DNA from: Candidatus Eremiobacteria bacterium
GTDB taxonomy: Bacteria; Vulcanimicrobiota; Vulcanimicrobiia; Vulcanimicrobiales; Vulcanimicrobiaceae
Assembly (NCBI GenBank): GCA_963737065.1
Contig: CAVTRC010000001.1
Span: 512,001 to 576,000 of the forward strand
DNA length: 64,000 nt
Direction: 5' to 3'
Shown here: positions 1 to 64,000 of the stretch, piece after piece
Layout: every line of letters starts with the position of its first letter
How positions within the stretch are numbered: position 1 is the stretch's first letter
Notes under the pieces: model-generated
Seen by the model: only the letters and a program-made list of their open reading frames with translations
What the model was told of the DNA's origin: nothing
Database searches by the model: none
Translations under genes and position numbers: made by a program

Positions 1-846
1 CACGACGTTCGGGCCGACGTTTGCGGTCGGGTCGACCGCGACGCCGGCGTCGGCGTGCACCGGCAGCGTGAGGTTTTTCACCGGGTCGAGCGCCCTAGCT
101 CCCTTGCCGGTCGCACCCGGCTCGATCTCGAGCATCGGCATACGTCCGGCAAGAATGTCGACGTGCGCGGCGAGATACTGCTCGGGACGTCCGAGGTCGA
201 TCCAGTAGTCATCGGTGGTGTAGGCGTAGAGGCCTTTGCCGCGCGCAATGATTTCGGGAAACGTCTCGCGCTCGATCGAGACGTTCCGTCCGGCGGGAAT
301 CATGTCGAGGATCTCCCGCTCGAACAAATACGTGCCGGCATTGATTTCATTCGTCGGCGCGGTTCCGGGCGGCGGCTTCTCGACGAATGCGCTGATACGG
401 CCCTGATCGTCGTGAACGACGCACCCGAACGATGAAGGATCGTCGACCCGAATGAGATGCAGCAAGCCGATGCCGCCTTCACGCTCGTGATCTTCGACCA
501 TCGCGCGCAAATCCAGGCTCGTGAGAATGTCGCCGTTGAGCACGAAGAACGGACCGGTAATGTGCTGCTCGACGTTCTTCAGCGCGCCCGCGGTACCGAG
601 CGGCGTTTCCTCGATCACGTAGGTAATGTTCATCCCGAGTTGCGAGCCGTCGCCGAAGTACCGCGTGATCGCTTCGGGCATATAGCCGGCCGGCAAAATG
701 ACGTCCCGGATGCCCGCCTCATAGAGCCGCTCCATCGTCCGCGCGAGAAACGGAACGCCCAGGATCGGAACCATCGGCTTGGGCGTGCCGTACGTGAGGG
801 GACGCAGCCGGGTGCCTTCACCACCGACCAGGACTATCGCTTGCAA
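1..846 (-). CDS. NDP-sugar synthase / mannose-1-phosphate guanylyltransferase family (3' end outside window)
   Basis: Not in the ORF track. Manual translation from TTG at 846 gives (M)QAIVLVGGEGTRLRPLTYGTPKPMVPILGVP, the nucleotidyltransferase signature. GGAG RBS upstream. Confidence 0.9.
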   Translation of the reverse strand, partial: MQAIVLVGGEGTRLRPLTYGTPKPMVPILGVPFLARTMERLYEAGIRDVILPAGYMPEAITRYFGDGSQLGMNITYVIEETPLGTAGALKNVEQHITGPFFVLNGDILTSLDLRAMVEDHEREGGIGLLHLIRVDDPSSFGCVVHDDQGRISAFVEKPPPGTAPTNEINAGTYLFEREILDMIPAGRNVSIERETFPEIIARGKGLYAYTTDDYWIDLGRPEQYLAAHVDILAGRMPMLEIEPGATGKGARALDPVKNLTLPVHADAGVAVDPTANVGPNVV

Positions 847-956
847 CGAGGGCTCCTTTCAGGGGAAGCCGCTTCTTAGTCGATAGACCGCGCCGACCCT
901 ATGCGTGCTAGTCGCGCGTGCGGCAATAATGCAGTAACATTCCGTTTACAGGCGTG

Positions 957-970
957 CGAACGTATGTTCG
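957..970. promoter_or_regulatory. LexA (SOS/Cheo) box
   Basis: CGAACGTATGTTCG is a perfect GAAC-N4-GTTC palindrome matching the Gram-positive consensus CGAACRNRYGTTCG. It lies 1 nt before a -10-like TATACT (972-977). Confidence 0.8.
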
Positions 971-983
971 ATATACTAACGGT

Positions 984-1574
984 ATGCCGCGGCGCATCTA
1001 CGATTGGAAAGCCATTCAGGAATACCACGATGAGGGCAACGATTTCGTCGAGTGCCAGAAAAAATTTCAATTCTCGCATACGGCGTGGATCAAGGCCGTC
1101 AAACGCGGGCGACTGATCGTTGAGAAACGACAGTTCGCAGATCGCCGGCGCCGCTATAATTGGTCGGAAGTCCAGACATATTACGACGAGGGCCACACGT
1201 TTAGAGAATGTCGCTTACGGTTTGGCTTCTGCGCGGCTGCGTGGGCGAAGGCCGTTCAACGCGGCGAGCTTACCGCTCGATCGCGTCTTTGGCCATGGCG
1301 AAAAGTCGTGACCCAAAGCAAATCGCGGTTGTCTGTAAAGCGCGCGCTATTGCGCGAGGGCATCCTTTCCAACAAATGCGACGAGTGTGGCCTCGATGAA
1401 TGGCGGGGAAAGCCACTCTCCATTCACGTTGATCACATCAACGGAATCCACGACGACCACCGGTTAGAGAATTTGCGAATGCTGTGTCCGAACTGCCACA
1501 GTCAGACCGAAACGTATGGCGCTAAGAACCGTCGACGTCTCCGGCTCTTGCAAGACCCGGCGCGAGGCTTGTAG
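984..1574 (+). CDS. HNH endonuclease with two tandem N-terminal repeats
   Basis: C-terminal CDECG...HVDHING...NLRMLCPNCHSQT (Zn-finger HNH). Start placed at ATG 984 (MPRRIYDW), 6 nt after TATACT and with no RBS. Confidence 0.9.
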   Translation: MPRRIYDWKAIQEYHDEGNDFVECQKKFQFSHTAWIKAVKRGRLIVEKRQFADRRRRYNWSEVQTYYDEGHTFRECRLRFGFCAAAWAKAVQRGELTARSRLWPWRKVVTQSKSRLSVKRALLREGILSNKCDECGLDEWRGKPLSIHVDHINGIHDDHRLENLRMLCPNCHSQTETYGAKNRRRLRLLQDPARGL

Positions 1575-1577
1575 TAT
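1548..1577 (+). promoter_or_regulatory. Candidate sigma70 promoter for the tRNA pair, inside the HNH 3' end
   Basis: TTGCAA (1548-1553), 18-nt spacer, TAGTAT (1572-1577), 15 nt before tRNA-Gln. Confidence 0.45.
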
Positions 1578-1592
1578 TACCGTCGCTGCCAT

Positions 1593-1667
1593 TCCCGGAT
1601 GGTGAAATGGGTATCACGCGACACTCTGGATGTCGTTTTCCTCGTTCGAGTCGAGGTCCGGGAGCCA
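1593..1667 (+). tRNA. tRNA-Gln(CTG)
   Basis: Acceptor TCCCGGA/TCCGGGA, anticodon arm CGACA-CT-CTG-GA-TGTCG, GTTCGAGT T-loop, encoded CCA. Confidence 0.95.
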
Positions 1668-1668
1668 T

Positions 1669-1744
1669 GGCCCTATCGTCTAGAGGCCTAGGACGCCGCC
1701 CTCTCACGGCGGTAACACCGGTTCGAATCCGGTTGGGGCTACCA
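1669..1744 (+). tRNA. tRNA-Glu(CTC)
   Basis: GGCCCTA acceptor, anticodon arm CCGCC-CT-CTC-AC-GGCGG, GGTTCGAATCC, encoded CCA. Confidence 0.95.
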
Positions 1745-1971
1745 TTTTCGGAAACGTTCGAGAAAGCATCGTCGGCCGTGCGCCGGGACGGAGAGGACGC
1801 CGTGGCGTGCGTTTCGTTCAAGAGTGGCGCCCGGAATACGGCGACACGCGTGCTTTTTTTTCAGCTGGTAAACGATCACGCGAAATTCGCAAAATACGAA
1901 ATCAAGTATTGTCGATTACGCCGATGGTACGACTTCGAACGAACATTCACCATAAAAGAAAGGCTACAGCC

Positions 1972-2337
1972 ATGACTGCGCGCGTCCTTCCAATCCTTAT
2001 GCTGCTTGCGACGGTTGCACTCACTGCATGCGGCGGTGGAAGCAGCAACAACACACCAGAAGCGCCAAATGCGAGTTCGAGCACGATCACTGTCACCGTT
2101 GGCGGCGCTCCGACCGCGGGCATCAGCGTGACCCTTTCGACCAGCTTGAACGGCTCGATGCCGTCGGGAACGACGATAGCGACCGGCACGACCAACGGCT
2201 CAGGCCAAGTGACCTTCAATAATCTGCCGGCGTCCGGCGCCATCTGCGATAGCGCGGAGCGCAGCAACAACAACCAAGCGCAGTTCGTCGGCGCATGTCA
2301 TCAGCCGTTTCCTTCAAGCACTACTCTCGATTTCTAG
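1972..2337 (+). CDS. Small lipoprotein, Ig-like/prealbumin-like fold
   Basis: MTARVLPILMLLATVALTAC lipobox. TGTTNGSGQVTFNNLP motif. AAGG RBS. Confidence 0.75.
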   Translation: MTARVLPILMLLATVALTACGGGSSNNTPEAPNASSSTITVTVGGAPTAGISVTLSTSLNGSMPSGTTIATGTTNGSGQVTFNNLPASGAICDSAERSNNNQAQFVGACHQPFPSSTTLDF

Positions 2338-2513
2338 CACTCCCATTGTGGCGTACGGCATCATTGCCGTACCGCCGCGCTGGTATCGCGGCCGCCTCAA
2401 GCGCTGCGACTTCGCGCGCAATTCGCCCAGGCGTCTACGGGCAGGTTGATGCTCGAAGCGGTTCGTGCGTCGGTTCGCAGTGAAGTCTAAGCATTGGCCG
2501 TTACGCTGCCGTC

Positions 2514-2831
2514 ATGATGTCCAACGGTACGATTATTACTGCGGAACCGACGGTGAAAATGTCCGGCGATATCGATATTGCGTGCGGGCCGGAACTGTCG
2601 CGTTTAGAGAAACGCCTCGTGAAATCCGATTCCGTCGTTGTGGACGTTTCGAACGTGCAATATGTCGACACGACGCTTTTGCGCTTTCTTCTCCGATTGC
2701 GGCACCATGCGAATAAAAAAGAACATAGCGCCATCAAAGTCATCGGTGTCGGAGCGCGCTTGCGGCGTATCTTCGAAATCACCGGAATGATGCGTCTGTT
2801 CGACGTCGAGTGCGCTACGTCGATGCTTTGA
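2514..2831 (+). CDS. STAS-domain anti-sigma factor antagonist
   Basis: SGDIDIA...VVVDVSNVQYVDTTLL...LRRIFEITGM. Confidence 0.85.
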   Translation: MMSNGTIITAEPTVKMSGDIDIACGPELSRLEKRLVKSDSVVVDVSNVQYVDTTLLRFLLRLRHHANKKEHSAIKVIGVGARLRRIFEITGMMRLFDVECATSML

Positions 2832-3093
2832 AACGCGCGGCGGTCAGTCCATTCCGGCGCTCGCCGCACGCGTCGGCGTGACTTTCGCACGAGTTCGGCA
2901 CACAAGGGCAATGCTGCACGAACCGGTTCGCTGAGTTCAATGATCACCCACATCCCCGCACGCATCGGCGCGAGGTATCCCCGATTCTAGGGCGGCGCGA
3001 AGCATTTTTGGAATACTCGCCGTCGCGCACAGGGAGCGACCGATTTCCCGATCTTCGCAGGGAACGCAGTTCGCGGGTTCACACTGGAAGCGA

Positions 3094-3918
3094 ATGTCGC
3101 CGCCCAATTCTCATCCGCGTTCCTATCACTACGGTGAACTGACCTGGCCGCAAGTGAAAGAAGCGGCCGCGCAACCCGTCGTCGCCGTCGTGCCGATTGC
3201 GACGATCGAGGATCACGGTCCACATCTTCCGGTCGATACCGATTTACGACTATGCACGGCGGTAGCTGAAGCGGCCGTATCGCATGCGCGCGATCGCGCG
3301 TTGCTCGTACCGCCGATCAATCACGGCTATAGTCCGCACCATATGGATTTTCCGGGCGCCATTACGATCGGCGCCCATACATTGATCGATTACGGTGTCG
3401 ACGTCTGCCGTAGTTTGGCGCATCACGGATTCCGCAAGATCCTCATCGTGAACGGTCACGGTAGTAACACGCCGTTCATCGATATCATCGCGCGCTTGAC
3501 GGTCGTCGAAAGCGATGTCCTCGCTGCGGCCATCAATTACTGGGCCGCGCCGGGCGTGCGGGAAGTGGCGGAATCGTTACGCGAGTCGGAACCGATCGGC
3601 GGGATGAACCACGCGTGTGAATTTGAAACGTCGCTGTATCTCGCGATTCGTCCCGATCTGGTCGACATGTCGAAAGCCGTTCACGAACTTTCGCACCGGC
3701 CGACGAAGAACTATTGGACGGATCTGATCGGTGGTGACGGACCGCTCGTGATGATGGAGCAATGGAGCACGCTTTCGAACTCGGGCGTGATGGGCGATCC
3801 GACGAAAGCAACCGCTGAAAAGGGCAGAAAATTGCTCGATGCCGCGTCGAACGGAATCGTTGAGGTCATCGATGAGATGCTGGCTCGCACGCCCGTGCAA
3901 CGAGTCGATCGCCACTGA
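3094..3918 (+). CDS. Creatininase/creatinine amidohydrolase family protein
   Basis: EDHGPHLPVDTD, NGHGSN, HACEFETS and GVMGDP motifs. Confidence 0.9.
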   Translation: MSPPNSHPRSYHYGELTWPQVKEAAAQPVVAVVPIATIEDHGPHLPVDTDLRLCTAVAEAAVSHARDRALLVPPINHGYSPHHMDFPGAITIGAHTLIDYGVDVCRSLAHHGFRKILIVNGHGSNTPFIDIIARLTVVESDVLAAAINYWAAPGVREVAESLRESEPIGGMNHACEFETSLYLAIRPDLVDMSKAVHELSHRPTKNYWTDLIGGDGPLVMMEQWSTLSNSGVMGDPTKATAEKGRKLLDAASNGIVEVIDEMLARTPVQRVDRH

Positions 3919-3975
3919 GCGCCGCTCTGCGGCCCAGCCGCAGGAGCACCCCGCAGCGGTCGCCGATACCAGGGA

Positions 3976-4992
3976 ATGAACACGCTCGCAGCCTTCGCAA
4001 CTGTCCTGCTGTTGTTGCCGCTTTCGACGCAGGCGCCCATCGCAAACTATCACGTAACGGCGACGTATCTACTGGGTGGTGAGGGCGGCTGGGACTACCT
4101 TACGTACGACACCTCAGCGCGGCGGCTGTTTATCTCGCGCGCAACGCACGTGATGGTTGTCGACCCGGAAACGGGCAAAATGATCGGTGACGTCGCGAAG
4201 ACGCCCGGCGTGCACGGAATCGCACTCGCGCCCGAACTCAATAAGGGGTTCACGTCGAACGGAGCCGACGGAACGGTTACGGTCTTCGAACTATCCACGC
4301 TGAAGGCGCTCGATACGATTGCGACCGGCGCGAAAAATCCCGACGGCATCGCGTACGATTCCGTCACGCAACGAGTCTTCACGTTCAACGGCGGCAGCAA
4401 CGATGCCACGGCCATCGACGCGAGGACGAACCGCGTCGTTGCGACGATTCCGCTCGGCGGCCGCCCCGAATTTCCGGCGGTCGACGGACGAGGCACAATT
4501 TACGACAACGTCGAGAGCACGAACGAAATTGTCGCGATCGACGCGCGAACCGCGCGAATCATCAAACGGTATCCGCTCGGAAGTTGTAAGAGCCCGTCGG
4601 GACTCTCAATGGATCAAGCGCATCGGCGGCTCTTCACCGCCTGCGACGGTGAGATGGGAATCGTCGACGCCGACAGCGGCGATGTCATCGCCACGGTGCC
4701 GACGGGCGCCGGAACCGACGCGACGCGATTCGATGCCAACACGGGATTCGCATTTGCATCGAACGGACGCGCCGCCACGCTGACCGTCGTTCACGAGGAC
4801 AATCCCGACCACTACACGGTCGTACAAAACGCACAAACCGTCGCCGGCGCGCGCACGATGGCACTCGACCCGGCTAGCGGCAACGTGTTTCTCGTTACCG
4901 CGAAACTCATCGAAAATCCGAACGCAACGTCGTATCGCGACCGGTACCGGGTCGTCCCCGGCACGTTCGAGCTGCTCGTCGTGTCGCCCTGA
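3976..4992 (+). CDS. Secreted YncE/YVTN beta-propeller protein
   Basis: Signal peptide. GGEGGWDYL, PGVHGIALAP and GARTMALD repeats. Confidence 0.85.
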   Translation: MNTLAAFATVLLLLPLSTQAPIANYHVTATYLLGGEGGWDYLTYDTSARRLFISRATHVMVVDPETGKMIGDVAKTPGVHGIALAPELNKGFTSNGADGTVTVFELSTLKALDTIATGAKNPDGIAYDSVTQRVFTFNGGSNDATAIDARTNRVVATIPLGGRPEFPAVDGRGTIYDNVESTNEIVAIDARTARIIKRYPLGSCKSPSGLSMDQAHRRLFTACDGEMGIVDADSGDVIATVPTGAGTDATRFDANTGFAFASNGRAATLTVVHEDNPDHYTVVQNAQTVAGARTMALDPASGNVFLVTAKLIENPNATSYRDRYRVVPGTFELLVVSP

Positions 4993-5053
4993 ACGACTGC
5001 TTGCGAAGCGAGCTGAACGCCGCGCAGTGACGTTTCACCGCATGTCATGTAAG

Positions 5054-5081
5054 GAAGCCGCCGGAGTACTCCGGCGGCTTC
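5054..5081. terminator. Bidirectional terminator-like palindrome
   Basis: GAAGCCGCCGGAG-TA-CTCCGGCGGCTTC between convergent genes. Confidence 0.7.
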
Positions 5082-5103
5082 GTGTTGCTTGCGTCGGAGA
5101 TCG

Positions 5104-8100
5104 TTAGATCTTGACCGTAAGCTGGAAGAACGCGGTGAACGGATTCGGGATGGTGCCTGCCGCGTTTCCGAAGGCCTGGCTCGGGATATACGATTGTGTT
5201 TGCCACGGCCGCGGAGCGACGCCGTTGGCCGCCACATCGTTTGGACTCGTACCGTTGTAGAAGTTTGAGACGTATTCGCCGACGCCCGGTGGACCATTTG
5301 TATAGTAGTCGCAAACGTTCGGTCCCGGCGCGTAGGCTGTCGTCCACGGTGCCGACGTTCCGCCGAAGCACGTGTGGAACAGGTTCGCGAGCGTTACGTT
5401 AACGGAAATCCGCGGCGAAACATCATACGACAAGCCGAGATTGCCGACCATGATCCACGGTTCGCGGAACTGGCCGGGTAGCGCAAACGAGCCCGTTTGC
5501 GGATTCGGGATGTACAACTGACCCGCGGCGTTCGACAAGGTGCCGACGGCCGTCAGTGCATCGCACTTGAACGGATCGGTACCCGGCGAAAGGGCCGTGA
5601 TTGGAGCGATCGGAACCGTCGCTCCACCGACGACGCGCGTCGCTGAACTGGAATTGGCGCCGCACGTGCGCGGGTCGATCCCGATGATGTCGAGTGGGCC
5701 GCCATAACCCGGCCCCTGAGCGAGCGACATCGAGAAGGTCGCGGCGAACTTTTGTTTGCGCCAATTCAGGAGCCACGAGAGGTTCCACGGGACATCGAAG
5801 TACGTCGTTCCTGGATTGCTGGTAGGCGACAATCCGAGATTGCCGGCCGGATACCACCCGCTCGTATTGAGCAACCCTTGAGTGGGGCTGTTGTAATAGG
5901 GGTTGGTGATCGGTGTACCCGGCGTCGGGAGCGTGGCGCATGTTGCGGGCGTTGCAGTTCCCGGCGAGACCGTTCCGGCTGCATCAGTGCCGCCCGAGCA
6001 GTAGAATGGCGAACCGCCGCCGCCCTTCGTCAGGACGTTGTATTGCGAGATCGCTTGATTTACGGCGTTCAACTGATTTTGCCCGAACCACGGCACGTAT
6101 TGAACGCGCGCGAAGGTGTAGGTAATGGCGACTTGCGTTGAGAGACCGTCTTTTGCAAAATCGCCCTTGGTGAATGCAAACTCCGCGCCTTCCGAACGGA
6201 AGTTGCCAACCGGCGCTTGCGTTACGAAGTTCGGTCCGAGGTAATTCTGCTCTTGATAGCCATAGGTCCAGTTGTAGAACGGCGTCAGCTTTAGGTTCAT
6301 ATCCGTTCCGCGGAAGTGGTGCTCGAATGAGAGATCGGCTTGCGTTGCACTCATCGCGGGGATCGGATGGAACGGCGAGTAGAAGCCCAGTGGCAACGTA
6401 GCATTCCACGTGTTCAACGAGTTGCCTGAGACGTTAAGATACTGCACCGACGCCGAGATCGGCGGCTGCGTAAAGCGCCCGATCGATGCGCGCCACACGG
6501 TGTCCGGAGACTGCGTGTACGTCATTGAGAGACGCGGAGAGAGATCTGAGATCGTGTATTGCGCGGGCGAGATTGCCGAGAACGGCGGATGCGCATATCC
6601 TGCCGGGATCCCTGCCGGATAGTTGTCCGCGGCCGGAAGGGGCGTTCCTGCAGCGCACGTAGGCGTAAAAATCACCTTTGCGGGCGGAGGCTGCCCCGGC
6701 AACAACGCACGCGTCAGCACGGTGCCCGACGCATTCGTGCAAACGTCGTTCTGTACGATTTGCGCGTAGAAGTCGGTCGCTATGCCCGGATTGGACACGA
6801 GATCGTACTCGTAGTTTTCGTAGCGAAGCTGCCCATTGAAGAGCCAGCGATCGTTGGGGCGCCATTGATCGCTCAGCGACACGAACGTAAACTTCGGCTT
6901 GACGGTATTGTACGTACCGCTCGCGTTCCCGTTCCACAGCGTCACGTACTGTGCACCGGCCAATGCTGCCGCACTTCCAGCGGGCACCCCCGGAACACCG
7001 CTCGACTGGATCGTCGCCGCATCCGTTATCGATGCTGAGGAACACGGCAGCGCCGTGCCCGTCGCGGCGTAACACGTGAAGAGTCCGCCGCTTTGTGAGA
7101 CGAGACCAACCGGAGAGGCGCCCGCGATGTATCCGGTGTTGTTGAAGCGGACGACGTTCGCGGTCGTATAATTTGCAGTGAGTTGCAACAGATGTTTGCT
7201 CGTCAGTTGATCGACGAGTTCGAGTTGTCCGCCGCCGGTATGCGTGATCAGGTCGTAATTTGCGGCGATTGCGCCGGCGCCGGGACACGGACCGGTGCAG
7301 CCGATGAAGTACGTCTGCAACGCGTTTTGCGCGCCGGATTGCGTCCAGTCCGAGAAGAACGTGTACCCGAACACACGCGCAAATGCATTGCTGGAGAATT
7401 GGTGGGTGTACTGCAATTTCACGATGCTTGTGTCGTTGAAAATGCCGTCGCGATTATCCGCAGGTATTTCGGCATTGAACGCACGGTTCGGATTGCTGTC
7501 CGGCTGATAGTAGCTCTGAGCCTTCAGACCCGCGACCGGTGTTCCGAACGGCGCGTTGAAGACGATGGCGTCCGTGTACGCTGGGTACGTGGGCGCCGAA
7601 AAGCTATTCGGCACCGGTGTACACGCTGCGCCACTGGCGAGAAGACCCGTTGCCGGATTGCAATACGGTTGCCCGAACATTGCAAGCGTTGCCAGTCCGT
7701 ACCCGCCGATGTCGTTGAACGAGCTATAGTACTGAGAGTTCAGCATCGACGTGCTGCCGAGCAGCTGAATATCGTCCGACGTGCCGTTCTTTTGCGGGAT
7801 GCGGAAGTGGAAGTTCGCGACGTTCTCGCGGTCGGCGATCTGCGCGAGGTTGATTGCGGACGGCACGACGATTCCCGGATAAGGGATGTAGCAATTCGGT
7901 GCGCCGCCCAGGTCGGCTTGATAGTATGTAAGCGGAGTCGCCGGTACGCCGCCGCCCCACAGCGGGTTTGGATCGAGCGTTGTTCCCGGCGTGCATTCTG
8001 CGCTGAGCGACGGTATTCCGAGGCCGTATGTCGCTCTCGCGGCGTTGCTCTGACCCGTATAAACGTTGTTCGGATCGGTTGTCCACGGTGCGCCGTTGTC

Positions 8101-9006
8101 ATTGTTGAGCGGACGGAAACCTTGGTTGTATCCGCTCAAGCCGACATAGTAGCTGAAACGCCGATCGGGCGTAGCGCCGCCCGCTTCAACTTTCGCTTGG
8201 TGATAATACGTAGGCGTCCCTATGCCGCCTGACAAAGCTAAATACCCGGGATACGTTCCGGTCTTGAAAACCTGATTGATGAACCCGGACGTACCGGAGG
8301 AAGCTGACGAGGACGGACCGCCGCCGGTGTAGACTTGCAGCTCTTGCAACCCGAGGTTGGACTCCGTCGAAGAGTTGTAATTGTCGAACGCACGGTTTAC
8401 CGGAATACCGTCATACTCGAAGCCGGTAAAGAACGACTGCGACCCGCGCACGTATGTCGACTGGTTCCAGCCCGCGCCACCCGCAGGGACGACTGCGCCG
8501 GGAACCGATGAAATCGCGGAATACGCACTGTTCAAGTTGCCGCCGCCGCCGAGCGCGCCGGCGGTCGTGATTGCTTGCGAGTTGACGCTGTAGATATCCG
8601 ACCCGACGCCGGACTTCACGAGATTGCCGGCGGACGTCGCCGACACTTTGGCAATAGTTTTCAGCGCTTTCGTCATTCGAAACGAGAGCGTGAGCTGGTT
8701 ATCTGCAAAAACGGTCACGCCGGCGTATGAAACCGGGTTATATCCGTCTTTGTCGATCGACACCGTATATGTGTCCGGCGCTAAGGAGAGGAAGGTGAAT
8801 CTTCCTCCGGCGTCCGTGGTTCCGGACGCGCTTTGCGAAGCCGAGACGATTCTTATTGACGCCCCGGCGACTGGTGCTCCGGCTTCATCCGTTACCGAAC
8901 CGGTGATACCACCCGTCGTACCGGCCAGTGCCCATGTTCCCTGACCGATGAACGCGATGGTCAACATCAGCGCGAGTAAAGGATTCCGGAACGCGTATCG
9001 CTTCAT
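5104..9006 (-). CDS. TonB-dependent receptor with N-terminal carboxypeptidase-regulatory-like domain
   Basis: Signal peptide MKRYAFRNPLL...ALA, GGITGSVTD...F.FLSLAPDTY domain, plug region YVRG...YDGIPVN, alternating beta-strands, C-terminal AFFQLTVKI. Confidence 0.85.
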   Translation of the reverse strand: MKRYAFRNPLLALMLTIAFIGQGTWALAGTTGGITGSVTDEAGAPVAGASIRIVSASQSASGTTDAGGRFTFLSLAPDTYTVSIDKDGYNPVSYAGVTVFADNQLTLSFRMTKALKTIAKVSATSAGNLVKSGVGSDIYSVNSQAITTAGALGGGGNLNSAYSAISSVPGAVVPAGGAGWNQSTYVRGSQSFFTGFEYDGIPVNRAFDNYNSSTESNLGLQELQVYTGGGPSSSASSGTSGFINQVFKTGTYPGYLALSGGIGTPTYYHQAKVEAGGATPDRRFSYYVGLSGYNQGFRPLNNDNGAPWTTDPNNVYTGQSNAARATYGLGIPSLSAECTPGTTLDPNPLWGGGVPATPLTYYQADLGGAPNCYIPYPGIVVPSAINLAQIADRENVANFHFRIPQKNGTSDDIQLLGSTSMLNSQYYSSFNDIGGYGLATLAMFGQPYCNPATGLLASGAACTPVPNSFSAPTYPAYTDAIVFNAPFGTPVAGLKAQSYYQPDSNPNRAFNAEIPADNRDGIFNDTSIVKLQYTHQFSSNAFARVFGYTFFSDWTQSGAQNALQTYFIGCTGPCPGAGAIAANYDLITHTGGGQLELVDQLTSKHLLQLTANYTTANVVRFNNTGYIAGASPVGLVSQSGGLFTCYAATGTALPCSSASITDAATIQSSGVPGVPAGSAAALAGAQYVTLWNGNASGTYNTVKPKFTFVSLSDQWRPNDRWLFNGQLRYENYEYDLVSNPGIATDFYAQIVQNDVCTNASGTVLTRALLPGQPPPAKVIFTPTCAAGTPLPAADNYPAGIPAGYAHPPFSAISPAQYTISDLSPRLSMTYTQSPDTVWRASIGRFTQPPISASVQYLNVSGNSLNTWNATLPLGFYSPFHPIPAMSATQADLSFEHHFRGTDMNLKLTPFYNWTYGYQEQNYLGPNFVTQAPVGNFRSEGAEFAFTKGDFAKDGLSTQVAITYTFARVQYVPWFGQNQLNAVNQAISQYNVLTKGGGGSPFYCSGGTDAAGTVSPGTATPATCATLPTPGTPITNPYYNSPTQGLLNTSGWYPAGNLGLSPTSNPGTTYFDVPWNLSWLLNWRKQKFAATFSMSLAQGPGYGGPLDIIGIDPRTCGANSSSATRVVGGATVPIAPITALSPGTDPFKCDALTAVGTLSNAAGQLYIPNPQTGSFALPGQFREPWIMVGNLGLSYDVSPRISVNVTLANLFHTCFGGTSAPWTTAYAPGPNVCDYYTNGPPGVGEYVSNFYNGTSPNDVAANGVAPRPWQTQSYIPSQAFGNAAGTIPNPFTAFFQLTVKI

Positions 9007-9218
9007 GCGTTGGGATCCTCTCAAGTGAAGAGTGAGTGATCGTCGACACCCGCCGACTAGACGCAACTCGACACATGGAACAGAAGCAACCTTTCCTCTC
9101 TTATGAAAACGTCGGATAGTTGGCACCGTTGATTTTTTTTAAAACACGTGGAGCGTATGCTAAGGGCTGTGATCGCGTTTTGACGGCTTTTTTGAGACAC
9201 CAATGACGTTGAAAGCGG

Positions 9219-11027
9219 TTGATGACAGTAAAGGCTACCATGATGGTGTTGACACTTGATTTGCCGGCCACCGAGCGATACGTACGTGCGATGCTGCGCC
9301 GGGCACGCAATTTGGAACGCCTCAGCACGATACCGGTCGTAGGTTCGCTGTGTGCAGCGCTCGACGAAGAAAGCCCGGTCGCAATGGTGCGGGCGCTGAC
9401 CGAGTCGTCATTCGGCGTGGGTCGCGTCGATCGCGAACTCTACGAGCTGGTGCGCGCGTGCGACCTCGATGGAACCGCAACCCAGGAGGGGCTCTCGCGG
9501 CAATACGGCCTGTCCCGACGCCAATTCTTCCGGCGGCGTGCAATCGCGGTTCGGGCGATTGCGCACCGCGCACGTGAACTTCTGCGCGGCGTGGAGATCG
9601 GCGTACAACCGACGAGCAGTGCCGACGCGCTCGTGACACATGCGCTTTCCGAAACGGAACCCGCTTCGGTGTTGCGTCTCTACCCCGTACTCGACGTTGA
9701 GACGAAAGCGCGCCACACCGCCGCACTTTTTCGCGCGCGGCTCGATTCGGGCGAGCATATTGCGCTGGCAAGCGCGCTTGATGCCCCGCGCGAACACCGC
9801 GCTGTCGCTCTCGCCCTCGCGGCGCAGTCACAAACGATTGCGGGCGACGAAAACGGATGCGCCGCGACGCTATCCGAACTTCGCACGATGTTGCGAGAGC
9901 CGAGTGAGAATGACGGGAATGAAGTGCGGTTCGAACTTGAATTTCTGAATTTCTCGCGTGCACGTATTCGTGGATACGTTCACGGAATGCGTAGCGCCGC
10001 TGAACGTATGCGCCGCCTCGCAGCTCCGCGATCGCGTTTCTCAACGCGGGCCGAGCGTGCGGCCGTCGAAACAGAACTCTGTGAAGGCAGGCTCGAGGAC
10101 GCCCGCCGGGACACGCAAGCGTTGGAGAGCATCGCATTGCAAAGCAATGATCTGCGAAGCGTCGCATGGTGCAGACTCTTCGACGCGCTGATCGCGCTTC
10201 GCACCGGTGCGGTCGAAGAGGCGCAGGCGCTCGTGCTGCTTGCGGACGTCGCACTCTCGCACGTTCACCCGGACGCCGCGATCGCACGCGGCATCGCGGG
10301 CGAAATTTCATTGCGCACGGGCCATCCGTGGTCGGCAGAAGATCTTCTTGCGACGCGACCGCGGTTGTCGTGGGACCGCACCGTGCTGCTCGTGTGGCTC
10401 GCCCGTCACCTCCTCCAAGAAAACGACATCGCGCGAACGCAAGCTCTTGCCGAAGAAGCGCTTACGATCGCGTCGGCACAGGAATACAACGCCGTAGCCG
10501 GATTAGCGGCGACGACCCTTGGAGCAGCGTTCGATGCGCGCGGCGCGGCGGCGACCGCGCAAAGATGGTATCGCCACGCACTCGCTCTTTCGGCCGCTAA
10601 TGCGAATGTGCTCGACGCGATCCGGATGTTCGCTATCCCCGGGCTGCCGCAACGCGCGTTCGGCCCCTTTGAGGATATCGGTGCCGTCGCAAATGCGCTC
10701 GCGGAACGAATCGATATCGGATACCCGCTAGAGGTCGGCGGTGTGCCCGGATCCGATCCGTCGCTCTGCGCGTATTTCGAAGCCGTGCTCCGCTTCGCGC
10801 GTGGCGATGGATTGAGCATCGTGATGTCGGCGACCGCGGCGTTCAAAAACGCGGCACCACGTCGATTCGCACAGTTCGTGCGTAACGCGCCCGACATTAC
10901 ATCCGTTGTGCTGCTCGGCAGCACGATGCTGCTTCCTCAGAACGAGCGCAGCGACTTCGCGCGTCAAGTGCGTGTCGCTCTGCAACTCTCCGGTATCACG
11001 GACGCGTCAATGCCCATAGCGAGATGA
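9219..11027 (+). CDS. Hypothetical regulator: N-terminal HTH-like segment plus helical (TPR-like) repeats
   Basis: TQEGLSRQYGLSRRQFFRRR resembles an HTH. Ala/Leu-rich helical body. ATGA overlap with the next gene. Start uncertain (9219-9243). Confidence 0.6.
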   Translation: MMTVKATMMVLTLDLPATERYVRAMLRRARNLERLSTIPVVGSLCAALDEESPVAMVRALTESSFGVGRVDRELYELVRACDLDGTATQEGLSRQYGLSRRQFFRRRAIAVRAIAHRARELLRGVEIGVQPTSSADALVTHALSETEPASVLRLYPVLDVETKARHTAALFRARLDSGEHIALASALDAPREHRAVALALAAQSQTIAGDENGCAATLSELRTMLREPSENDGNEVRFELEFLNFSRARIRGYVHGMRSAAERMRRLAAPRSRFSTRAERAAVETELCEGRLEDARRDTQALESIALQSNDLRSVAWCRLFDALIALRTGAVEEAQALVLLADVALSHVHPDAAIARGIAGEISLRTGHPWSAEDLLATRPRLSWDRTVLLVWLARHLLQENDIARTQALAEEALTIASAQEYNAVAGLAATTLGAAFDARGAAATAQRWYRHALALSAANANVLDAIRMFAIPGLPQRAFGPFEDIGAVANALAERIDIGYPLEVGGVPGSDPSLCAYFEAVLRFARGDGLSIVMSATAAFKNAAPRRFAQFVRNAPDITSVVLLGSTMLLPQNERSDFARQVRVALQLSGITDASMPIAR

Positions 11028-12349
11028 ACAACGAAGCTCGAGGACCGTACGGACCAGCAGCGGCGGCGCATTACGCATTCGGGTCGTTCACGTATGATGC
11101 CAAACGGACGAAATTGCAGTGCTATGGCGTCGACATTCCGCTCAAACCGAAAACCGGCGCGCTTCTGCATTATTTTCTGCAGCATCCGCACCGGGTGATC
11201 ACCAAAACCGAACTCCTCGACACACTATGGCGCAATGAAGACGTGATCGAAGCGAACCTCGCGCAGCACGTCTTCCTGCTTCGTCAAGCATTCGCGACGT
11301 ATTCCCCGGGCGAGACGTTCATCGTGACGACTGCGCGTCAAGGCTATTGCTTCGTCGCGCCCGTACAAACCGTCGCGCAACCGCGCCCGGTCCGCGGTGC
11401 GCCATGGAAATCGTATGTCGAAGGCCGCTTCTTCCTGGACCCACGCACGAAGACGTCGCTCGAGCGCGCCATCGGCGCGTTTGAGCGGACGGTCGCGGAA
11501 GATGAGGCGCATGCCGGCGCGCACGCGGGAATCGCGGAAGCACTCGTGCTGGCAGTCGAACATCTTTTCCTCAAACCGCTCGCGGCGTTCACACGGGCGC
11601 GCGACGAAGCGCAGCGCGCACTCGAACTCGATCCAGAGAACGTCGAAGCGTATATCGCGCTCGGAAACATCCATCTCTTTTACGACTGGGATTTCGTTGC
11701 CGCATACGAAGCGCTCGAACGAGCAACGTGGCTCGACCCCAGCCACGCATCTAGCCGGCTGCATAAAGCGCGCTTCTTGGCAGTCGTCGGAAACTATGAG
11801 GCGGCCGTCTCAGAGATCGAGTCGGTGCTCTCGCGCAAACCGTACTCGCTCAGAGCAATGACCGAATACGCCGCCGCCGCGCTGCTCCACGACGACTTCG
11901 AGACCGTCTACGAAATGACTGACGCCGCGATTTCGCTCGACCCGACGCACGCGATCGCAGGCTACTATCGTATCGCCGCACTTGCGCTCACGGGCCGCTA
12001 CGAAGACGCATTACGATTGCACGAGTCAAGCGATAGTACAACGTACGAACCGCAGTCGCTCGCAATTGCGGCCTACGCGGCCGCGCGCGCCGGCGAACTG
12101 CGCCGTGCTCGTGAATTTGCCGAAAAAATTGACGATGAATCGCGCTGGCCGTTCGTATCGTCATTTCCCCGAGCTCTCTCGCGCATCGGCTTCAACGAAC
12201 TCGAAGAGGCACGCGTTATTCTCGAAAGCGGAATTCAACGGCGCGACCCATTGAGCGTTTTCATTCTTCGGCACCCGGCGTTCCGCGAGGTGCCGCACAT
12301 CGATCAGCTGCGGCACGCGATCGGCCCACTCCATCGCATTCATCAATAG
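11024..12349 (+). CDS. Winged-helix (OmpR/CadC-type) DNA-binding domain plus TPR regulator
   Basis: LLHYFLQHPHRVITKTELLDTLW...NLAQHVFLLR...TTARQGYCF, then TPRs (ALELDPENVEAY). Confidence 0.85.
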   Translation: MNNEARGPYGPAAAAHYAFGSFTYDAKRTKLQCYGVDIPLKPKTGALLHYFLQHPHRVITKTELLDTLWRNEDVIEANLAQHVFLLRQAFATYSPGETFIVTTARQGYCFVAPVQTVAQPRPVRGAPWKSYVEGRFFLDPRTKTSLERAIGAFERTVAEDEAHAGAHAGIAEALVLAVEHLFLKPLAAFTRARDEAQRALELDPENVEAYIALGNIHLFYDWDFVAAYEALERATWLDPSHASSRLHKARFLAVVGNYEAAVSEIESVLSRKPYSLRAMTEYAAAALLHDDFETVYEMTDAAISLDPTHAIAGYYRIAALALTGRYEDALRLHESSDSTTYEPQSLAIAAYAAARAGELRRAREFAEKIDDESRWPFVSSFPRALSRIGFNELEEARVILESGIQRRDPLSVFILRHPAFREVPHIDQLRHAIGPLHRIHQ

Positions 12350-12599
12350 TTATCATCGCTGCCAACGTTCGCACACCGGCGCGGTACGCAGTGCGGCCAC
12401 GTCTAAACATACGGACATCGACTTGATAGCCCTCAGTCGATCGAAGTGAGCACGATCCTCCACAACCCGTGCTCGCTTCTTTTTTACTCTGTCCGGCTCG
12501 CATATCGTCCGGCGCTCTCGCCAAGCAAGTGCTCCGTTCGAACGTCACACGCGCGTCGTCCAAACGTTTACGGCGACTCTTTTCGGGCATCTTTCACGA

Positions 12600-14690
12600 A
12601 TGAGACGAATCGCCGCCTGGCTTGCTGCCGCGCTGCTGCTTACGGCATGTCAAAATAACGCTTCGAGCCAGCAAACGCAGTCGTCGGGATCACCCGCTGT
12701 AACGGCGTCCGCGGCAACGCCGCAATCATCAGCCACCGATTGGTCGATGCCGGGCGGAAACCCCGGCGGAAATCGCACGACGGCGCTCACGCAGATCACG
12801 CCGGACAACGTTTCGCAGTTGAAAAAAGCATGGATCACGGCGGTTGCCGATGACGGCGAGGAAGAGTCGAATCCGATCGAAGCCGGCGACACGCTGTATA
12901 TTACGACCGCGCATGATAACGTGCTCGCGATGAGCGCGCTCGACGGCAAACTGAAGTGGGCATTTACGTATAACCCGCAGTACGAACTTCAGTATCCGGT
13001 CAATCGGGGCGTCGGCGTCGATAACGGCAAAGCATATATTTTTACGCAAGACTGTCGTTTGATAGCGCTCGATACGTCAACGGGGAAGATGGCGTTCAAC
13101 GTCCCCGCGTGCCACGACACCACAAATACTTGGTATTCGAGCGCCGCATATATCTACAATCACGCGATCATTGTGGGCACGTCCGGCGGCGATCTCGGAA
13201 GCGATGGGTTGATCAGCGCGTTCGATGAGAACGACGGCCATCGTCTGTGGGATTGGAACACCGTCGCACACCCGGGCGAAGCGGGTGCCAACACATGGCC
13301 CGGCAATTCGTGGCAGCACGGCGGCGCAGCGGTATGGGCCGGGCTCTCCGCGGGCGCGGATCCGAATATCGTGTACGCCGCGCCGGGAAACCCCGAACCG
13401 AATCTGACGACGTACGGTCACCAAGGCCGCAACTTGTATTCTGATTCCGTCGTCGCGCTCGACATTTCAGGCGCGAAGCCGGCGTTGAAATGGTACTACC
13501 AAATCATGCAAGGCGACACGCACGACGCCGATCCCGCGATGCCGCCGGTCATCTTCAACGCCAATGTGAACGGTTCGCAACGAAGCCTGCTCGCCGTCGG
13601 CGATAAAGCCGGAGATTTCATCATCCTGGATCGCAGTAACGGTAAAGTCGTCTATCGCATGTCGGTCAGCAAACAAACGAACATCTTCACGACGCATCCG
13701 ACGGTGAGCGGAACGTTCGCCTGCCCCAATCACGGGGGCGGAATCGAATTCAACGGCGGCGCGTACTCAGCGCAGACGAATATGTTCTATATTCCGAGCA
13801 CGCAAGAGTGCGCAACGTGGAAGCTGATCTATACGAAGGCGGTTCCATACGTTGCGGGGCAACCGTATACGGCCGGGCCGCTCCCGAAGCGCCGTGCCGC
13901 GACGGGCGTCTTGAGCGCCGTGGACGTAAACAGCGGAAAAGTCGCATGGACGTTCGCGATGCCGTATTCCGCGCAAGGCGGCGCGTTGACGACGAGCAAC
14001 GGTCTAGTCTTCACCGACGATCTGCGCGGTCGCGTGTACGCGCTCGATGCTAAAACCGGCAAGGAATTGTGGCACGATGACGTCGGCGCGGCAATCGTCG
14101 CACCGCTTGCCGCATATCAAGGCTCTGACGGCAACGAGTACATCGTCGTGATGGCGGGCGAAGCGGGAAATCAGCAAACGGCAAACCTGCCGCCGACGCC
14201 CGGCAAAGCGCGCCTCGTCGCCTACCGGCTGAACGTGACGCAGACGACGCAAAACGGGACGAGCGGTCAAACCGTCCCCGTCGTCGCGAAGGCTTCGACG
14301 GGAAACAAGACGGAAAGCGGTGGGGTCGCGAGCGTCGTCGGTGCGGGGACCGCGCCGTACACCGCGGCGCAAGTACAGCAAGGACAGTCGCTCTATCAAG
14401 CGCACTGCGCGTCTTGTCACGGCGCAAAGCTACAAGGCGTCTCCGCGCCTGCGCTCACCGGTCCGACGTTTGCGCGCGCGCACCTGAACGTTTCGCAGAT
14501 GTTCGATATCGTGCGTCAGCAGATGCCGCTCAACGCACCGGGTTCACTCTCGCAAGACAACTACGCCGCAATCATGGCGTTTCTCGTCAAAGGTGATTGC
14601 GTGAAGCCGAGCGGAAGCAATGAACCGTTCCCGAGCACGAATTCACCCGCACTCACGAAGGTAACGATCGGCACTAAGAGTTGTCTTTAG
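12600..14690 (+). CDS. PQQ-dependent dehydrogenase lipoprotein with C-terminal cytochrome c (quinohemoprotein-like)
   Basis: LTAC lipobox, PQQ propeller W-repeats (DGKLKW, TGKELW), VNRG motif, CASCH heme motif. Confidence 0.85.
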   Translation: MRRIAAWLAAALLLTACQNNASSQQTQSSGSPAVTASAATPQSSATDWSMPGGNPGGNRTTALTQITPDNVSQLKKAWITAVADDGEEESNPIEAGDTLYITTAHDNVLAMSALDGKLKWAFTYNPQYELQYPVNRGVGVDNGKAYIFTQDCRLIALDTSTGKMAFNVPACHDTTNTWYSSAAYIYNHAIIVGTSGGDLGSDGLISAFDENDGHRLWDWNTVAHPGEAGANTWPGNSWQHGGAAVWAGLSAGADPNIVYAAPGNPEPNLTTYGHQGRNLYSDSVVALDISGAKPALKWYYQIMQGDTHDADPAMPPVIFNANVNGSQRSLLAVGDKAGDFIILDRSNGKVVYRMSVSKQTNIFTTHPTVSGTFACPNHGGGIEFNGGAYSAQTNMFYIPSTQECATWKLIYTKAVPYVAGQPYTAGPLPKRRAATGVLSAVDVNSGKVAWTFAMPYSAQGGALTTSNGLVFTDDLRGRVYALDAKTGKELWHDDVGAAIVAPLAAYQGSDGNEYIVVMAGEAGNQQTANLPPTPGKARLVAYRLNVTQTTQNGTSGQTVPVVAKASTGNKTESGGVASVVGAGTAPYTAAQVQQGQSLYQAHCASCHGAKLQGVSAPALTGPTFARAHLNVSQMFDIVRQQMPLNAPGSLSQDNYAAIMAFLVKGDCVKPSGSNEPFPSTNSPALTKVTIGTKSCL

Positions 14691-14711
14691 CGGTGGAGAA
14701 GCACGCGGTCG

Positions 14712-15509
14712 ATGAACAAGACCGCAGTCTACGTCGGCAACGACCGCGTGCTTCTCCGGACCGTGAACGGTTACAAAATGTTCGTCGATGCCCGCGACGT
14801 TTCGATCGCTCCGCATCTCATTCTCGACGGCGCGTTTGAAGAATATACGGACGCGGTACTGCGCTCGATCCTCCAACCGGGCATGGACATCCTCGAAATC
14901 GGCGCAAACGTCGGCGTCTTCACGTTATTGATGGCGCATCGCACGGGGCCCAAAGGTTCCGTCTTATCGTTTGAGTGCGATCCCGAACTCGCGCAAATCG
15001 TACGCGACAACCTCGAAATTAACGGCCTCTCGCACATCGGAACGGTTGACGAGCGCGCCGTGAGCGACACTGCCGCAACGCTTCGCTTCTTCAGCGCGGC
15101 GCATCATCGCGGAAACGGAACGCTCGTGGAAGGTCTCGAACAGATTCCCCGCATGGCGCTCGAACGCCGTGAGATCACGGTACAAAGCACGACCGTAGAC
15201 GCAATCCTGAAGGAACGCCGGCGCGCATTCGATCTCGTAAAGATCGACGCGGAAGGCGCGGAGAGCGCGATCTTCCGCGGCGGTTCATCGCTCTTCGCCG
15301 ACCGCAGCCGGCCCCTGCGCGTGATCGTCGAATTCGCGCCGGAGTTCATCGCAAAATCCGGCGACGACCCTTGCGCATACCTCGATCGGTGGGAGTCGAG
15401 CGGATTCACGATCCAACGTATCGACGAGCGCAAAAAGAAAGCGCTGCCCGTAACACGAGACACGTTACTGGCAACGCATATTTCCGACATCTTACTTACG
15501 CGAACGTGA
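14712..15509 (+). CDS. FkbM-family SAM-dependent methyltransferase
   Basis: ILEIGANVG and DLVKIDAEGAE motifs. Confidence 0.9.
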   Translation: MNKTAVYVGNDRVLLRTVNGYKMFVDARDVSIAPHLILDGAFEEYTDAVLRSILQPGMDILEIGANVGVFTLLMAHRTGPKGSVLSFECDPELAQIVRDNLEINGLSHIGTVDERAVSDTAATLRFFSAAHHRGNGTLVEGLEQIPRMALERREITVQSTTVDAILKERRRAFDLVKIDAEGAESAIFRGGSSLFADRSRPLRVIVEFAPEFIAKSGDDPCAYLDRWESSGFTIQRIDERKKKALPVTRDTLLATHISDILLTRT

Positions 15510-15520
15510 TCGCCACAGTG

Positions 15521-16537
15521 TTACGTGGCGGCCTTCTCTAAGTGGCCGCCGAATTCGTAGCGCATTGCGGAAAGAATGCGATCCTGAAATTCTGCGTCAC
15601 CGCGTGACGAGAAGCGTTCGTAAAGCGCACAGCTGAGTACGGGCGCCGGCACAGCTTCGTCGATCGCCGCTTTGATCGTCCAGCGACCTTCACCGGAATC
15701 GGAAACGCGGCCGGCAAATTCACTCAAATTCGCGTCCTTGACGAACGCTGCTGCGGTGAGGTCCAGCAGCCACGACGCAATCACCGAACCGCGGCGCCAT
15801 ACCTCCGTCACTTCAGTGAGATCGATGTCATATTGATAATGTTCCGGATCGCGCAGCGGCGTCGTTTCCGCGTCTGATTCTTGCTGATGCTTCCCAACGT
15901 TCGCATTCTTCAGAATGTTCAATCCTTCGGCGTATGCAGCCATGACGCCGTACTCGATCCCGTTGTGTACCATTTTTACGAAGTGACCGGCGCCGCTCTG
16001 ACCGCAGTGAAGATAGCCTTCTTCCGCAGTTCCTTTGTTTTCAGGGCGACCGGGCGTACGGTCGATCGCGCCGCGGCCGGGCGCGAGCGCTTTAAAAATC
16101 GGATTCAAGTAATCGACGGCGTCATCCGGACCGCCGATCATCATACAATAGCCGCGTTCGAGTCCCCATACTCCACCGCTCGTTCCAACGTCGACGTAAT
16201 CGATACCGCGCGCATGCAGTTGGTTCGCGCGGGCGATGTCGTCGATGTAGTACGAGTTGCCGCCGTCAATGAGAATGTCGTCGCGTTCGAGCAGCGGCGA
16301 AATTTCCGCGATGCTGTCGTCGACGACGCCCGCGGGAACCATCATCCACACGGCACGGCGCTTGTTCAACTTAGCAACGAAGTCTTTGAGTGACGACGAT
16401 CCCGTCGCGCCCTCGGATGCCAAATCACGTACGGCATCGGGATTTCTGTCGTAGACCACGCAGTCGTGTCCGGCGCGCATTAGCCGGCGGACCATATTTG
16501 CGCCCATGCGGCCAAGTCCGATCATGCCCAGTTGCAT
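15521..16537 (-). CDS. gnd: 6-phosphogluconate dehydrogenase, decarboxylating (short form)
   Basis: [46 protein letters not shown]. Confidence 0.95.
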
Positions 16538-16658
16538 CGTGCAAGGCTCTCCTCTTCGTTCGGAAAGCCAGGGTAGTTCGTCGCATTTTTCCATGCTCCC
16601 GGGAATAGTACAAAGGGCCGCACGCTCCAGCGCGGGAACCCGTCGCACCGGCATACAT

Positions 16659-17660
16659 ATGGATAACGACGACCTCACAGCGGGCCACTCCAATCAAATC
16701 GTTCCGCGGCCGGAAGCGCCGCTCGCGGAATCCGCGCCCGCACCGCTCAAGGCGCTACCCGAGCAGCCCGAAGCGGAGACAACCGAAGCAGCGCCGGCAG
16801 AACCTCCGGCGCCGACGCTACAGCAGACACAAGCCGCTGAAGGCCGCAAGCGCGCGCAAGAAACGTGGACGCGCATCTCGGGTGCTAAAGAGAGCGGTGA
16901 AACGATCCCCGCAAAAGTCAAATCGGAAATCAAGGGTGGCTTGCTTCTCGACGTCGAGGGCTACCGCGCATTTCTTCCGGCATCGCAAACGCGCGTACCG
17001 AAAGGCGAATCGTTCGCATCGCTCGTCGGCAAAGAGATCGCCGTTAAAGTCATCGACGTCGATCAAAAGCGCAAACGTCTCGTCGTGTCGCATCGCCGCG
17101 CCGCAGAACAAGAACGCCGCGCCGCGCGTCAAGCGTTGCTCGGATCGTTGCGGGTCGGCGAAGAACGCAGCGCGACCGTCGTACGGATCGCAGACTTCGG
17201 CGCATTCGTCGATCTCGGTGGCGTCGATGCGCTCGTACCGATCGGCGAACTCGCATTCGAGCGGCTAGAAAAGCCGACCGATGCGGTCAACATCGGCGAT
17301 AGATTTCAAGTCAAAGTGTTGCGGATCGACGAAGGCGGCAAGAAAATCGCCGTATCGCGTAAAGCCGCGCTTCCCGACCCGTGGCGCGATCATTCGAACT
17401 TGTTGAAGCACGGCACGGTAACCGAAGGCCGCGTCGTCGCGAAAGAACCGCGGCTCCAAGTCGAGATTGCACCCGGTGTGATCGGCAGCATTTCGGATCG
17501 CGAAGCGAATCCTGAGGAGTACGAGATCGGCGAGCCGATCGAGGTAACGGTACGTTCCGTCGACTATCGCAACCGGCGTATCCGCTTAAGCACGACGCAT
17601 TCCGCCAGCGCGTTCTCGTCAACGTCGTTCGCGCCGCTTGGGAAAGAACTCGGCGGGTAG
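16659..17660 (+). CDS. S1 RNA-binding domain protein (about three S1 repeats, RpsA-like)
   Basis: [44 protein letters not shown]. Confidence 0.85.
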
Positions 17661-17694
17661 CTCCAGCTCCTGTTCAAATTGTGCGAGGAGAAGC

Positions 17695-17829
17695 TAGGCC
17701 CTCGATCCGGGAGACGCAGAAAAATGACATCGTGTCGCTTTTCTGCTCGACTGATTTTTGCGCGGAGCAAGCTTTGAAACACACATCCTGTGTGGGCGCA
17801 AAAATCAGACGCTCCCGGCTCGACGCCTA
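17695..17829. other. Structured non-coding element (multi-branched inverted repeats)
   Basis: Nested inverted repeats between convergent genes. See finding. Confidence 0.6.
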
Positions 17830-17858
17830 CGCGCCTGCCCGGATGAGCTAAACCTACG

Positions 17859-18969
17859 TTAGTGCGTGATTGCGGTTTCTTGCGCGGAAAGCGCGTGCCA
17901 CTTGCCATCGCGCATGGCATAGACGTCGGTGTAACGGAGACGGAGTACGGGGCGGCCGTTTTGCGTGATGGTGTTGAGACCATGGACGATGGCGACGTTT
18001 CCGACGATGTCTACGGTTTGTTCGCTTGTCTTTTGCTGGTACGGTTTCGGCTGGCGAACGAGCTGCAGTTCCTCGTTGCGGTAGCGAACGCGGCCTTGAT
18101 AATTCGTATGCACGAAGTTGTCGTCGAGGATGGTAGCGAGCGCGGCGGCATTTCGATCTTGAATCGCTTGCGTCCATCGTGCTTCCGTTGCGAGGACGGC
18201 TTGCGCAGCAGGGCTCGCGCTTGCGCGCACCGCGGTCGGCAGCGCGAGAATCGCGAGCGCAAGGGCGATCGCTCGAATGATAACGTGTGCGCGCGCGAAT
18301 GCGTCGCGGATGCGCCGCGCGAACGCGACCGCATGCGGGCTGTCGCCGTGGAGACAAATCGTTTGTGCGTGGCCGCGTTCGACGAGATCGAGAGCTTGTT
18401 GTACGGCTTCGTCTTCATCGTCGATGAGCGCGTCGGGGCGCGAACGCGGAACGAGCGTGCCGTCGAGGCATGTAGCGCCGATCGGCGAATCCTTCGCCGA
18501 CCGTGCGCAGCCCGTGCGCGCGACCGCTTTCGATTTGTGCGCCGCCCGCAAGCGCGTACACGAGCAGCGATGTCGAGACATCGGCAACGGCGCGTGAAAC
18601 GGCGTCCGCGACGGCGACATCGCGCGCCGCCAAATTGTAGAGCGCACCGTGCGCCTTGACGTGATGGAGCCTTGCGCCTTGCTTGCGCGCGATCGCGCAA
18701 AGCGTCTCGATCTGCGAACGAACGTCTTCATAGATTTCATGCGGTGCGCGCGGCATTTCGATCCGGCCGAAGGTCTCGCGATCGGGGAACGAGGGATGCG
18801 CGCCGATCGCGACGCCGTTGCGCTCTGCAAGCCGGATCGTCTCACGCATCGTTTCCGCATCGCCCGCATGCGCACCGCACGCGATGTTCGCGGACGTCAC
18901 GATTCCCATCAGCGCGCCGTCGTCGCCGCATCCCTCGCCGAGGTCTGCGTTCAGATCGATTTCCTTCAT
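17859..18969 (-). CDS. pxpA: 5-oxoprolinase subunit PxpA (LamB/YcsF), one frameshift near 18470, reading through into a hydrophobic segment and a DUF4440/NTF2-like domain
   Basis: [32 protein letters not shown] and EGFADRRY in one frame. DGTLVPRS...TICLHGD in the adjacent frame, continuing to [18 protein letters not shown]. Confidence 0.8.
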
Positions 18970-19938
18970 CGCCCACTCCGTTCGATCGCAAGCCTTCGTA
19001 TTGCCGTTACGTACTTCCGCCGGTCGTCTGCGGCCTGGTACGCTTCTTCGTCGGTCGCGGCTACGAACTGCACCAAGTCGCCCGGACGGCGTTGTGCCAC
19101 GAGCGGTAGATCTGGGTCGATAACGACGCCGGCCTTTGGATAGCCGCCTGTCGTGTGCGCGTCGGCGAGCAACACGATCGGTTCACCGGACGGCGGCACT
19201 TGTATCACGCCCGGAAAGACGCCGTGTGATGGAAGCTCTTCGCCGGTGTAGCGCAAAGCGCGACCCTCTAATCGGTAGCCCATACGGCTGCTTTGGTGCC
19301 CGACTCGCCATCGTTCTTGCCAGATCTGCGCGCGGGAGCGCTCGTCGAAGCGATCGATCTCGCCGCCGGGCATCATGCGAACAGCCGTTATGCCGTCGCG
19401 TTCTGCGCGCACGAACAGATTGAGTTGCGGCGGAGCGATTGCGAACGCCGGGCCCGCCGGAAGAGTCGACGCGCGCATCACAAGTCGATCGCCTGCGCGC
19501 AGCGCGCGTCCGGCGAATCCACCGAACGCCGCGGTTACGTCCGTCGTTCGCGATCCGAAGACCAGCGGAACGTCGATCCCTCCAGCGACCGCGATGTACG
19601 AATATACATCGCGCGCGGGACGCGCGAATCGCAGCACCGAGCCCGCGCGCGCGATGTGCTTGGCCCAATTCGCGCATCTGCGCCCATCGAGTATCGCATC
19701 GCATTGTGCGCCGGTGATAGCGAAAGCGACCGCCGACGTGAAGCGTACCACGCACGCGCCCAACGTGAGCTCGATCGCGGCGCAATCGAACTCGTTGCAT
19801 AGCAAAACATTTGCGATATCGAATGCGAGCGCATCTGCCGCCCCGCACCATGCGATGCCCTCGTGACGATGTCCGACGCGCCCGCGATCGACGACGAGCA
19901 TCTGCGCCGCGGCCCGCTCGACGATGCAGCTCGCTCAC
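18966..19938 (-). CDS. pxpC: 5-oxoprolinase subunit PxpC (probable frameshift just after GTG 19938, intact ORF from 19901)
   Basis: DRGRVG, SSRMGYRL, GVIQVPPSGEPIVLLADAHTTGGYP. Confidence 0.85.
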
Positions 19939-20588
19939 GTTCGCTCGCGGAAACGGACGCGATCGCCGGGGGCAAATAGCGCCGCCCCGCGGGAAGCGTC
20001 GAAGACCTCGACGTCGGTGCGGCCGATGATGTGCCATCCACCCGGTGACGCAAACGGATAGATGCCGGTATGATCGTGCGCGATCGCAACGGACCCGGCC
20101 GGGACGACGGCGCGCGGCACGTCGCGTCGCGGAAGGCGTAGCCGTTCGTCAACGTCACCCAAGTACGCGAATCCCGGCTGGAAACCGAGGAAATACACGA
20201 CATACTCGACCGACGTATGCAGCGCCACGATCTCGCGTTCGCTCACATCCGCGGCGTGCGCAACGGCCGAAATGTCGGGACCGCCCTCGCCGCCGTAGCG
20301 GACGTCGACAACCCGCACGGCGTGCGATTGCGCCGGCGACGGAACGTCACTCGCCCATGTTTCGCGCAGGCGGCGTTCTAAATCGCCGGCAGACGCGCTG
20401 CGTTCGTCGTAGAGCAGCGTCAGATTGTTCATGCCGGGTACGGATTCGCGCACGCCCGCCCACGTACGCGCATCGGCGTGCAACCGCCATATCCGCTCTT
20501 GGTTTTCCAAACGCTGCGAACCATGCACATCGACGATCAAGACGTTGGCACCGAGCCGCCGGAATTTAGGCGGGCCGAATTGATTCAT
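19935..20588 (-). CDS. pxpB: 5-oxoprolinase subunit PxpB (KipI family)
   Basis: YFLGFQPGFAYL, PAGSVAIA, IYPFASPGGWHIIGRT. Confidence 0.9.
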   Translation of the reverse strand: MNQFGPPKFRRLGANVLIVDVHGSQRLENQERIWRLHADARTWAGVRESVPGMNNLTLLYDERSASAGDLERRLRETWASDVPSPAQSHAVRVVDVRYGGEGGPDISAVAHAADVSEREIVALHTSVEYVVYFLGFQPGFAYLGDVDERLRLPRRDVPRAVVPAGSVAIAHDHTGIYPFASPGGWHIIGRTDVEVFDASRGAALFAPGDRVRFRERT

Positions 20589-20614
20589 ATGGAAGGCCAT
20601 TCGCTGGATCGGAT

Positions 20615-21448
20615 ATGAACCACCGCTCTATGCCGTCTCAGGAAGATCCCGCGTTGACGCCGCCCGTTACGGAAATTGTCGTCGATGTCCCGGGCTGGCA
20701 TCGAGTGAAGCCGCGCATCCCCGATACGCCGCAACGCCGTCAGTTGGAACGCCAGCGCAGCGTGCGTGAGATCGTGTTCGGCGTGCAAGACGGTATTCTA
20801 ACAACGCTTGGAATCATTACCGGCGTGGGCGTCGCGGAGGGCGATCGGGCTCCCGTCTTCATTAGCGGATTTCTCGCGCTGCTCGCCGGCGCACTCTCGA
20901 TGGGCGTCGGCGAATATCTCGGCGGAAAATCGGAACGCGAAGTCGTCCAAGCAACGATCGACATGGAACGCGGCGAGATGGCCGCCGATCCGCAAGCCGA
21001 ATTCGCCGAGCAAGTGGCGTATTACAAACTCAAGGGCTTCAGCGCGCAGGAAGCGCAGATGATCGTCACCCGCTTGACGCAACATCCGGAAATCTATCTG
21101 TATGAGATGATGCGCGATGAATTCGGCATCGATCCGCGCGTTGCCGAGGACCGCAGCCTCCGCGCGCCCTTTGCGATGGCGGCATCGTTCGCGGCCGGCT
21201 CGCTCTTGCCGATCGTCGCGTTCTTTTTGCCGATTTCGATGATGGCATCGGCGGTCGTAGCGCTCGGACTCGCCGTCATCGGGCTCTTCGGCGTCGGTGC
21301 ATATGCCGCGCGCACGAGCAATCGCCATCCAATCGGCAAAGGATTCGAAATCGTCGCGTATGGCTGCGTTGTGTTCGTCATCTCGTACTTGGCGGGGCAC
21401 TTCATTCCGCCGCTGTTCGGACACGCTCCCGTCGCGGTGGGCGGCTAG
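20615..21448 (+). CDS. VIT1/CCC1 family iron/manganese transporter
   Basis: REIVFGVQDGI, AGALSMGVGEYL, transmembrane helices. Confidence 0.9.
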   Translation: MNHRSMPSQEDPALTPPVTEIVVDVPGWHRVKPRIPDTPQRRQLERQRSVREIVFGVQDGILTTLGIITGVGVAEGDRAPVFISGFLALLAGALSMGVGEYLGGKSEREVVQATIDMERGEMAADPQAEFAEQVAYYKLKGFSAQEAQMIVTRLTQHPEIYLYEMMRDEFGIDPRVAEDRSLRAPFAMAASFAAGSLLPIVAFFLPISMMASAVVALGLAVIGLFGVGAYAARTSNRHPIGKGFEIVAYGCVVFVISYLAGHFIPPLFGHAPVAVGG

Positions 21449-21460
21449 TACGTAGCGTTC

Positions 21461-21930
21461 GTGCAACTCCTGGTGGGCATGGAAGCTCGCCATCGACAAA
21501 CCGGTCGTTATGGGCATATTGAATCTAACGCCGGATTCGTTTTTCGACGGCGGTCGCTACAGGACGACAGATCGCGCGCACGAGCGCGCGCTCCTACGCG
21601 AAGCACGTCGCGCGGATCGTCACGCACAATCCGACGGCGCTGAACAGCGGCACGCTGATCGCGTATCTGGACGTCGTGGACGAAGTGAAGCGCCAGCTGG
21701 AGCGTGCGGCATCCCAAAGGAGCGCGCTGCGGCGTGGACGGTGCGTCGGTTTATCCCTCGATCCCGGTCTCGAATTCCGAAAGCAGCCGAGCTGCTTCCC
21801 GCATCACTTGCGGGGGCAGCGCTCGCTGTTCTCAGGGACGGCAACCGTGCGGACCCATGGTGTAGGGGAAACGACGCAGTTCCTCAGAGCCTTTGGGCCC
21901 CATCGCCGCGCGGCAACATTGGGTAGGCTA
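21461..21930 (+). pseudogene. folP: Dihydropteroate synthase remnant
   Basis: VMGILNLTPDSFFDGGRY, DVVDEVK, LDPGLEF and TVRTHGVGET fragments spread over different frames within ~470 nt. Confidence 0.75.
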
Positions 21931-21935
21931 AAGAA

Positions 21936-22184
21936 GTGGACATCGACCTTGAACTGGCAAAGGCAAGTTTCCTCATTGCGCATGCCGACGATGCATTCCA
22001 GCGGTACCCGCACGGCAGCATCCAACGCGTCGCGTGGGAGAACTTGAAAGCGCACGTCGCAGCGTGGCGCGCGCAGCAATTTGCGCCGGATCCGACCGTC
22101 CGCATCGCGCAAGTCCACAACCTGCGCAAGCAATTCGATAACGTCAAAGCGTTACTATCCGAAGCGGGATTGATCGGCCGCTGA
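21936..22184 (+). CDS. Hypothetical protein (82 aa)
   Basis: Protein-like composition. Fills the gap before ettA. Confidence 0.55.
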   Translation: MDIDLELAKASFLIAHADDAFQRYPHGSIQRVAWENLKAHVAAWRAQQFAPDPTVRIAQVHNLRKQFDNVKALLSEAGLIGR

Positions 22185-22231
22185 CGCGTCCGAAGATGTG
22201 TTAAGACGCTTCAGCCCGAAGCGTCGGTGCC

Positions 22232-23899
22232 GTGTCGCAATACGTCTACTCTATGTATCGCGTCGGCAAGGCCGTTCCGCCGAAGCGACAGATCCTCAAA
22301 GACATCTCGCTCAGCTTCTTCCCTGGTGCGAAAATCGGCATCCTCGGCCTCAACGGCGCAGGGAAGTCGTCGTTACTGCGCATCATGGCGGGCGTCGATA
22401 CCGAGTTCGACGGTGAAGCGGCGCCCGCACCCAATTTGACGATCGGATATCTCGAACAAGAGCCGAAGCTCGATCCCGACAAAAGCGTGCGCGAAACCGT
22501 TGAAGAGGGACTCGGCGAACTCGTCGAGGCGCGCAATCGTCTGGATGCGCTCTACGCCGAGTATGCGAATCCGGATGCTGATTTCGATAAACTGGCCGAC
22601 GAACAATCGCGGTTGGAAGCGATCATTGCAGCGGCCGGCGACGATCCCGACCAGCAGTTGGAGATTGCGGCGGACGCGCTGCGCCTGCCGCCGTGGGACG
22701 CGAAGATCGGACCGCTTTCCGGCGGCGAAAAACGTCGCGTTGCACTCTGTCGTTTGTTGCTTTCCAAACCCGGCATGCTGCTGCTCGACGAACCGACGAA
22801 TCATCTCGATGCGGAGAGTGTCGAATGGCTGGAGCAGTTTTTGCAGCGCTTTCCCGGCACGGTCGTCGCCGTCACCCACGACCGCTACTTTCTCGATAAT
22901 GCCGCGCAGTGGATTCTCGAGCTCGATCGCGGACGCGGAATTCCGTGGAAGGGCAATTACAGCTCGTGGCTTGACCAAAAAGAACAGCGCTTGAAGCAAG
23001 AAGAGGCCGCTGAATCAGCGCGCCAAAAAGCGATCAAACGCGAACTCGAATGGGTGCGTCAAGGCACGAAGGCGCGGCAATCGAAGAGCAAAAGCCGTAT
23101 CGCGCGTTTTGAAGAACTTTCGAGTTACGATTATCAGCGGCGTAATGAAACGCAGGAAATCTTCATCCCCGTTGCGGAGCGCCTCGGCGACAAAGTGATC
23201 GAATTCAAAAAGGTTCGCAAAGCGTTCGGTGACCGGCTGCTCATGGACGACGTCACGTTCGCTATTCCCGCCGGCGCAATCGTCGGCATCATCGGCCCAA
23301 ACGGTGCGGGCAAAACGACGATGTTCAGAATGATCGGCGGTGAGGAACAACCGGACTCCGGCGAGATCGTCATCGGATCGAGCGTAAAACTCGCAACGGT
23401 CGATCAGAGCCGGGAATCGCTCGACGATTCGAAGACGGTGTGGGAAGACGTCAGCGGCGGGCTCGATATCCTGCAAGTGGGCCGATTCGAAATGCCCTCG
23501 CGCGCTTATCTCGGACGATTCAATTTCAAGGGCGGCGATCAACAAAAACCGGTCGGGTCGCTCTCAGGAGGCGAGCGCGGGCGGCTCCATCTCGCGAAGA
23601 CGCTTGTCACGGGCGCGAACGTACTGCTGCTCGACGAACCTTCGAACGATTTGGACGTCGAAACGCTGCGCGCGCTCGAAGACGCGCTTGCCGAGTTCGC
23701 GGGAACCGTCATGGTGATCAGTCACGACCGATGGTTCCTCGATCGGATCGCGACGCACGTTCTCGCGTTCGAAGGCGACAGTCAGGTCTATCTCTTCGAA
23801 GGCAATTATCAAGAATACGAAGCGGACAAAATTAAACGGCTCGGCGAAGAAGCCGCGCGTCCGAAGCGGATTCGATATCGGCCCCTAAGCCTGAACTAG
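22232..23899 (+). CDS. ettA: Energy-dependent translational throttle protein (ABC-F)
   Basis: 555 aa. ILKDISLSFFPGAKIG, two Walker A motifs, LSGGE, GIPWKGNYSSWL. Confidence 0.95.
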   Translation: MSQYVYSMYRVGKAVPPKRQILKDISLSFFPGAKIGILGLNGAGKSSLLRIMAGVDTEFDGEAAPAPNLTIGYLEQEPKLDPDKSVRETVEEGLGELVEARNRLDALYAEYANPDADFDKLADEQSRLEAIIAAAGDDPDQQLEIAADALRLPPWDAKIGPLSGGEKRRVALCRLLLSKPGMLLLDEPTNHLDAESVEWLEQFLQRFPGTVVAVTHDRYFLDNAAQWILELDRGRGIPWKGNYSSWLDQKEQRLKQEEAAESARQKAIKRELEWVRQGTKARQSKSKSRIARFEELSSYDYQRRNETQEIFIPVAERLGDKVIEFKKVRKAFGDRLLMDDVTFAIPAGAIVGIIGPNGAGKTTMFRMIGGEEQPDSGEIVIGSSVKLATVDQSRESLDDSKTVWEDVSGGLDILQVGRFEMPSRAYLGRFNFKGGDQQKPVGSLSGGERGRLHLAKTLVTGANVLLLDEPSNDLDVETLRALEDALAEFAGTVMVISHDRWFLDRIATHVLAFEGDSQVYLFEGNYQEYEADKIKRLGEEAARPKRIRYRPLSLN

Positions 23900-24234
23900 C
23901 GTTTCGCGAAAAGCCGCTGGTTCGTTCGCTTGCCGGGCCGTGGCGGGCGAACGGCTTCCGGCCCGCTCCGATGCGTCCAACCAAAGACATCCGGGCGTCG
24001 TAGAATATCGATCGCCAATTCACGCGGAACGGCGAGCGGCAAACCGCACTCGATGCAGCGGTCGAGAAACTCGCTTAGCCAGCCTTGTGGCTGCTCATGC
24101 AGGGGAGTCTCGTAGAGCGTCCGGGCGAATTCGAGGTACAGGCGCGCGAACAACAGCCGCTGCTCTTCAGTGATCTCGTATCCGAAGAGCCATTGCGGAG
24201 CTGGCATCGCCGTAATTTCGAGGGTGGGGTCCAT
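23896..24234 (-). CDS. Hypothetical protein (112 aa)
   Basis: GAGG RBS before the ATG. Protein-like composition. Confidence 0.55.
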   Translation of the reverse strand: MDPTLEITAMPAPQWLFGYEITEEQRLLFARLYLEFARTLYETPLHEQPQGWLSEFLDRCIECGLPLAVPRELAIDILRRPDVFGWTHRSGPEAVRPPRPGKRTNQRLFAKR

Positions 24235-24576
24235 TGGTAGACCTCGACTTTTACATGGCAGGCGCGGCTAAGGTATTCGTTATCACCCCCGGAACGATCA
24301 TTGTAGCGTATAACGGGGCTGTCGAGGACCCCCCGCTTGGCTTCATTATCGAAATACGGGACGTTGCTCCATCATCTTGCCCGAGCAGAAGCCGTACCTC
24401 AGGTGGTTGGCCGGGTCGTGACACTTCGGCGCAATGAGAGGGGACCGTCTCCATCGCGTGATGCGCCGCTCTGACGCGCACTGCTCGCGCAGCGTCTTGC
24501 GGTGATGCTTTAGCGCGTGCGCGACGCGCGCTTTGCGAGCGGAGGAATCCGCGAAACCGCGCGCTAGCTTACGCGC

Positions 24577-25398
24577 ATGCTTCGGTTCGGAATCGATCTT
24601 GGCGGCACAAAGACGGAGCTCATCGCACTTAGCGCAGACAACGAACCGCTGCTTCGCCGGCGAGTTCCAACGCCGCGCGGCGACTACGATGCAACCATTG
24701 CAACGATTGCGACGCTGGTGCGCGATGCAGAACGGAACCTTGGTGCCCGTGGCAGCGTCGGCATCGGAACGCCGGGCGCGCTCTCGTTGGCAAACCGCCG
24801 CATCAAGAACGCGAACAGCACGTGGCTCTTGGGGAAAGCGCTGCAAGACGACCTCGAATCGGCGCTCGGGCGCGCCGTGCGAATCACGAACGATGCAAAT
24901 GCATTCGCGCTTTCCGAAGCGACCGACGGCGCCGCCTCGCACGCCCGCTTTGTGTTCGCGGTTATTCTCGGCACCGGGGTCGGTGGCGGCATTGCCGTCG
25001 ATCGCCGGGTTCACGACGGCCCGAACGCAATCGGCGGCGAGTGGGGACACGTGTCGCTTCCGTGGCCGAACGCCGGCGAACTTCCGGGACCGTCGTGCTA
25101 TTGCGGGAACAACGGGTGCATCGAAACGTTTTTGTCGGGACCTGCGCTCGAACGCGATCGATCGATCGAACGCTATGAAGACCGTCTGGCACGCGCGCTT
25201 TCGATGATCGTAAATATCATCGACCCCGACACGATCGTTCTCGGGGGCGGCGTTTCGAACCTCACCCGCCTATATGAAACGACACCCGCATTGATGCGGG
25301 CGCACGTTTTCTCGGACACATTCGCGACGCCGATCGTGCGCGCGATGCACGGAGACTCGAGCGGTGTACGGGGCGCCGCAATGCTTTGGAATGGATAG
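24577..25398 (+). CDS. ROK-family sugar kinase (fructokinase/Mak-like)
   Basis: GIDLGGTK, NDANAFALSE, GEWGH, CYCG..GCIE, HGDSSGVRGAA. Confidence 0.9.
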   Translation: MLRFGIDLGGTKTELIALSADNEPLLRRRVPTPRGDYDATIATIATLVRDAERNLGARGSVGIGTPGALSLANRRIKNANSTWLLGKALQDDLESALGRAVRITNDANAFALSEATDGAASHARFVFAVILGTGVGGGIAVDRRVHDGPNAIGGEWGHVSLPWPNAGELPGPSCYCGNNGCIETFLSGPALERDRSIERYEDRLARALSMIVNIIDPDTIVLGGGVSNLTRLYETTPALMRAHVFSDTFATPIVRAMHGDSSGVRGAAMLWNG

Positions 25399-25469
25399 GC
25401 GACGGTGCTCTCCGCCTGGATTGCGCGCCCGGCGATTCCCCAGGACGAGCGAGTGGGTACAGGAGCACT

Positions 25470-26381
25470 ATGGCGGATCAAAAACCGGCGCCGTCGTTCG
25501 GCAACAATCCGTTCTTCGACGTCATCGTTCGTGCTACGCAAGACCAACCGGTTCTTCAAGAGCTTGCCGGTGCCGTTCAACCCGCGATCAAACGCGCGTT
25601 GGGCACTCCGCGCCCGTTAAAGGACTTCCTCCACGGGGTTTGGGTGGGACACCCGCTCCACCCCGTCTTGACCGACGTGCCGATCGGCGCGTGGACGATG
25701 GCATGCGTCTTCGATGCGCTCTATACGGTGGACGGACGCGCCGATACGGCTCGCGCGGCCGACATCTGCATCGCGACCGGCATCGCGGGCGCGGTGGGCG
25801 CCGCATTGACCGGGCTCGCGGACTGGAGCGAAACATACGGCCGACCTGCTCGCATCGGCGTCGTGCATGCGACATCGAACACGATCGCGCTCTCGCTCTA
25901 CACTGCGTCGTTCTTCTTGCGCAGACGTAATCGTCGGAGGGGAATCGTTGCGTCGATTGCGGGCTATGCGTTCGCGACGATCGGCGCCGGACTCGGGGGC
26001 CACCTCGTCTTCGGCGAAAACCAGGGCGTCAACCACGCCGCCGCCGATGATCTGCCGACGGAGTGGCTCCGGTTGCTGCCGATGGACGAACTGATGGATG
26101 GCAAACCACACCGGGCGAAATTGAAAGATCGCGACATCGTTCTCGTCCGTAACGGCGGCAGTACGCATGCGCTCCTCGATGCATGCGCGCACCTCGGCGG
26201 CCCGCTGCACAAAGGCACCGTGGATGAGTGTAGCATCACGTGTCCTTGGCACGGTTCCCGCTTTTCACTCATCGACGGCCGCGTGATGAACGGCCCGGCG
26301 ACGTTAAGTCAGCCAACACTCGAAACGCGTATCGTCGACGGCTACGTCGAAGTCCGGGCGTTCGCATCCGAAGCGCCGTAG
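25470..26381 (+). CDS. DUF2231-like membrane domain plus Rieske [2Fe-2S] protein
   Basis: LHGVWVGHPLHPVLTDVPIG, CAHLGGPL and CPWHGSRF. AGGAG RBS. Confidence 0.9.
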   Translation: MADQKPAPSFGNNPFFDVIVRATQDQPVLQELAGAVQPAIKRALGTPRPLKDFLHGVWVGHPLHPVLTDVPIGAWTMACVFDALYTVDGRADTARAADICIATGIAGAVGAALTGLADWSETYGRPARIGVVHATSNTIALSLYTASFFLRRRNRRRGIVASIAGYAFATIGAGLGGHLVFGENQGVNHAAADDLPTEWLRLLPMDELMDGKPHRAKLKDRDIVLVRNGGSTHALLDACAHLGGPLHKGTVDECSITCPWHGSRFSLIDGRVMNGPATLSQPTLETRIVDGYVEVRAFASEAP

Positions 26382-26396
26382 ACCGCGTGCGTCGCC

Positions 26397-29300
26397 TTAG
26401 CGTTCGCTCTTCGCTTTATCGAGCAGCGGCTGCAGCTCGCGGCCGATGTCGTCCAGTTGCTTCGCGTACGTGTTCATCGCGTCGGCCTGCGCCTGCGTCG
26501 GGCCGGTGAACGACGTTCCCATGATGTGTCGCAGGTAGGCGATTTGATCGACGACTTGCGCGGGCTGTTGGTAGCCCGCATTTTGGCTTCCGTTGCCGTT
26601 GCGCAGTTTGTCTTCTTCGGTGCTCAGTTGTGCGGTAAGTTTAGGATCGCGTTTCGCCAAACGCTTCTTGTCGTCGTCCACTTGGGCAATCCACGTTTCG
26701 CCGCGTTCTTGCATGTCTGCGAGTTTCGCGATCGTGTCGTACTGCGCGTGCAGGTCTGCTAAGGTTGAAGTGACGGACGGGTCCATCTTCACGGTAACGG
26801 GCACGGTAAGCGTTTGGCCGCGCGCTTTGAGCTGCACGGTGTACTGACCGGGCAATACCTCCGGACCTTCAACGTCGAGCGGATAGAACACGTAAAACGG
26901 GCGTTTGTCTTGCTTTGCGTTTTTACCGGCGCTCGTGTCGGTCGTCAAATCCCACGTGACCCGGTTGATGCCGTCCCCGGTCGTGGCCTTTAGATGCTTG
27001 ATGATGCGCGTACCGTCGAGAATATTGATCTCGATGGTTTCCTTCGGCGCCTTTTTTTTCGGCGGCGCCTTCGGTTTTGGTGTGGGCTTCAGGTAGTACG
27101 AAATGACGGTCGCGTACGCTTTATTATCCGAAATGAATTCGCCCCGCCCGACATATCGGAACGGCCTGGCCGTATAGCGCCAAGCTACCGGAGGCGCGAA
27201 GAGCGCCACGCCGGACTGCGTTGCCCGCGCGAGGTTTTCGAGCGGCGCGATGTCGTCGAGGATCGTGAAACCGCGGCCATGCGTGCCCGCAATGAGGTCG
27301 TTGAAATCCGGTTGGATTTGCAGATCGTAGACGGGAAGGTGCACGAGATTCAGATGCAGGTCGCTCCAATGTCCGCCCGCGTCAAACGAAACGTAAATGC
27401 CGTCTTCGCAGCCGGCAAAGAGCAGATTCGGTTGTCGCGGATCTTGGCGGATCGCATATGCCCATAGATTCAGGCCGTTGACGATGGACGTCCACGACTT
27501 TCCGCCGTCATGCGTCACGTAAACATACGGTTTCGTGTCGCCGAACCGGTGGCGATCGAAGGTAATGTAGACGACGTTCGCGTCGCTTTGCGATGTGTCG
27601 ATCGATTGAACCCAAGACTGTGCCGGAAGACCCGGGAAAGCGTTGCTGACATCGTGCCAGGTTGTGCCGCCATCGGTCGTATAGTCGACGTGACCGTTGT
27701 CCGTACCGGCCCACAATGCGGTCGCATTTTCTGCTAACGCGTAGATCGTGCAATAGGCTTCCGCGTTGGTGTTGTCGTGCGAAATCGGTCCACCGCTGCG
27801 GCCGAGATCCGAGGACGGACACGGTTGCGAAAGATCGCTGCTAATGGCATCCCACGCCTGTCCGGCATTGCGCGTGCGAAATAAAACGTTGCCGCCGAAA
27901 TACACCGTGCCCGGCGAAACCTGCGATACCATCAACGGTGCGCTCCAATTGAAGCGGTAACGCCACGCGCCCGCTCCGGTGCCGAACGTGATGAGCGGCT
28001 GCGGTCCGATCAACCGCGCTTCACCGGTCGTCAAGTTTCGCAACGTGATGTCGCCGAAGTGCGTGTTCGCATAGATGATATTCGGGTTCGCAGCATCCGG
28101 TTTGGCGTACTGACCGTCGCCCCACTCGACGATGTTCTTCCAGGCGCCGTTCCCAACGCCCGCACCGTTCCATACGCTATTCGGTCCCCACCAGACTTCG
28201 TTGTCTTGAAATCCGCCCATGATATGGTACGGGACGTCGCGATCGTATCCGACGCGATAGACTTGACCGAACGGAACGATATTGTCGTAGTCCCACGTCT
28301 TGCCGTCGTCCATTGACATGCTGAAACCTTGATCGAATCCGAGCAGCACGCGTTTCGTATTCGTCGGATCGATCCAAAGGTCGTGATTGTCGCCGCCGGC
28401 CTCAACCGACTTGAACGTTTTGCCGCCGTCTTTCGAGCGCTTCAGTCCCCCGGAAACGATCCAGACGTCGTTCGGATTATCCGGGTTGACGCGAACTTGC
28501 GAAAAATAAAACGGGCGGAAGACGAGATCTTTGTCGGCGTTCACGAGCTTCCACGACGTTCCGCCGTCATCCGAGCGGTACAACGTGCTCTTCGCCGTCG
28601 GCACGATCGCATAGACGACGTTCGAGTGATGTGCGCAAAGCGACACGCCGACGCGGTTGATGATCCCGCCGGGAAGCCCGTTATGCAGATTTCCATCCGT
28701 CAGTCGTTTCCACGAGCTTCCGCCGTCGGTCGACTTCCACAGTCCGCTTCCGACGCCGCCGCCGCGAAACGTCCACGGCCGGCGCAAATAATCGAACGTG
28801 CCCGCGAACGCAACCGACGCGTTCGTCGGATCGAAGATGACGTCGGCGCCGCCCGTGGTCGCATTGACGTACAACGTGCGCGTCCACGTTTTTCCGCCGT
28901 CAGTCGTCCGATAAATTCCACGATCGCCACCCGGCGTAAACTCCGTTCCCATGGCGGCCACGAGCGCCGTATTCGGATCGTGGGGATCGACCGCGATGCG
29001 CGCGATGTGCTGCGTGTTTTCGAGCCCGATGTGATGCCACGTTGCGCCGGCGTCGTGCGAGATGTATACGCCGTCACCGATGGCTGCGGTGTTGCGCGGA
29101 AATCCTTCGCCCGTTCCGACGTAGAGCGTTTTCGCATCCGACGGCGCGACGGCGACGGCACCGATCGACGACGAGCGGCCTTGATCGAAAATCGACGTGA
29201 ACGTCGTTCCCGCGTCGGTGGATTTATACAGTCCGCCGGACGAGTGCCCCAAATAGATCGTCGTCGCATCGCCCGGGATGCCCGCTACCGCATCGAGCCG

Positions 29301-29510
29301 GCCACCCATCACGGCGGGGCCGACTTCACGCCACGCGAGTGCGCCGAAATCCTTCGGCGCAATCGTTGCGCTCGCGTTGACGACCGGACCGAACGCGGCC
29401 TGCGGCAACGCGCTCTGCGTCGCTTGCGGCGATGACGTTGCTCCCGGTTGTTGCGGCGTGCAGGCAGCAACGGAAATGCATGCGGACATAACGATCCACC
29501 GAGCGTTCAA
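26397..29510 (-). CDS. VPS10/BNR (Asp-box) repeat glycosyl-hydrolase-like lipoprotein
   Basis: VAAC lipobox, WREVGPAVMGGR, many S/T-x-DGG-x-T/S-W Asp boxes. Confidence 0.85.
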   Translation of the reverse strand: MNARWIVMSACISVAACTPQQPGATSSPQATQSALPQAAFGPVVNASATIAPKDFGALAWREVGPAVMGGRLDAVAGIPGDATTIYLGHSSGGLYKSTDAGTTFTSIFDQGRSSSIGAVAVAPSDAKTLYVGTGEGFPRNTAAIGDGVYISHDAGATWHHIGLENTQHIARIAVDPHDPNTALVAAMGTEFTPGGDRGIYRTTDGGKTWTRTLYVNATTGGADVIFDPTNASVAFAGTFDYLRRPWTFRGGGVGSGLWKSTDGGSSWKRLTDGNLHNGLPGGIINRVGVSLCAHHSNVVYAIVPTAKSTLYRSDDGGTSWKLVNADKDLVFRPFYFSQVRVNPDNPNDVWIVSGGLKRSKDGGKTFKSVEAGGDNHDLWIDPTNTKRVLLGFDQGFSMSMDDGKTWDYDNIVPFGQVYRVGYDRDVPYHIMGGFQDNEVWWGPNSVWNGAGVGNGAWKNIVEWGDGQYAKPDAANPNIIYANTHFGDITLRNLTTGEARLIGPQPLITFGTGAGAWRYRFNWSAPLMVSQVSPGTVYFGGNVLFRTRNAGQAWDAISSDLSQPCPSSDLGRSGGPISHDNTNAEAYCTIYALAENATALWAGTDNGHVDYTTDGGTTWHDVSNAFPGLPAQSWVQSIDTSQSDANVVYITFDRHRFGDTKPYVYVTHDGGKSWTSIVNGLNLWAYAIRQDPRQPNLLFAGCEDGIYVSFDAGGHWSDLHLNLVHLPVYDLQIQPDFNDLIAGTHGRGFTILDDIAPLENLARATQSGVALFAPPVAWRYTARPFRYVGRGEFISDNKAYATVISYYLKPTPKPKAPPKKKAPKETIEINILDGTRIIKHLKATTGDGINRVTWDLTTDTSAGKNAKQDKRPFYVFYPLDVEGPEVLPGQYTVQLKARGQTLTVPVTVKMDPSVTSTLADLHAQYDTIAKLADMQERGETWIAQVDDDKKRLAKRDPKLTAQLSTEEDKLRNGNGSQNAGYQQPAQVVDQIAYLRHIMGTSFTGPTQAQADAMNTYAKQLDDIGRELQPLLDKAKSER

Positions 29511-29568
29511 TCAACGTCCTCCCTAAAGTTGATAATCGCGTTTCGTTACGGGGTAACCTATTGCCGCT

Positions 29569-29733
29569 ATGAGTATCCTGTTGGAAATGCCGCGGCCCGA
29601 CCCGGGGCCGGTCTCGCCGAATCCGCCCAACCCCGCACCCGGCGAACCGACGATTCCGGAAAACGAGCCGATCGATCCGGTCAGCGATCCGATGCAGTCG
29701 GACGATCCGGTTTTCCCGGGCCCGGGCGCCTAA
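29569..29733 (+). CDS. Small Pro/Asp-rich protein (54 aa)
   Basis: MSILLEMPRPDPGPVSPNPPNPAPGEPTIPENEPIDPVSDPMQSDDPVFPGPGA, below the track cutoff. Fills the gap between the two VPS10 genes on the opposite strand. Confidence 0.5.
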   Translation: MSILLEMPRPDPGPVSPNPPNPAPGEPTIPENEPIDPVSDPMQSDDPVFPGPGA

Positions 29734-29740
29734 TGTTCGT

Positions 29741-32700
29741 CTACGGCGTCATCGGCTTGGGCATTGGTATGTCATCGTAACCGCCCGATTTTAGTTTCGC
29801 GTTGAGCGCCGGAAGCGTTGTCAAGTAGTCATTGAACGCTTTGGCGTCTTGCGCGAACTCGGCGAACGTCCGATTCTGCACATCGGTTGCGGCGGGCGTC
29901 ACGATGCCGGTTCCCGCGATTTGCTGCAGGTCTTCGCGAACCTTGCCCGGACGTTGAATGAAATCTTCGAATCCCTGGTAGTTTGCGGTTAATTGATCTT
30001 GCACGATTCTGACGATTTTGCAGCGCGGTGTCGATCTCGGCCACCGTTGCCGAGTCATTCTTGGCTTCCGCGGACGCTCTGGCTTTATCGAGCGCGGATT
30101 TCACGCCATCGAGCGAGTTCAGTGAAACGTCGAGTGCCGAAAATTTCGCGTTTACCCGCATCGAGTAGTTGTACGATGCGACAAGTTGCGCTTGCGTGAA
30201 TTTCGTGTCCGGATCGGCTTTCACGACGAAGTGTCCGGTGAACGTTTTTCCGTCGACGGTCATGCGGTAAGCCGTATTTTCCCGGCGCAACGATCGCACT
30301 GGTATCCGGTCCTTTGAAGAACTTACCGGCGCCGTTCCACTTCACGGGACCATCGGCACCGAAGTTCCACGTGTACGTTTGCAGCCCGGCATCATTCGAA
30401 ATCGCCGGCTGCGCTTTGGCATCCGGCGCCGGCGGCGGTCCGAAAAGCGGCGGCTCTTTCATGCCTTGTATCGTGCGGATCACCCGATTGCGATCGTCGA
30501 GAATTTGCAGCGCGGCGGTTTCGTACCCGGCTTGGTCTGATAGTAATAGAACGTCGCCCCGTACTCGGGGTTTTGGCCGGCGTAATCGGTGTAGATGCCC
30601 TCATCGTCACCGTGCATGTTGTAGAGGTATGCCGTTCGCGGAGAGACGACGAACGGTTGATCGGGTTTCGAGCATCCCATCATTTGTAGCGGACGCAAGT
30701 CGTCCATTACATAGAGTGCCGGCCGTGCGTCGCGACGACCATGTCGTCCCATTGTGGTTGATACCGAATGTCGCGCACGGAAACCGTCGGCAGATCGTTC
30801 TTGAAATCGTGCCAGCTGCCGCCGTTGTCGCACGAGATATAGAGTCCGGTCTCGGTCCCGCATACACGATGTTCGGATTATGCATGTCCTGACGAACCGA
30901 ACGCGCGTACCATGCGTCGCTCGGCATGTGCGTTCCGATTTGCGTCCAGGTCTTTCCGAAATCGTTCGAGAACGAGCAGATACGGTTTATAGTCGCCGAG
31001 CAAATGCCGGTCGATGCTGACATACACCGTGCCATCGTGAATCGTCGACGGCGCAACCGTTTCCACGGCGCCGTGGTCCGGCACGCTCTTCGGTGTGACG
31101 TTGTGCCAGTGTTTTCCGCCGTCGACGGTGTATTGCACTTGCCCGTCATCCGTACCGGCCCAAATCTCGCCTTTCGTGCAGCGACGAGCCTTCGATATCG
31201 AGGACGGTGTTGTAGTTTTCAGCACTTGAAACGTCGTGCGTGATCGGTCCACCAGGCGGCGCCTGATGAACCTTTTCGTTGAGCGTGAGATCGGGACTGA
31301 TCCGCGTCCAGTGGATTCCGTGGTCGGTACTTTGGAAAATGACGTTGCCGCCGACCCACGCAACGTGTCCGTCCCATGGCGCGAACGCGATCGGCGAATC
31401 CCAATTGAACCGATACTTTGCTTTGCGCAAATCGAACTGTTGACCGGTGAGCGCGGTATACGGCTGTGCTCCTAATCCGTCGCGCGTTGCCTTGTTGTAG
31501 ACGATTACCGACGCGCCTTGCGAGTCGGACCACATGATGTTCGTGTTCAGCGGATCGGGGACGGCCCACTCGCCATCGCCGCCGTTTACGTTGATCCAGT
31601 CTTTGTTCAGTACGCCGGATGGATCGGTCGACTGTGACGGACCGCACCACGCATTGTTGTCTTGCCATCCGCCGCATACCCAATACGGATTGCCGGTCAT
31701 GGCTACGCCGACGTGATACACTTCGCCAACGGGAAGATTGCGCGAGAAATACCACGTCATGCCCCCGTTGAGCGACTGCGTCACCCCGCCGTCTTGCGCG
31801 ACGGCCATTCGCTTGGGATCGTTCGGCGCGATCCACAGATCGTGGACGTCGCCATGCGGAAGGCTGAAAACCGGACGCCACGTCTTTCCGCCGTCGTGCG
31901 AGGCGACGAGCAGCATCGAAACACCGAAGACGTGATTCGGATCGGTCGGATCGACGGTGATATGCGAGAAATAAAACGGACGCTGGTCTACCATCGTCTC
32001 GTTGCTGACCATCGTCCAATTGTTGCCGCCGTCGTCGGAACGCCAGAGAATGCCCTTGTTCGATTCGATGAGCGCGTAGACGCGGTTCGGATCGCTCGGC
32101 GCGATTGCCAGACCGATGCGCCCGGTCGTTCCATCCGGCAGACCATGTCCGGTCAAGCGTGCCCAGGTTTTCCCGCCGTCCGTCGATTTGTAGAGGCCGT
32201 CGTCTTCACCACCGCTGACCGTCGTCCACGGTTTGCGTTCGAAGTGCCACATGCCGGCAAAAATAACGCTCGGGTTCTTGGCATTCATCGCAACGTCCGA
32301 CGCGCCGCTGCGATCGCTCACATACAGCGTCTTCGTCCACGTTTTTCCGCCGTCATCGGTGACGAAGACGCCGCGATCCGCGCTCGCTGCAAAAACGTCG
32401 CCGAGCGCTGCCACGATCACGTGGTTCGAGTCGCGCGGATCGATCAGCACGCGCGTAATCGAACGCGTCTTCTCGAGGCCCATCAGTTTCCACGTTTTGC
32501 CACCGTCCGTCGACTTGTAGATGCCCGCACCCGGAATAACGTCGTTGCGCGGATTGCCCTCGCCCGTTGCGACCCAAACCGTTTGGTCGTTGTTCGGATC
32601 GATTGCAACGTCACCGATTGACGCGACCGGTTCCTTATCGAAGACCGGCTGCCATGTGATGCCGGCATCCGTCGTCTTCCACACGCCTCCGCCGGCGGCG

Positions 32701-32900
32701 CCGACATAATAGAGGTTCGGATTCTTGGCGCTCCCCGCGACGTTCGCCGTGCGCCCGCCGGGTAATGCCGGTCCGATTTCGCGCCAGTGCATGTCTTGGT
32801 ACACCGGCTTTGCCGTCGGCGCCGGCGACGGCGAAGCCGACGGCGATGCAGAAGGCGATGGCGCAACGGCTAGCGCCACCGCAAAGAGAACAGGAATCAA
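29741..32900 (-). pseudogene. Second VPS10/BNR repeat hydrolase, 3' part broken by about 7 single-base indels (assembly error or recent decay)
   Basis: WREIGPALPGGR and Asp boxes. Homology to 26397-29510 continues across track ORFs 31146, 30878, 30607, 30480, 30085, 29829 and 29741. Confidence 0.8.
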
Positions 32901-32976
32901 CGACGTTCCTCCGAGATAGGGGATTGCGCTGCGCGCGCAAACCCGGCAGCAAATTCATTCAACTATAGGACAGCCG

Positions 32977-34486
32977 GTGTCAAAAAATCTTCAGAGCCAC
33001 TGGAGTAGACGCGTCTCCGTCGATGTGTGGGCGCTGTCCATAGCGATAATTCTTGCGGTAGGTTTTATATTGCGCGCCTGGCGCCTCGCGTCGATGCCGC
33101 CCGCCGTTCATCCTGATGAAATGGCCGGACTCGTCGGCGTGCTCGACGAGCTGCAGCACCGGGCGCCGCTTCGTCCGTTCTTCGACTATCGCATCTTCTA
33201 TCTGCCGCTCTACGGCATCAGCGAATACCTCTCGTCGCGCTTCCTTGGATACAATGCCGCGGCGTACCGCTTTCCGGCGGTGCTCTATGGGCTGGCCACC
33301 ATTGTGTGCACGATCGGGCTGACGTACCGCTTGACGAAAAACCGGCTCGCGGCGCTGTGCGCAGGAGCGGTTTCTGCAGTCCTTCCATGGGAGATCACCG
33401 TCTCGCGCATCGCTTGGGAGAACGCTTCGATGCTGCCCTTTCTGCTTGGCGGTCTGTGGGCGTTACGCGCCGGCATCGAAGATCGAAGTACGCTGCTGCT
33501 CGCCGTTGCGGGCGTACTGCTCGGCATTGATGCGTACTCGTACCGCGCCGCTCTACCCGACGCAGTGGTTCTCGCCGCCGTCCTCGTTGCAATTGACCTT
33601 CGGCGCACGGTCGCATGTATTCGGAAGCATGCTCATCGGTACGCTGATTTTTGCAGCGATCGTGGCGCCGCTCGTGATGAGCGTCATCAACGACCCGGCG
33701 TTTTTTTGGCGCGACTACTATATTTCTACATTCAAAGACGGCATCACGGTGGGATCGCTCGCACGCTTCATGCAGAACTATCTCGCGCACTTCGAAGCCG
33801 GACCGCTGTTTTTCCATGGTGACGGCAACCCGCAGCACGGCCCGGCTTTCGGCGTTCTCTATCTTTGGATGCTTCCGATGATGGCGATCGGCTTGATTGC
33901 CGCATTCGCACTCTACGGCAGCGGCGTAGGCGCGTTGTTCGTGGTGTGGCTGCTCCTCTATCCGCTCGGCGGTGCGATCACAAACGACGGCGTTCCGCAT
34001 TTTCTGCGAACGCTCGTGGGTGCGCCGCTAGCCGCAATATTGAGCGGAATCGGACTCGCGGTTGGGTGGGTCGCGATCGAGAGCATGCGGTACGCTCGCA
34101 TCGCGGCCGGTATTTTCGCGTTGCTGACCTTTGTTGCGCTCTCGCAATTCTGCCAGGCATACTTCATCGGTTACTTGCCCGCTGCGGCCGACGCGTATCA
34201 ATTCGAGAACCGCGAACTGTTTTTGTCGGTTCGCAGCCTTGCGAGGCGAGCGCAACGCATTTGCTTCCAGGGGCTCAACGACATGAATTCGCTGACGCTC
34301 TTCTCGTACTACCTGCGCGATGTACGGATTCCGATTCATGAACGGATGGATGCGGCGTGCTTCCAGCCCGGAACAGTCGTCGTTATTCACTCCGCCGACG
34401 CCGCTCCGCCGAAATCGCGCCTGGTAGCGACGGTTCAGGGTTTCAATGGAAGTCCGCGTTATTTGATTTTCCTCACGAAGCCGTGA
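32977..34486 (+). CDS. ArnT/PMT-like (GT-C) membrane glycosyltransferase, frameshift near 33617
   Basis: First TM followed by HPDE, AAAYRFPAVL, SRIAWE. Hydrophobic continuation in ORF 33446-34486. Confidence 0.7.
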
Positions 34487-34555
34487 AGGCAACGAGGCTC
34501 TTGCGGCTAGCAAGCGTAACTCTTACACGAGGCTCCGTGCAACGAGGAGGCAATC

Positions 34556-34816
34556 GTGAACCGTAAGGACGCCCTTGGAAAACTCGTCGTTCTTCCCGCG
34601 CTCGCGGGAATGATCGCGACGATGACGTCCGTCGCACAAGCGAAGGGATCCAAGTCGCAATTCAAATATCAGGACAAGCCGAACGGCAATCAGAAGTGCT
34701 CGGAATGTTCGTTGTTCGTGTCCGCCAAATCAGGCTCGGACGCCGCCTCGTGCAAAGTCGTGGAGGGTGATATCAGCCCGAGCGGCTGGTGCACCGCATA
34801 TTCGCCGAAAGCGTAA
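34556..34816 (+). CDS. High-potential iron-sulfur protein (HiPIP/Iro-like)
   Basis: YQDKP...CSEC...C...ISPSGWC. Tat-like leader. GAGGAGG RBS. Confidence 0.9.
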   Translation: MNRKDALGKLVVLPALAGMIATMTSVAQAKGSKSQFKYQDKPNGNQKCSECSLFVSAKSGSDAASCKVVEGDISPSGWCTAYSPKA

Positions 34817-34831
34817 CGCGGAGAACGTACG

Positions 34832-35878
34832 GTGGCTCGCATTGCCGGCGTCGCAACCGCCGTTCCGCCGTACGTCTTGGAACAAGAAGACATCAGCGCG
34901 CGCCTCCGCGCGCAATTCAGCGAATCGGCTGTCGTCTCGCGATTGTTGCCCGTCTTCGGAAATACCGGTATAGAGCGCCGGTATTCGTGCGTTCCGGTCG
35001 AATGGTACTACGACCCGCACGGATGGAACGACCGTAACGAAATCTATCTCGACTTCGCGCAACGCCTCTTAGAAGACGCGGCGCGAACGGCACTCGTTCG
35101 TGCGGAGCGTACGGTTGAAGACGTCGATGCGATCGTCGTCGTATCGACAACGGGAATCGCAACGCCGAGCTTGGATGCGCTGCTCATGAATCGCATGCCC
35201 TTCAAACGAACGGTACGCCGTCTCCCGATCTTTGGACTCGGATGCGTGGGCGGCGCGGTCGGGATTGCGCAGGCCGCTACGCTTGCCGACGCTCGCCCCG
35301 GTTCCACCGTGCTGCTTCTCGACGTCGAACTTTGCGCGCTCTGGTTCCGGCGCGACGAGTTGACGAAAAGCAACATCGTCGCAACCGCGCTGTTCGGTGA
35401 CGGCGCCGCCGCCGCGGTTTTTACAAGTGACGGGGCCGGCCCGTGTGTAAGCGCAAGCGGTGAGTATACATTTGAGTCGACGCTCGACATCATGGGCTGG
35501 GACGTCGCCGAGGATGGCCTTTCCGCCGTCTTCTCGCGCGATATTCCGCGCCTCGTTGAATCGGAACTGCAGGCCGTCATCGACGCGTATCTCTCGGAAT
35601 CGGGGCTGACACGCGACGACATCGATCATTTTCTTTCGCATCCCGGCGGAACGAAAGTCCTCGACGCACTCGAACATGCCTTCGGTAGACACAACGGGGC
35701 GCTCGCAGATTCGCGTGATGTGCTTGCGCGCTACGGGAACATGTCGTCCGTTACGTTGCTCTTCGTCCTCGAGCGCGCGCTTGCGAACGGCGCGTTGGCA
35801 TCGAACGGTTGGCGGCGCGCGTTACTTACCGCAATGGGTCCGGGATTCACGGCTGCATTCGTAACACTCGAGCCGTGA
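34832..35878 (+). CDS. Type III polyketide synthase (BpsA/SrsA-like)
   Basis: GLGCVGG (Cys), HPGG (His), YGNMSS (Asn), ALFGDGAAA, MGPGF. Confidence 0.92.
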   Translation: MARIAGVATAVPPYVLEQEDISARLRAQFSESAVVSRLLPVFGNTGIERRYSCVPVEWYYDPHGWNDRNEIYLDFAQRLLEDAARTALVRAERTVEDVDAIVVVSTTGIATPSLDALLMNRMPFKRTVRRLPIFGLGCVGGAVGIAQAATLADARPGSTVLLLDVELCALWFRRDELTKSNIVATALFGDGAAAAVFTSDGAGPCVSASGEYTFESTLDIMGWDVAEDGLSAVFSRDIPRLVESELQAVIDAYLSESGLTRDDIDHFLSHPGGTKVLDALEHAFGRHNGALADSRDVLARYGNMSSVTLLFVLERALANGALASNGWRRALLTAMGPGFTAAFVTLEP

Positions 35879-36369
35879 GCGCGCTGTACGTCATCATTGC
35901 CTTCGTTGCCGTACAACGCGTAGCCGAGCTCATCTACGCGGAACGCAATACCCGCACGTTACGCGCGAGAGGAGCGTTCGAAGTCGCGGCATGGCAGCAT
36001 CCGCTCTTCGTCGCGCTTCATGCATTGTGGCTGCTCTCGCTGCTTATTTTCGTTCCGCCGTATGCGATACCGGATTGGTGGCTCGTCGCGGCGTTCTTCG
36101 TGTTGCAAGTTGCGCGGCTTTGGGTGCTTGTGACGCTCGGGCCGTATTGGACGACACGCATCATTACGCTACCCGGTGCGCCGCTCGTCCGCGCCGGGCC
36201 GTATCGTTTCGTGAAGCATCCGAACTACGCGATCGTCGCATTTGAAATCGCGCTGCTGCCGCTCGCGTTCGGAGCATGGCGGATTGCGCTCGTTTTTACC
36301 ATGCTCAATGCGCTGCTGCTCGCGTCGCGCATTCGCATCGAGGAAAAGACGCTCGCCGTTCGCCGGTGA
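35875..36369 (+). CDS. Isoprenylcysteine carboxyl methyltransferase family (BpsB/SrsB-like)
   Basis: GTGA overlap with the PKS. QRVAEL, LGPYWTTRII, GPYRFVKHPNY, RIRIEE. Confidence 0.9.
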   Translation: MSALYVIIAFVAVQRVAELIYAERNTRTLRARGAFEVAAWQHPLFVALHALWLLSLLIFVPPYAIPDWWLVAAFFVLQVARLWVLVTLGPYWTTRIITLPGAPLVRAGPYRFVKHPNYAIVAFEIALLPLAFGAWRIALVFTMLNALLLASRIRIEEKTLAVRR

Positions 36370-36442
36370 CCAGCAGAATTTGAAGGGAACGCAATACGTG
36401 TATACAGTTCGATGGCAGAACCGGCGGGATGGAGCGGTGACG

Positions 36443-38422
36443 ATGCGAGTTCGTGCGTTGTTCGTTTGGTGCGCGATACTGGTCGCGATCACGGCCGGTG
36501 CGGCGACGGCGCGACCCTGGACGCTGCGTGAAGCAATGTCTCCGGCGTTCATCAATGAGATCCAACTATCGCCCGACGGAGCGCTCGCCGTTATCGGCGT
36601 AGGACGCGTGAACTTCAAAGCGGACAGTTTTGACACGGGTTATGAACTCGTCGATATCGCGACCGGAACGATGCACCATCTCTCGTCGGAGCTGACGCAC
36701 CCGCGCTGGTCACCTGATTCGAAACGTATTGCATGGAGCGCTCAAGATGCGAAAGGAAACGCGTCGATCGTCGTTACGGACTCGCGCGGTCACGTTGAGC
36801 GCAGGTATGGGCAAGCAACTCGTAACGTCATCGGCTTCGCCTGGTCGCCGAACGGCGAGCACATTGCGGCAATCGAGACAAACGGAAAAACGATGACCGT
36901 TGCGCGCTTCCATTGGCTCGACTTAGAGAACGATTACCGCGACACGCGTCCGGCGCAACGCGATGTTTGGATCGTTGACGCCGCTACCGGCACGACCCGC
37001 CGCCTCACCGACGACGGATGGTCGTACGGCGGTCCGGAGACGGATCACGATCCGTCATGGTCCGCTAATTCAAAGCAGTTGGTCGTCGTACGTCAACCGA
37101 CGCCGGTCTATGGTGATTTCGAGCATGCGCAATACGTTGTGCTTAGCACGTCGACTGCAGATCCGAAGCCCGTCGTCGGTCACCCATTCTTCGCCTATCC
37201 CGGCAGCGCCGCACCGGCATTTGCTCCGTCGGGCACGGAGATTGCCTACACGCACTCCTGGGATGGGAAATTGCCGTCGCGAGAGGACGTCTTCGTCAAT
37301 GGGCACGATGTCAGCGGTGCGCTCGATCGCGATCTGTGGTCGTGCTCGGCCGGTTCGATGACGTGGTCGCCGGGCGGGTTGATCGTCGATCTGCTCGACG
37401 GCGTCTCGATGCGCCTGTATCGGCTGGATCCCTCGGGGCTCGCCCTGCCCGAACCGTTGACGAGCGATGATGGATCGGCGGAGGGGTTTTCTATTTCGAA
37501 GAGCGGTCGCATTGCATACGTCTGGACGACGCCGACGCGGCCGGCCGAACTCTACGTGCGCGATCCGGACGGTAAGACGCGCGAAGTGACGCACCTCGTT
37601 ACGCTGTCACCCGATGTTCCGCTTGCGCAGACGCGTGTGTTCACTTGGAGTGACGGCAGCGGTCACGAGTTGCACGGTCAACTGACATTACCGGACAACG
37701 GCGAAGCGACACGCACCGCACCGGTCGTCGTCGAACCGCACGGCGGTCCGCAGTGCGCCGACGACTTCTCGTTCAACGGTTTCGCGCAGTATCTCGCGAG
37801 CAACGGATACGTCTATTTCCGTCCCGATCCGCCGGGCAGCGACGGATACGGCGATTGGTCGTACAAAGCCATCGTTCGAGACTGGGGCGACGTGCCGATG
37901 GCGGCCGATATGCGAGGCGTCGATGCATTGGCTGCGTCGAACATCGGTGATCCGGCGCGTACGTTTATTGAAGGCGGTTCGTATGGCGGGTATCTGACGT
38001 CATGGATCGTTACGCACAGCACGCGATTCCGCGCGGCAGTTGCTCAAGTTCCGGTGACCGATCTTCTGCAAGATTATACGCTTTCGGAAAGTCCAAACAT
38101 CACGCGAAGGTTTTTCGGTGATAAACCCGCTGCAAATCAAGCGTTGCTGATCGCGCAGTCGCCGCTGACGTTTGCATCGCAAGAGAAAACGCCGCTTCTG
38201 ATTATCGCCGGACTGGCGGATACGCGGGCGCCCTACACGCAGGCAATCGAATTCTACAAAACGCTCGCGGAGGACGGAGCACCGGTGCGCATGATCGCCG
38301 ACGCGAAGGCGGGCCACGGACCCGACGATCCGCAGGGTGTCATCGACTGGTTCGGAGCGACAATGGCGTGGCTCGGACAGCACGGCGGAATCGTGATCCC
38401 CGACGCGACGCTGCCGAAATAA
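36443..38422 (+). CDS. S9 family (prolyl oligopeptidase/acylaminoacyl) peptidase, secreted
   Basis: PD40-like WSPD repeats, HGGP, GGSYGGY nucleophile, D and H (AGHG). Confidence 0.9.
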   Translation: MRVRALFVWCAILVAITAGAATARPWTLREAMSPAFINEIQLSPDGALAVIGVGRVNFKADSFDTGYELVDIATGTMHHLSSELTHPRWSPDSKRIAWSAQDAKGNASIVVTDSRGHVERRYGQATRNVIGFAWSPNGEHIAAIETNGKTMTVARFHWLDLENDYRDTRPAQRDVWIVDAATGTTRRLTDDGWSYGGPETDHDPSWSANSKQLVVVRQPTPVYGDFEHAQYVVLSTSTADPKPVVGHPFFAYPGSAAPAFAPSGTEIAYTHSWDGKLPSREDVFVNGHDVSGALDRDLWSCSAGSMTWSPGGLIVDLLDGVSMRLYRLDPSGLALPEPLTSDDGSAEGFSISKSGRIAYVWTTPTRPAELYVRDPDGKTREVTHLVTLSPDVPLAQTRVFTWSDGSGHELHGQLTLPDNGEATRTAPVVVEPHGGPQCADDFSFNGFAQYLASNGYVYFRPDPPGSDGYGDWSYKAIVRDWGDVPMAADMRGVDALAASNIGDPARTFIEGGSYGGYLTSWIVTHSTRFRAAVAQVPVTDLLQDYTLSESPNITRRFFGDKPAANQALLIAQSPLTFASQEKTPLLIIAGLADTRAPYTQAIEFYKTLAEDGAPVRMIADAKAGHGPDDPQGVIDWFGATMAWLGQHGGIVIPDATLPK

Positions 38423-38568
38423 ACGCGCCGCTTGGCATATTGAACCGGCAGGGAGACACGAGTGCGGCAGAGAGTCGAGCGCCGCTTTGTGTACCCATAC
38501 GACCTCATTGAGGCGCTGATCCCGGTATGTTGTACTCAATACGAGACGTTGTCTCCGGAGGAGGAAAC

Positions 38569-39645
38569 GTGCGACGACTGCCTGTTTTCCTGTGCGTTGC
38601 TCTCGGATTGTCCGCATGCGGAGGCGGAGCGGGCGGCACGACGTCGGGACTGCCTGCGACGGCATCGGGAGGCGGAACGCAAACGAACGGCGATGCGCCC
38701 ACGACGACCACGCCGGTTCCGGCGGCGTTCAACGTCGTCGATTTGGGCGTGCACGCAGCGCCCCTAGCGATCAATAACCGAAACAGCGTTGCCGGGCAGT
38801 TTTCTACGAACGCGTCGAGCGTCGCGTTCATCTATCGCAACGGCACGTTCACAAAGTTTCGCGCGGCTTTTTCCGCGGCCGTCGCAATCAACGACAGCGA
38901 TTTGGCCGTTGGCGGCAGCTATGCATTCATGCCGAACGGGACCGAGATTCCCCTTGGGACGACGAACTCCGCGCTTGTTTCCGAAGCATTCGGCGTTGAC
39001 GACTCCGGGCGTATCGCCGGCGTTTTGATCCAAGGCGGCGTAGCAGGCTGCAGCGGTGCTTTGACATTCTGGTCAACGAGCGGCGCGCCGTCCGAGATCG
39101 GAAACCAGACCGACACGCTCGTCGTAAGCCGCAACGGAAAGGTTGTACTCGACGGCTACCAGCAAACCGGAAACGGCTGCAACGGTATACTCTCGCCATA
39201 CTACTATCCCAGCGGAACGCCGGTCCCCATTCCACCCGGTCTGACGCTCGGTGTCGGTCCAGCGGTCAATCCCGGTGCGATAACGGGCGTCAACGACGCG
39301 GGTGACGTGGTCGGTTACGGTGAGATAACCGGCACGAATGACTTGGCGACGTTCTTGGCGCGCAACGGAAAAGCCATACAAATCAATGCGCCGGCCGGCT
39401 ACACGCAACTCCAAGGCGCCGCGATAAATGACGTAGACTGGATCGTCGGCACGGAATCCGGCACTACGTCGCACGCGTTTCTATGGAGCAACGGCACGAT
39501 CATCGACCTCAATACGAGGCTCACCGCTTCGTGCGCCGCGTGGACGCTAAACAGCGCGACAGGAATCAACGATGCCGGCTACATCGTTGGCCTTGGAACG
39601 TTAAACGGCAAAACACACGGCTACATGCTCGTGCCGTCGCAGTGA
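38569..39645 (+). CDS. Lipoprotein with HAF-type extracellular repeats
   Basis: LSAC lipobox. AIND.G.IVG / HAFLWSNGTIIDL repeats. GGAGG RBS. Confidence 0.8.
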   Translation: MRRLPVFLCVALGLSACGGGAGGTTSGLPATASGGGTQTNGDAPTTTTPVPAAFNVVDLGVHAAPLAINNRNSVAGQFSTNASSVAFIYRNGTFTKFRAAFSAAVAINDSDLAVGGSYAFMPNGTEIPLGTTNSALVSEAFGVDDSGRIAGVLIQGGVAGCSGALTFWSTSGAPSEIGNQTDTLVVSRNGKVVLDGYQQTGNGCNGILSPYYYPSGTPVPIPPGLTLGVGPAVNPGAITGVNDAGDVVGYGEITGTNDLATFLARNGKAIQINAPAGYTQLQGAAINDVDWIVGTESGTTSHAFLWSNGTIIDLNTRLTASCAAWTLNSATGINDAGYIVGLGTLNGKTHGYMLVPSQ

Positions 39646-39653
39646 CGCGCCGG

Positions 39654-40841
39654 TTACGCGACTTCGAATAAGCCCGCGGCGCCCATGCCTCCGCCAACGC
39701 ACATCGTTACGACGACGTATTGCACGCCGCGGCGCTTGCCTTCGATCAAGGCGTGCATCGTCATCCGGGTGCCGCTCATACCGTAGGGGTGACCGATCGA
39801 AATTGCACCGCCGTCGACGTTGAAGCGATCGTTGGGTATGCCGAGCGCGTCGCGGCAATACACCGTTTGCACGGCGAATGCTTCATTGAGTTCCCAAAGC
39901 CCGACGTCGTCGGTCGTCAAGCCATGTTGTTTTAGCAGCTTCGCCACCGCGAAAACGGGACCGATGCCCATCTCACCCGGTTCGCATCCCGCAACGGCGA
40001 AGCCGCGGTAGATCCCTAGCGGTTGCAGGTTCCGCTGTTCCGCAAGCTTCGCATCCATCAGTACGACCGCAGCTGCACCGTCGGAGAGTTGCGATGAATT
40101 TCCGGCGGTGATCGATGTGTCTTTGATGCCCGGTACCGCGCCTTTGAGTTGCGCGAGCCCTTCCAGCGTCGTATCGGGGCGATTGCCTTCATCGTTCTTC
40201 AGGACCGTGTGCTCTTCGCGGACGACACCTGTTTCTTTGTCTTGCACGAACTTCCACGAGGGAAGTTCGACGATCTCCGCATCGAAGCGTCCCGCCTGCT
40301 GCGCGGCGGCCGTGCGCTGCTGACTCTGTAACGCGTACGCGTCTTGCGCTTCGCGGGTGACATCGTACTTCTTTGCGACATTATCCGCGGTGTAAAGCAT
40401 CGGCATGTAGACATCGGGCGTGTGTCGCAGCAGCCAATCTTCCGTGTAGTACTTCATGTTGAGATCGTTCTGCACCATCGAAATGGACTCGACGCCGCCG
40501 CCGACGACGATGTCGGCATTGTCGACGATGACGCGTTTTGCCGCAGATGCAATCGCGTCGAGACCCGATGCACAGTAGCGGCTCACCGTTTGTCCGGGCA
40601 CGCTGACCGGACACCCCGCACGCAGCGCCGCGGTGCGGCCGATGTTGTTGCCCGTTGCGCCCTCCGGCAAGCCGGCACCGATTACAACGTCTTCGACTTC
40701 CGCCGGATCGATGCCGGCGCGTTTTAGCGCTTCCGCAACGACATGGCCCGCCATCGTTGCGCCCGGCGTTTGATTGAACGCACCGCGGAACGCGCGACCG
40801 ATCGGCGTTCTCGCGGCGGAGACGACGACTGCTTCACGCAT
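39654..40841 (-). CDS. Acetyl-CoA C-acyltransferase (thiolase)
   Basis: [29 protein letters not shown]. Confidence 0.95.
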
Positions 40842-42975
40842 GAACAGCTTCTCCTCGTTGCTCGGATGCGCTCGGGACGACGTTGCCGTCAGCAAACGCA
40901 CCGCCGGATTCCGCAAGTTTTCTCAAGAGCGGCGCGGGCTCCCAACCGAACTCGCGCACGCGATCGTAGACGTGCTTTACGCCGACTTCATCGGCATACC
41001 ACATCGGCCCGCCGTGATGCGGCGGAAATCCATAGCCGTACACGTAGACGATGTCGATGTCGCCCGCCCGTAACGCAACGCCTTCCTCGAGCAGATACGC
41101 GCCACGATTGATCAACGCGAACGTCAAACGGTCCAGAATCTCTCGATCCGAGACGTCGCGCGGCTTGATGCCCGCCTTCGCCGCTTCCTCTCGGAACAGC
41201 GCCTCGATTTCCGGATCGGCAATCGGCTCGCGGCCTTTGCCGACGTTCTTATCGTACTTGAAGTAACCCGCCATCGTTTTCTGTCCGAGGCGCTTCATGT
41301 CGACGAGACGATCGATCACGTTCGTGCGGCCTTTGGCAATGTCGGGACGCGCTTTGGCGATATGCCATGCAACGTCGATACCGGAGAGATCGCCCATCGC
41401 AAACGGGCCCATGGGGAATCCGAACCGCTTTGCAACGGCATCGATGCGTGCAGGGGAAACGCCTTCTTCCGCAAGCTGCCCTGCGGCACGCGCATAGTCG
41501 AACACCATGCGATTGCCGATGAAACCAAAGGCGTTGGCGGAAAGAACCGCCGTCTTCTTCAGCGTCTTCCCGAGTTTGAACGCGGTCGCAATCGTTTGCG
41601 CCGACGTGTCTTTGCCGCGCACGATTTCTAAGAGCGGCATGATGTTTGCGGGAACGAAGAAGTGCAGGCCGACGATTTTACCGGGCCGCCTCGTGGCGCG
41701 CGCCATTTCGTCGATGTCGAGCGTCGAGGTGTTCGAGGCAAGAATCCCTTCCGGCTTGACGACCTCGTCGAGTTTCTTCAACACGTCTTTCTTGACGTCC
41801 ATGTCCTCGAACACCGCTTCGATGACGACGTCGGCATCAGCGAGTTCGTCGTAATCGTGCGCGAACTGAATCGACTGACCGAGCTTCCACGCTTCTTCTT
41901 GGCTCATGCGGCCCTTCTGGACTTGATACATGAACATCCCGAACACCGTCTGCTTTGCTTTGTCTACGGCTTCGTCGTTGGAGTCGATCACGGTGACCGG
42001 AATTCCGGCCTGCGCAAACGTGATCGCGATGCCGGTGCCCATCGTACCAGCGCCGACCACGCCGGCCTTCTTGATGTCGAGCGGTTCCGCGGCGGAAAGC
42101 TCCGGAATCTTCGAAAGTTCACGTTCCGCGAAGAACACGTGACGCAGCGCAAACGACGGCCGCGAACGCGCGAGTTCATCGAATAGACGCGCTTCGCGCG
42201 CGATACCGAATTCAAAGGGCAATTCGAACGCCGCTTCGACGGCGTCGATTACTTTGTGCGCGGCGAATCCACCGCGCTCTTCCGGCGGCACCATCTTGTG
42301 CGCTTGCGACACGACAAAAGGCTCGGCTTGCGGCGTGATTCCTTTGCCGAGTTCTACAGGGCGCTTCGAAATGCGGCGCTTTTCCGTCATTTTCTGCGCA
42401 ACGGCTACGGCGGCATCGAGAACAGCCTGCCCTGAGCCGGTCGAAGGGTCGACGACCTCGTCGACGATGCCCTTCGCTTGCGCCTCATCCATCTTGACGT
42501 TGCGCCCTTTGAGCATGATGTCGAGCGCGTCTTGCGCACCGATCAACCGCGGGAGACGCTGCGTACCACCGGCACCCGGAAGCAGTCCGAGCTTGATCTC
42601 GGGCAGACCGACGCGCGCGTGCTTGTCCGCCACGCGGTAGTCACATGCGAGCGACAGCTCCAGTCCACCGCCGAGCGCGTTTTTCTCGATCGCTGCGACG
42701 AAGATTTTATCGCTGCGTTCGACGGCCGCGATCACGTCGCGAATCGTGGGCGTGTCAGGCGTCGGTTCGATGGAGAAGTCGTTGATGTCCGCGCCGGCCG
42801 AGAAGATGCCGTTTGCGCCGGCAAAGACGACCGCTTTGACGGCCGCGTCTGCTGAGGCGGCTTCGACAATGGGTAAGAGTTCGCCCGAGAGTGCGAACGA
42901 GAGCGAGTTGACCGGCGGATTATCGAGCGTGATAATCCGAACTCCATCTCTGTCTTGCGTTCGAATGCAAGCCAT
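40834..42975 (-). CDS. Enoyl-CoA hydratase/3-hydroxyacyl-CoA dehydrogenase multifunctional enzyme (FadB/FadJ-like)
   Basis: [42 protein letters not shown]. Confidence 0.93.
42422..42448. repeat. 27-bp intragenic repeat, copy 1 (encodes PSTGSGQAV)
   Basis: ACAGCCTGCCCTGAGCCGGTCGAAGGG, 23/27 identical to copy 2. Confidence 0.7.
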
Positions 42976-42980
42976 AACGG

Positions 42981-44816
42981 CTATGCCGTTACCGCGAGCT
43001 TGCGGTCGAGTTCGAATGCCTCTTCCGGAAGCGTCATCACGTCGCCCGCGCCGTCGATGATCTGCCGTTTGTACCACGCGCCTTGCGTCAGCACGTGCGA
43101 TGCGTAGAATTTCGCGGTCGTGATCTTCGCCGGGTAGAACGGATCGGCGTCGCCCGACGCAATCTTTTCCGCGGCGATTTTCGCGGCGCGCGCCATTTGC
43201 CAGCCGCCCGCGGTTACGCCCCAGAGTTTCAGATACGGAACGGAACACGCAAACGCTTTGCGCAGATCGCCCATCGCGTTCATGCCGATCCATTGCGAAA
43301 CTTCGGCAAGCGTCGCGATCGACTCGAGCAGCGCTTCACCGATCGCTTTCACAGCCTGTCCTGAGCTTGTCGAAGGATCGTGCGCCGCCGTTTCCTTCGC
43401 AAACGTTTCCATCTCTTTGATGAGCGCCGTCGCGGTCGCGCCCATGTCGCGAATCAGCTTGCGGCCGACGAGATCGAGCGCCTGAATACCGGTCGTCCCT
43501 TCGTAGATCGTCGTAATACGCACGTCGCGATACTGCTGCGCAATACCGGTCTCTTCCACGTAGCCCATACCGCCGAAAATTTGCAAGGCGTTTGAAGCGA
43601 GCTCAACGGCCGTTTCCGTGCACCAGCCTTTGACCACCGGAATCATCAGCTCGACGAACGCCTTGTGCCGCTTGCGCACCTTTTCGTCGGGGTGCTTATG
43701 CGAGAGATCGAGCGACGCGGCCGCGTAGTACGCAAGCGCACGCATTGCTTCGAGATTCGCCTTCTGCCACATCAGCATACGGCGCACGTCGGGATGCGCG
43801 ATGATGCGGACCGGCGTCTTGTCGCGCGTCGCCGCATCGGCCATCTGCACGCGCTCCTTCGCGTATTCCAGCGAGTGTTGATACGCACGGTCGGCGACGG
43901 CATAACCCTGGACGCCCACAGAGAATCGCGCGGCGTTCATCATGATGAACATGTACTCGAGGCCGCGATTCGGTTCGCCGACGAGATACCCGACCGCGCC
44001 GTTCCCCTTTTCGCCGAACTTCATCGTACACGTCGGATTCCCGTTGATGCCGAGCTTGTGTTCGATGCCGGCACAAATCACGTCGTTTGCCTCGGTGACC
44101 TTCCCGTTGTCGTCGACGAGCATCTTCGGAACGATGAAGAGCGAGATGCCTTTCACGCCTTCCGGCGCATCGGGAAGACGCGCAAGCACGAGGTGCACGA
44201 TGTTTTCCGCCATGTCGTGCTCTCCGAAGGTAATGAAAATCTTCTCGCCCGTAAGCAGATAGCGATCGCCGTCCGGAACCGCTTTCGTGCGCACTTGCGC
44301 GAGATCGGAACCGGCTTGAGGCTCCGTCAAATTCATGGTCCCCGTCCACTTCCCGGACACGAGATTAGGAATCCACTTGCTCTTCTGCTCGTCGCTTCCG
44401 ACGAGTTCGATCGCTTCGATTGCGCCCTGGTTGAGCAGCGGACCGTTCGCGAAGCCGATGTTGGCGGCATTCCACATTTCGAGCGTTGGACCGAGCAACA
44501 GTTGCGGCAATCCTTGACCGCCGTATTCGGGCGCAACCGGCAGACCGATCCAGCCCGCATCCGCGAACTTTTTATAGGCTTCTTTGAAGCCTTTCGGCGT
44601 CGTCACCTTACCGTCGGCGAACGTACAGCCTTCTTTGTCCGCAACACGATTGAGCGGATCCAAGACGCCGGTTGCAAATGCGCCCGCTTCGTTCAAAATC
44701 GATTCCCATACGTCCGCCGCGTCTTCAAATCCCGGCAGTTTCGCGACTTCATCGATGCCTGCAAGTTCTTTCAAAACGAACTGCATGTCGCGCAACGGCG
44801 CTTGGTACGTGCTCAT
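42981..44816 (-). CDS. Acyl-CoA dehydrogenase
   Basis: MNLTEPQAGSDL, EKIFITFG, IEHKLGI, IYEGTTGIQALDL. Confidence 0.95.
   Translation of the reverse strand: MSTYQAPLRDMQFVLKELAGIDEVAKLPGFEDAADVWESILNEAGAFATGVLDPLNRVADKEGCTFADGKVTTPKGFKEAYKKFADAGWIGLPVAPEYGGQGLPQLLLGPTLEMWNAANIGFANGPLLNQGAIEAIELVGSDEQKSKWIPNLVSGKWTGTMNLTEPQAGSDLAQVRTKAVPDGDRYLLTGEKIFITFGEHDMAENIVHLVLARLPDAPEGVKGISLFIVPKMLVDDNGKVTEANDVICAGIEHKLGINGNPTCTMKFGEKGNGAVGYLVGEPNRGLEYMFIMMNAARFSVGVQGYAVADRAYQHSLEYAKERVQMADAATRDKTPVRIIAHPDVRRMLMWQKANLEAMRALAYYAAASLDLSHKHPDEKVRKRHKAFVELMIPVVKGWCTETAVELASNALQIFGGMGYVEETGIAQQYRDVRITTIYEGTTGIQALDLVGRKLIRDMGATATALIKEMETFAKETAAHDPSTSSGQAVKAIGEALLESIATLAEVSQWIGMNAMGDLRKAFACSVPYLKLWGVTAGGWQMARAAKIAAEKIASGDADPFYPAKITTAKFYASHVLTQGAWYKRQIIDGAGDVMTLPEEAFELDRKLAVTA
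43351..43377. repeat. 27-bp intragenic repeat, copy 2 (encodes PSTSSGQAV)
   Basis: ACAGCCTGTCCTGAGCTTGTCGAAGGA. Confidence 0.7.
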
Positions 44817-45262
44817 GCTTGTGTAGTCTCCTCCGCAGTTCGCTGCGGCATGTACTTGACGTAGAGTTCATCCGTTCGAGCCGCTCGCGTCCGCGTCGGT
44901 GTCGCGGTAGTAGCGTCGCGAGCGGTCGTCCCGCTCGGCAGACGGAAGAGCGGCCCGGCAATGCAGTCGCTATGGCTGACGGGTCCCGGTGCTTTGACGC
45001 TGATCGATGACGACATTATTAAATCTAATAACGTGGCGACATTCAAGGCCGAGACGCTGAGAAGGGCGATGGAACGGTTTTTCACTAACTCTTCTCGCCC
45101 GTACGGTACCCTCGTCGCATGGCAACGCAGGTCATCGTCGCTTGACGGGACCTGCTATCGCGCTCACACGTGCTGCCATCCTATAGCTATGCTTCGCCCA
45201 TCACCGGAATCGACTTCGCTTTCGACAGGGCCGAGACCACGTGATAGAATCCCGAGGATACC

Positions 45263-45688
45263 ATGAACGCCGTTGAATTTGACGAGAGCAGGCTCTCGAA
45301 AAACCATCGACTCGTCTATGACATCGTCCAGGAGCAAGGAGTTGGACGCCACCTTCCCATGGCCGAATTGTATGAACTCGCACGGACGCGGCGGCCGGGT
45401 ATCGGTTTTACTACCGTATATCGCGCACTAACGCGTCTGCGCGACATGGGACTCGTCGCCGAGATCGCCCTTCCGGGCGCGGACAGCGCGTATTATGAAG
45501 CGGCGGCGCCGCCGCACGCGCATTTCCGTTGCGTGCAATGCGGAACGGTTTCGGACGTTCCGTTCTCTCTGCCGGCGGAAGTGTTCGCCGAAGCGGCACA
45601 GCGTCTCGGCGCGGAAATCACCGGCGGATCGGTCAGTCTCCAAGGCCGGTGCGCGCACTGCGGCAGCATAACGGCTTCTGCGAACTAA
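45263..45688 (+). CDS. Fur-family transcriptional regulator
   Basis: IGFTTVYRAL, HAHFRCVQCG, GRCAHC. Confidence 0.9.
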   Translation: MNAVEFDESRLSKNHRLVYDIVQEQGVGRHLPMAELYELARTRRPGIGFTTVYRALTRLRDMGLVAEIALPGADSAYYEAAAPPHAHFRCVQCGTVSDVPFSLPAEVFAEAAQRLGAEITGGSVSLQGRCAHCGSITASAN

Positions 45689-46368
45689 CCTCTCTTCAAT
45701 TTGTAGCCGACGCCGTAAACGGTGAGCACGTACTCAGGTTCTGCGGCGTTCGGCTCAATTTTTCTGCGCAGATTGTTGATGTGACGATCGAGCGTGCGTT
45801 CGAAAATCGAACCCTCGTCGTCGATCTTGTCTAGCAACTGGCTGCGCGTAAATACTTGCCCGGGATTTGCCGCGAGCGCGGTGAGGATGCGAAACTCGGC
45901 GGGCGTCAGCGACACCGGCATTCCGCTGATGCGGACTTCGTGCGCGCCCGGATCGATTTCGAGCGCACCGACGCGTATGTGATCTTCGTCGCCGTGCGTG
46001 CTCGGGGCGAAGGCAGTGCGCCGCAATACCGCGCGTACGCGGGCGACGACTTCGCGGGCGGAAAACGGCTTCGTGATGTAGTCGTCGGCCCCGAGTTCCA
46101 ACCCCACGATACGATCCACCTCTTCGGTGCGCGCGGTCAGCATGATGACCGGAACGCCAAGCTCGGCGAGCGACCGCAGTACGTCTAATCCGTTTCCGTC
46201 CGGAAGCGTGATGTCGAGAATCGCTAAGTCCGGCCGTTCGGATCGAATTTCGCTCAACGCGTCTTTTACCGTCAGTCGCACCAACGGTTCAAACCCCTCG
46301 CGTTGAAGATACGCGTGGAGCACCTCGCCGATATGCGGTTCGTCGTCGACGACTAGAACGCGCTTCAC
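45685..46368 (-). CDS. OmpR/PhoB-family response regulator (no adjacent kinase)
   Basis: VLVVDDE, ILDITLP, GADDYITKPF, ERTLDRHINNLRRKIE, TVYGVGYK. Confidence 0.93.
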   Translation of the reverse strand: MKRVLVVDDEPHIGEVLHAYLQREGFEPLVRLTVKDALSEIRSERPDLAILDITLPDGNGLDVLRSLAELGVPVIMLTARTEEVDRIVGLELGADDYITKPFSAREVVARVRAVLRRTAFAPSTHGDEDHIRVGALEIDPGAHEVRISGMPVSLTPAEFRILTALAANPGQVFTRSQLLDKIDDEGSIFERTLDRHINNLRRKIEPNAAEPEYVLTVYGVGYKLKRG

Positions 46369-46417
46369 GCGAAAACCTACGCCTTTGCGGGATAGCGCAC
46401 CTTCGCGTGAGTGCGCC

Positions 46418-46480
46418 TGTCGTGACGCAATGATATCGCGATGCACGGCTCCAATTCGTTCGCCACCGCTCTGATTCGTC
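46418..46480 (+). repeat. Left 63-bp direct repeat (att-like)
   Basis: 56/63 identical to 47912-47974. Contains an ATG giving MHGSNSFATALIR. Confidence 0.85.
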
Positions 46481-46495
46481 GGAAACCTGATATGT

Positions 46496-46974
46496 CTATC
46501 CGTTGGCTTTAGCAAGTCGACGCTCGAACTCGGCGAATTCCTGTAGACTTTCCTCGCGAGACGACCACGAGCGTAGGAGATCCAAATTGATGAACCTCAC
46601 GGTTGGCGGCCGCAACGGCGACGGCGGCGTTGAGCGCCGTGTAATCCCCCAATGGTAGAAATGGGCTAAGCGATCGCGCACGCAATCCGCCGGTGAAAGA
46701 ATACGCAGCGTCATGTCGCCCTTCTTCAGTGTTGCCGTCTCATGTATGTAATCGCCACCGACGGCGAGCGGGCCGCGTGGGAAGTCAATCGTATAACTTG
46801 TGTCCGGATGGACAAACATGCGCGATTTTCCATCACGTGTGAACCCAATGGAGCCGAGCGCGTTGGCAATTTCCGTAAGTGGCTCATCCCGTTCAAGAAT
46901 GAAGTCCGCATCGTGTGATGTATAGGCGACACAGCAAAGCAGATATCAGCGAGGCTACTTTGCCGCGAAATCAC
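46496..46974 (-). pseudogene. Nucleotidyltransferase-like protein, disrupted
   Basis: MISRQSSLADICFAVS start overlapping the upstream stop. AYTSHDADF (D-x-D) in another frame, continuing IDFPRGPL...LSPADCVRDRLAHFYHW. Apparent deletion and frameshift. Confidence 0.55.
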
Positions 46975-47339
46975 AGTGGCTTACCTCGCCTGCGTGGCCG
47001 CGTTCGACGCGACTCCTTGACGAGACGATATTGCTCGTAACCCTCCGCAAGCCTCAGTAGGAGCGCTCGCAGTTCTCGAAATGCGGGATATTGTGGGTTC
47101 AGGGACACGGTCCGTACCGCAAGTTGCCGCGTGGCTACTAGACCCTCGTTCTCCAGCTTGTCGAGCGTTTTCTGAATTGCCGGAATGGTGGAGCCAAGGT
47201 AGCGGCTTATCTCTGCTGGATAGGTTTGCTCCAGCACGGCGACAAGCATGAGGAGCGCAGTGCGCATTCGAGTGCCGAATAGCGGCGGAGCGGGCAACTC
47301 CCAGGCCTCCTCTTCGTAAAATGGTATATCGACCGGCAT
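46971..47339 (-). CDS. Winged-helix DNA-binding protein
   Basis: LFGTRMRTALL...YPAEISRYLGSTIPAIQKTLDKLENEGLV...LNPQYPAFRELRALL. Confidence 0.75.
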   Translation of the reverse strand: MPVDIPFYEEEAWELPAPPLFGTRMRTALLMLVAVLEQTYPAEISRYLGSTIPAIQKTLDKLENEGLVATRQLAVRTVSLNPQYPAFRELRALLLRLAEGYEQYRLVKESRRTRPRRRGKPL

Positions 47340-47514
47340 AATTGGTATTCCTTTTGGAATACCCTACTATACCACGCGATATACTACAATCTCGCCCTTG
47401 TTCACGAGTCAGCGTAGGGCGTTACCGCGCTCCTCGCAGCGAAACCAATCGCCGAAGAACCTGCACGACTTGGTCCCTACTTGTGATTTGGAGCAGTCGC
47501 AGCAGGCACGCTTT

Positions 47515-47860
47515 TCACGCGCGACGGTAACACGCCGGCGGCGCGGAAGCTTGGGGTGTATCGGTAGCCTTCTTCACGGTGGATGCGTGACCACGCGCTT
47601 CCTGTTCACGAGCCAGCCGATCGCGGCGAAGCAGCACATAGATACGGCGCTGGCCATAGCGAATCGGCGTTGCAGCGATTTCTCGAATACGTGCGCAGAG
47701 AGCGGCATCAATATCACGCTTGACCAACGCATAGCGAGCCACACGATATTTGACGCACAGCACGTTGCATGCGACGCACCACCTTTTGATCACGTCCTGC
47801 AAGACGGTACGATCGAGCGAAAGATCGGCGACGACTTGCAATCGCAAGTAGCAATCGTCT
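47515..47860 (-). pseudogene. IS3-family transposase fragment
   Basis: OrfA-end-like VVADLSLDRTVLQDVI and OrfB-like RIREIAATPIRYGQRRIYVLLRRD. No DDE core or terminal repeats seen. Confidence 0.75.
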
Positions 47861-47911
47861 TCTCGGATGAGTAACTAACGCGCCCCTGACAGCGCCGAAA
47901 CAGGCTCGCAA

Positions 47912-47974
47912 TGTCGTGACGCAATGATGTTGCGATGCACGACTGCATTTCGCTCGCCACCGCTCTAATTCGTC
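47912..47974 (+). repeat. Right 63-bp direct repeat (att-like), overlapping the peptidase start
   Basis: TGTCGTGACGCAATGATGTTGCGATGCACGACTGCATTTCGCTCGCCACCGCTCTAATTCGTC. Confidence 0.85.
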
Positions 47975-48522
47975 AGGACCGCCCTTTCAGCGTCGCGGCG
48001 ATCGTTCAAACGTTGCAACGGTATGGCAGCGACGCGTTGCAGTTCGCACTCGACCGGGACATTACCGTCGCACCGCTTCGACGCGCCGAACGTTATGCTT
48101 CGGCGTCGGCGGCATTAGCACGGCTCGGCATCGACGTCGACTCGTGGCCGGCGCCCCCGGCCGGGCTCTTTGTCGTCGAAGAACGCACCGTCTATCTGCG
48201 ATCTCGGAGTCCGATGACGATTGCGCATGAGTTTGGTCACGCGCTCGACTGTGCGTTAGGCGGCGGCGTCTATCACTCCGGGATCGATCGGCAAGTAAGG
48301 TCGTTGTTCGCGAATGCGACCACGTTCATTACGCCGTATGCCGCGACTGGAATCGACGAGTATTTTGCCGAAGCGCTGCGTGCGTTTATAGAAGTGAATG
48401 ACGTTACGTCGCACTGGCCGCGCGCCACGAAAGCACGGCTGCGCAAAGTCGATCCGATGCTCTATGCCTATGTCGAAAGACTCTTCACCGTAGCATTCCG
48501 CGCGGGCATAGCGCTCGCGTAG
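47935..48522 (+). CDS. Zinc metallopeptidase, anthrax-LF/MtfA-like fold
   Basis: HEFGHALD, ITPYAAT..DEYFAE, LRKVDP.LY.Y. Confidence 0.8.
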   Translation: MHDCISLATALIRQDRPFSVAAIVQTLQRYGSDALQFALDRDITVAPLRRAERYASASAALARLGIDVDSWPAPPAGLFVVEERTVYLRSRSPMTIAHEFGHALDCALGGGVYHSGIDRQVRSLFANATTFITPYAATGIDEYFAEALRAFIEVNDVTSHWPRATKARLRKVDPMLYAYVERLFTVAFRAGIALA

Positions 48523-48742
48523 CACGTGGGCACGACGAATACGGTGACGACGATGCATCGTACGTCCGCAAGCACGCCGGATTCTTTTGATTCCACGTAA
48601 CCGCGGATGCGCTTCGCGCGTTTATCTCGATCAGTTTCGTTTCGCGGCATGAGACTATGGCGCGGTAACGAATGTCATCGGGCGCGCAACGAGCGCAGCG
48701 TTGACGCCTCGGTTTTCCACTTCGCTGAATCGGAGGATTACA

Positions 48743-49258
48743 ATGCGGGTTTTATCGTCCATTACCGGTGCACTTTTGGTAGCGGCTCTGCCGGTAATTG
48801 CATTTGCCGCAACGGTAAACGTTGCCGTGGGTACGCAGGTCCAGGTCCGTCTCGTGCGCCAGTTATCGTCGGGAACTGCCGTTGCCGGCCAAAAGTTCGC
48901 ATTCGAGGCGGCGGCACCGGTTGCTATCGGCGGCCACGTGGTGATCTCAAAGGGTGCGCTTGGGTCGGGGCATGTTGTCAAAGCGAGTAAAGCGCAAGGA
49001 AAAAGCGCCGGAGAGATGACGCTCGCGTTTGACACGATTCACGCTGTCGACGGCTCCATGATTTCACTGACGGAAGACAGCAGTGTCCGCGGCAACGCCG
49101 AAAAGGGCAAGGCCTCGACCGCAACGATCGCCGCGACGGTTGCTCTCGGTCCCATTGGACTCTTGGCGCATAACATGGTCAAGGGAAAAGACGTCACCAT
49201 CACGCCTGATAAAACATTCCCCGCTTGGGTCAAGCGTTCGGCATCAGTAAACACATAG
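48743..49258 (+). CDS. Secreted hypothetical protein
   Basis: GGAGG RBS, signal peptide, VGTQVQVRL..LSS..A..GQ.F beta-rich motif. Confidence 0.75.
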   Translation: MRVLSSITGALLVAALPVIAFAATVNVAVGTQVQVRLVRQLSSGTAVAGQKFAFEAAAPVAIGGHVVISKGALGSGHVVKASKAQGKSAGEMTLAFDTIHAVDGSMISLTEDSSVRGNAEKGKASTATIAATVALGPIGLLAHNMVKGKDVTITPDKTFPAWVKRSASVNT

Positions 49259-49292
49259 GCAACCAACGCGGCAGCGTCGTGTATACGAAGCA

Positions 49293-49326
49293 AGGGCCTC
49301 GCGTTCGCGAGGCCCTCTGCGTTTTT
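49293..49326 (+). terminator. Intrinsic terminator
   Basis: AGGGCCTCGCG-TT-CGCGAGGCCCT followed by CTGCGTTTTT. Confidence 0.7.
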
Positions 49327-49554
49327 AAGGGCGTGCGCCGGCGACTCTCACATAGAAGGAGTAGCGCCGCAGCCTCGTCGCCCGCGGCACGCTCGTTTCG
49401 TTAAGCGACCCCAGGTTAGGGCTATCCGCTATTCCGCTATCGCGTCAGGAAGTAGAGGCGATCGATGATCGCGTCCGCGGCCGAGTCTACGTTTACGGCG
49501 TTGTACTCGCTCGCGCGTGACGCGTCCGGTCCGCAACGGAACGCCAGCAACATG

Positions 49555-49737
49555 TCACCTGACGGTATGCTCTTGGGTCAGCGTAGCTTCCGCGCTATTG
49601 AGCCGCCAGACGTTTCCTACCCGGCTCACGCCGGGAACGTGTCGCTCGCCGGCGCGAACGGCGACCCGCTGCGCCAGCTTCTCGAGGAAATCGTTGAAGA
49701 GTGCGCGGCGATTTTGATTAAGCGTTTGAGTTTCCAT
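49555..49737 (-). CDS. Small hypothetical protein, possibly continuing by frameshift to ~49437
   Basis: GAGG RBS before METQTLNQNRRALFNDFLEKLAQ. A second frame continues SGDMLLAFRCG...AIIDRLYFLTR. Confidence 0.4.
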   Translation of the reverse strand: METQTLNQNRRALFNDFLEKLAQRVAVRAGERHVPGVSRVGNVWRLNSAEATLTQEHTVR

Positions 49738-50195
49738 TTATTGACCCTCATCACTAACGAACGCTTACATCGTAGCACTGCAGTCGGCCATAGCATTACT
49801 GCGGCTATCCCAAATCTGACAGCAGAGAACCCGGCCTCCTACGCGTGCTCCAGCGTCCAACCCTCGGTTGCGTGGTTCACCGTCATAGCCGGGGAAATAC
49901 GCCGGATTTCGCGCGACGCAAACATCCGCGCACGCGCCGCTTCCGTCATCGTCGAGTCCGTAAGTACCCACTCGAGCCTGCCATGGCCGGCGAGTGAGGC
50001 GCCGCTCGGCGTGCGCGCCTGTCTAGCGCCGCCTGTGCGGGCGACCAAGCTTCGCAACAAGTTCGGCGAGTTTCATACGTTCGACCTCGCGCCGCTGATT
50101 ACGCCAGTCACAGAACGATGAAGATCGACTGCTGTGCGCGGGAAATCGCTTCGCGCTTCGATGCATCGGCACGAATGCGGGGTCTAAAAGATAGA

Positions 50196-50229
50196 AGGCC
50201 GGCCTGCGTACTGGAGCGCAGGCCGGCCT
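50196..50229 (-). terminator. Intrinsic terminator of the HiPIP gene
   Basis: AGGCCGGCCTGCG/CGCAGGCCGGCCT stem with a T-rich tail on the minus strand. Confidence 0.7.
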
Positions 50230-50250
50230 GATGAGGATAAATGCGTGTCG

Positions 50251-50514
50251 TTACTTCTTCGTCCAGGAGATGCACCAGCCGTTCGGGCTGATTTTGCCGG
50301 TTACAATCGAGCATGCTGATGGGGGTTTAAAAAAGCGGCACTGGGCACACTTTTCGCCGTTCTTACCGGGCTTCTCCTGATATTTGAACTGCTTCTTGTT
50401 GTCCGCCGCAAGAGCCGGCAACGCACCGCCTGCGAGCGCCGCAGCGAGTGCGGGAAGCAGAACGATCTGTTTGAGCGCATCCGCGCGAGTACGATTTCGC
50501 GAATCGTCGTCCAT
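50251..50514 (-). CDS. Second HiPIP
   Basis: GGAGG RBS before MDDDSRNRTRADAL. YQEKP...CAQC...C...ISPNGWC. Confidence 0.9.
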   Translation of the reverse strand: MDDDSRNRTRADALKQIVLLPALAAALAGGALPALAADNKKQFKYQEKPGKNGEKCAQCRFFKPPSACSIVTGKISPNGWCISWTKK

Positions 50515-50598
50515 TCGTAGACCTCCGTACCGATACGGTGCGCCGTGTGAAAGCCGTTTTCCCGCAGGCGCTACTGCTACGTCGTTGTAACACCACGC

Positions 50599-51378
50599 AT
50601 GGCAGCTCGCATGCCGGTAATGTTCTTCGGCCATGGCAATCCGCTCAATGCGATCGACGACAACGTCTACACGAGAGAATGGAATGCGATCGGCGTTTCG
50701 CTGCCGCGACCGCGGGCGATCGTCTGCGTCTCGGCGCACTGGTACATCCCAGCGACGCATGTAACCGCGAACGATTATCCCCGAACGATTCACGACTTCG
50801 GCGGCTTCCCACGCGACTTGTATCAGATGCAGTATCCCGCACCCGGCAGCCGCGCACTCGCGGAGGCGGTCGCCGCGATGCTTTCGCCGACGCACGTGCG
50901 CGGCGACGAGTCGTGGGGTTTAGACCACGGAGCATGGGCCGTACTTTGTCATGTCTTTCCGGACGCGTCGATTCCGGTCGTTCAACTCAGCATCGATGAA
51001 ACGAAGCCGCCGCCGTTCCACTACGATATCGGAACGCGCTTGCGCGCGCTTCGCGATGAAGGCGTACTGATCGCGGCAAGCGGAAATATCATTCATAACC
51101 TGCATGCGTACGCGTGGGGCCGGCATCCCGCAAAAGCGTTCGAGTGGGCGCTGCGCTTCGAAACGCAAGCGCGCAAACTGCTCGCCGAGCGGGACTTTAC
51201 GCCGCTAATCGACTACGAAGATATGGGCAAAGACGCGCAACTCGCGGTCCCGACACCGGACCATTATTTACCGTTGCTCTACGCGATGGGAGCCTCCGAC
51301 GACAACGACGGCGTGACGTTTCCCGTTGAAGGTATCGACGGCGGCTCCGTCTCGATGCTCAGCGTCCGCTTCGGCTAA
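50599..51378 (+). CDS. ygiD: 4,5-DOPA extradiol dioxygenase (LigB family)
   Basis: GHGNP, VSAHW, TIHDFGGFP, GLDHGAW, SGNIIHNL, PTPDHYLPL. Confidence 0.9.
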   Translation: MAARMPVMFFGHGNPLNAIDDNVYTREWNAIGVSLPRPRAIVCVSAHWYIPATHVTANDYPRTIHDFGGFPRDLYQMQYPAPGSRALAEAVAAMLSPTHVRGDESWGLDHGAWAVLCHVFPDASIPVVQLSIDETKPPPFHYDIGTRLRALRDEGVLIAASGNIIHNLHAYAWGRHPAKAFEWALRFETQARKLLAERDFTPLIDYEDMGKDAQLAVPTPDHYLPLLYAMGASDDNDGVTFPVEGIDGGSVSMLSVRFG

Positions 51379-51380
51379 CG

Positions 51381-51911
51381 TTACTTGCTTTCGGCGGCGA
51401 CCTGCGACTCGGTCACGGCGCTCGCGCTATTTCCCCACGACGAACGAACGTACGTAATGACCGCGGCGATATCGCCGTTGGAGAGTTGTTGTCCCCACGC
51501 CGGCATCATGCCGTTGTATGTCGTGCCGTGCACTTGGACTTTGCCGTTCAAGCCGTACTTGACGATATGGATGACCTTCGTTGCATTACCGGTGACAACC
51601 GGGTTCCCCGCAAGCGGCGGGAACGTGCCGGGGACGCCTTGGCCTTTGGCCTGATGGCAGCTCGAGCAATTCGTCTGAAAGACTTTTGCTCCGTCGCTCG
51701 CGGACGCGCCATTCGCAGCGACCGATGCGCCCGCTGCCGGCGATGCAGCGCTGCTCATCGCGTTCTCGCCGGTTGCCGTCTCGGCCGGCGCCGCCGATGC
51801 GCCTTGCTCCGTCGTTGTCGTGGTCGAGGACGATTGCGATCCTTTCGAACATGCGCCGAGCGCCACCAGCGCTGCAAGCGAGAGAATGCCGATCTTGGTG
51901 AAACGCTCCAT
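51381..51911 (-). CDS. Monoheme cytochrome c lipoprotein
   Basis: LGAC lipobox, CSSCH, FPPLAG, YNGMMP. Confidence 0.9.
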   Translation of the reverse strand: MERFTKIGILSLAALVALGACSKGSQSSSTTTTTEQGASAAPAETATGENAMSSAASPAAGASVAANGASASDGAKVFQTNCSSCHQAKGQGVPGTFPPLAGNPVVTGNATKVIHIVKYGLNGKVQVHGTTYNGMMPAWGQQLSNGDIAAVITYVRSSWGNSASAVTESQVAAESK

Positions 51912-52029
51912 GAACGTCGATGCCCCTTTCACTCCAAACAATATTCAGCGTGGTTGCGTTAGCGCCACGATTTCTGCACTCCTCGTGTACGGCCCGCGCG
52001 GTCGAGCGCGACATCGTCGTCCGGGGGCG

Positions 52030-53298
52030 CTACGGCGATGACGTTGAGAGCGCCTGCGGTCGTGCGCACAGACGCGAGCTCATCGCCCAAACCAGCGCGA
52101 CGAGCAAAAAGTTTGCGACGAGCGAACTGCCGCCGTATGACAGAAACGGAAGCGTAATACCGGTCAAGGGAAACAGGCCGATCACACCACCGATGATGAT
52201 GAAGACCTGAAAGCCGAGCGTCGAGCCCATGCCAACCGCGAGCAACTTGCCGTACAGCGCCGGTTGTTCCGCACCTGCGCGAAGCATGCGACGTACGAGC
52301 ACGAGAAACACCGCAACGACCGCAAACGCTCCAATCAATCCGAATTCCTCCGAATACGCCGCGTACACATAGTCGGTTGCGACGTCGGGAATGAATCCCG
52401 GATGGCCTAAACCGAAACCGGTTCCAAAGAGCCCGCCTGCCGCGAGCGCATAATACGCCTGCGACGACTGGTACCCCGCACCGAGCGGATCGCTAAACGG
52501 ATCGTTCCACACCGCGATGCGCGTCTGCACGTACGGATAGTGATGCACGGCCCAAAAAACGACGACCGCGAAAACAACGATGCCGCCGAGCACGAGATCG
52601 ATTCGTCGCGTCGCAACGTAGAGCAGCGCAGCGAACGTTGCAAGCAGGAGGGTCGCCATGCCCAAGTCTCGCTGCACCACGAGAATCGCCATCGAGCTGC
52701 CCCACCCCAAAAACAGCGGTCCTAGATAGCGGAGATTGGCGCGAACCGACCACGGCCTGGAATTCGCGATAACGTCGGCATTTTCGGCAAGATACGCGGC
52801 GAGGAAAAATACGATGAAGAGCTTGATCAGTTCGATCGGTTCGTATTGAATCGAACCGATGCGAATCCACAGCCGCGCACCGTTGGCTTCTTGCCCGAAA
52901 ACGAGCAAGAGAATGAAGAGCAACAGCGAGGCGACAACCCACAAATATTTGTAAGCGGCAAATTTCCGGAAATGCGTAAAGAGCGGGCCCAGACCGATCG
53001 CAAGTACAAGTGAGACGAGCAGCCACCACTGTTGTTTCTGCGCAAGATCCGGCGAGAGACGCGCGACCAATGCAAGCCCGAGCGCGGAAAGCACGATCGC
53101 AATCGCCGGAATGATGTCGTCGCGAACGGCGTTGACCGGCTGCCACATAACCCAAAGCGCGGCGAGCGCCGCAAGCACGAGCCCGAGCCATGCGGGCCGC
53201 AACGCGCCGACGGGAGCGTACGACAGAATAAAACCGGCAATCACTAACGCGATTGCAACGGTGATCGCGCGCCGCGCGATCAGACCTACCTCAGCCAC
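52030..53298 (-). CDS. SEDS family protein (RodA/FtsW)
   Basis: NGARLWI, EPIELIK, QRDLG, ATDYVY...EEFG, PLTGITLPFLSYGGSS. Confidence 0.92.
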   Translation of the reverse strand: MAEVGLIARRAITVAIALVIAGFILSYAPVGALRPAWLGLVLAALAALWVMWQPVNAVRDDIIPAIAIVLSALGLALVARLSPDLAQKQQWWLLVSLVLAIGLGPLFTHFRKFAAYKYLWVVASLLLFILLLVFGQEANGARLWIRIGSIQYEPIELIKLFIVFFLAAYLAENADVIANSRPWSVRANLRYLGPLFLGWGSSMAILVVQRDLGMATLLLATFAALLYVATRRIDLVLGGIVVFAVVVFWAVHHYPYVQTRIAVWNDPFSDPLGAGYQSSQAYYALAAGGLFGTGFGLGHPGFIPDVATDYVYAAYSEEFGLIGAFAVVAVFLVLVRRMLRAGAEQPALYGKLLAVGMGSTLGFQVFIIIGGVIGLFPLTGITLPFLSYGGSSLVANFLLVALVWAMSSRLCARPQALSTSSP

Positions 53299-54035
53299 GC
53301 AGTCGTCAACAGCAATCCAAGAACGAACGTCAGACCGGCAACGGTGCTTTGTATGCAAAGGTCCGGCCGTAGCGGTGCCTTCACCGCCGTTACGATTTCA
53401 TCTACAGCGCGATCGCCGTCGTCAAAGCGCACGACGAGCATGTGTTCGTTGACGCCCGCTTCCTCGACATGCGCGATGAGCGCGCGCCGGTCGACTTCAC
53501 CGCGCACACGATGTCCCATCAGGATCATGACGTCACCCGAATCAACCGCGACGCTCGATACGGACACGTCGAGCGAGGCGGCAGCGCCGAGCGCGCGTGA
53601 GAGCAGCGGTGTGGCGGCCTCCAGCGCATCTTCCGCCGTCAGCGCAGTAACGTCGCCCCGGTGTGCGAGATACGCGGCGGTGCCGCCGCTGTGAATGACA
53701 TACGCGTGTCCACGAACGACGAGCGTCGCGGTCAGCGAACAGCCGGCGGTAACGTAATCGTCATGCGATGCGCTGCGCGAAAAGATGTCGTCGTTCACAC
53801 GCGAGAGGACGGCGAGAACCGCCGTTGCGGCCGCCTGCGGCCGATCGATCGCGCGGCGGAACCGCTCGGCTTTCAGCCGTCGCTCGCACTCACCGCGCAC
53901 GCGCGCAAGGGTTGCGGGCGCCGCGGCGACGCCGTCGATCGTTCCGAAGCCCCGCGCAACCGCGAACAGCCAGGAGCGCGTCCCGAGCTGCAACGACAAA
54001 CACGACGCGCGATCACCACGAATCGCTACGTCCAT
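53286..54035 (-). CDS. PP2C/PstP-like protein lacking the metal-binding aspartates, with a C-terminal TM
   Basis: Position between the FHA gene and rodA. LFAVARGFG, GCSLTA, HSGGTAAY, LLSRALG. Confidence 0.65.
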   Translation of the reverse strand: MDVAIRGDRASCLSLQLGTRSWLFAVARGFGTIDGVAAAPATLARVRGECERRLKAERFRRAIDRPQAAATAVLAVLSRVNDDIFSRSASHDDYVTAGCSLTATLVVRGHAYVIHSGGTAAYLAHRGDVTALTAEDALEAATPLLSRALGAAASLDVSVSSVAVDSGDVMILMGHRVRGEVDRRALIAHVEEAGVNEHMLVVRFDDGDRAVDEIVTAVKAPLRPDLCIQSTVAGLTFVLGLLLTTAWLR

Positions 54036-54445
54036 GGACGCAATTTCTCCACGAGCAATCGAGTCGTACCCACATCGACTTGGTCTCCCTCGCGCAACTC
54101 GATGGCGCTCGTTAGCCGCCGTCCGTTGAGAAACGTGCCGTTGCTGCTGTCCAAATCGCGGACGAAAACCGTGCCGTTTTGCGTTTCAAGCCGCGCGTGA
54201 CGGCGGCTGACCTCCGGATCGGCAAGGACGAGCTGCGCGTCCTGCCCGCGTCCGATAACGAGCGGGCACGTCGCCTCGAACGCGCGCTCATTGCCGACTT
54301 CGAGCACGCGCAGCTGCGCTTGAACCGGTGTCAGCACGCCGCCTTCCTCGGCGACTCGCACACGGGGACGTGCTGCAACGATTGCGACGGCAAAGAGCGC
54401 GGCGACGATCTCGAGCGATCCCAGGCGCGCATGCGCCACGTTCAT
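54026..54445 (-). CDS. Membrane-anchored FHA protein (FhaB-like)
   Basis: N-terminal TM. IGR...DPEVSRRHA...DLDSSNGTFLNG. Confidence 0.9.
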   Translation of the reverse strand: MNVAHARLGSLEIVAALFAVAIVAARPRVRVAEEGGVLTPVQAQLRVLEVGNERAFEATCPLVIGRGQDAQLVLADPEVSRRHARLETQNGTVFVRDLDSSNGTFLNGRRLTSAIELREGDQVDVGTTRLLVEKLRPWT

Positions 54446-55143
54446 TCGCGAGCCTCCAAACGCATCTGGGTGTTGCCGAACGTCAAGACGTCGCCCGAAA
54501 CCAAGCGGCGCGTTCCGGTGATACGTTGGCCGTTGACGAACGTGCCGTTGGTCGAGCCGAGATCGCTGACCGCGACGTCATCGTGCTTCACGTCAATGGA
54601 GGCATGCGTACGCGAGACGCTCGGATCGACGAGGAAGACATCACTCTCTTCGTGGCGGCCGATCGACGCGACGCCGTCGATGAAGTAGACACCGTACGCC
54701 GGCACGCCTTTGATCATACGTAAATGATAACGCTTCGGAGCCGCGAGCGCAGGGGCGTCGGGAATCGAAATCGTCACGTCGCTCGCGACCGCAACGTCGA
54801 CCATTCCGAGCGGAATACCGGGACGCGCCTGCATCTCGACACTCGGGCCACCGTCGAAGAAATAGACGCCGACGCGCGCGGCCATATCGCGCAGAAGCTC
54901 GGCCCACTCGCGCTCAAGATACGCGCGGTGCTCCGCGAGGCGCTCGAAGTCTTCTGCATTCATGTAGACAAGATACGAGCCCGGCGCGAGCAGATGCCCG
55001 TCCTGACCGCGCGTGCGCGCTTCCATCGTTGCAACGAGTTTCCGCGCGACTTGCGCGGGTTCGAGATCGCTCGGAAACGTTTTCGCAAACGTTCGCTCGA
55101 TGAACGCAGCACAAGCTTGTTCTATGCGCGCAAACCAGCTCAC
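54442..55143 (-). CDS. DUF3662 plus FHA protein (FhaA-like)
   Basis: LEPAQVARKL..TME N-domain. IGR...VSRTHA...STNGTFVNG. Confidence 0.88.
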   Translation of the reverse strand: MSWFARIEQACAAFIERTFAKTFPSDLEPAQVARKLVATMEARTRGQDGHLLAPGSYLVYMNAEDFERLAEHRAYLEREWAELLRDMAARVGVYFFDGGPSVEMQARPGIPLGMVDVAVASDVTISIPDAPALAAPKRYHLRMIKGVPAYGVYFIDGVASIGRHEESDVFLVDPSVSRTHASIDVKHDDVAVSDLGSTNGTFVNGQRITGTRRLVSGDVLTFGNTQMRLEARE

Positions 55144-55167
55144 GGTAGACAACGAACCGGCAGTATA

Positions 55168-56499
55168 CTACCGGCGCTCCAGTCGCGCGATGAAGAACCC
55201 GTCTCGGCCGCCGATTCCCGGCGCAACGCACACGTCGCCGTCATCGGTGAGCAAGGGCTCGTAGCGAGCGGGGATAAGACCTCGCTCGAAATTGTGATGA
55301 CGGCGGAGCCATTCAACGATCTCGATCGTCTCCCGCGGATCCGTAGAGCACACGGCGTACACGAGTGCGCCGCCTTCATGGACTGCCGGCGCGATCCGGT
55401 CGAGAATCGCGCGCTGTGTCTGCGAAAGACGTTCGCCGTCACCCGGCTGCTTCTTCCAGCGCGCCTCCGGGTGCCGCCCGAGAACGCCGATGCCCGAGCA
55501 CGGGGCATCAATCAAGATCCGGTCAAATCGCTGCTCGGGAGCGAGCAGCTCGGTAGCCGCGTCACCGATCACGACGCCGGCCGGCACACCGGCCTGTTCA
55601 AGGCGCTGCCGGAGCGTCTCGGCTTTGCGGTCGTCGATCTCGATGCATAGCATCGAGCCACGGCCGGCGAGGCGCGTGCCGATCTGTAGCGCCTTGTTTC
55701 CGCGTCCGCTGCATACGTCGAGGATCGCCTCTTCCGGCTGCGGGTTGAGCACGTCGGCCGGCATCGCGCTGCTCTCTGACTGAATCCACCACGCGCCCGC
55801 GGCGGAGAGCTCATTGCGCCGCGCGTATCCGCCGTCGGCCACCGCGAGCGATTCGGGAACCAACCGCGACGCTTGCGTATCGACACCAGCTTCCCGAAAA
55901 CGTTCCGCGACGTCGCCGGGCTGCGTCTGGAGCGTGTTGATCGTAATCGACGTACGCGCGGGCTCATTCACGCCCGCGCAAATCTCTGCGACGCGTTCCG
56001 GAAATGCCGTACGCCATTGACGAACGATCCACGTCGGTAACGAGTATCGCGTTCCCAGATAGTCGTCGTCGCTGTCGAAGTCTTCGGGCATCGGCTCGTG
56101 CGGCCGGTCTCGCAGGAACGAACGCAACACGCCGTTGACGAGATTCGCAACGCCACGATGTCCGTGACGCTTTGCGAGGTTGACGAATTCGAAGACGGTC
56201 GCATGTTCGTCGGGGTTCGTATACACGAGCTCGAAGACGGCAAGGCGCAAAATTTCCCGTATGACGGGCGGCAGCGATCGGGCGCGTTCACCGACGAACG
56301 GATGCAGATACCAGTCCACCGCGCGGCGCATTTTGATCGCGCCGTATGCGAGCTCGGTTGCGAAGGCTCGATCGCGCGGCGAAAGATTCGCTTTACGGGC
56401 GCGATAGTCGAGCGACTCTTGCGCGCCGCGTTCGCGTCCCGTTCCGTTCTGCACAAACACATCACGAACGGTGTGCAGGGCGACGTCGCGCGCGTTCAT
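55168..56499 (-). CDS. rsmB: 16S rRNA m5C967 methyltransferase
   Basis: NusB-like N-domain, LDVCSGRGNK, DAPCSG, YAVCS, DGFFIA. Follows fmt. Confidence 0.9.
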   Translation of the reverse strand: MNARDVALHTVRDVFVQNGTGRERGAQESLDYRARKANLSPRDRAFATELAYGAIKMRRAVDWYLHPFVGERARSLPPVIREILRLAVFELVYTNPDEHATVFEFVNLAKRHGHRGVANLVNGVLRSFLRDRPHEPMPEDFDSDDDYLGTRYSLPTWIVRQWRTAFPERVAEICAGVNEPARTSITINTLQTQPGDVAERFREAGVDTQASRLVPESLAVADGGYARRNELSAAGAWWIQSESSAMPADVLNPQPEEAILDVCSGRGNKALQIGTRLAGRGSMLCIEIDDRKAETLRQRLEQAGVPAGVVIGDAATELLAPEQRFDRILIDAPCSGIGVLGRHPEARWKKQPGDGERLSQTQRAILDRIAPAVHEGGALVYAVCSTDPRETIEIVEWLRRHHNFERGLIPARYEPLLTDDGDVCVAPGIGGRDGFFIARLERR

Positions 56500-57359
56500 G
56501 TGGGTTTGCGCTGATCGGGGAAACCCGCGTTCTCGCGATCGGTCCGCGACCGGCGATACGCCTCGCCCGACATGCGTCCGCGATTGGGCGCAATGACTTC
56601 ATCGAGCACGAGCGCGCCGTCTTCAACATGCGCGCGCAAGATTTTGATGGTCTCGCCATCGACGTCCATGCGCGCACCGGGTTGCGGTGAAAATGCACGC
56701 ACGGCCGCGACGATCCGCTCCGGATGCCATAGTGGGTCGATCGTGAGATCGTCTTTCGAAATCGGAGCGGTGATGTTCGGCTCACCGGTTTGTGGAGCCC
56801 GCGGTAACACGCCCTTGTCCGCGAAATCGAGCGCTTCGCCGAGCAATTCGCCGCCGTAGAGCGCAAGTCTATCGTGCAGCGTGCCGTAGGTGTCATCCGG
56901 TTCGATCGGCACGCGTTCTTGCAGGACGATATCGCCGGTATCCATTCCCGCATCCATGAGCATGATGGTGACACCGGTTTCCGCGTCGCCGTTGCGCAAC
57001 GCCGTTTGAATCGGCGTCGCACCGCGATACAGCGGCAGAAGTGACGGATGAACGTTCAGTGCGCCGAGCTTTGGAAGATCGAGCAGCGTCTGCGGCAAGA
57101 TCCGCCCGTACGATGCGAGAGCGAAGAGATCGAACGACTCACCGGCGATCTCGTTCGCGAACTGCTTGAGGTTCGCCGGTTCGTACACGCGCAGGCTCAA
57201 ATCGACTGCGGCCTGCTTTACGGCTGTCGCGCGCAGTCGGTGTCCGCGTCCCGCGGGACGATCGGGCTGCGTGACGACGGCCGCGACGTTGGTTCGCGCG
57301 GCGAGCACGTGCAGACTCGGTACGGCAAACGCGCTCGCACCGAAAAACAGCGTGCGCAA
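56496..57359 (-). CDS. fmt: Methionyl-tRNA formyltransferase
   Basis: VVTQPDRPAGRG, NVHPSLLPLYRGATPI, MDTGDI. Confidence 0.95.
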   Translation of the reverse strand: MRTLFFGASAFAVPSLHVLAARTNVAAVVTQPDRPAGRGHRLRATAVKQAAVDLSLRVYEPANLKQFANEIAGESFDLFALASYGRILPQTLLDLPKLGALNVHPSLLPLYRGATPIQTALRNGDAETGVTIMLMDAGMDTGDIVLQERVPIEPDDTYGTLHDRLALYGGELLGEALDFADKGVLPRAPQTGEPNITAPISKDDLTIDPLWHPERIVAAVRAFSPQPGARMDVDGETIKILRAHVEDGALVLDEVIAPNRGRMSGEAYRRSRTDRENAGFPDQRKPT

Positions 57360-57373
57360 CGGTAGCGAGACTC

Positions 57374-57898
57374 CTAGATGGCTTCGGCTTGCGCGGCTTC
57401 GGCGATCTCGTGTTCTTCTTCCGTTTGCGGCTTGCGGATGTTCTTCGCTTTGTCGATGTAGAGCACGCCGTTGAGATGGTCGATCTCGTGCTGCAGGCAC
57501 TGGGCGAATAAGTCTTCGCCTTCCAAGCGAATCTTTTGCCCGTTACGATCTAGACCGCTCACCGCGACTTTACGGAAACGCGCGATCTCACCGACGTGTC
57601 CCGGAACCGAAAGGCAACCTTCCGTCATCTCGACTTCCTCTTCCGCGAGTTCGACCTTGGGGTTGATCACGACGGCCCGCTCGTGCACGTCGTCCTGCAC
57701 GTCCATGACGAACATCCGCTTCGAAACGTTCACTTGCGGCGCGGCGAGCCCGACGCCGGGCGCCGCGTACATCGTTTCGAACATATCTTCGATCAGCTGC
57801 TGAAAAAGCGGATCGGAAATTTCCTTCGGGTCGACTTTTTTGGCTACTTTGCGCAACGTCGGATGGCTATCGAGGACGATCTCGCGGATGTAGGGCAT
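57374..57898 (-). CDS. def: Peptide deformylase
   Basis: GVGLAAPQ, EGCLS, QHEIDHLNG. Confidence 0.97.
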   Translation of the reverse strand: MPYIREIVLDSHPTLRKVAKKVDPKEISDPLFQQLIEDMFETMYAAPGVGLAAPQVNVSKRMFVMDVQDDVHERAVVINPKVELAEEEVEMTEGCLSVPGHVGEIARFRKVAVSGLDRNGQKIRLEGEDLFAQCLQHEIDHLNGVLYIDKAKNIRKPQTEEEHEIAEAAQAEAI

Positions 57899-57948
57899 GG
57901 AGCCACTATTCTACACGGCAAAGTACGCGTTCATGCCCACGACGCCGA

Positions 57949-57978
57949 AACGGCCGGCGGTACCAACCGCCGGCCGTT
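57949..57978 (-). terminator. Terminator-like hairpin after the S53 gene
   Basis: AACGGCCGGCGGT-ACCA-ACCGCCGGCCGTT. Confidence 0.65.
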
Positions 57979-57997
57979 CCACGTATGAAGGCTGTCG

Positions 57998-60388
57998 TTA
58001 TAGCGCGTTCGCGAGCGCCCAGCCCTTCGGTGTGCCGATACCGGCGGCTTGGTTGTACTGCGACGCGTTGCACGAGTAGGCGATGTTATTGCCCGACGTG
58101 CACGGCGTGTAGTAGCTGCTATAGCCGGTCGACTTGAACAAGCTGTACAGCGTAGAGTTCAGCCATCCGAGCTTCGCGCCGTGGACCTGATCGGCTTCGA
58201 GGAAGAGCGCGACCGAAGCCGGCGACGACCACGAGGTGCCGAGGTACGACGCAAACGCGCCGCCCGTGTACACCGCGACGGGGTCGAACGGCAGCGAGAT
58301 ATCCGGCTGATTTCGACCGGAGGTAATCACACCGGCGATCCCGCTCTGCCAGCTGGGAAGCGCGACGATCGTCGAAACGCCGCCACCACCGTAACACATA
58401 CCGCTCGAGCTTCCGCACGCGGCGCTGCCCGCCGTTACGGTTTGCAATACGCCGGAGCTGTTGTACGTGAAGTTCACGCCGCCGATCGACGTGAAGTACG
58501 GATCGCCGGCCGGCGCACTAACGCCTTTCGCGTTGTCGTTGCTTCCGCATTCGTTCGAGCCCGAGTCGCCCGACGACGCCGAGAATTCAACGCCTTCGGC
58601 GGCGCCTTGTTGCGCGATCGAATTCGTCGCCGATTCAAATGACGGATCGCTCGATTCGCATCCGCCGAACGAGGAGTTCACGGCAACTGCTTTGCCGTCG
58701 CTCAGCGCTTGATTGTACGCGTCTTCGATCGCCTGATCGGTAAGCGAACCCATGTCGTAGACGATGATGTTCGCACCCGGCGCAAGCCCCGCAATCGTTT
58801 GCACGTCGAGGTCGGTCTCCGGATCGTCACCGCTGCCGCCGCCGTCGACGGCTTCATTCGTGACGGTTCCGGTTTGCGTAACGCCCGACGCCGAGAGGTA
58901 GCTTCTGAGGTAGCTCGTGTTCACCGGGTCGTCGATGATGACGGCCGCCGTGTAGCCCGCGCCGTTGCAGCCGTGCTGCACCGGGAAATCAAACGGCTTC
59001 GCAACACCGGTTGCAAGCGTCCCGCTCGAGTTCGAAAGCGGACCGTTGTCGGCTGCTGCGCCGTTGCAACCCGATCCCGGCGTCGACGTTGGTTGTGACG
59101 TCGGCGTCGACGTGGGCTGAGCGGTCGGCGTCGCCGTCGGGCCGGTGGTCGGCGTCGAGGTTGGTTTCGCCGTCGGCGTCGCGGTTGGGGACGGCGTCGG
59201 CGTCGAGCTGCCGCCGCTGAGGTTCAATGCCGTCGAGTCGATGAAGAAATCGGTCTCGTAGCTGCCGTTCTGTTGGGACGTCCACTTGATCTGCGCGCTC
59301 GTCCCCGCGAACGCCGACAGACTCACCGTTTGCTTCACATAATAGCCATTGGTCTGATTGACGTTCGAGAACGATTGCACGGTCGTGCCGTTCACCGTCA
59401 ACTTCAACGTGTCGATCGCCGAGTTCGGCTCGTTGCTGCCGATGTACAAGTAGTACGTCAGCGTTGCGCTGCACCCGGCCGGAATGTTGACGGTTTGCGA
59501 GAGCGTATCGGTTTCGGGCGACGTGTAGCCGTCCATCCATGCAAACCAGTTGCCTTGATAGGCATATGGCGAGTAACGATAGATGACTCCCGAGGACGCG
59601 CTCCAATTGCGATTACCCGATTCGAATCCGGGGTTGAGCAGCAATTGGCCCGAGCATCCCGATGCCATCGTGCGCATCGCCGCGGGCAATTCTTCGCTCG
59701 GCGATCCACCCGTCTGCTTCGAGCCGGGTTGCACGGTGATGTTGGGACGCGTTACGACGCCATCTTGATCGACTTGCGTCCGCGCAATGACGACGTTGCT
59801 AAGGGACGCCGTGTGCACGTACTGAGCGATTGACGCCGGGATCGTCGCCGGCTTGAGGTTCGCGAACCGCTGACCGTACTTGCCTTGGTTCACGTTGTGC
59901 ATTTCCGTGCTGAAGAAACGCTCGACGGTTGCGCTCGGCGCCTTTGCATCGACAATCGTGCGGTTCGGGTACCGCTTGGTGATCGTAAAGCCTGCCTTCT
60001 GGAGCGCGGCGACGACAGCTTGCTCTTGCTGCGCCGTGGGTGCATAGTACGCGTTGAACGCGGCCGGACTGAGAAATTGATGACCGCCGTTTCGGCCGCT
60101 CTGGGCGGCGATGAATGAATCCAGTTCTGCCTGATGGTTGTAATTGAGGACGATTGCGACGCTGACGGGCGCCGTCGGGGCACGCCGTCCGGCGTCGGAA
60201 AACGCTAGGCGGCCGCGCGTCATCGGAATGGAGATCGCCTGAGCCGTGGACTGGGGATTGTTCGTTTCGACCTGCGGGCCCGTCGATGAAGAGTTCACCG
60301 ACGGTAACGATGATTTTCCACCGCTACACGCCGCGAGGGCAAGGGCGAGAACAAGTGAACCCGCCACTGCCCTGTGGAGTCTTTGCAT
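57998..60388 (-). CDS. S53 (sedolisin/kumamolisin) peptidase lipoprotein with an internal accessory domain
   Basis: LAAC lipobox, pro-domain, ETDLD, SSGDSG, PDIS, GTSWSSP, YNQAAGIGTP. Confidence 0.88.
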   Translation of the reverse strand: MQRLHRAVAGSLVLALALAACSGGKSSLPSVNSSSTGPQVETNNPQSTAQAISIPMTRGRLAFSDAGRRAPTAPVSVAIVLNYNHQAELDSFIAAQSGRNGGHQFLSPAAFNAYYAPTAQQEQAVVAALQKAGFTITKRYPNRTIVDAKAPSATVERFFSTEMHNVNQGKYGQRFANLKPATIPASIAQYVHTASLSNVVIARTQVDQDGVVTRPNITVQPGSKQTGGSPSEELPAAMRTMASGCSGQLLLNPGFESGNRNWSASSGVIYRYSPYAYQGNWFAWMDGYTSPETDTLSQTVNIPAGCSATLTYYLYIGSNEPNSAIDTLKLTVNGTTVQSFSNVNQTNGYYVKQTVSLSAFAGTSAQIKWTSQQNGSYETDFFIDSTALNLSGGSSTPTPSPTATPTAKPTSTPTTGPTATPTAQPTSTPTSQPTSTPGSGCNGAAADNGPLSNSSGTLATGVAKPFDFPVQHGCNGAGYTAAVIIDDPVNTSYLRSYLSASGVTQTGTVTNEAVDGGGSGDDPETDLDVQTIAGLAPGANIIVYDMGSLTDQAIEDAYNQALSDGKAVAVNSSFGGCESSDPSFESATNSIAQQGAAEGVEFSASSGDSGSNECGSNDNAKGVSAPAGDPYFTSIGGVNFTYNSSGVLQTVTAGSAACGSSSGMCYGGGGVSTIVALPSWQSGIAGVITSGRNQPDISLPFDPVAVYTGGAFASYLGTSWSSPASVALFLEADQVHGAKLGWLNSTLYSLFKSTGYSSYYTPCTSGNNIAYSCNASQYNQAAGIGTPKGWALANAL

Positions 60389-60573
60389 GTACGCACCTCG
60401 TTGAAGCAGCAATAACGCATGCGCGCCGGCGCACGGTTAAACTACCGTAATGAAAATCGCGGAGTGCGCATAAGCGTAAACCCTCACGTAGATGCGTTTT
60501 GCACCTATGCTAGGGGCGGCAGGGGCTCAGCTGCCTCGTTCCCCGCCGTGCGAACCGATCGATCGCGACGTAC

Positions 60574-61056
60574 CTATTGCAGGGTGAACGTTCCGCCGGG
60601 AATATTTTGGGGCGTGCAGTTGTTCGTTGCGTTGTTTATCGCGGTCTGCAGCTGCGTTCCCGGACTAAAATTCGCGTACAACGAGTTCACGAGTCCGACG
60701 GCTTCATACGTCGGATTGGGAATCGTCGTCGGCGCAGACCCCGCCGGCAGCTGGCTCGCCGGTATAGCGCTCAGCGCATTTGCCGTATACGAAGAATTGT
60801 TCGTGTTCGCCACGTTGTACAGGTAGAGGTTGAACTGAGTCGGGCTGCTCGGCAACGGCGAGCTCACCGCGACGACGATCTCGGAGATTGTCGCCGGCAC
60901 CTTCGTTGCGCCGGGCGCCGGATACACGAGCTGCGTCGTGACGTTTGGAATGCACGTCGGCCCGGGCGTCGGATTGGTGTTTGGCGTGCCGCCGTTACAA
61001 GCTGCCAGGCCGATCACGAGCAGAACGCCGGCAGGGAAGAGTGAGCGTCTCAACAT
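60574..61056 (-). CDS. Hypothetical lipoprotein
   Basis: GLAAC lipobox, LVYPAPGAT motif. Confidence 0.7.
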   Translation of the reverse strand: MLRRSLFPAGVLLVIGLAACNGGTPNTNPTPGPTCIPNVTTQLVYPAPGATKVPATISEIVVAVSSPLPSSPTQFNLYLYNVANTNNSSYTANALSAIPASQLPAGSAPTTIPNPTYEAVGLVNSLYANFSPGTQLQTAINNATNNCTPQNIPGGTFTLQ

Positions 61057-61102
61057 TCAATCATCCTAGCGCCGACTACTTGATATTCGGATGAGAATCG
61101 GC

Positions 61103-62542
61103 TTAAAGGATATACGCGGATAGGTCCGCGTTCTGCACGACGTCTTGCAACCGTTCGCGAACGTATGCACCGTCGATTGTTACGCTTCCGGTCTTAGGTG
61201 GCGCTTCATAACTGATTTCCTCGAGCAGACGCTCGAGCACGGTATGCAAACGGCGCGCGCCGATGTTTTCACTTTGTTCGTTGACTTGCATGGCGAACGT
61301 AGCGACCTGCGCGATCGCATCCTCGGTAAATTCAAGCGTTACGTCTTCCGTGCCGAGCAGCGCCTTGTATTGTTCGATCAGCGCGTTTTTCGGCTTGGTG
61401 AGAATCGTCTTGAAGTCTTCCGCGGTGAGCGAGTCGAGCTCAACGCGAATCGGGAAACGTCCCTGCAGTTCCGGAATCAAATCGGATGGTTTGCTGATAT
61501 GGAATGCGCCCGCCGCGATAAACAAGACGTGGTCGGTTTTGATCGGGCCGTGCTTTGTGTTGACGGTCGAACCTTCGACGATCGGTAGAATGTCGCGTTG
61601 CACGCCCTCACGAGAAACATCCGGCCCGCGTGCGCCTTCGCGTCCGGCAACTTTATCGATTTCATCGATGAAAATGATGCCGTCTTCGCCCGCGCGTCGC
61701 AACGCTTCGCGTTTGACCGCGTCCATATCGATCAGTTTCTGCGCTTCTTCCTGCGCGAAGATACGCCGCGCCTCGGCAACCGTCACACGCTTCTTGCTAC
61801 GCTTTTTCGGCATCAGTCCGCCAAGCATCTCGCCGAGATCTCCGCCGCCCATGCCGCCTTGATCCATGCCGCCGCCGATCACCCCGATCGGTAAACTGGG
61901 GGTCTCTTCAACGTCGATTTCGATCAAGCGGACGTCGTAGAAACCGCGCTCGATCTCGCTGCGCGTCTGCTCGCGAATGCGCTGCACTTCACTCTGCGGC
62001 GCGGACGGCGGTGCCGGAGGGGGCTGCGTCGGCTGAAAGTTGTTGCCGAAAATCGAGCCGAGCGTCGCTGCGAACGGATTATTCCCGCCTTGCGGCTGAC
62101 GCGGCGCGGTTTCGGGTTGCAACACGTCGATGATCCGCTCTACCGCTTGTTTTTCAGCGAGCTCGGCAACCTCGGACCGGCGCTCCTCCGTCAGCATGCG
62201 TACCGCGGCTTCAACCAAATCGCGCACCATCGATTCGACGTCGCGGCCCACGTAACCGACCTCGGTGTACTTTGTCGCTTCCACTTTCACGAACGGCGCG
62301 CCGACGAGCCCGGCGAGGCGCCGTGCGATTTCGGTCTTACCGACGCCGGTTGGTCCGATCATGAGGATGTTCTTCGGCGTGATTTCTTCGCGCAAATCTT
62401 CACCCACACGCGCGCGGCGGTAGCGGTTACGCAACGCGATCGCCACGGCGCGCTTCGCGTTGCCCTGACCGACAATGTATTTATCGAGTTCTTCGACGAT
62501 TTGCCGCGGCGTCAAGCTCGTCGTTTCGCTTACGGCCGTCAT
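61103..62542 (-). CDS. hslU: HslUV protease ATPase subunit
   Basis: [41 protein letters not shown]. Confidence 0.97.
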
Positions 62543-63069
62543 TACAGAGTCTCCACCGTGATGTCGCTATTCGTGTAGATACAAATCTCCCCGGCGATCT
62601 CCAGCGCCTTTCGCGCAATCTCATGCGCGGGAAGATCGCTGTTCCGCACGAGCGCGGCGGCTGCCGCTTGAGCATACGGGCCGCCGCTACCAATTGCAGC
62701 GATGCCTTCATCGGGTTCGATGACGTCGCCCGTCCCGGACAGCACGAAAAGGTGCTCGGGCGTACCGACGATCAGGAGCGCTTCCAGGCGGCGCAGCGCG
62801 CGATCCTGACGCCAGTCCTTCGCAAGCTCCACCGCGGCGCGCGTCACGTCTTTGAACTCGTTGTACTTGTTCTCGAACTTCTCCAGCAACGTGATGCCGT
62901 CGGCAGCGGAGCCTGCGAAACCGGCTACGACTTTGCCTCCGGCAATCTTGCGGACTTTACGCGCACTGTGCTTGACGATCGTCTTGTCCAGAGTAACCTG
63001 ACCGTCGCCTGCAATCGCTAACGCGCCGTTGCGGCGGACGGCGACGATCGTCGTGGATCGAATTTTCAT
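62542..63069 (-). CDS. hslV: HslUV protease peptidase subunit
   Basis: [30 protein letters not shown]. Confidence 0.97.
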
Positions 63070-63148
63070 ATCGTCACGCAGATACCCGAAAGTCGGTTCT
63101 CGAGTTTCAAGAAGGCTAGCTCGCTCGACCTCTCCAACAAAGCACGCG

Positions 63149-63865
63149 ATGAAGAAGCCGCTCGTTCTCTCTGCTCTCGCGTTTGTGCCGGTCGCCGCCG
63201 GTGCGCAAGCGGCTTCTCCAATCCGCGCCGTTCAACCGGGCTCATCCAACGGGCACGGGATCACCGTCAACGGCACGTCCGTGCTGCGCGTCGCCGCGTC
63301 GTCGGCCCGCATCATGCTCGATCTATCATCGATCGACAATAAAAGCACGCTGACGCAGGAAACGCTTCTGCCGCTCGTCGACGCGCTCGTGAAGGCCGGC
63401 GCGGCGCCGTCGTCGGTTCAAGTGCCGCTGTCGCTTTCGGCCGGCGGGTATTCCAACGTCGCAGCAGTAAGCGCGGTGGTGCAAAATCCATCGGTCGCAA
63501 GCATGCGCGCAGGAATTGCGATCGTTGGTGCGGTCGTCGGCTCGATGAAGGACGTTCGCTTGAATTCTGCGCGAGTCGAATTGCGCGATAGCAACTGCAC
63601 GCAGTCGCTCGCGAAGGCACGAGCGGATGCGATCGACGCCGCACGCGCGAAGGCAACGCTGATTGCAAAACAACTTGGCGTGTCGCTCGGCAGCGTCGTG
63701 AACGTCAATGCCTTCGATGCCGCGAACCCCGACGGTAGTTGCATGTCACAATATTACGTCGGACCGATGGGCGCGCAGTTCCCGCCCGGCAGCACTAACA
63801 ACGAGACCGACTACGTCACCGTGTCGGTCACGTCCAACGTGACGATTACCTACGGGATCAAATGA
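63149..63865 (+). CDS. SIMPL (DUF541) domain secreted protein
   Basis: Signal peptide, [27 protein letters not shown]. Confidence 0.8.
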
Positions 63866-64000
63866 TGATGAAACGCACGCTTCTGCCATTCATACTTGCA
63901 TGCGCGCTCCCGCGCGCCGCGATCGCGCAAGCGATCCACATCGAGACGAACAACAAGGCCGCTACGCCGGCGCGCGGGATCACGACCACGGAAAGCGCGA
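63862..64000 (+). CDS. Secreted protein, partial (possibly a second SIMPL protein)
   Basis: ATGA overlap. [23 protein letters not shown]...RGITT runs off the window. Confidence 0.45.
   Translation, partial: MMMKRTLLPFILACALPRAAIAQAIHIETNNKAATPARGITTTESA

Follow-up and report, generated by a model that had tools for sequence, protein, structure and literature searches.

A tRNA-linked HNH endonuclease gene behind a LexA-type operator in Eremiobacterota: a candidate phage-derived homing cassette

The stretch of DNA analysed here (64,000 nucleotides from the genome of a Candidatus Eremiobacteria bacterium, hereafter the window) contains a free-standing HNH endonuclease gene. On one side it has a conserved NTP-transferase gene, and on the other the promoter-like element of a chromosomal tRNA-Gln(CTG)/tRNA-Glu(CTC) pair. 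Judging from comparative sequence data, we give somewhat better than an even chance to the view that this is a phage-derived, tRNA-linked, free-standing cassette of the homing type, placed under damage-responsive repression. The data suggest a selfish gene that would be turned on while DNA repair is active.

Organization of the locus

The left flank of the locus is formed by the conserved NTP-transferase gene (positions 1-846, minus strand; Pfam NTP_transferase, E 3.2e-50), which is divergent from the HNH gene and whose far end lies beyond the window. It is followed by the perfect palindrome CGAACGTATGTTCG (957-970), assigned as a LexA-type operator from its sequence and by comparison, and, one base past this operator, by the -10-like hexamer TATACT (972-977, plus strand, as are all features downstream). 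The six bases AACGGT (978-983) between the hexamer and the ATG at 984 hold no purine-rich Shine-Dalgarno stretch. The HNH gene (984-1574; 196 aa) was identified from its open reading frame, Pfam and homologues; in the ORF list this reading frame opens with a GTG at 954, and the ATG at 984 is supported as the start because homologues share that initial methionine. Its stop codon is separated by 18 nt from tRNA-Gln (1593-1667, anticodon CTG), itself followed by tRNA-Glu (1669-1744, anticodon CTC), with which the conserved block ends on the right; both tRNAs were called by ARAGORN and Rfam. The palindrome, the hexamer, the ATG lacking a ribosome binding site, the HNH gene and the tRNA-Gln 18 nt past its stop had all been listed by the first-pass annotation, and all were read again at these positions.

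The same annotation had reported neither an integrase nor a duplicated tRNA end, which held true. None of the five Phage_integrase matches of the genome, whose gene calls are a crude ORF set, falls in the window, and the 3' end of tRNA-Glu is single in the window with up to three mismatches allowed. A tRNA-integrated genomic island or prophage was rejected on these two grounds.

Domains, fold and selection of the HNH protein

Homologues of the 196-aa protein were numerous (3521 at E <= 1e-3). Its nuclease domain, which is of the HNH (His-Me finger) type and holds two CxxC pairs, was recognized by Pfam PF01844 on residues 132-174 (positions 1377-1505; 24.4 bits, where the curated cut-off is 21.4), and residues C132, C135, H151, N163, C168, C171 and H172 were invariant in all 34 aligned homologues. 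As is usual in the HNH family, these would comprise the catalytic His, the metal-binding Asn/His and the two zinc-binding CxxC pairs. The best PADLOC profile was 'HEase' (homing endonuclease; E 4.4e-16), and PHROG 10822 was matched at E 2e-29. Judged by the protein itself, ZorE of Zorya type II was rejected as a candidate identity: the ZorE model scored 23.6 bits, where 600 is required, and matched the HNH motif alone, and the ZorE hits of PADLOC were confined to residues 131-178.

The gene had been described as repeat-bearing, and repeat comparison did recover two N-terminal repeats, residues 3-49 (positions 990-1130) and 55-101 (1146-1286), which are 49% identical (E 2e-17). Both form three-helix, HTH-like modules in the AF2 model, with helices at residues 8-16, 21-28 and 32-40 in the first and 60-68, 73-80 and 84-93 in the second; many relatives retain only repeat 2 and the HNH domain. 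Weak fold matches linked repeat 1 to resolvase/Hin/Tc3-type HTH domains (Z 4.0-4.7) and repeat 2 to the SETMAR DNA-binding domain (Z 4.0), and in a wide fold search the best match reached Z 4.7 and every match lay on these small HTH repeats. Residues 139-174 were modelled as short strands and a helix, with weak fold matches of the HNH domain to McrA, Cap5 and ZRANB3 HNH (Foldseek E >1, Z 3.5). Foldseek returned no match in the PDB at E <= 0.001, the sequence profile of the family detected no relative there at E <= 0.01, and pLDDT was below 50 across residues 178-196. We base no fold assignment on these matches.

Within allele clades, dN/dS values ranged from 0.07 to 0.19 (10 of 13 pairs with usable dS), which indicates that purifying selection acts on the intact HNH protein.

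The combination of an HNH DNase domain with a LexA-type operator would also be expected of an SOS-induced bacteriocin- or toxin-like DNase. Colicins E7 and E9 are SOS-induced HNH bacteriocins with an adjacent immunity gene and receptor/translocation domains. A protein acting in this manner is, however, highly improbable here, given that the stop codon 18 nt from tRNA-Gln and the divergent NTP-transferase gene upstream leave no room for an immunity gene, and that the 196 residues are taken up by the HTH-like repeat pair plus the nuclease domain, with no receptor-binding part, translocation part or signal peptide in the translation.

Operators and promoter of the HNH gene

The first-pass annotation had pointed to GAAC-N4-GTTC as the LexA operator of Bacillota, Actinomycetota and Chloroflexota, and this is very likely the LexA operator of the present lineage. 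Exact CGAAC-N4-GTTCG occurs once in the 64 kb, which is not significant (0.49 expected, at least one in 35 of 100 shuffles); because the box is not above chance within the window, the weight of the operator comes from other genes and genomes alone. Upstream of lexA, GAAC-type boxes were found in 28 of 28 relatives, two to four in each and mostly of the forms CGAAC-N4-GTTTG or CAAAC-N4-GTTCG, and exact GAAC-type boxes preceded imuA in 27 of 29. Just 2 of 30 recA upstream regions had a GAAC-type box. In the window's genome, a box identical to that of the HNH gene lies ahead of a radical SAM gene of the Rv2578c family, and boxes also lie ahead of the Lhr helicase gene and of imuA/imuB. This genome has a single LexA gene combining an HTH with an S24 peptidase domain (C1:2054495-2055160); further domain matches were another S24 at C1:967128 and a weak HTH at C1:708831.

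Among 77 orthologous HNH promoters, 29 had an exact LexA-type box no more than 120 nt from the start, alone in 26 and in three together with a second, recA-type palindrome (GCCA-N6-TGGC); this palindrome occurred by itself in 36, and neither motif was present in exact form in 12. In this count the box named by the first-pass annotation is the minority form, another palindrome standing in its place in the 36. The window's own genus and its neighbours have the box, with varying N4, and the promoter layout of the relatives consists of the box, TATAAT or TATACT, 6-8 nt and the ATG. The position of the hexamer implies that the HNH mRNA would be leaderless. A sigma-70 promoter and terminator scan of positions 840-1980 called neither a promoter nor a terminator; since no promoter was called, this promoter and that of the tRNAs were both read from conservation. 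Among sequencing runs, a search listed no RNA run that contains the locus, and the word shares were small.

The second palindrome, TGCCA-N6-TGGCA, replaces the LexA box in many HNH orthologues and also lies ahead of recA. In other lineages, repair-linked control would thus have been kept despite the change of operator. An HNH family ahead of tRNA-Thr, a second and probably independent capture, has the recA-type palindrome too. The TGCCA-N6-TGGCA palindrome may mark a regulon so far undescribed, which may, in place of LexA, control recA in the phylum. As to its binder, a second LexA was rejected for this genome, in which one gene alone combines HTH and S24 domains. A sigma-54 reading of the TGGCAC within the palindrome was provisionally set aside on account of the consensus spacing. 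One 239-aa gene behind a TGCCA-type box had no match in Pfam or NCBIfam.

Distribution of the locus

The order NTP-transferase, operator, HNH, tRNA-Gln, tRNA-Glu was fixed across one family of Eremiobacterota (198 of 296 genomes), called Baltobacteraceae in the source names. Of 80 loci, 79 had the NTP-transferase gene next to HNH and 70 had tRNA-Gln within 600 nt downstream of HNH. The HNH gene was absent from all 74 genomes of 19 other families of the phylum, and about one third of the genomes of the family itself were without a match. The supposition that the gene might be scattered beside many tRNAs was not borne out: it is a single-copy gene (in the window's genome) and keeps to one and the same site across a bacterial family. 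Distances between HNH genes and between their flanks were correlated (r 0.43, Mantel p 0.001) and, together with the restriction to one locus in one family, this argues that much of the history was vertical, as would be expected if the gene were domesticated.

A domesticated SOS nuclease would be a phage HNH captured long ago that now serves its host in the damage response, adjacency to tRNAs being a relic. Possible roles are structure- or site-specific cutting in repair or recombination, and damage-triggered cutting in anti-phage defence or self-killing. Besides the fixed locus, such a role would fit the strong purifying selection and the many invariant residues, the survival of repair-linked control through a change of operator type, and the co-regulation with imuA/imuB, Lhr and a radical SAM gene of repair type. 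It would also fit passages of published reports on RecA-dependent putative HNH endonucleases in M. tuberculosis (PMC8151990) and on an HNH nuclease tied to programmed death in M. smegmatis (PMC9416677). The third of the family's genomes that have no match, however, argue against a host function, as do the phage relatives and the behavior of the alleles described below.

Phage relatives and origin

The link with tRNAs, put forward in the first-pass annotation, is not accidental. The HNH was matched by 239 phage records. Among 50 non-duplicate phage loci, picked by protein motifs alone, tRNAs were present in 46, a same-strand tRNA was found within 300 nt in 40 and within 100 nt in 33, and 412 of the 414 tRNAs were on the HNH strand. 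In phages OSY-STA and Francesca, annotated HNH genes with tRNAs on either side are homologous to the 196-aa protein, and so is hegA of phage T5 (40% identity over residues 114-185, E 4.9e-17).

In a tree of the HNH domain based on 91 columns, and with few well-supported forks, the bacterial clade was nested among phage tRNA-array HNHs (SH-aLRT 93-94, no starred branch). Two separate captures may be proposed, tentatively for the tRNA-Gln clade at this support and with better confidence for the tRNA-Thr clade (SH-aLRT 96). The nearest relatives outside the clade were all phage tRNA-array HNH genes, which speaks against a domesticated nuclease.

Allele turnover at a fixed site

NTP-transferase proteins that were 98-99% identical were found beside HNH proteins only 52-57% identical. 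In the DNA, identity of about 95% gave way to 45-70% over precisely the interval that runs from the NTP-transferase start to the tRNAs. The reverse case was provided by loci L084 and L095, in which the HNH and tRNA stretch was 96-100% identical and the flank about 88%, with dS values of 0.049 for HNH versus 0.47 for the flank gene. An exchange of HNH alleles among related soil bacteria whose flanks are conserved is supported by these sharp drops in identity, and allele replacement with sharp borders is demonstrated by the genomes compared.

Tandem second HNH copies were present at 14 loci and interrupted copies in 8 of 16 close relatives, some of the frameshifts in these assembled genomes possibly being assembly errors. 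The comparison of empty and filled alleles that had been recommended did yield HNH-less and decayed alleles, among them those of genomes G012 and G020, which retain a GAAC-type box; it yielded no pristine empty site among the loci compared, the HNH-less alleles resembling deletions.

Divergent alleles within near-identical flanks, and the reverse, are unexpected for a housekeeping repair gene, and the interruption of copies in half of the close relatives and the tandem duplications also speak against domestication. Weighing these points against the signs of vertical history and host control, we hold the domesticated nuclease to be rather unlikely. The preferred reading, a homing-type cassette, has difficulties of its own: general recombination at an island boundary, such as the border with the variable region past the tRNAs, could yield allele exchange without any homing activity, and a chromosomal homing endonuclease would need some route to target alleles carried by other cells.

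The tRNA pair and its promoter

Both tRNA-Gln(CTG) and tRNA-Glu(CTC) are the sole genes of their anticodon in the genome. A promoter-like element of the pair (1548-1577), made of TTGCAA (1548-1553), 18 nt and TAGTAT (1572-1577), overlaps the last HNH codons: TTGCAA codes for a conserved C-terminal Leu-Gln and the stop codon TAG (1572-1574) opens the -10 hexamer. The strict pattern was recovered in 45 of 70 loci, the stop being the first -10 triplet in 27 of these, and the same element was found ahead of tRNA-Gln in the HNH-less alleles of G012 and G024. Since the tRNAs appear to own a promoter, the pair would not be simply SOS-controlled.

This element bears on another explanation, according to which the LexA-controlled promoter chiefly serves the tRNAs, supplying extra tRNA-Gln(CUG) and tRNA-Glu(CUC) after damage, and the HNH frame is a passenger or spacer. 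Read-through is likely, no terminator having been called in the gap that separates the ORF from the tRNAs, the two tRNAs have no substitute of the same anticodon, and a GAAC-type box persists upstream of the tRNAs in the two HNH-less alleles mentioned above. These alleles are, however, only two, the promoter-like element of the tRNAs is conserved even where HNH is missing, and the protein is under purifying selection. Moreover, another family of the order has the same tRNA pair in a different context and without this arrangement. A promoter devoted mainly to the tRNAs is thus quite improbable, if slightly less so than the bacteriocin-like DNase.

Downstream of tRNA-Glu, the DNA was mostly unalignable among close relatives; a variable region starts just downstream of the tRNAs, at the border of the locus.

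A model for the cassette

For the homing-type cassette, the following sequence of events may be proposed. LexA bound to CGAACGTATGTTCG, an operator recognized by comparison that abuts the -10 hexamer of the leaderless promoter, would hold the HNH gene off. DNA damage would lead to LexA self-cleavage and to a burst of HNH protein. By analogy with its family, the two HTH-like repeats would place the HNH domain on a specific site, probably at or near alleles of the tRNA locus without this variant. The resulting nick or break would engage RecA-dependent recombination, with the NTP-transferase and tRNA flanks as homology arms, and the cassette would be copied. As no terminator was called ahead of the tRNAs, the 3' end of the transcript would probably be produced by tRNA processing.

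A broader proposal is possible but doubtful: that this is damage-gated chromosomal homing, in which a phage-type HNH gene sitting on a core tRNA promoter is released only along with induction of the recombination machinery, every cut thereby yielding a copy of the cassette. This gating would matter enough for the gene to have been rewired between the LexA (CGAAC-N4-GTTCG) and TGCCA-N6-TGGCA regulons, the second of which would control recA. If cleavage and induction were confirmed, the locus would represent a natural selfish nuclease timed to the recombination state of its host, and it would offer a simple model, open to testing, of the way such genes keep their toxicity in check and ensure that they are copied. 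For the uncultured Eremiobacterota, the data also provide a first comparative outline of how the damage response is regulated, with a LexA box of Gram-positive type at lexA and imuA and another palindrome at recA; a search of the available papers combining 'Eremiobacterota' with 'LexA' returned none.

Comparison with known systems

The first-pass annotation had considered the locus a candidate for an undescribed system. As such, the claim does not stand, since published passages already cover HNH homing endonucleases in tRNA regions (PMC2330249, PMC6409571, PMC6582537), as well as RecA-dependent putative HNH endonucleases of M. tuberculosis (PMC8151990).

The passages on phage T5 describe the F-Tfl enzymes as homing endonucleases of its tRNA gene cluster (PMC2330249). 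The T5 homologue HegA (T5.075) is likewise free-standing, on the same strand as tRNA genes and directly beside them, and its record notes HTH-type InterPro domains, so that HegA also pairs an HNH with an HTH-type DNA-binding part. That hegA corresponds to F-TflI is our guess from the naming of hegE and hegF in the record. In contrast to HegA, the present gene is chromosomal and beside a canonical single-copy tRNA pair, not a phage array; its protein has two tandem N-terminal repeats, its leaderless promoter carries a LexA-type or recA-type operator, and its ORF end overlaps the tRNA promoter. SegB of phage T4 is another free-standing nuclease gene amid tRNA genes which, in the passages available, promotes inheritance of itself and of the flanking tRNA region, with discussion of tightly controlled low expression and of transcript processing at the tRNAs. 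It differs in its GIY-YIG fold and in homing during phage co-infection, and SOS control is not described in those passages.

The HNH genes in chromosomal tRNA clusters of mycobacteria have been read as homing genes of phage origin, according to passages of two reports (PMC6582537, PMC6409571). These mycobacterial and mycobacteriophage HNHs, likened to ours by description, lie in large, horizontally acquired tRNA arrays, for which the passages mention no damage-responsive operator; the partner here is the core tRNA-Gln/Glu pair at a locus fixed family-wide.

The RecA-dependent HNH endonucleases of M. tuberculosis probably belong to the 13E12 repeat family, a term not found in PMC8151990. These genes are not known to be linked to tRNAs. 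In the passages of that study, mitomycin C induced five putative HNH endonucleases in a RecA-dependent manner, within a set that included imuA', imuB, dnaE2, a DNA repair photolyase and lexA (PMC8151990). The GAAC-box set described here resembles it in composition. What is new is that one locus would join two known things, the homing HNHs of phage tRNA arrays and the SOS-induced HNH genes of mycobacteria: a phage tRNA-array HNH would have been captured beside core bacterial tRNAs, kept under repair-linked repression through an operator swap and exchanged as a cassette.

Organization and conservation of the HNH–tRNA locus

Each element reported by the first-pass annotation was recovered in its place: a GAAC-type palindrome (CGAACGTATGTTCG, 957-970), a TATACT hexamer (972-977, + strand), the ATG of the HNH ORF at 984 (+), six bases after the hexamer and without a Shine-Dalgarno stretch, the translated ORF of 196 codons ending at 1574 (+), and the genes for tRNA-Gln(ctg) (1593-1667, +) and tRNA-Glu(ctc) (1669-1744, +), called by ARAGORN in agreement with Rfam. 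The start methionine of the protein is common to homologues, its two N-terminal repeats share 49% identity and the Pfam HNH domain covers residues 132-174. The host genome (3.08 Mb, 60% G+C, two contigs; the window is C1:512001-576000) carries one copy of the gene, and near homologues and related contigs bear the source names Candidatus Baltobacteraceae, Eremiobacterota and Vulcanimicrobiota. The exact box occurs once in the 64 kb, a chance level (0.49 expected), and a simple promoter and terminator scan of the HNH/tRNA region returned zero calls; further inferences therefore rest on comparison.

The order of divergent NTP-transferase gene, operator, HNH gene, tRNA-Gln and tRNA-Glu was kept in relatives. 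The NTP-transferase gene adjoined the HNH gene in 79 of 80 orthologous contig loci and tRNA-Gln lay within 600 nt 3' of it in 70, in agreement with the tRNA linkage first suggested from the window; the other loci corresponded to contig ends, tandem copies or tRNAs called otherwise by ARAGORN. Phylum-wide, 207 of 401 genomes had the gene (a tally that takes in eight unpublished ones), namely 198/296 in the window's family, 8/30 in one other family and 0/74 in 19 further families. DNA 3' of tRNA-Glu (from 1745 in the window) was mostly unalignable between genomes with upstream flanks about 90-95% identical (L035-L114), so that a variable region begins at the tRNA pair.

Two predicted operators

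A LexA HTH and an S24 peptidase are combined in only one gene of the window's genome. GAAC-type boxes were present upstream of lexA in 28/28 relatives (two unpublished genomes excluded), each with two to four boxes of the form CGAAC-N4-GTTYG or CAAAC-N4-GTTCG in the intergenic region shared with the divergent LysM gene. Exact boxes lay immediately ahead of the imuA start in 27/29 relatives, and recA had a GAAC-type box in 2/30. The name imuA relies on an NCBIfam ImuA match that, at E 4.8e-15, does not reach the curated cut-off; the gene after imuA belongs to the IMS family. In the window's genome, an Rv2578c-family radical SAM gene has a box identical to CGAACGTATGTTCG ahead of it, an Lhr helicase gene and imuA have similar ones, and 9 of 27 perfect boxes fall in the non-coding 14% (p 0.009), as defined by a crude gene set that wrongly scored the imuA box as coding. 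The genes with boxes resemble the RecA-dependent set of M. tuberculosis, which, according to PMC8151990, includes imuA', imuB, dnaE2, a DNA repair photolyase, lexA and five putative HNH endonucleases. Given the boxes at lexA, imuA and repair genes and this likeness, we take GAAC-N4-GTTC, as originally proposed, to be this lineage's LexA operator, with binding predicted. A perfect CGAAC-N4-GTTCG was also observed 1-4 nt ahead of two gene copies of the window's genome (contig C1, 1245619 and 2193606) whose translation reads as an IS21-type istA transposase; it could reflect SOS-controlled transposition or be a piece of the element's end.

The initial expectation that homologues share the box held only in part. 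Of 77 loci in which both the HNH and the flank gene are full-length, 29 had an exact GAAC box (26 alone, three with the second palindrome) and 48 did not; exact GCCA-N6-TGGC stood alone in 36 and neither motif occurred in 12. Promoters without the LexA box often display instead (A/G)TGCCA-N6-TGGCA(T/C) about 35-45 nt 5' of the ATG and, closer in at about 7 nt, TAGCAT. TGCCA-N6-TGGCA occurs six times in the window's genome, four of them intergenic: ahead of recA (C2:171213), ahead of lexA (C1:2054332), between helicase-nuclease and SNF2 helicase genes, and upstream of a gene without assigned family; its positions include C2:283661 and C2:307798. Among relatives (loci including L247-L276 and L153-L180), it was found upstream of recA in 26/30 (up to one mismatch), of lexA in 17/28 and of imuA in 0/29. 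Since HNH promoters are split between the two boxes and the palindrome lies at recA and lexA, two regulons linked to repair seem to exist, with the HNH gene in one or the other, and (A/G)TGCCA-N6-TGGCA(T/C) marks a candidate second repair regulon in Eremiobacterota. Over 62 loci, two changes of operator type were needed on the flank-gene tree and four on the HNH tree. No paper on LexA in Eremiobacterota was found in a search outside which most subscription journals lie.

In the window's genome, two copies of a G+C-rich repeat of about 75 nt (C1:2054370-2054530; L001/L145) separate the lexA start from the TGCCA-type box, which they push out to -217, compared with about -43 in sister genomes. 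Short, MITE-like elements bearing GTCATCC(C/T)GAGC...GAAGGAC are inserted between operator and HNH start, or fill an HNH-less allele (L054, L068, L074, L086 and the G012 allele, L127).

A probable tRNA promoter within the end of the ORF

A promoter-like element (TTGCAA, 1548-1553; 18 nt; TAGTAT, 1572-1577; + strand) is conserved 5' of tRNA-Gln, also in the HNH-less alleles of two relatives (G012, G024). Of 70 loci, 45 show the strict pattern, and 27 of these use the TAG of TAGTAT as the HNH stop codon; the conserved Leu-Gln at the C terminus is encoded by TTGCAA, and the AF2 model is disordered from residue 178 onward. The gap between stop codon and tRNA is steady at 13-25 nt because the ORF end overlaps this element. 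Both tRNA genes are the sole ones for their anticodons in the window's genome, and the pair is predicted to be independent of the LexA-controlled promoter. No terminator was called between ORF and tRNAs; by analogy, the 3' end of the HNH mRNA would be made by tRNA processing, which PMC2330249 discusses for T4 and T5 transcripts.

Allele turnover

HNH and flank protein distances were only moderately correlated (r 0.43). NTP-transferases 98-99% identical can adjoin HNH proteins 52-57% identical (e.g. L065/L114, L057/L094), with DNA identity that is about 95% as far as the NTP-transferase start, 45-70% beyond it, and rises again at the tRNAs; L095/L103 have a 61% HNH between flanks conserved at 87% and 95%. 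The reverse case is L084/L095, where identity is 96-100% over the HNH gene and tRNAs and about 88% in the adjoining flank (dS 0.049 for HNH versus 0.47 for the flank gene). HNH alleles form supported clades, within which dN/dS was 0.07-0.19 in the 10 pairs (of 13) with usable dS; set apart were two pairs with dS <0.05 (0.33, 0.57) and one with saturated dS. Tandem second copies, a clade of their own, lie between first copy and tRNA-Gln, often without the first repeat (L011/L025 in G023, L061, L066, L069, L073, L087, L092, L094, L100, L101, L104, L106, L107, L112).

Copies at the locus read intact in eight of the 16 relatives that have one and interrupted or truncated in the other eight (G003, G006, G009, G010, G011, G018, G021, G022), some of which may be due to assembly errors. 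Filled and empty alleles had been anticipated: in G012 and G020 the ORF is gone but a box is retained, and none of the alleles compared was a pristine empty site.

We read the cassette as an HNH endonuclease of phage type, linked to tRNA genes, whose alleles act selfishly and can be exchanged while their place in the chromosome stays fixed; repair-linked repressors would hold it silent. We lean slightly towards a damage-gated homing-type element. However, inheritance is mostly vertical, the variable region just downstream could by itself drive recombination, and the missing pristine empty site also weighs against homing. A domesticated SOS nuclease, the other possibility raised by the first-pass annotation, seems rather unlikely, and tRNA-regulatory or bacteriocin-like roles are given small weight.

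Relation to known HNH endonucleases

A second family (zinc ribbon plus HNH, about 180 aa) lies directly 5' of tRNA-Thr(tgt) in four relatives (L022, L023, L030, L033); in the window's genome it survives only as a decayed remnant (C2:112030-112300, - strand). Its promoter combines the recA-type palindrome GCCA-N6-TGGC with TAGCAT, and it clusters with other phage HNHs (support 96); we read it as a probable separate capture. At 85 nt by ARAGORN, with 78-86 nt in relatives, the tRNA-Thr(tgt) itself (C2:111945-112029) is longer than usual for tRNA-Thr.

The locus had been put forward as a candidate for an undescribed system. HNH homing endonucleases of tRNA regions are already published (PMC2330249, PMC6409571 and PMC6582537); the same annotation had likened the locus to those of phages. 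Four features were not found described in the literature searched, whose coverage excluded most subscription journals: the family-wide fixed chromosomal site by core tRNAs, the putative LexA-type or recA-type operator at a leaderless promoter, the apparent merging of ORF end and tRNA promoter, and the likely swapping of the gene between two regulons.

A motif-based scan of viral contigs yielded 62 HNH loci. One (L183) resembles an Eremiobacterota contig (59% G+C, same tRNA pair) and was set aside; the remaining 61 collapsed to 50 distinct loci. Of these, 46 had tRNAs within 3 kb, and a same-strand tRNA lay within 300 nt in 40, 100 nt in 33 and 30 nt in 15; 412 of 414 tRNAs shared the HNH strand. 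The protein matched 239 GenBank phage records and its top PADLOC profile was 'homing endonuclease'. The homologue of the T5-like phage OSY-STA lies 16 nt after tRNA-Ala, gp94 of phage Francesca exactly spans the tRNA-Glu/tRNA-Gly gap, and hegA, in the tRNA region of T5, is 40% identical to the HNH protein over residues 114-185.
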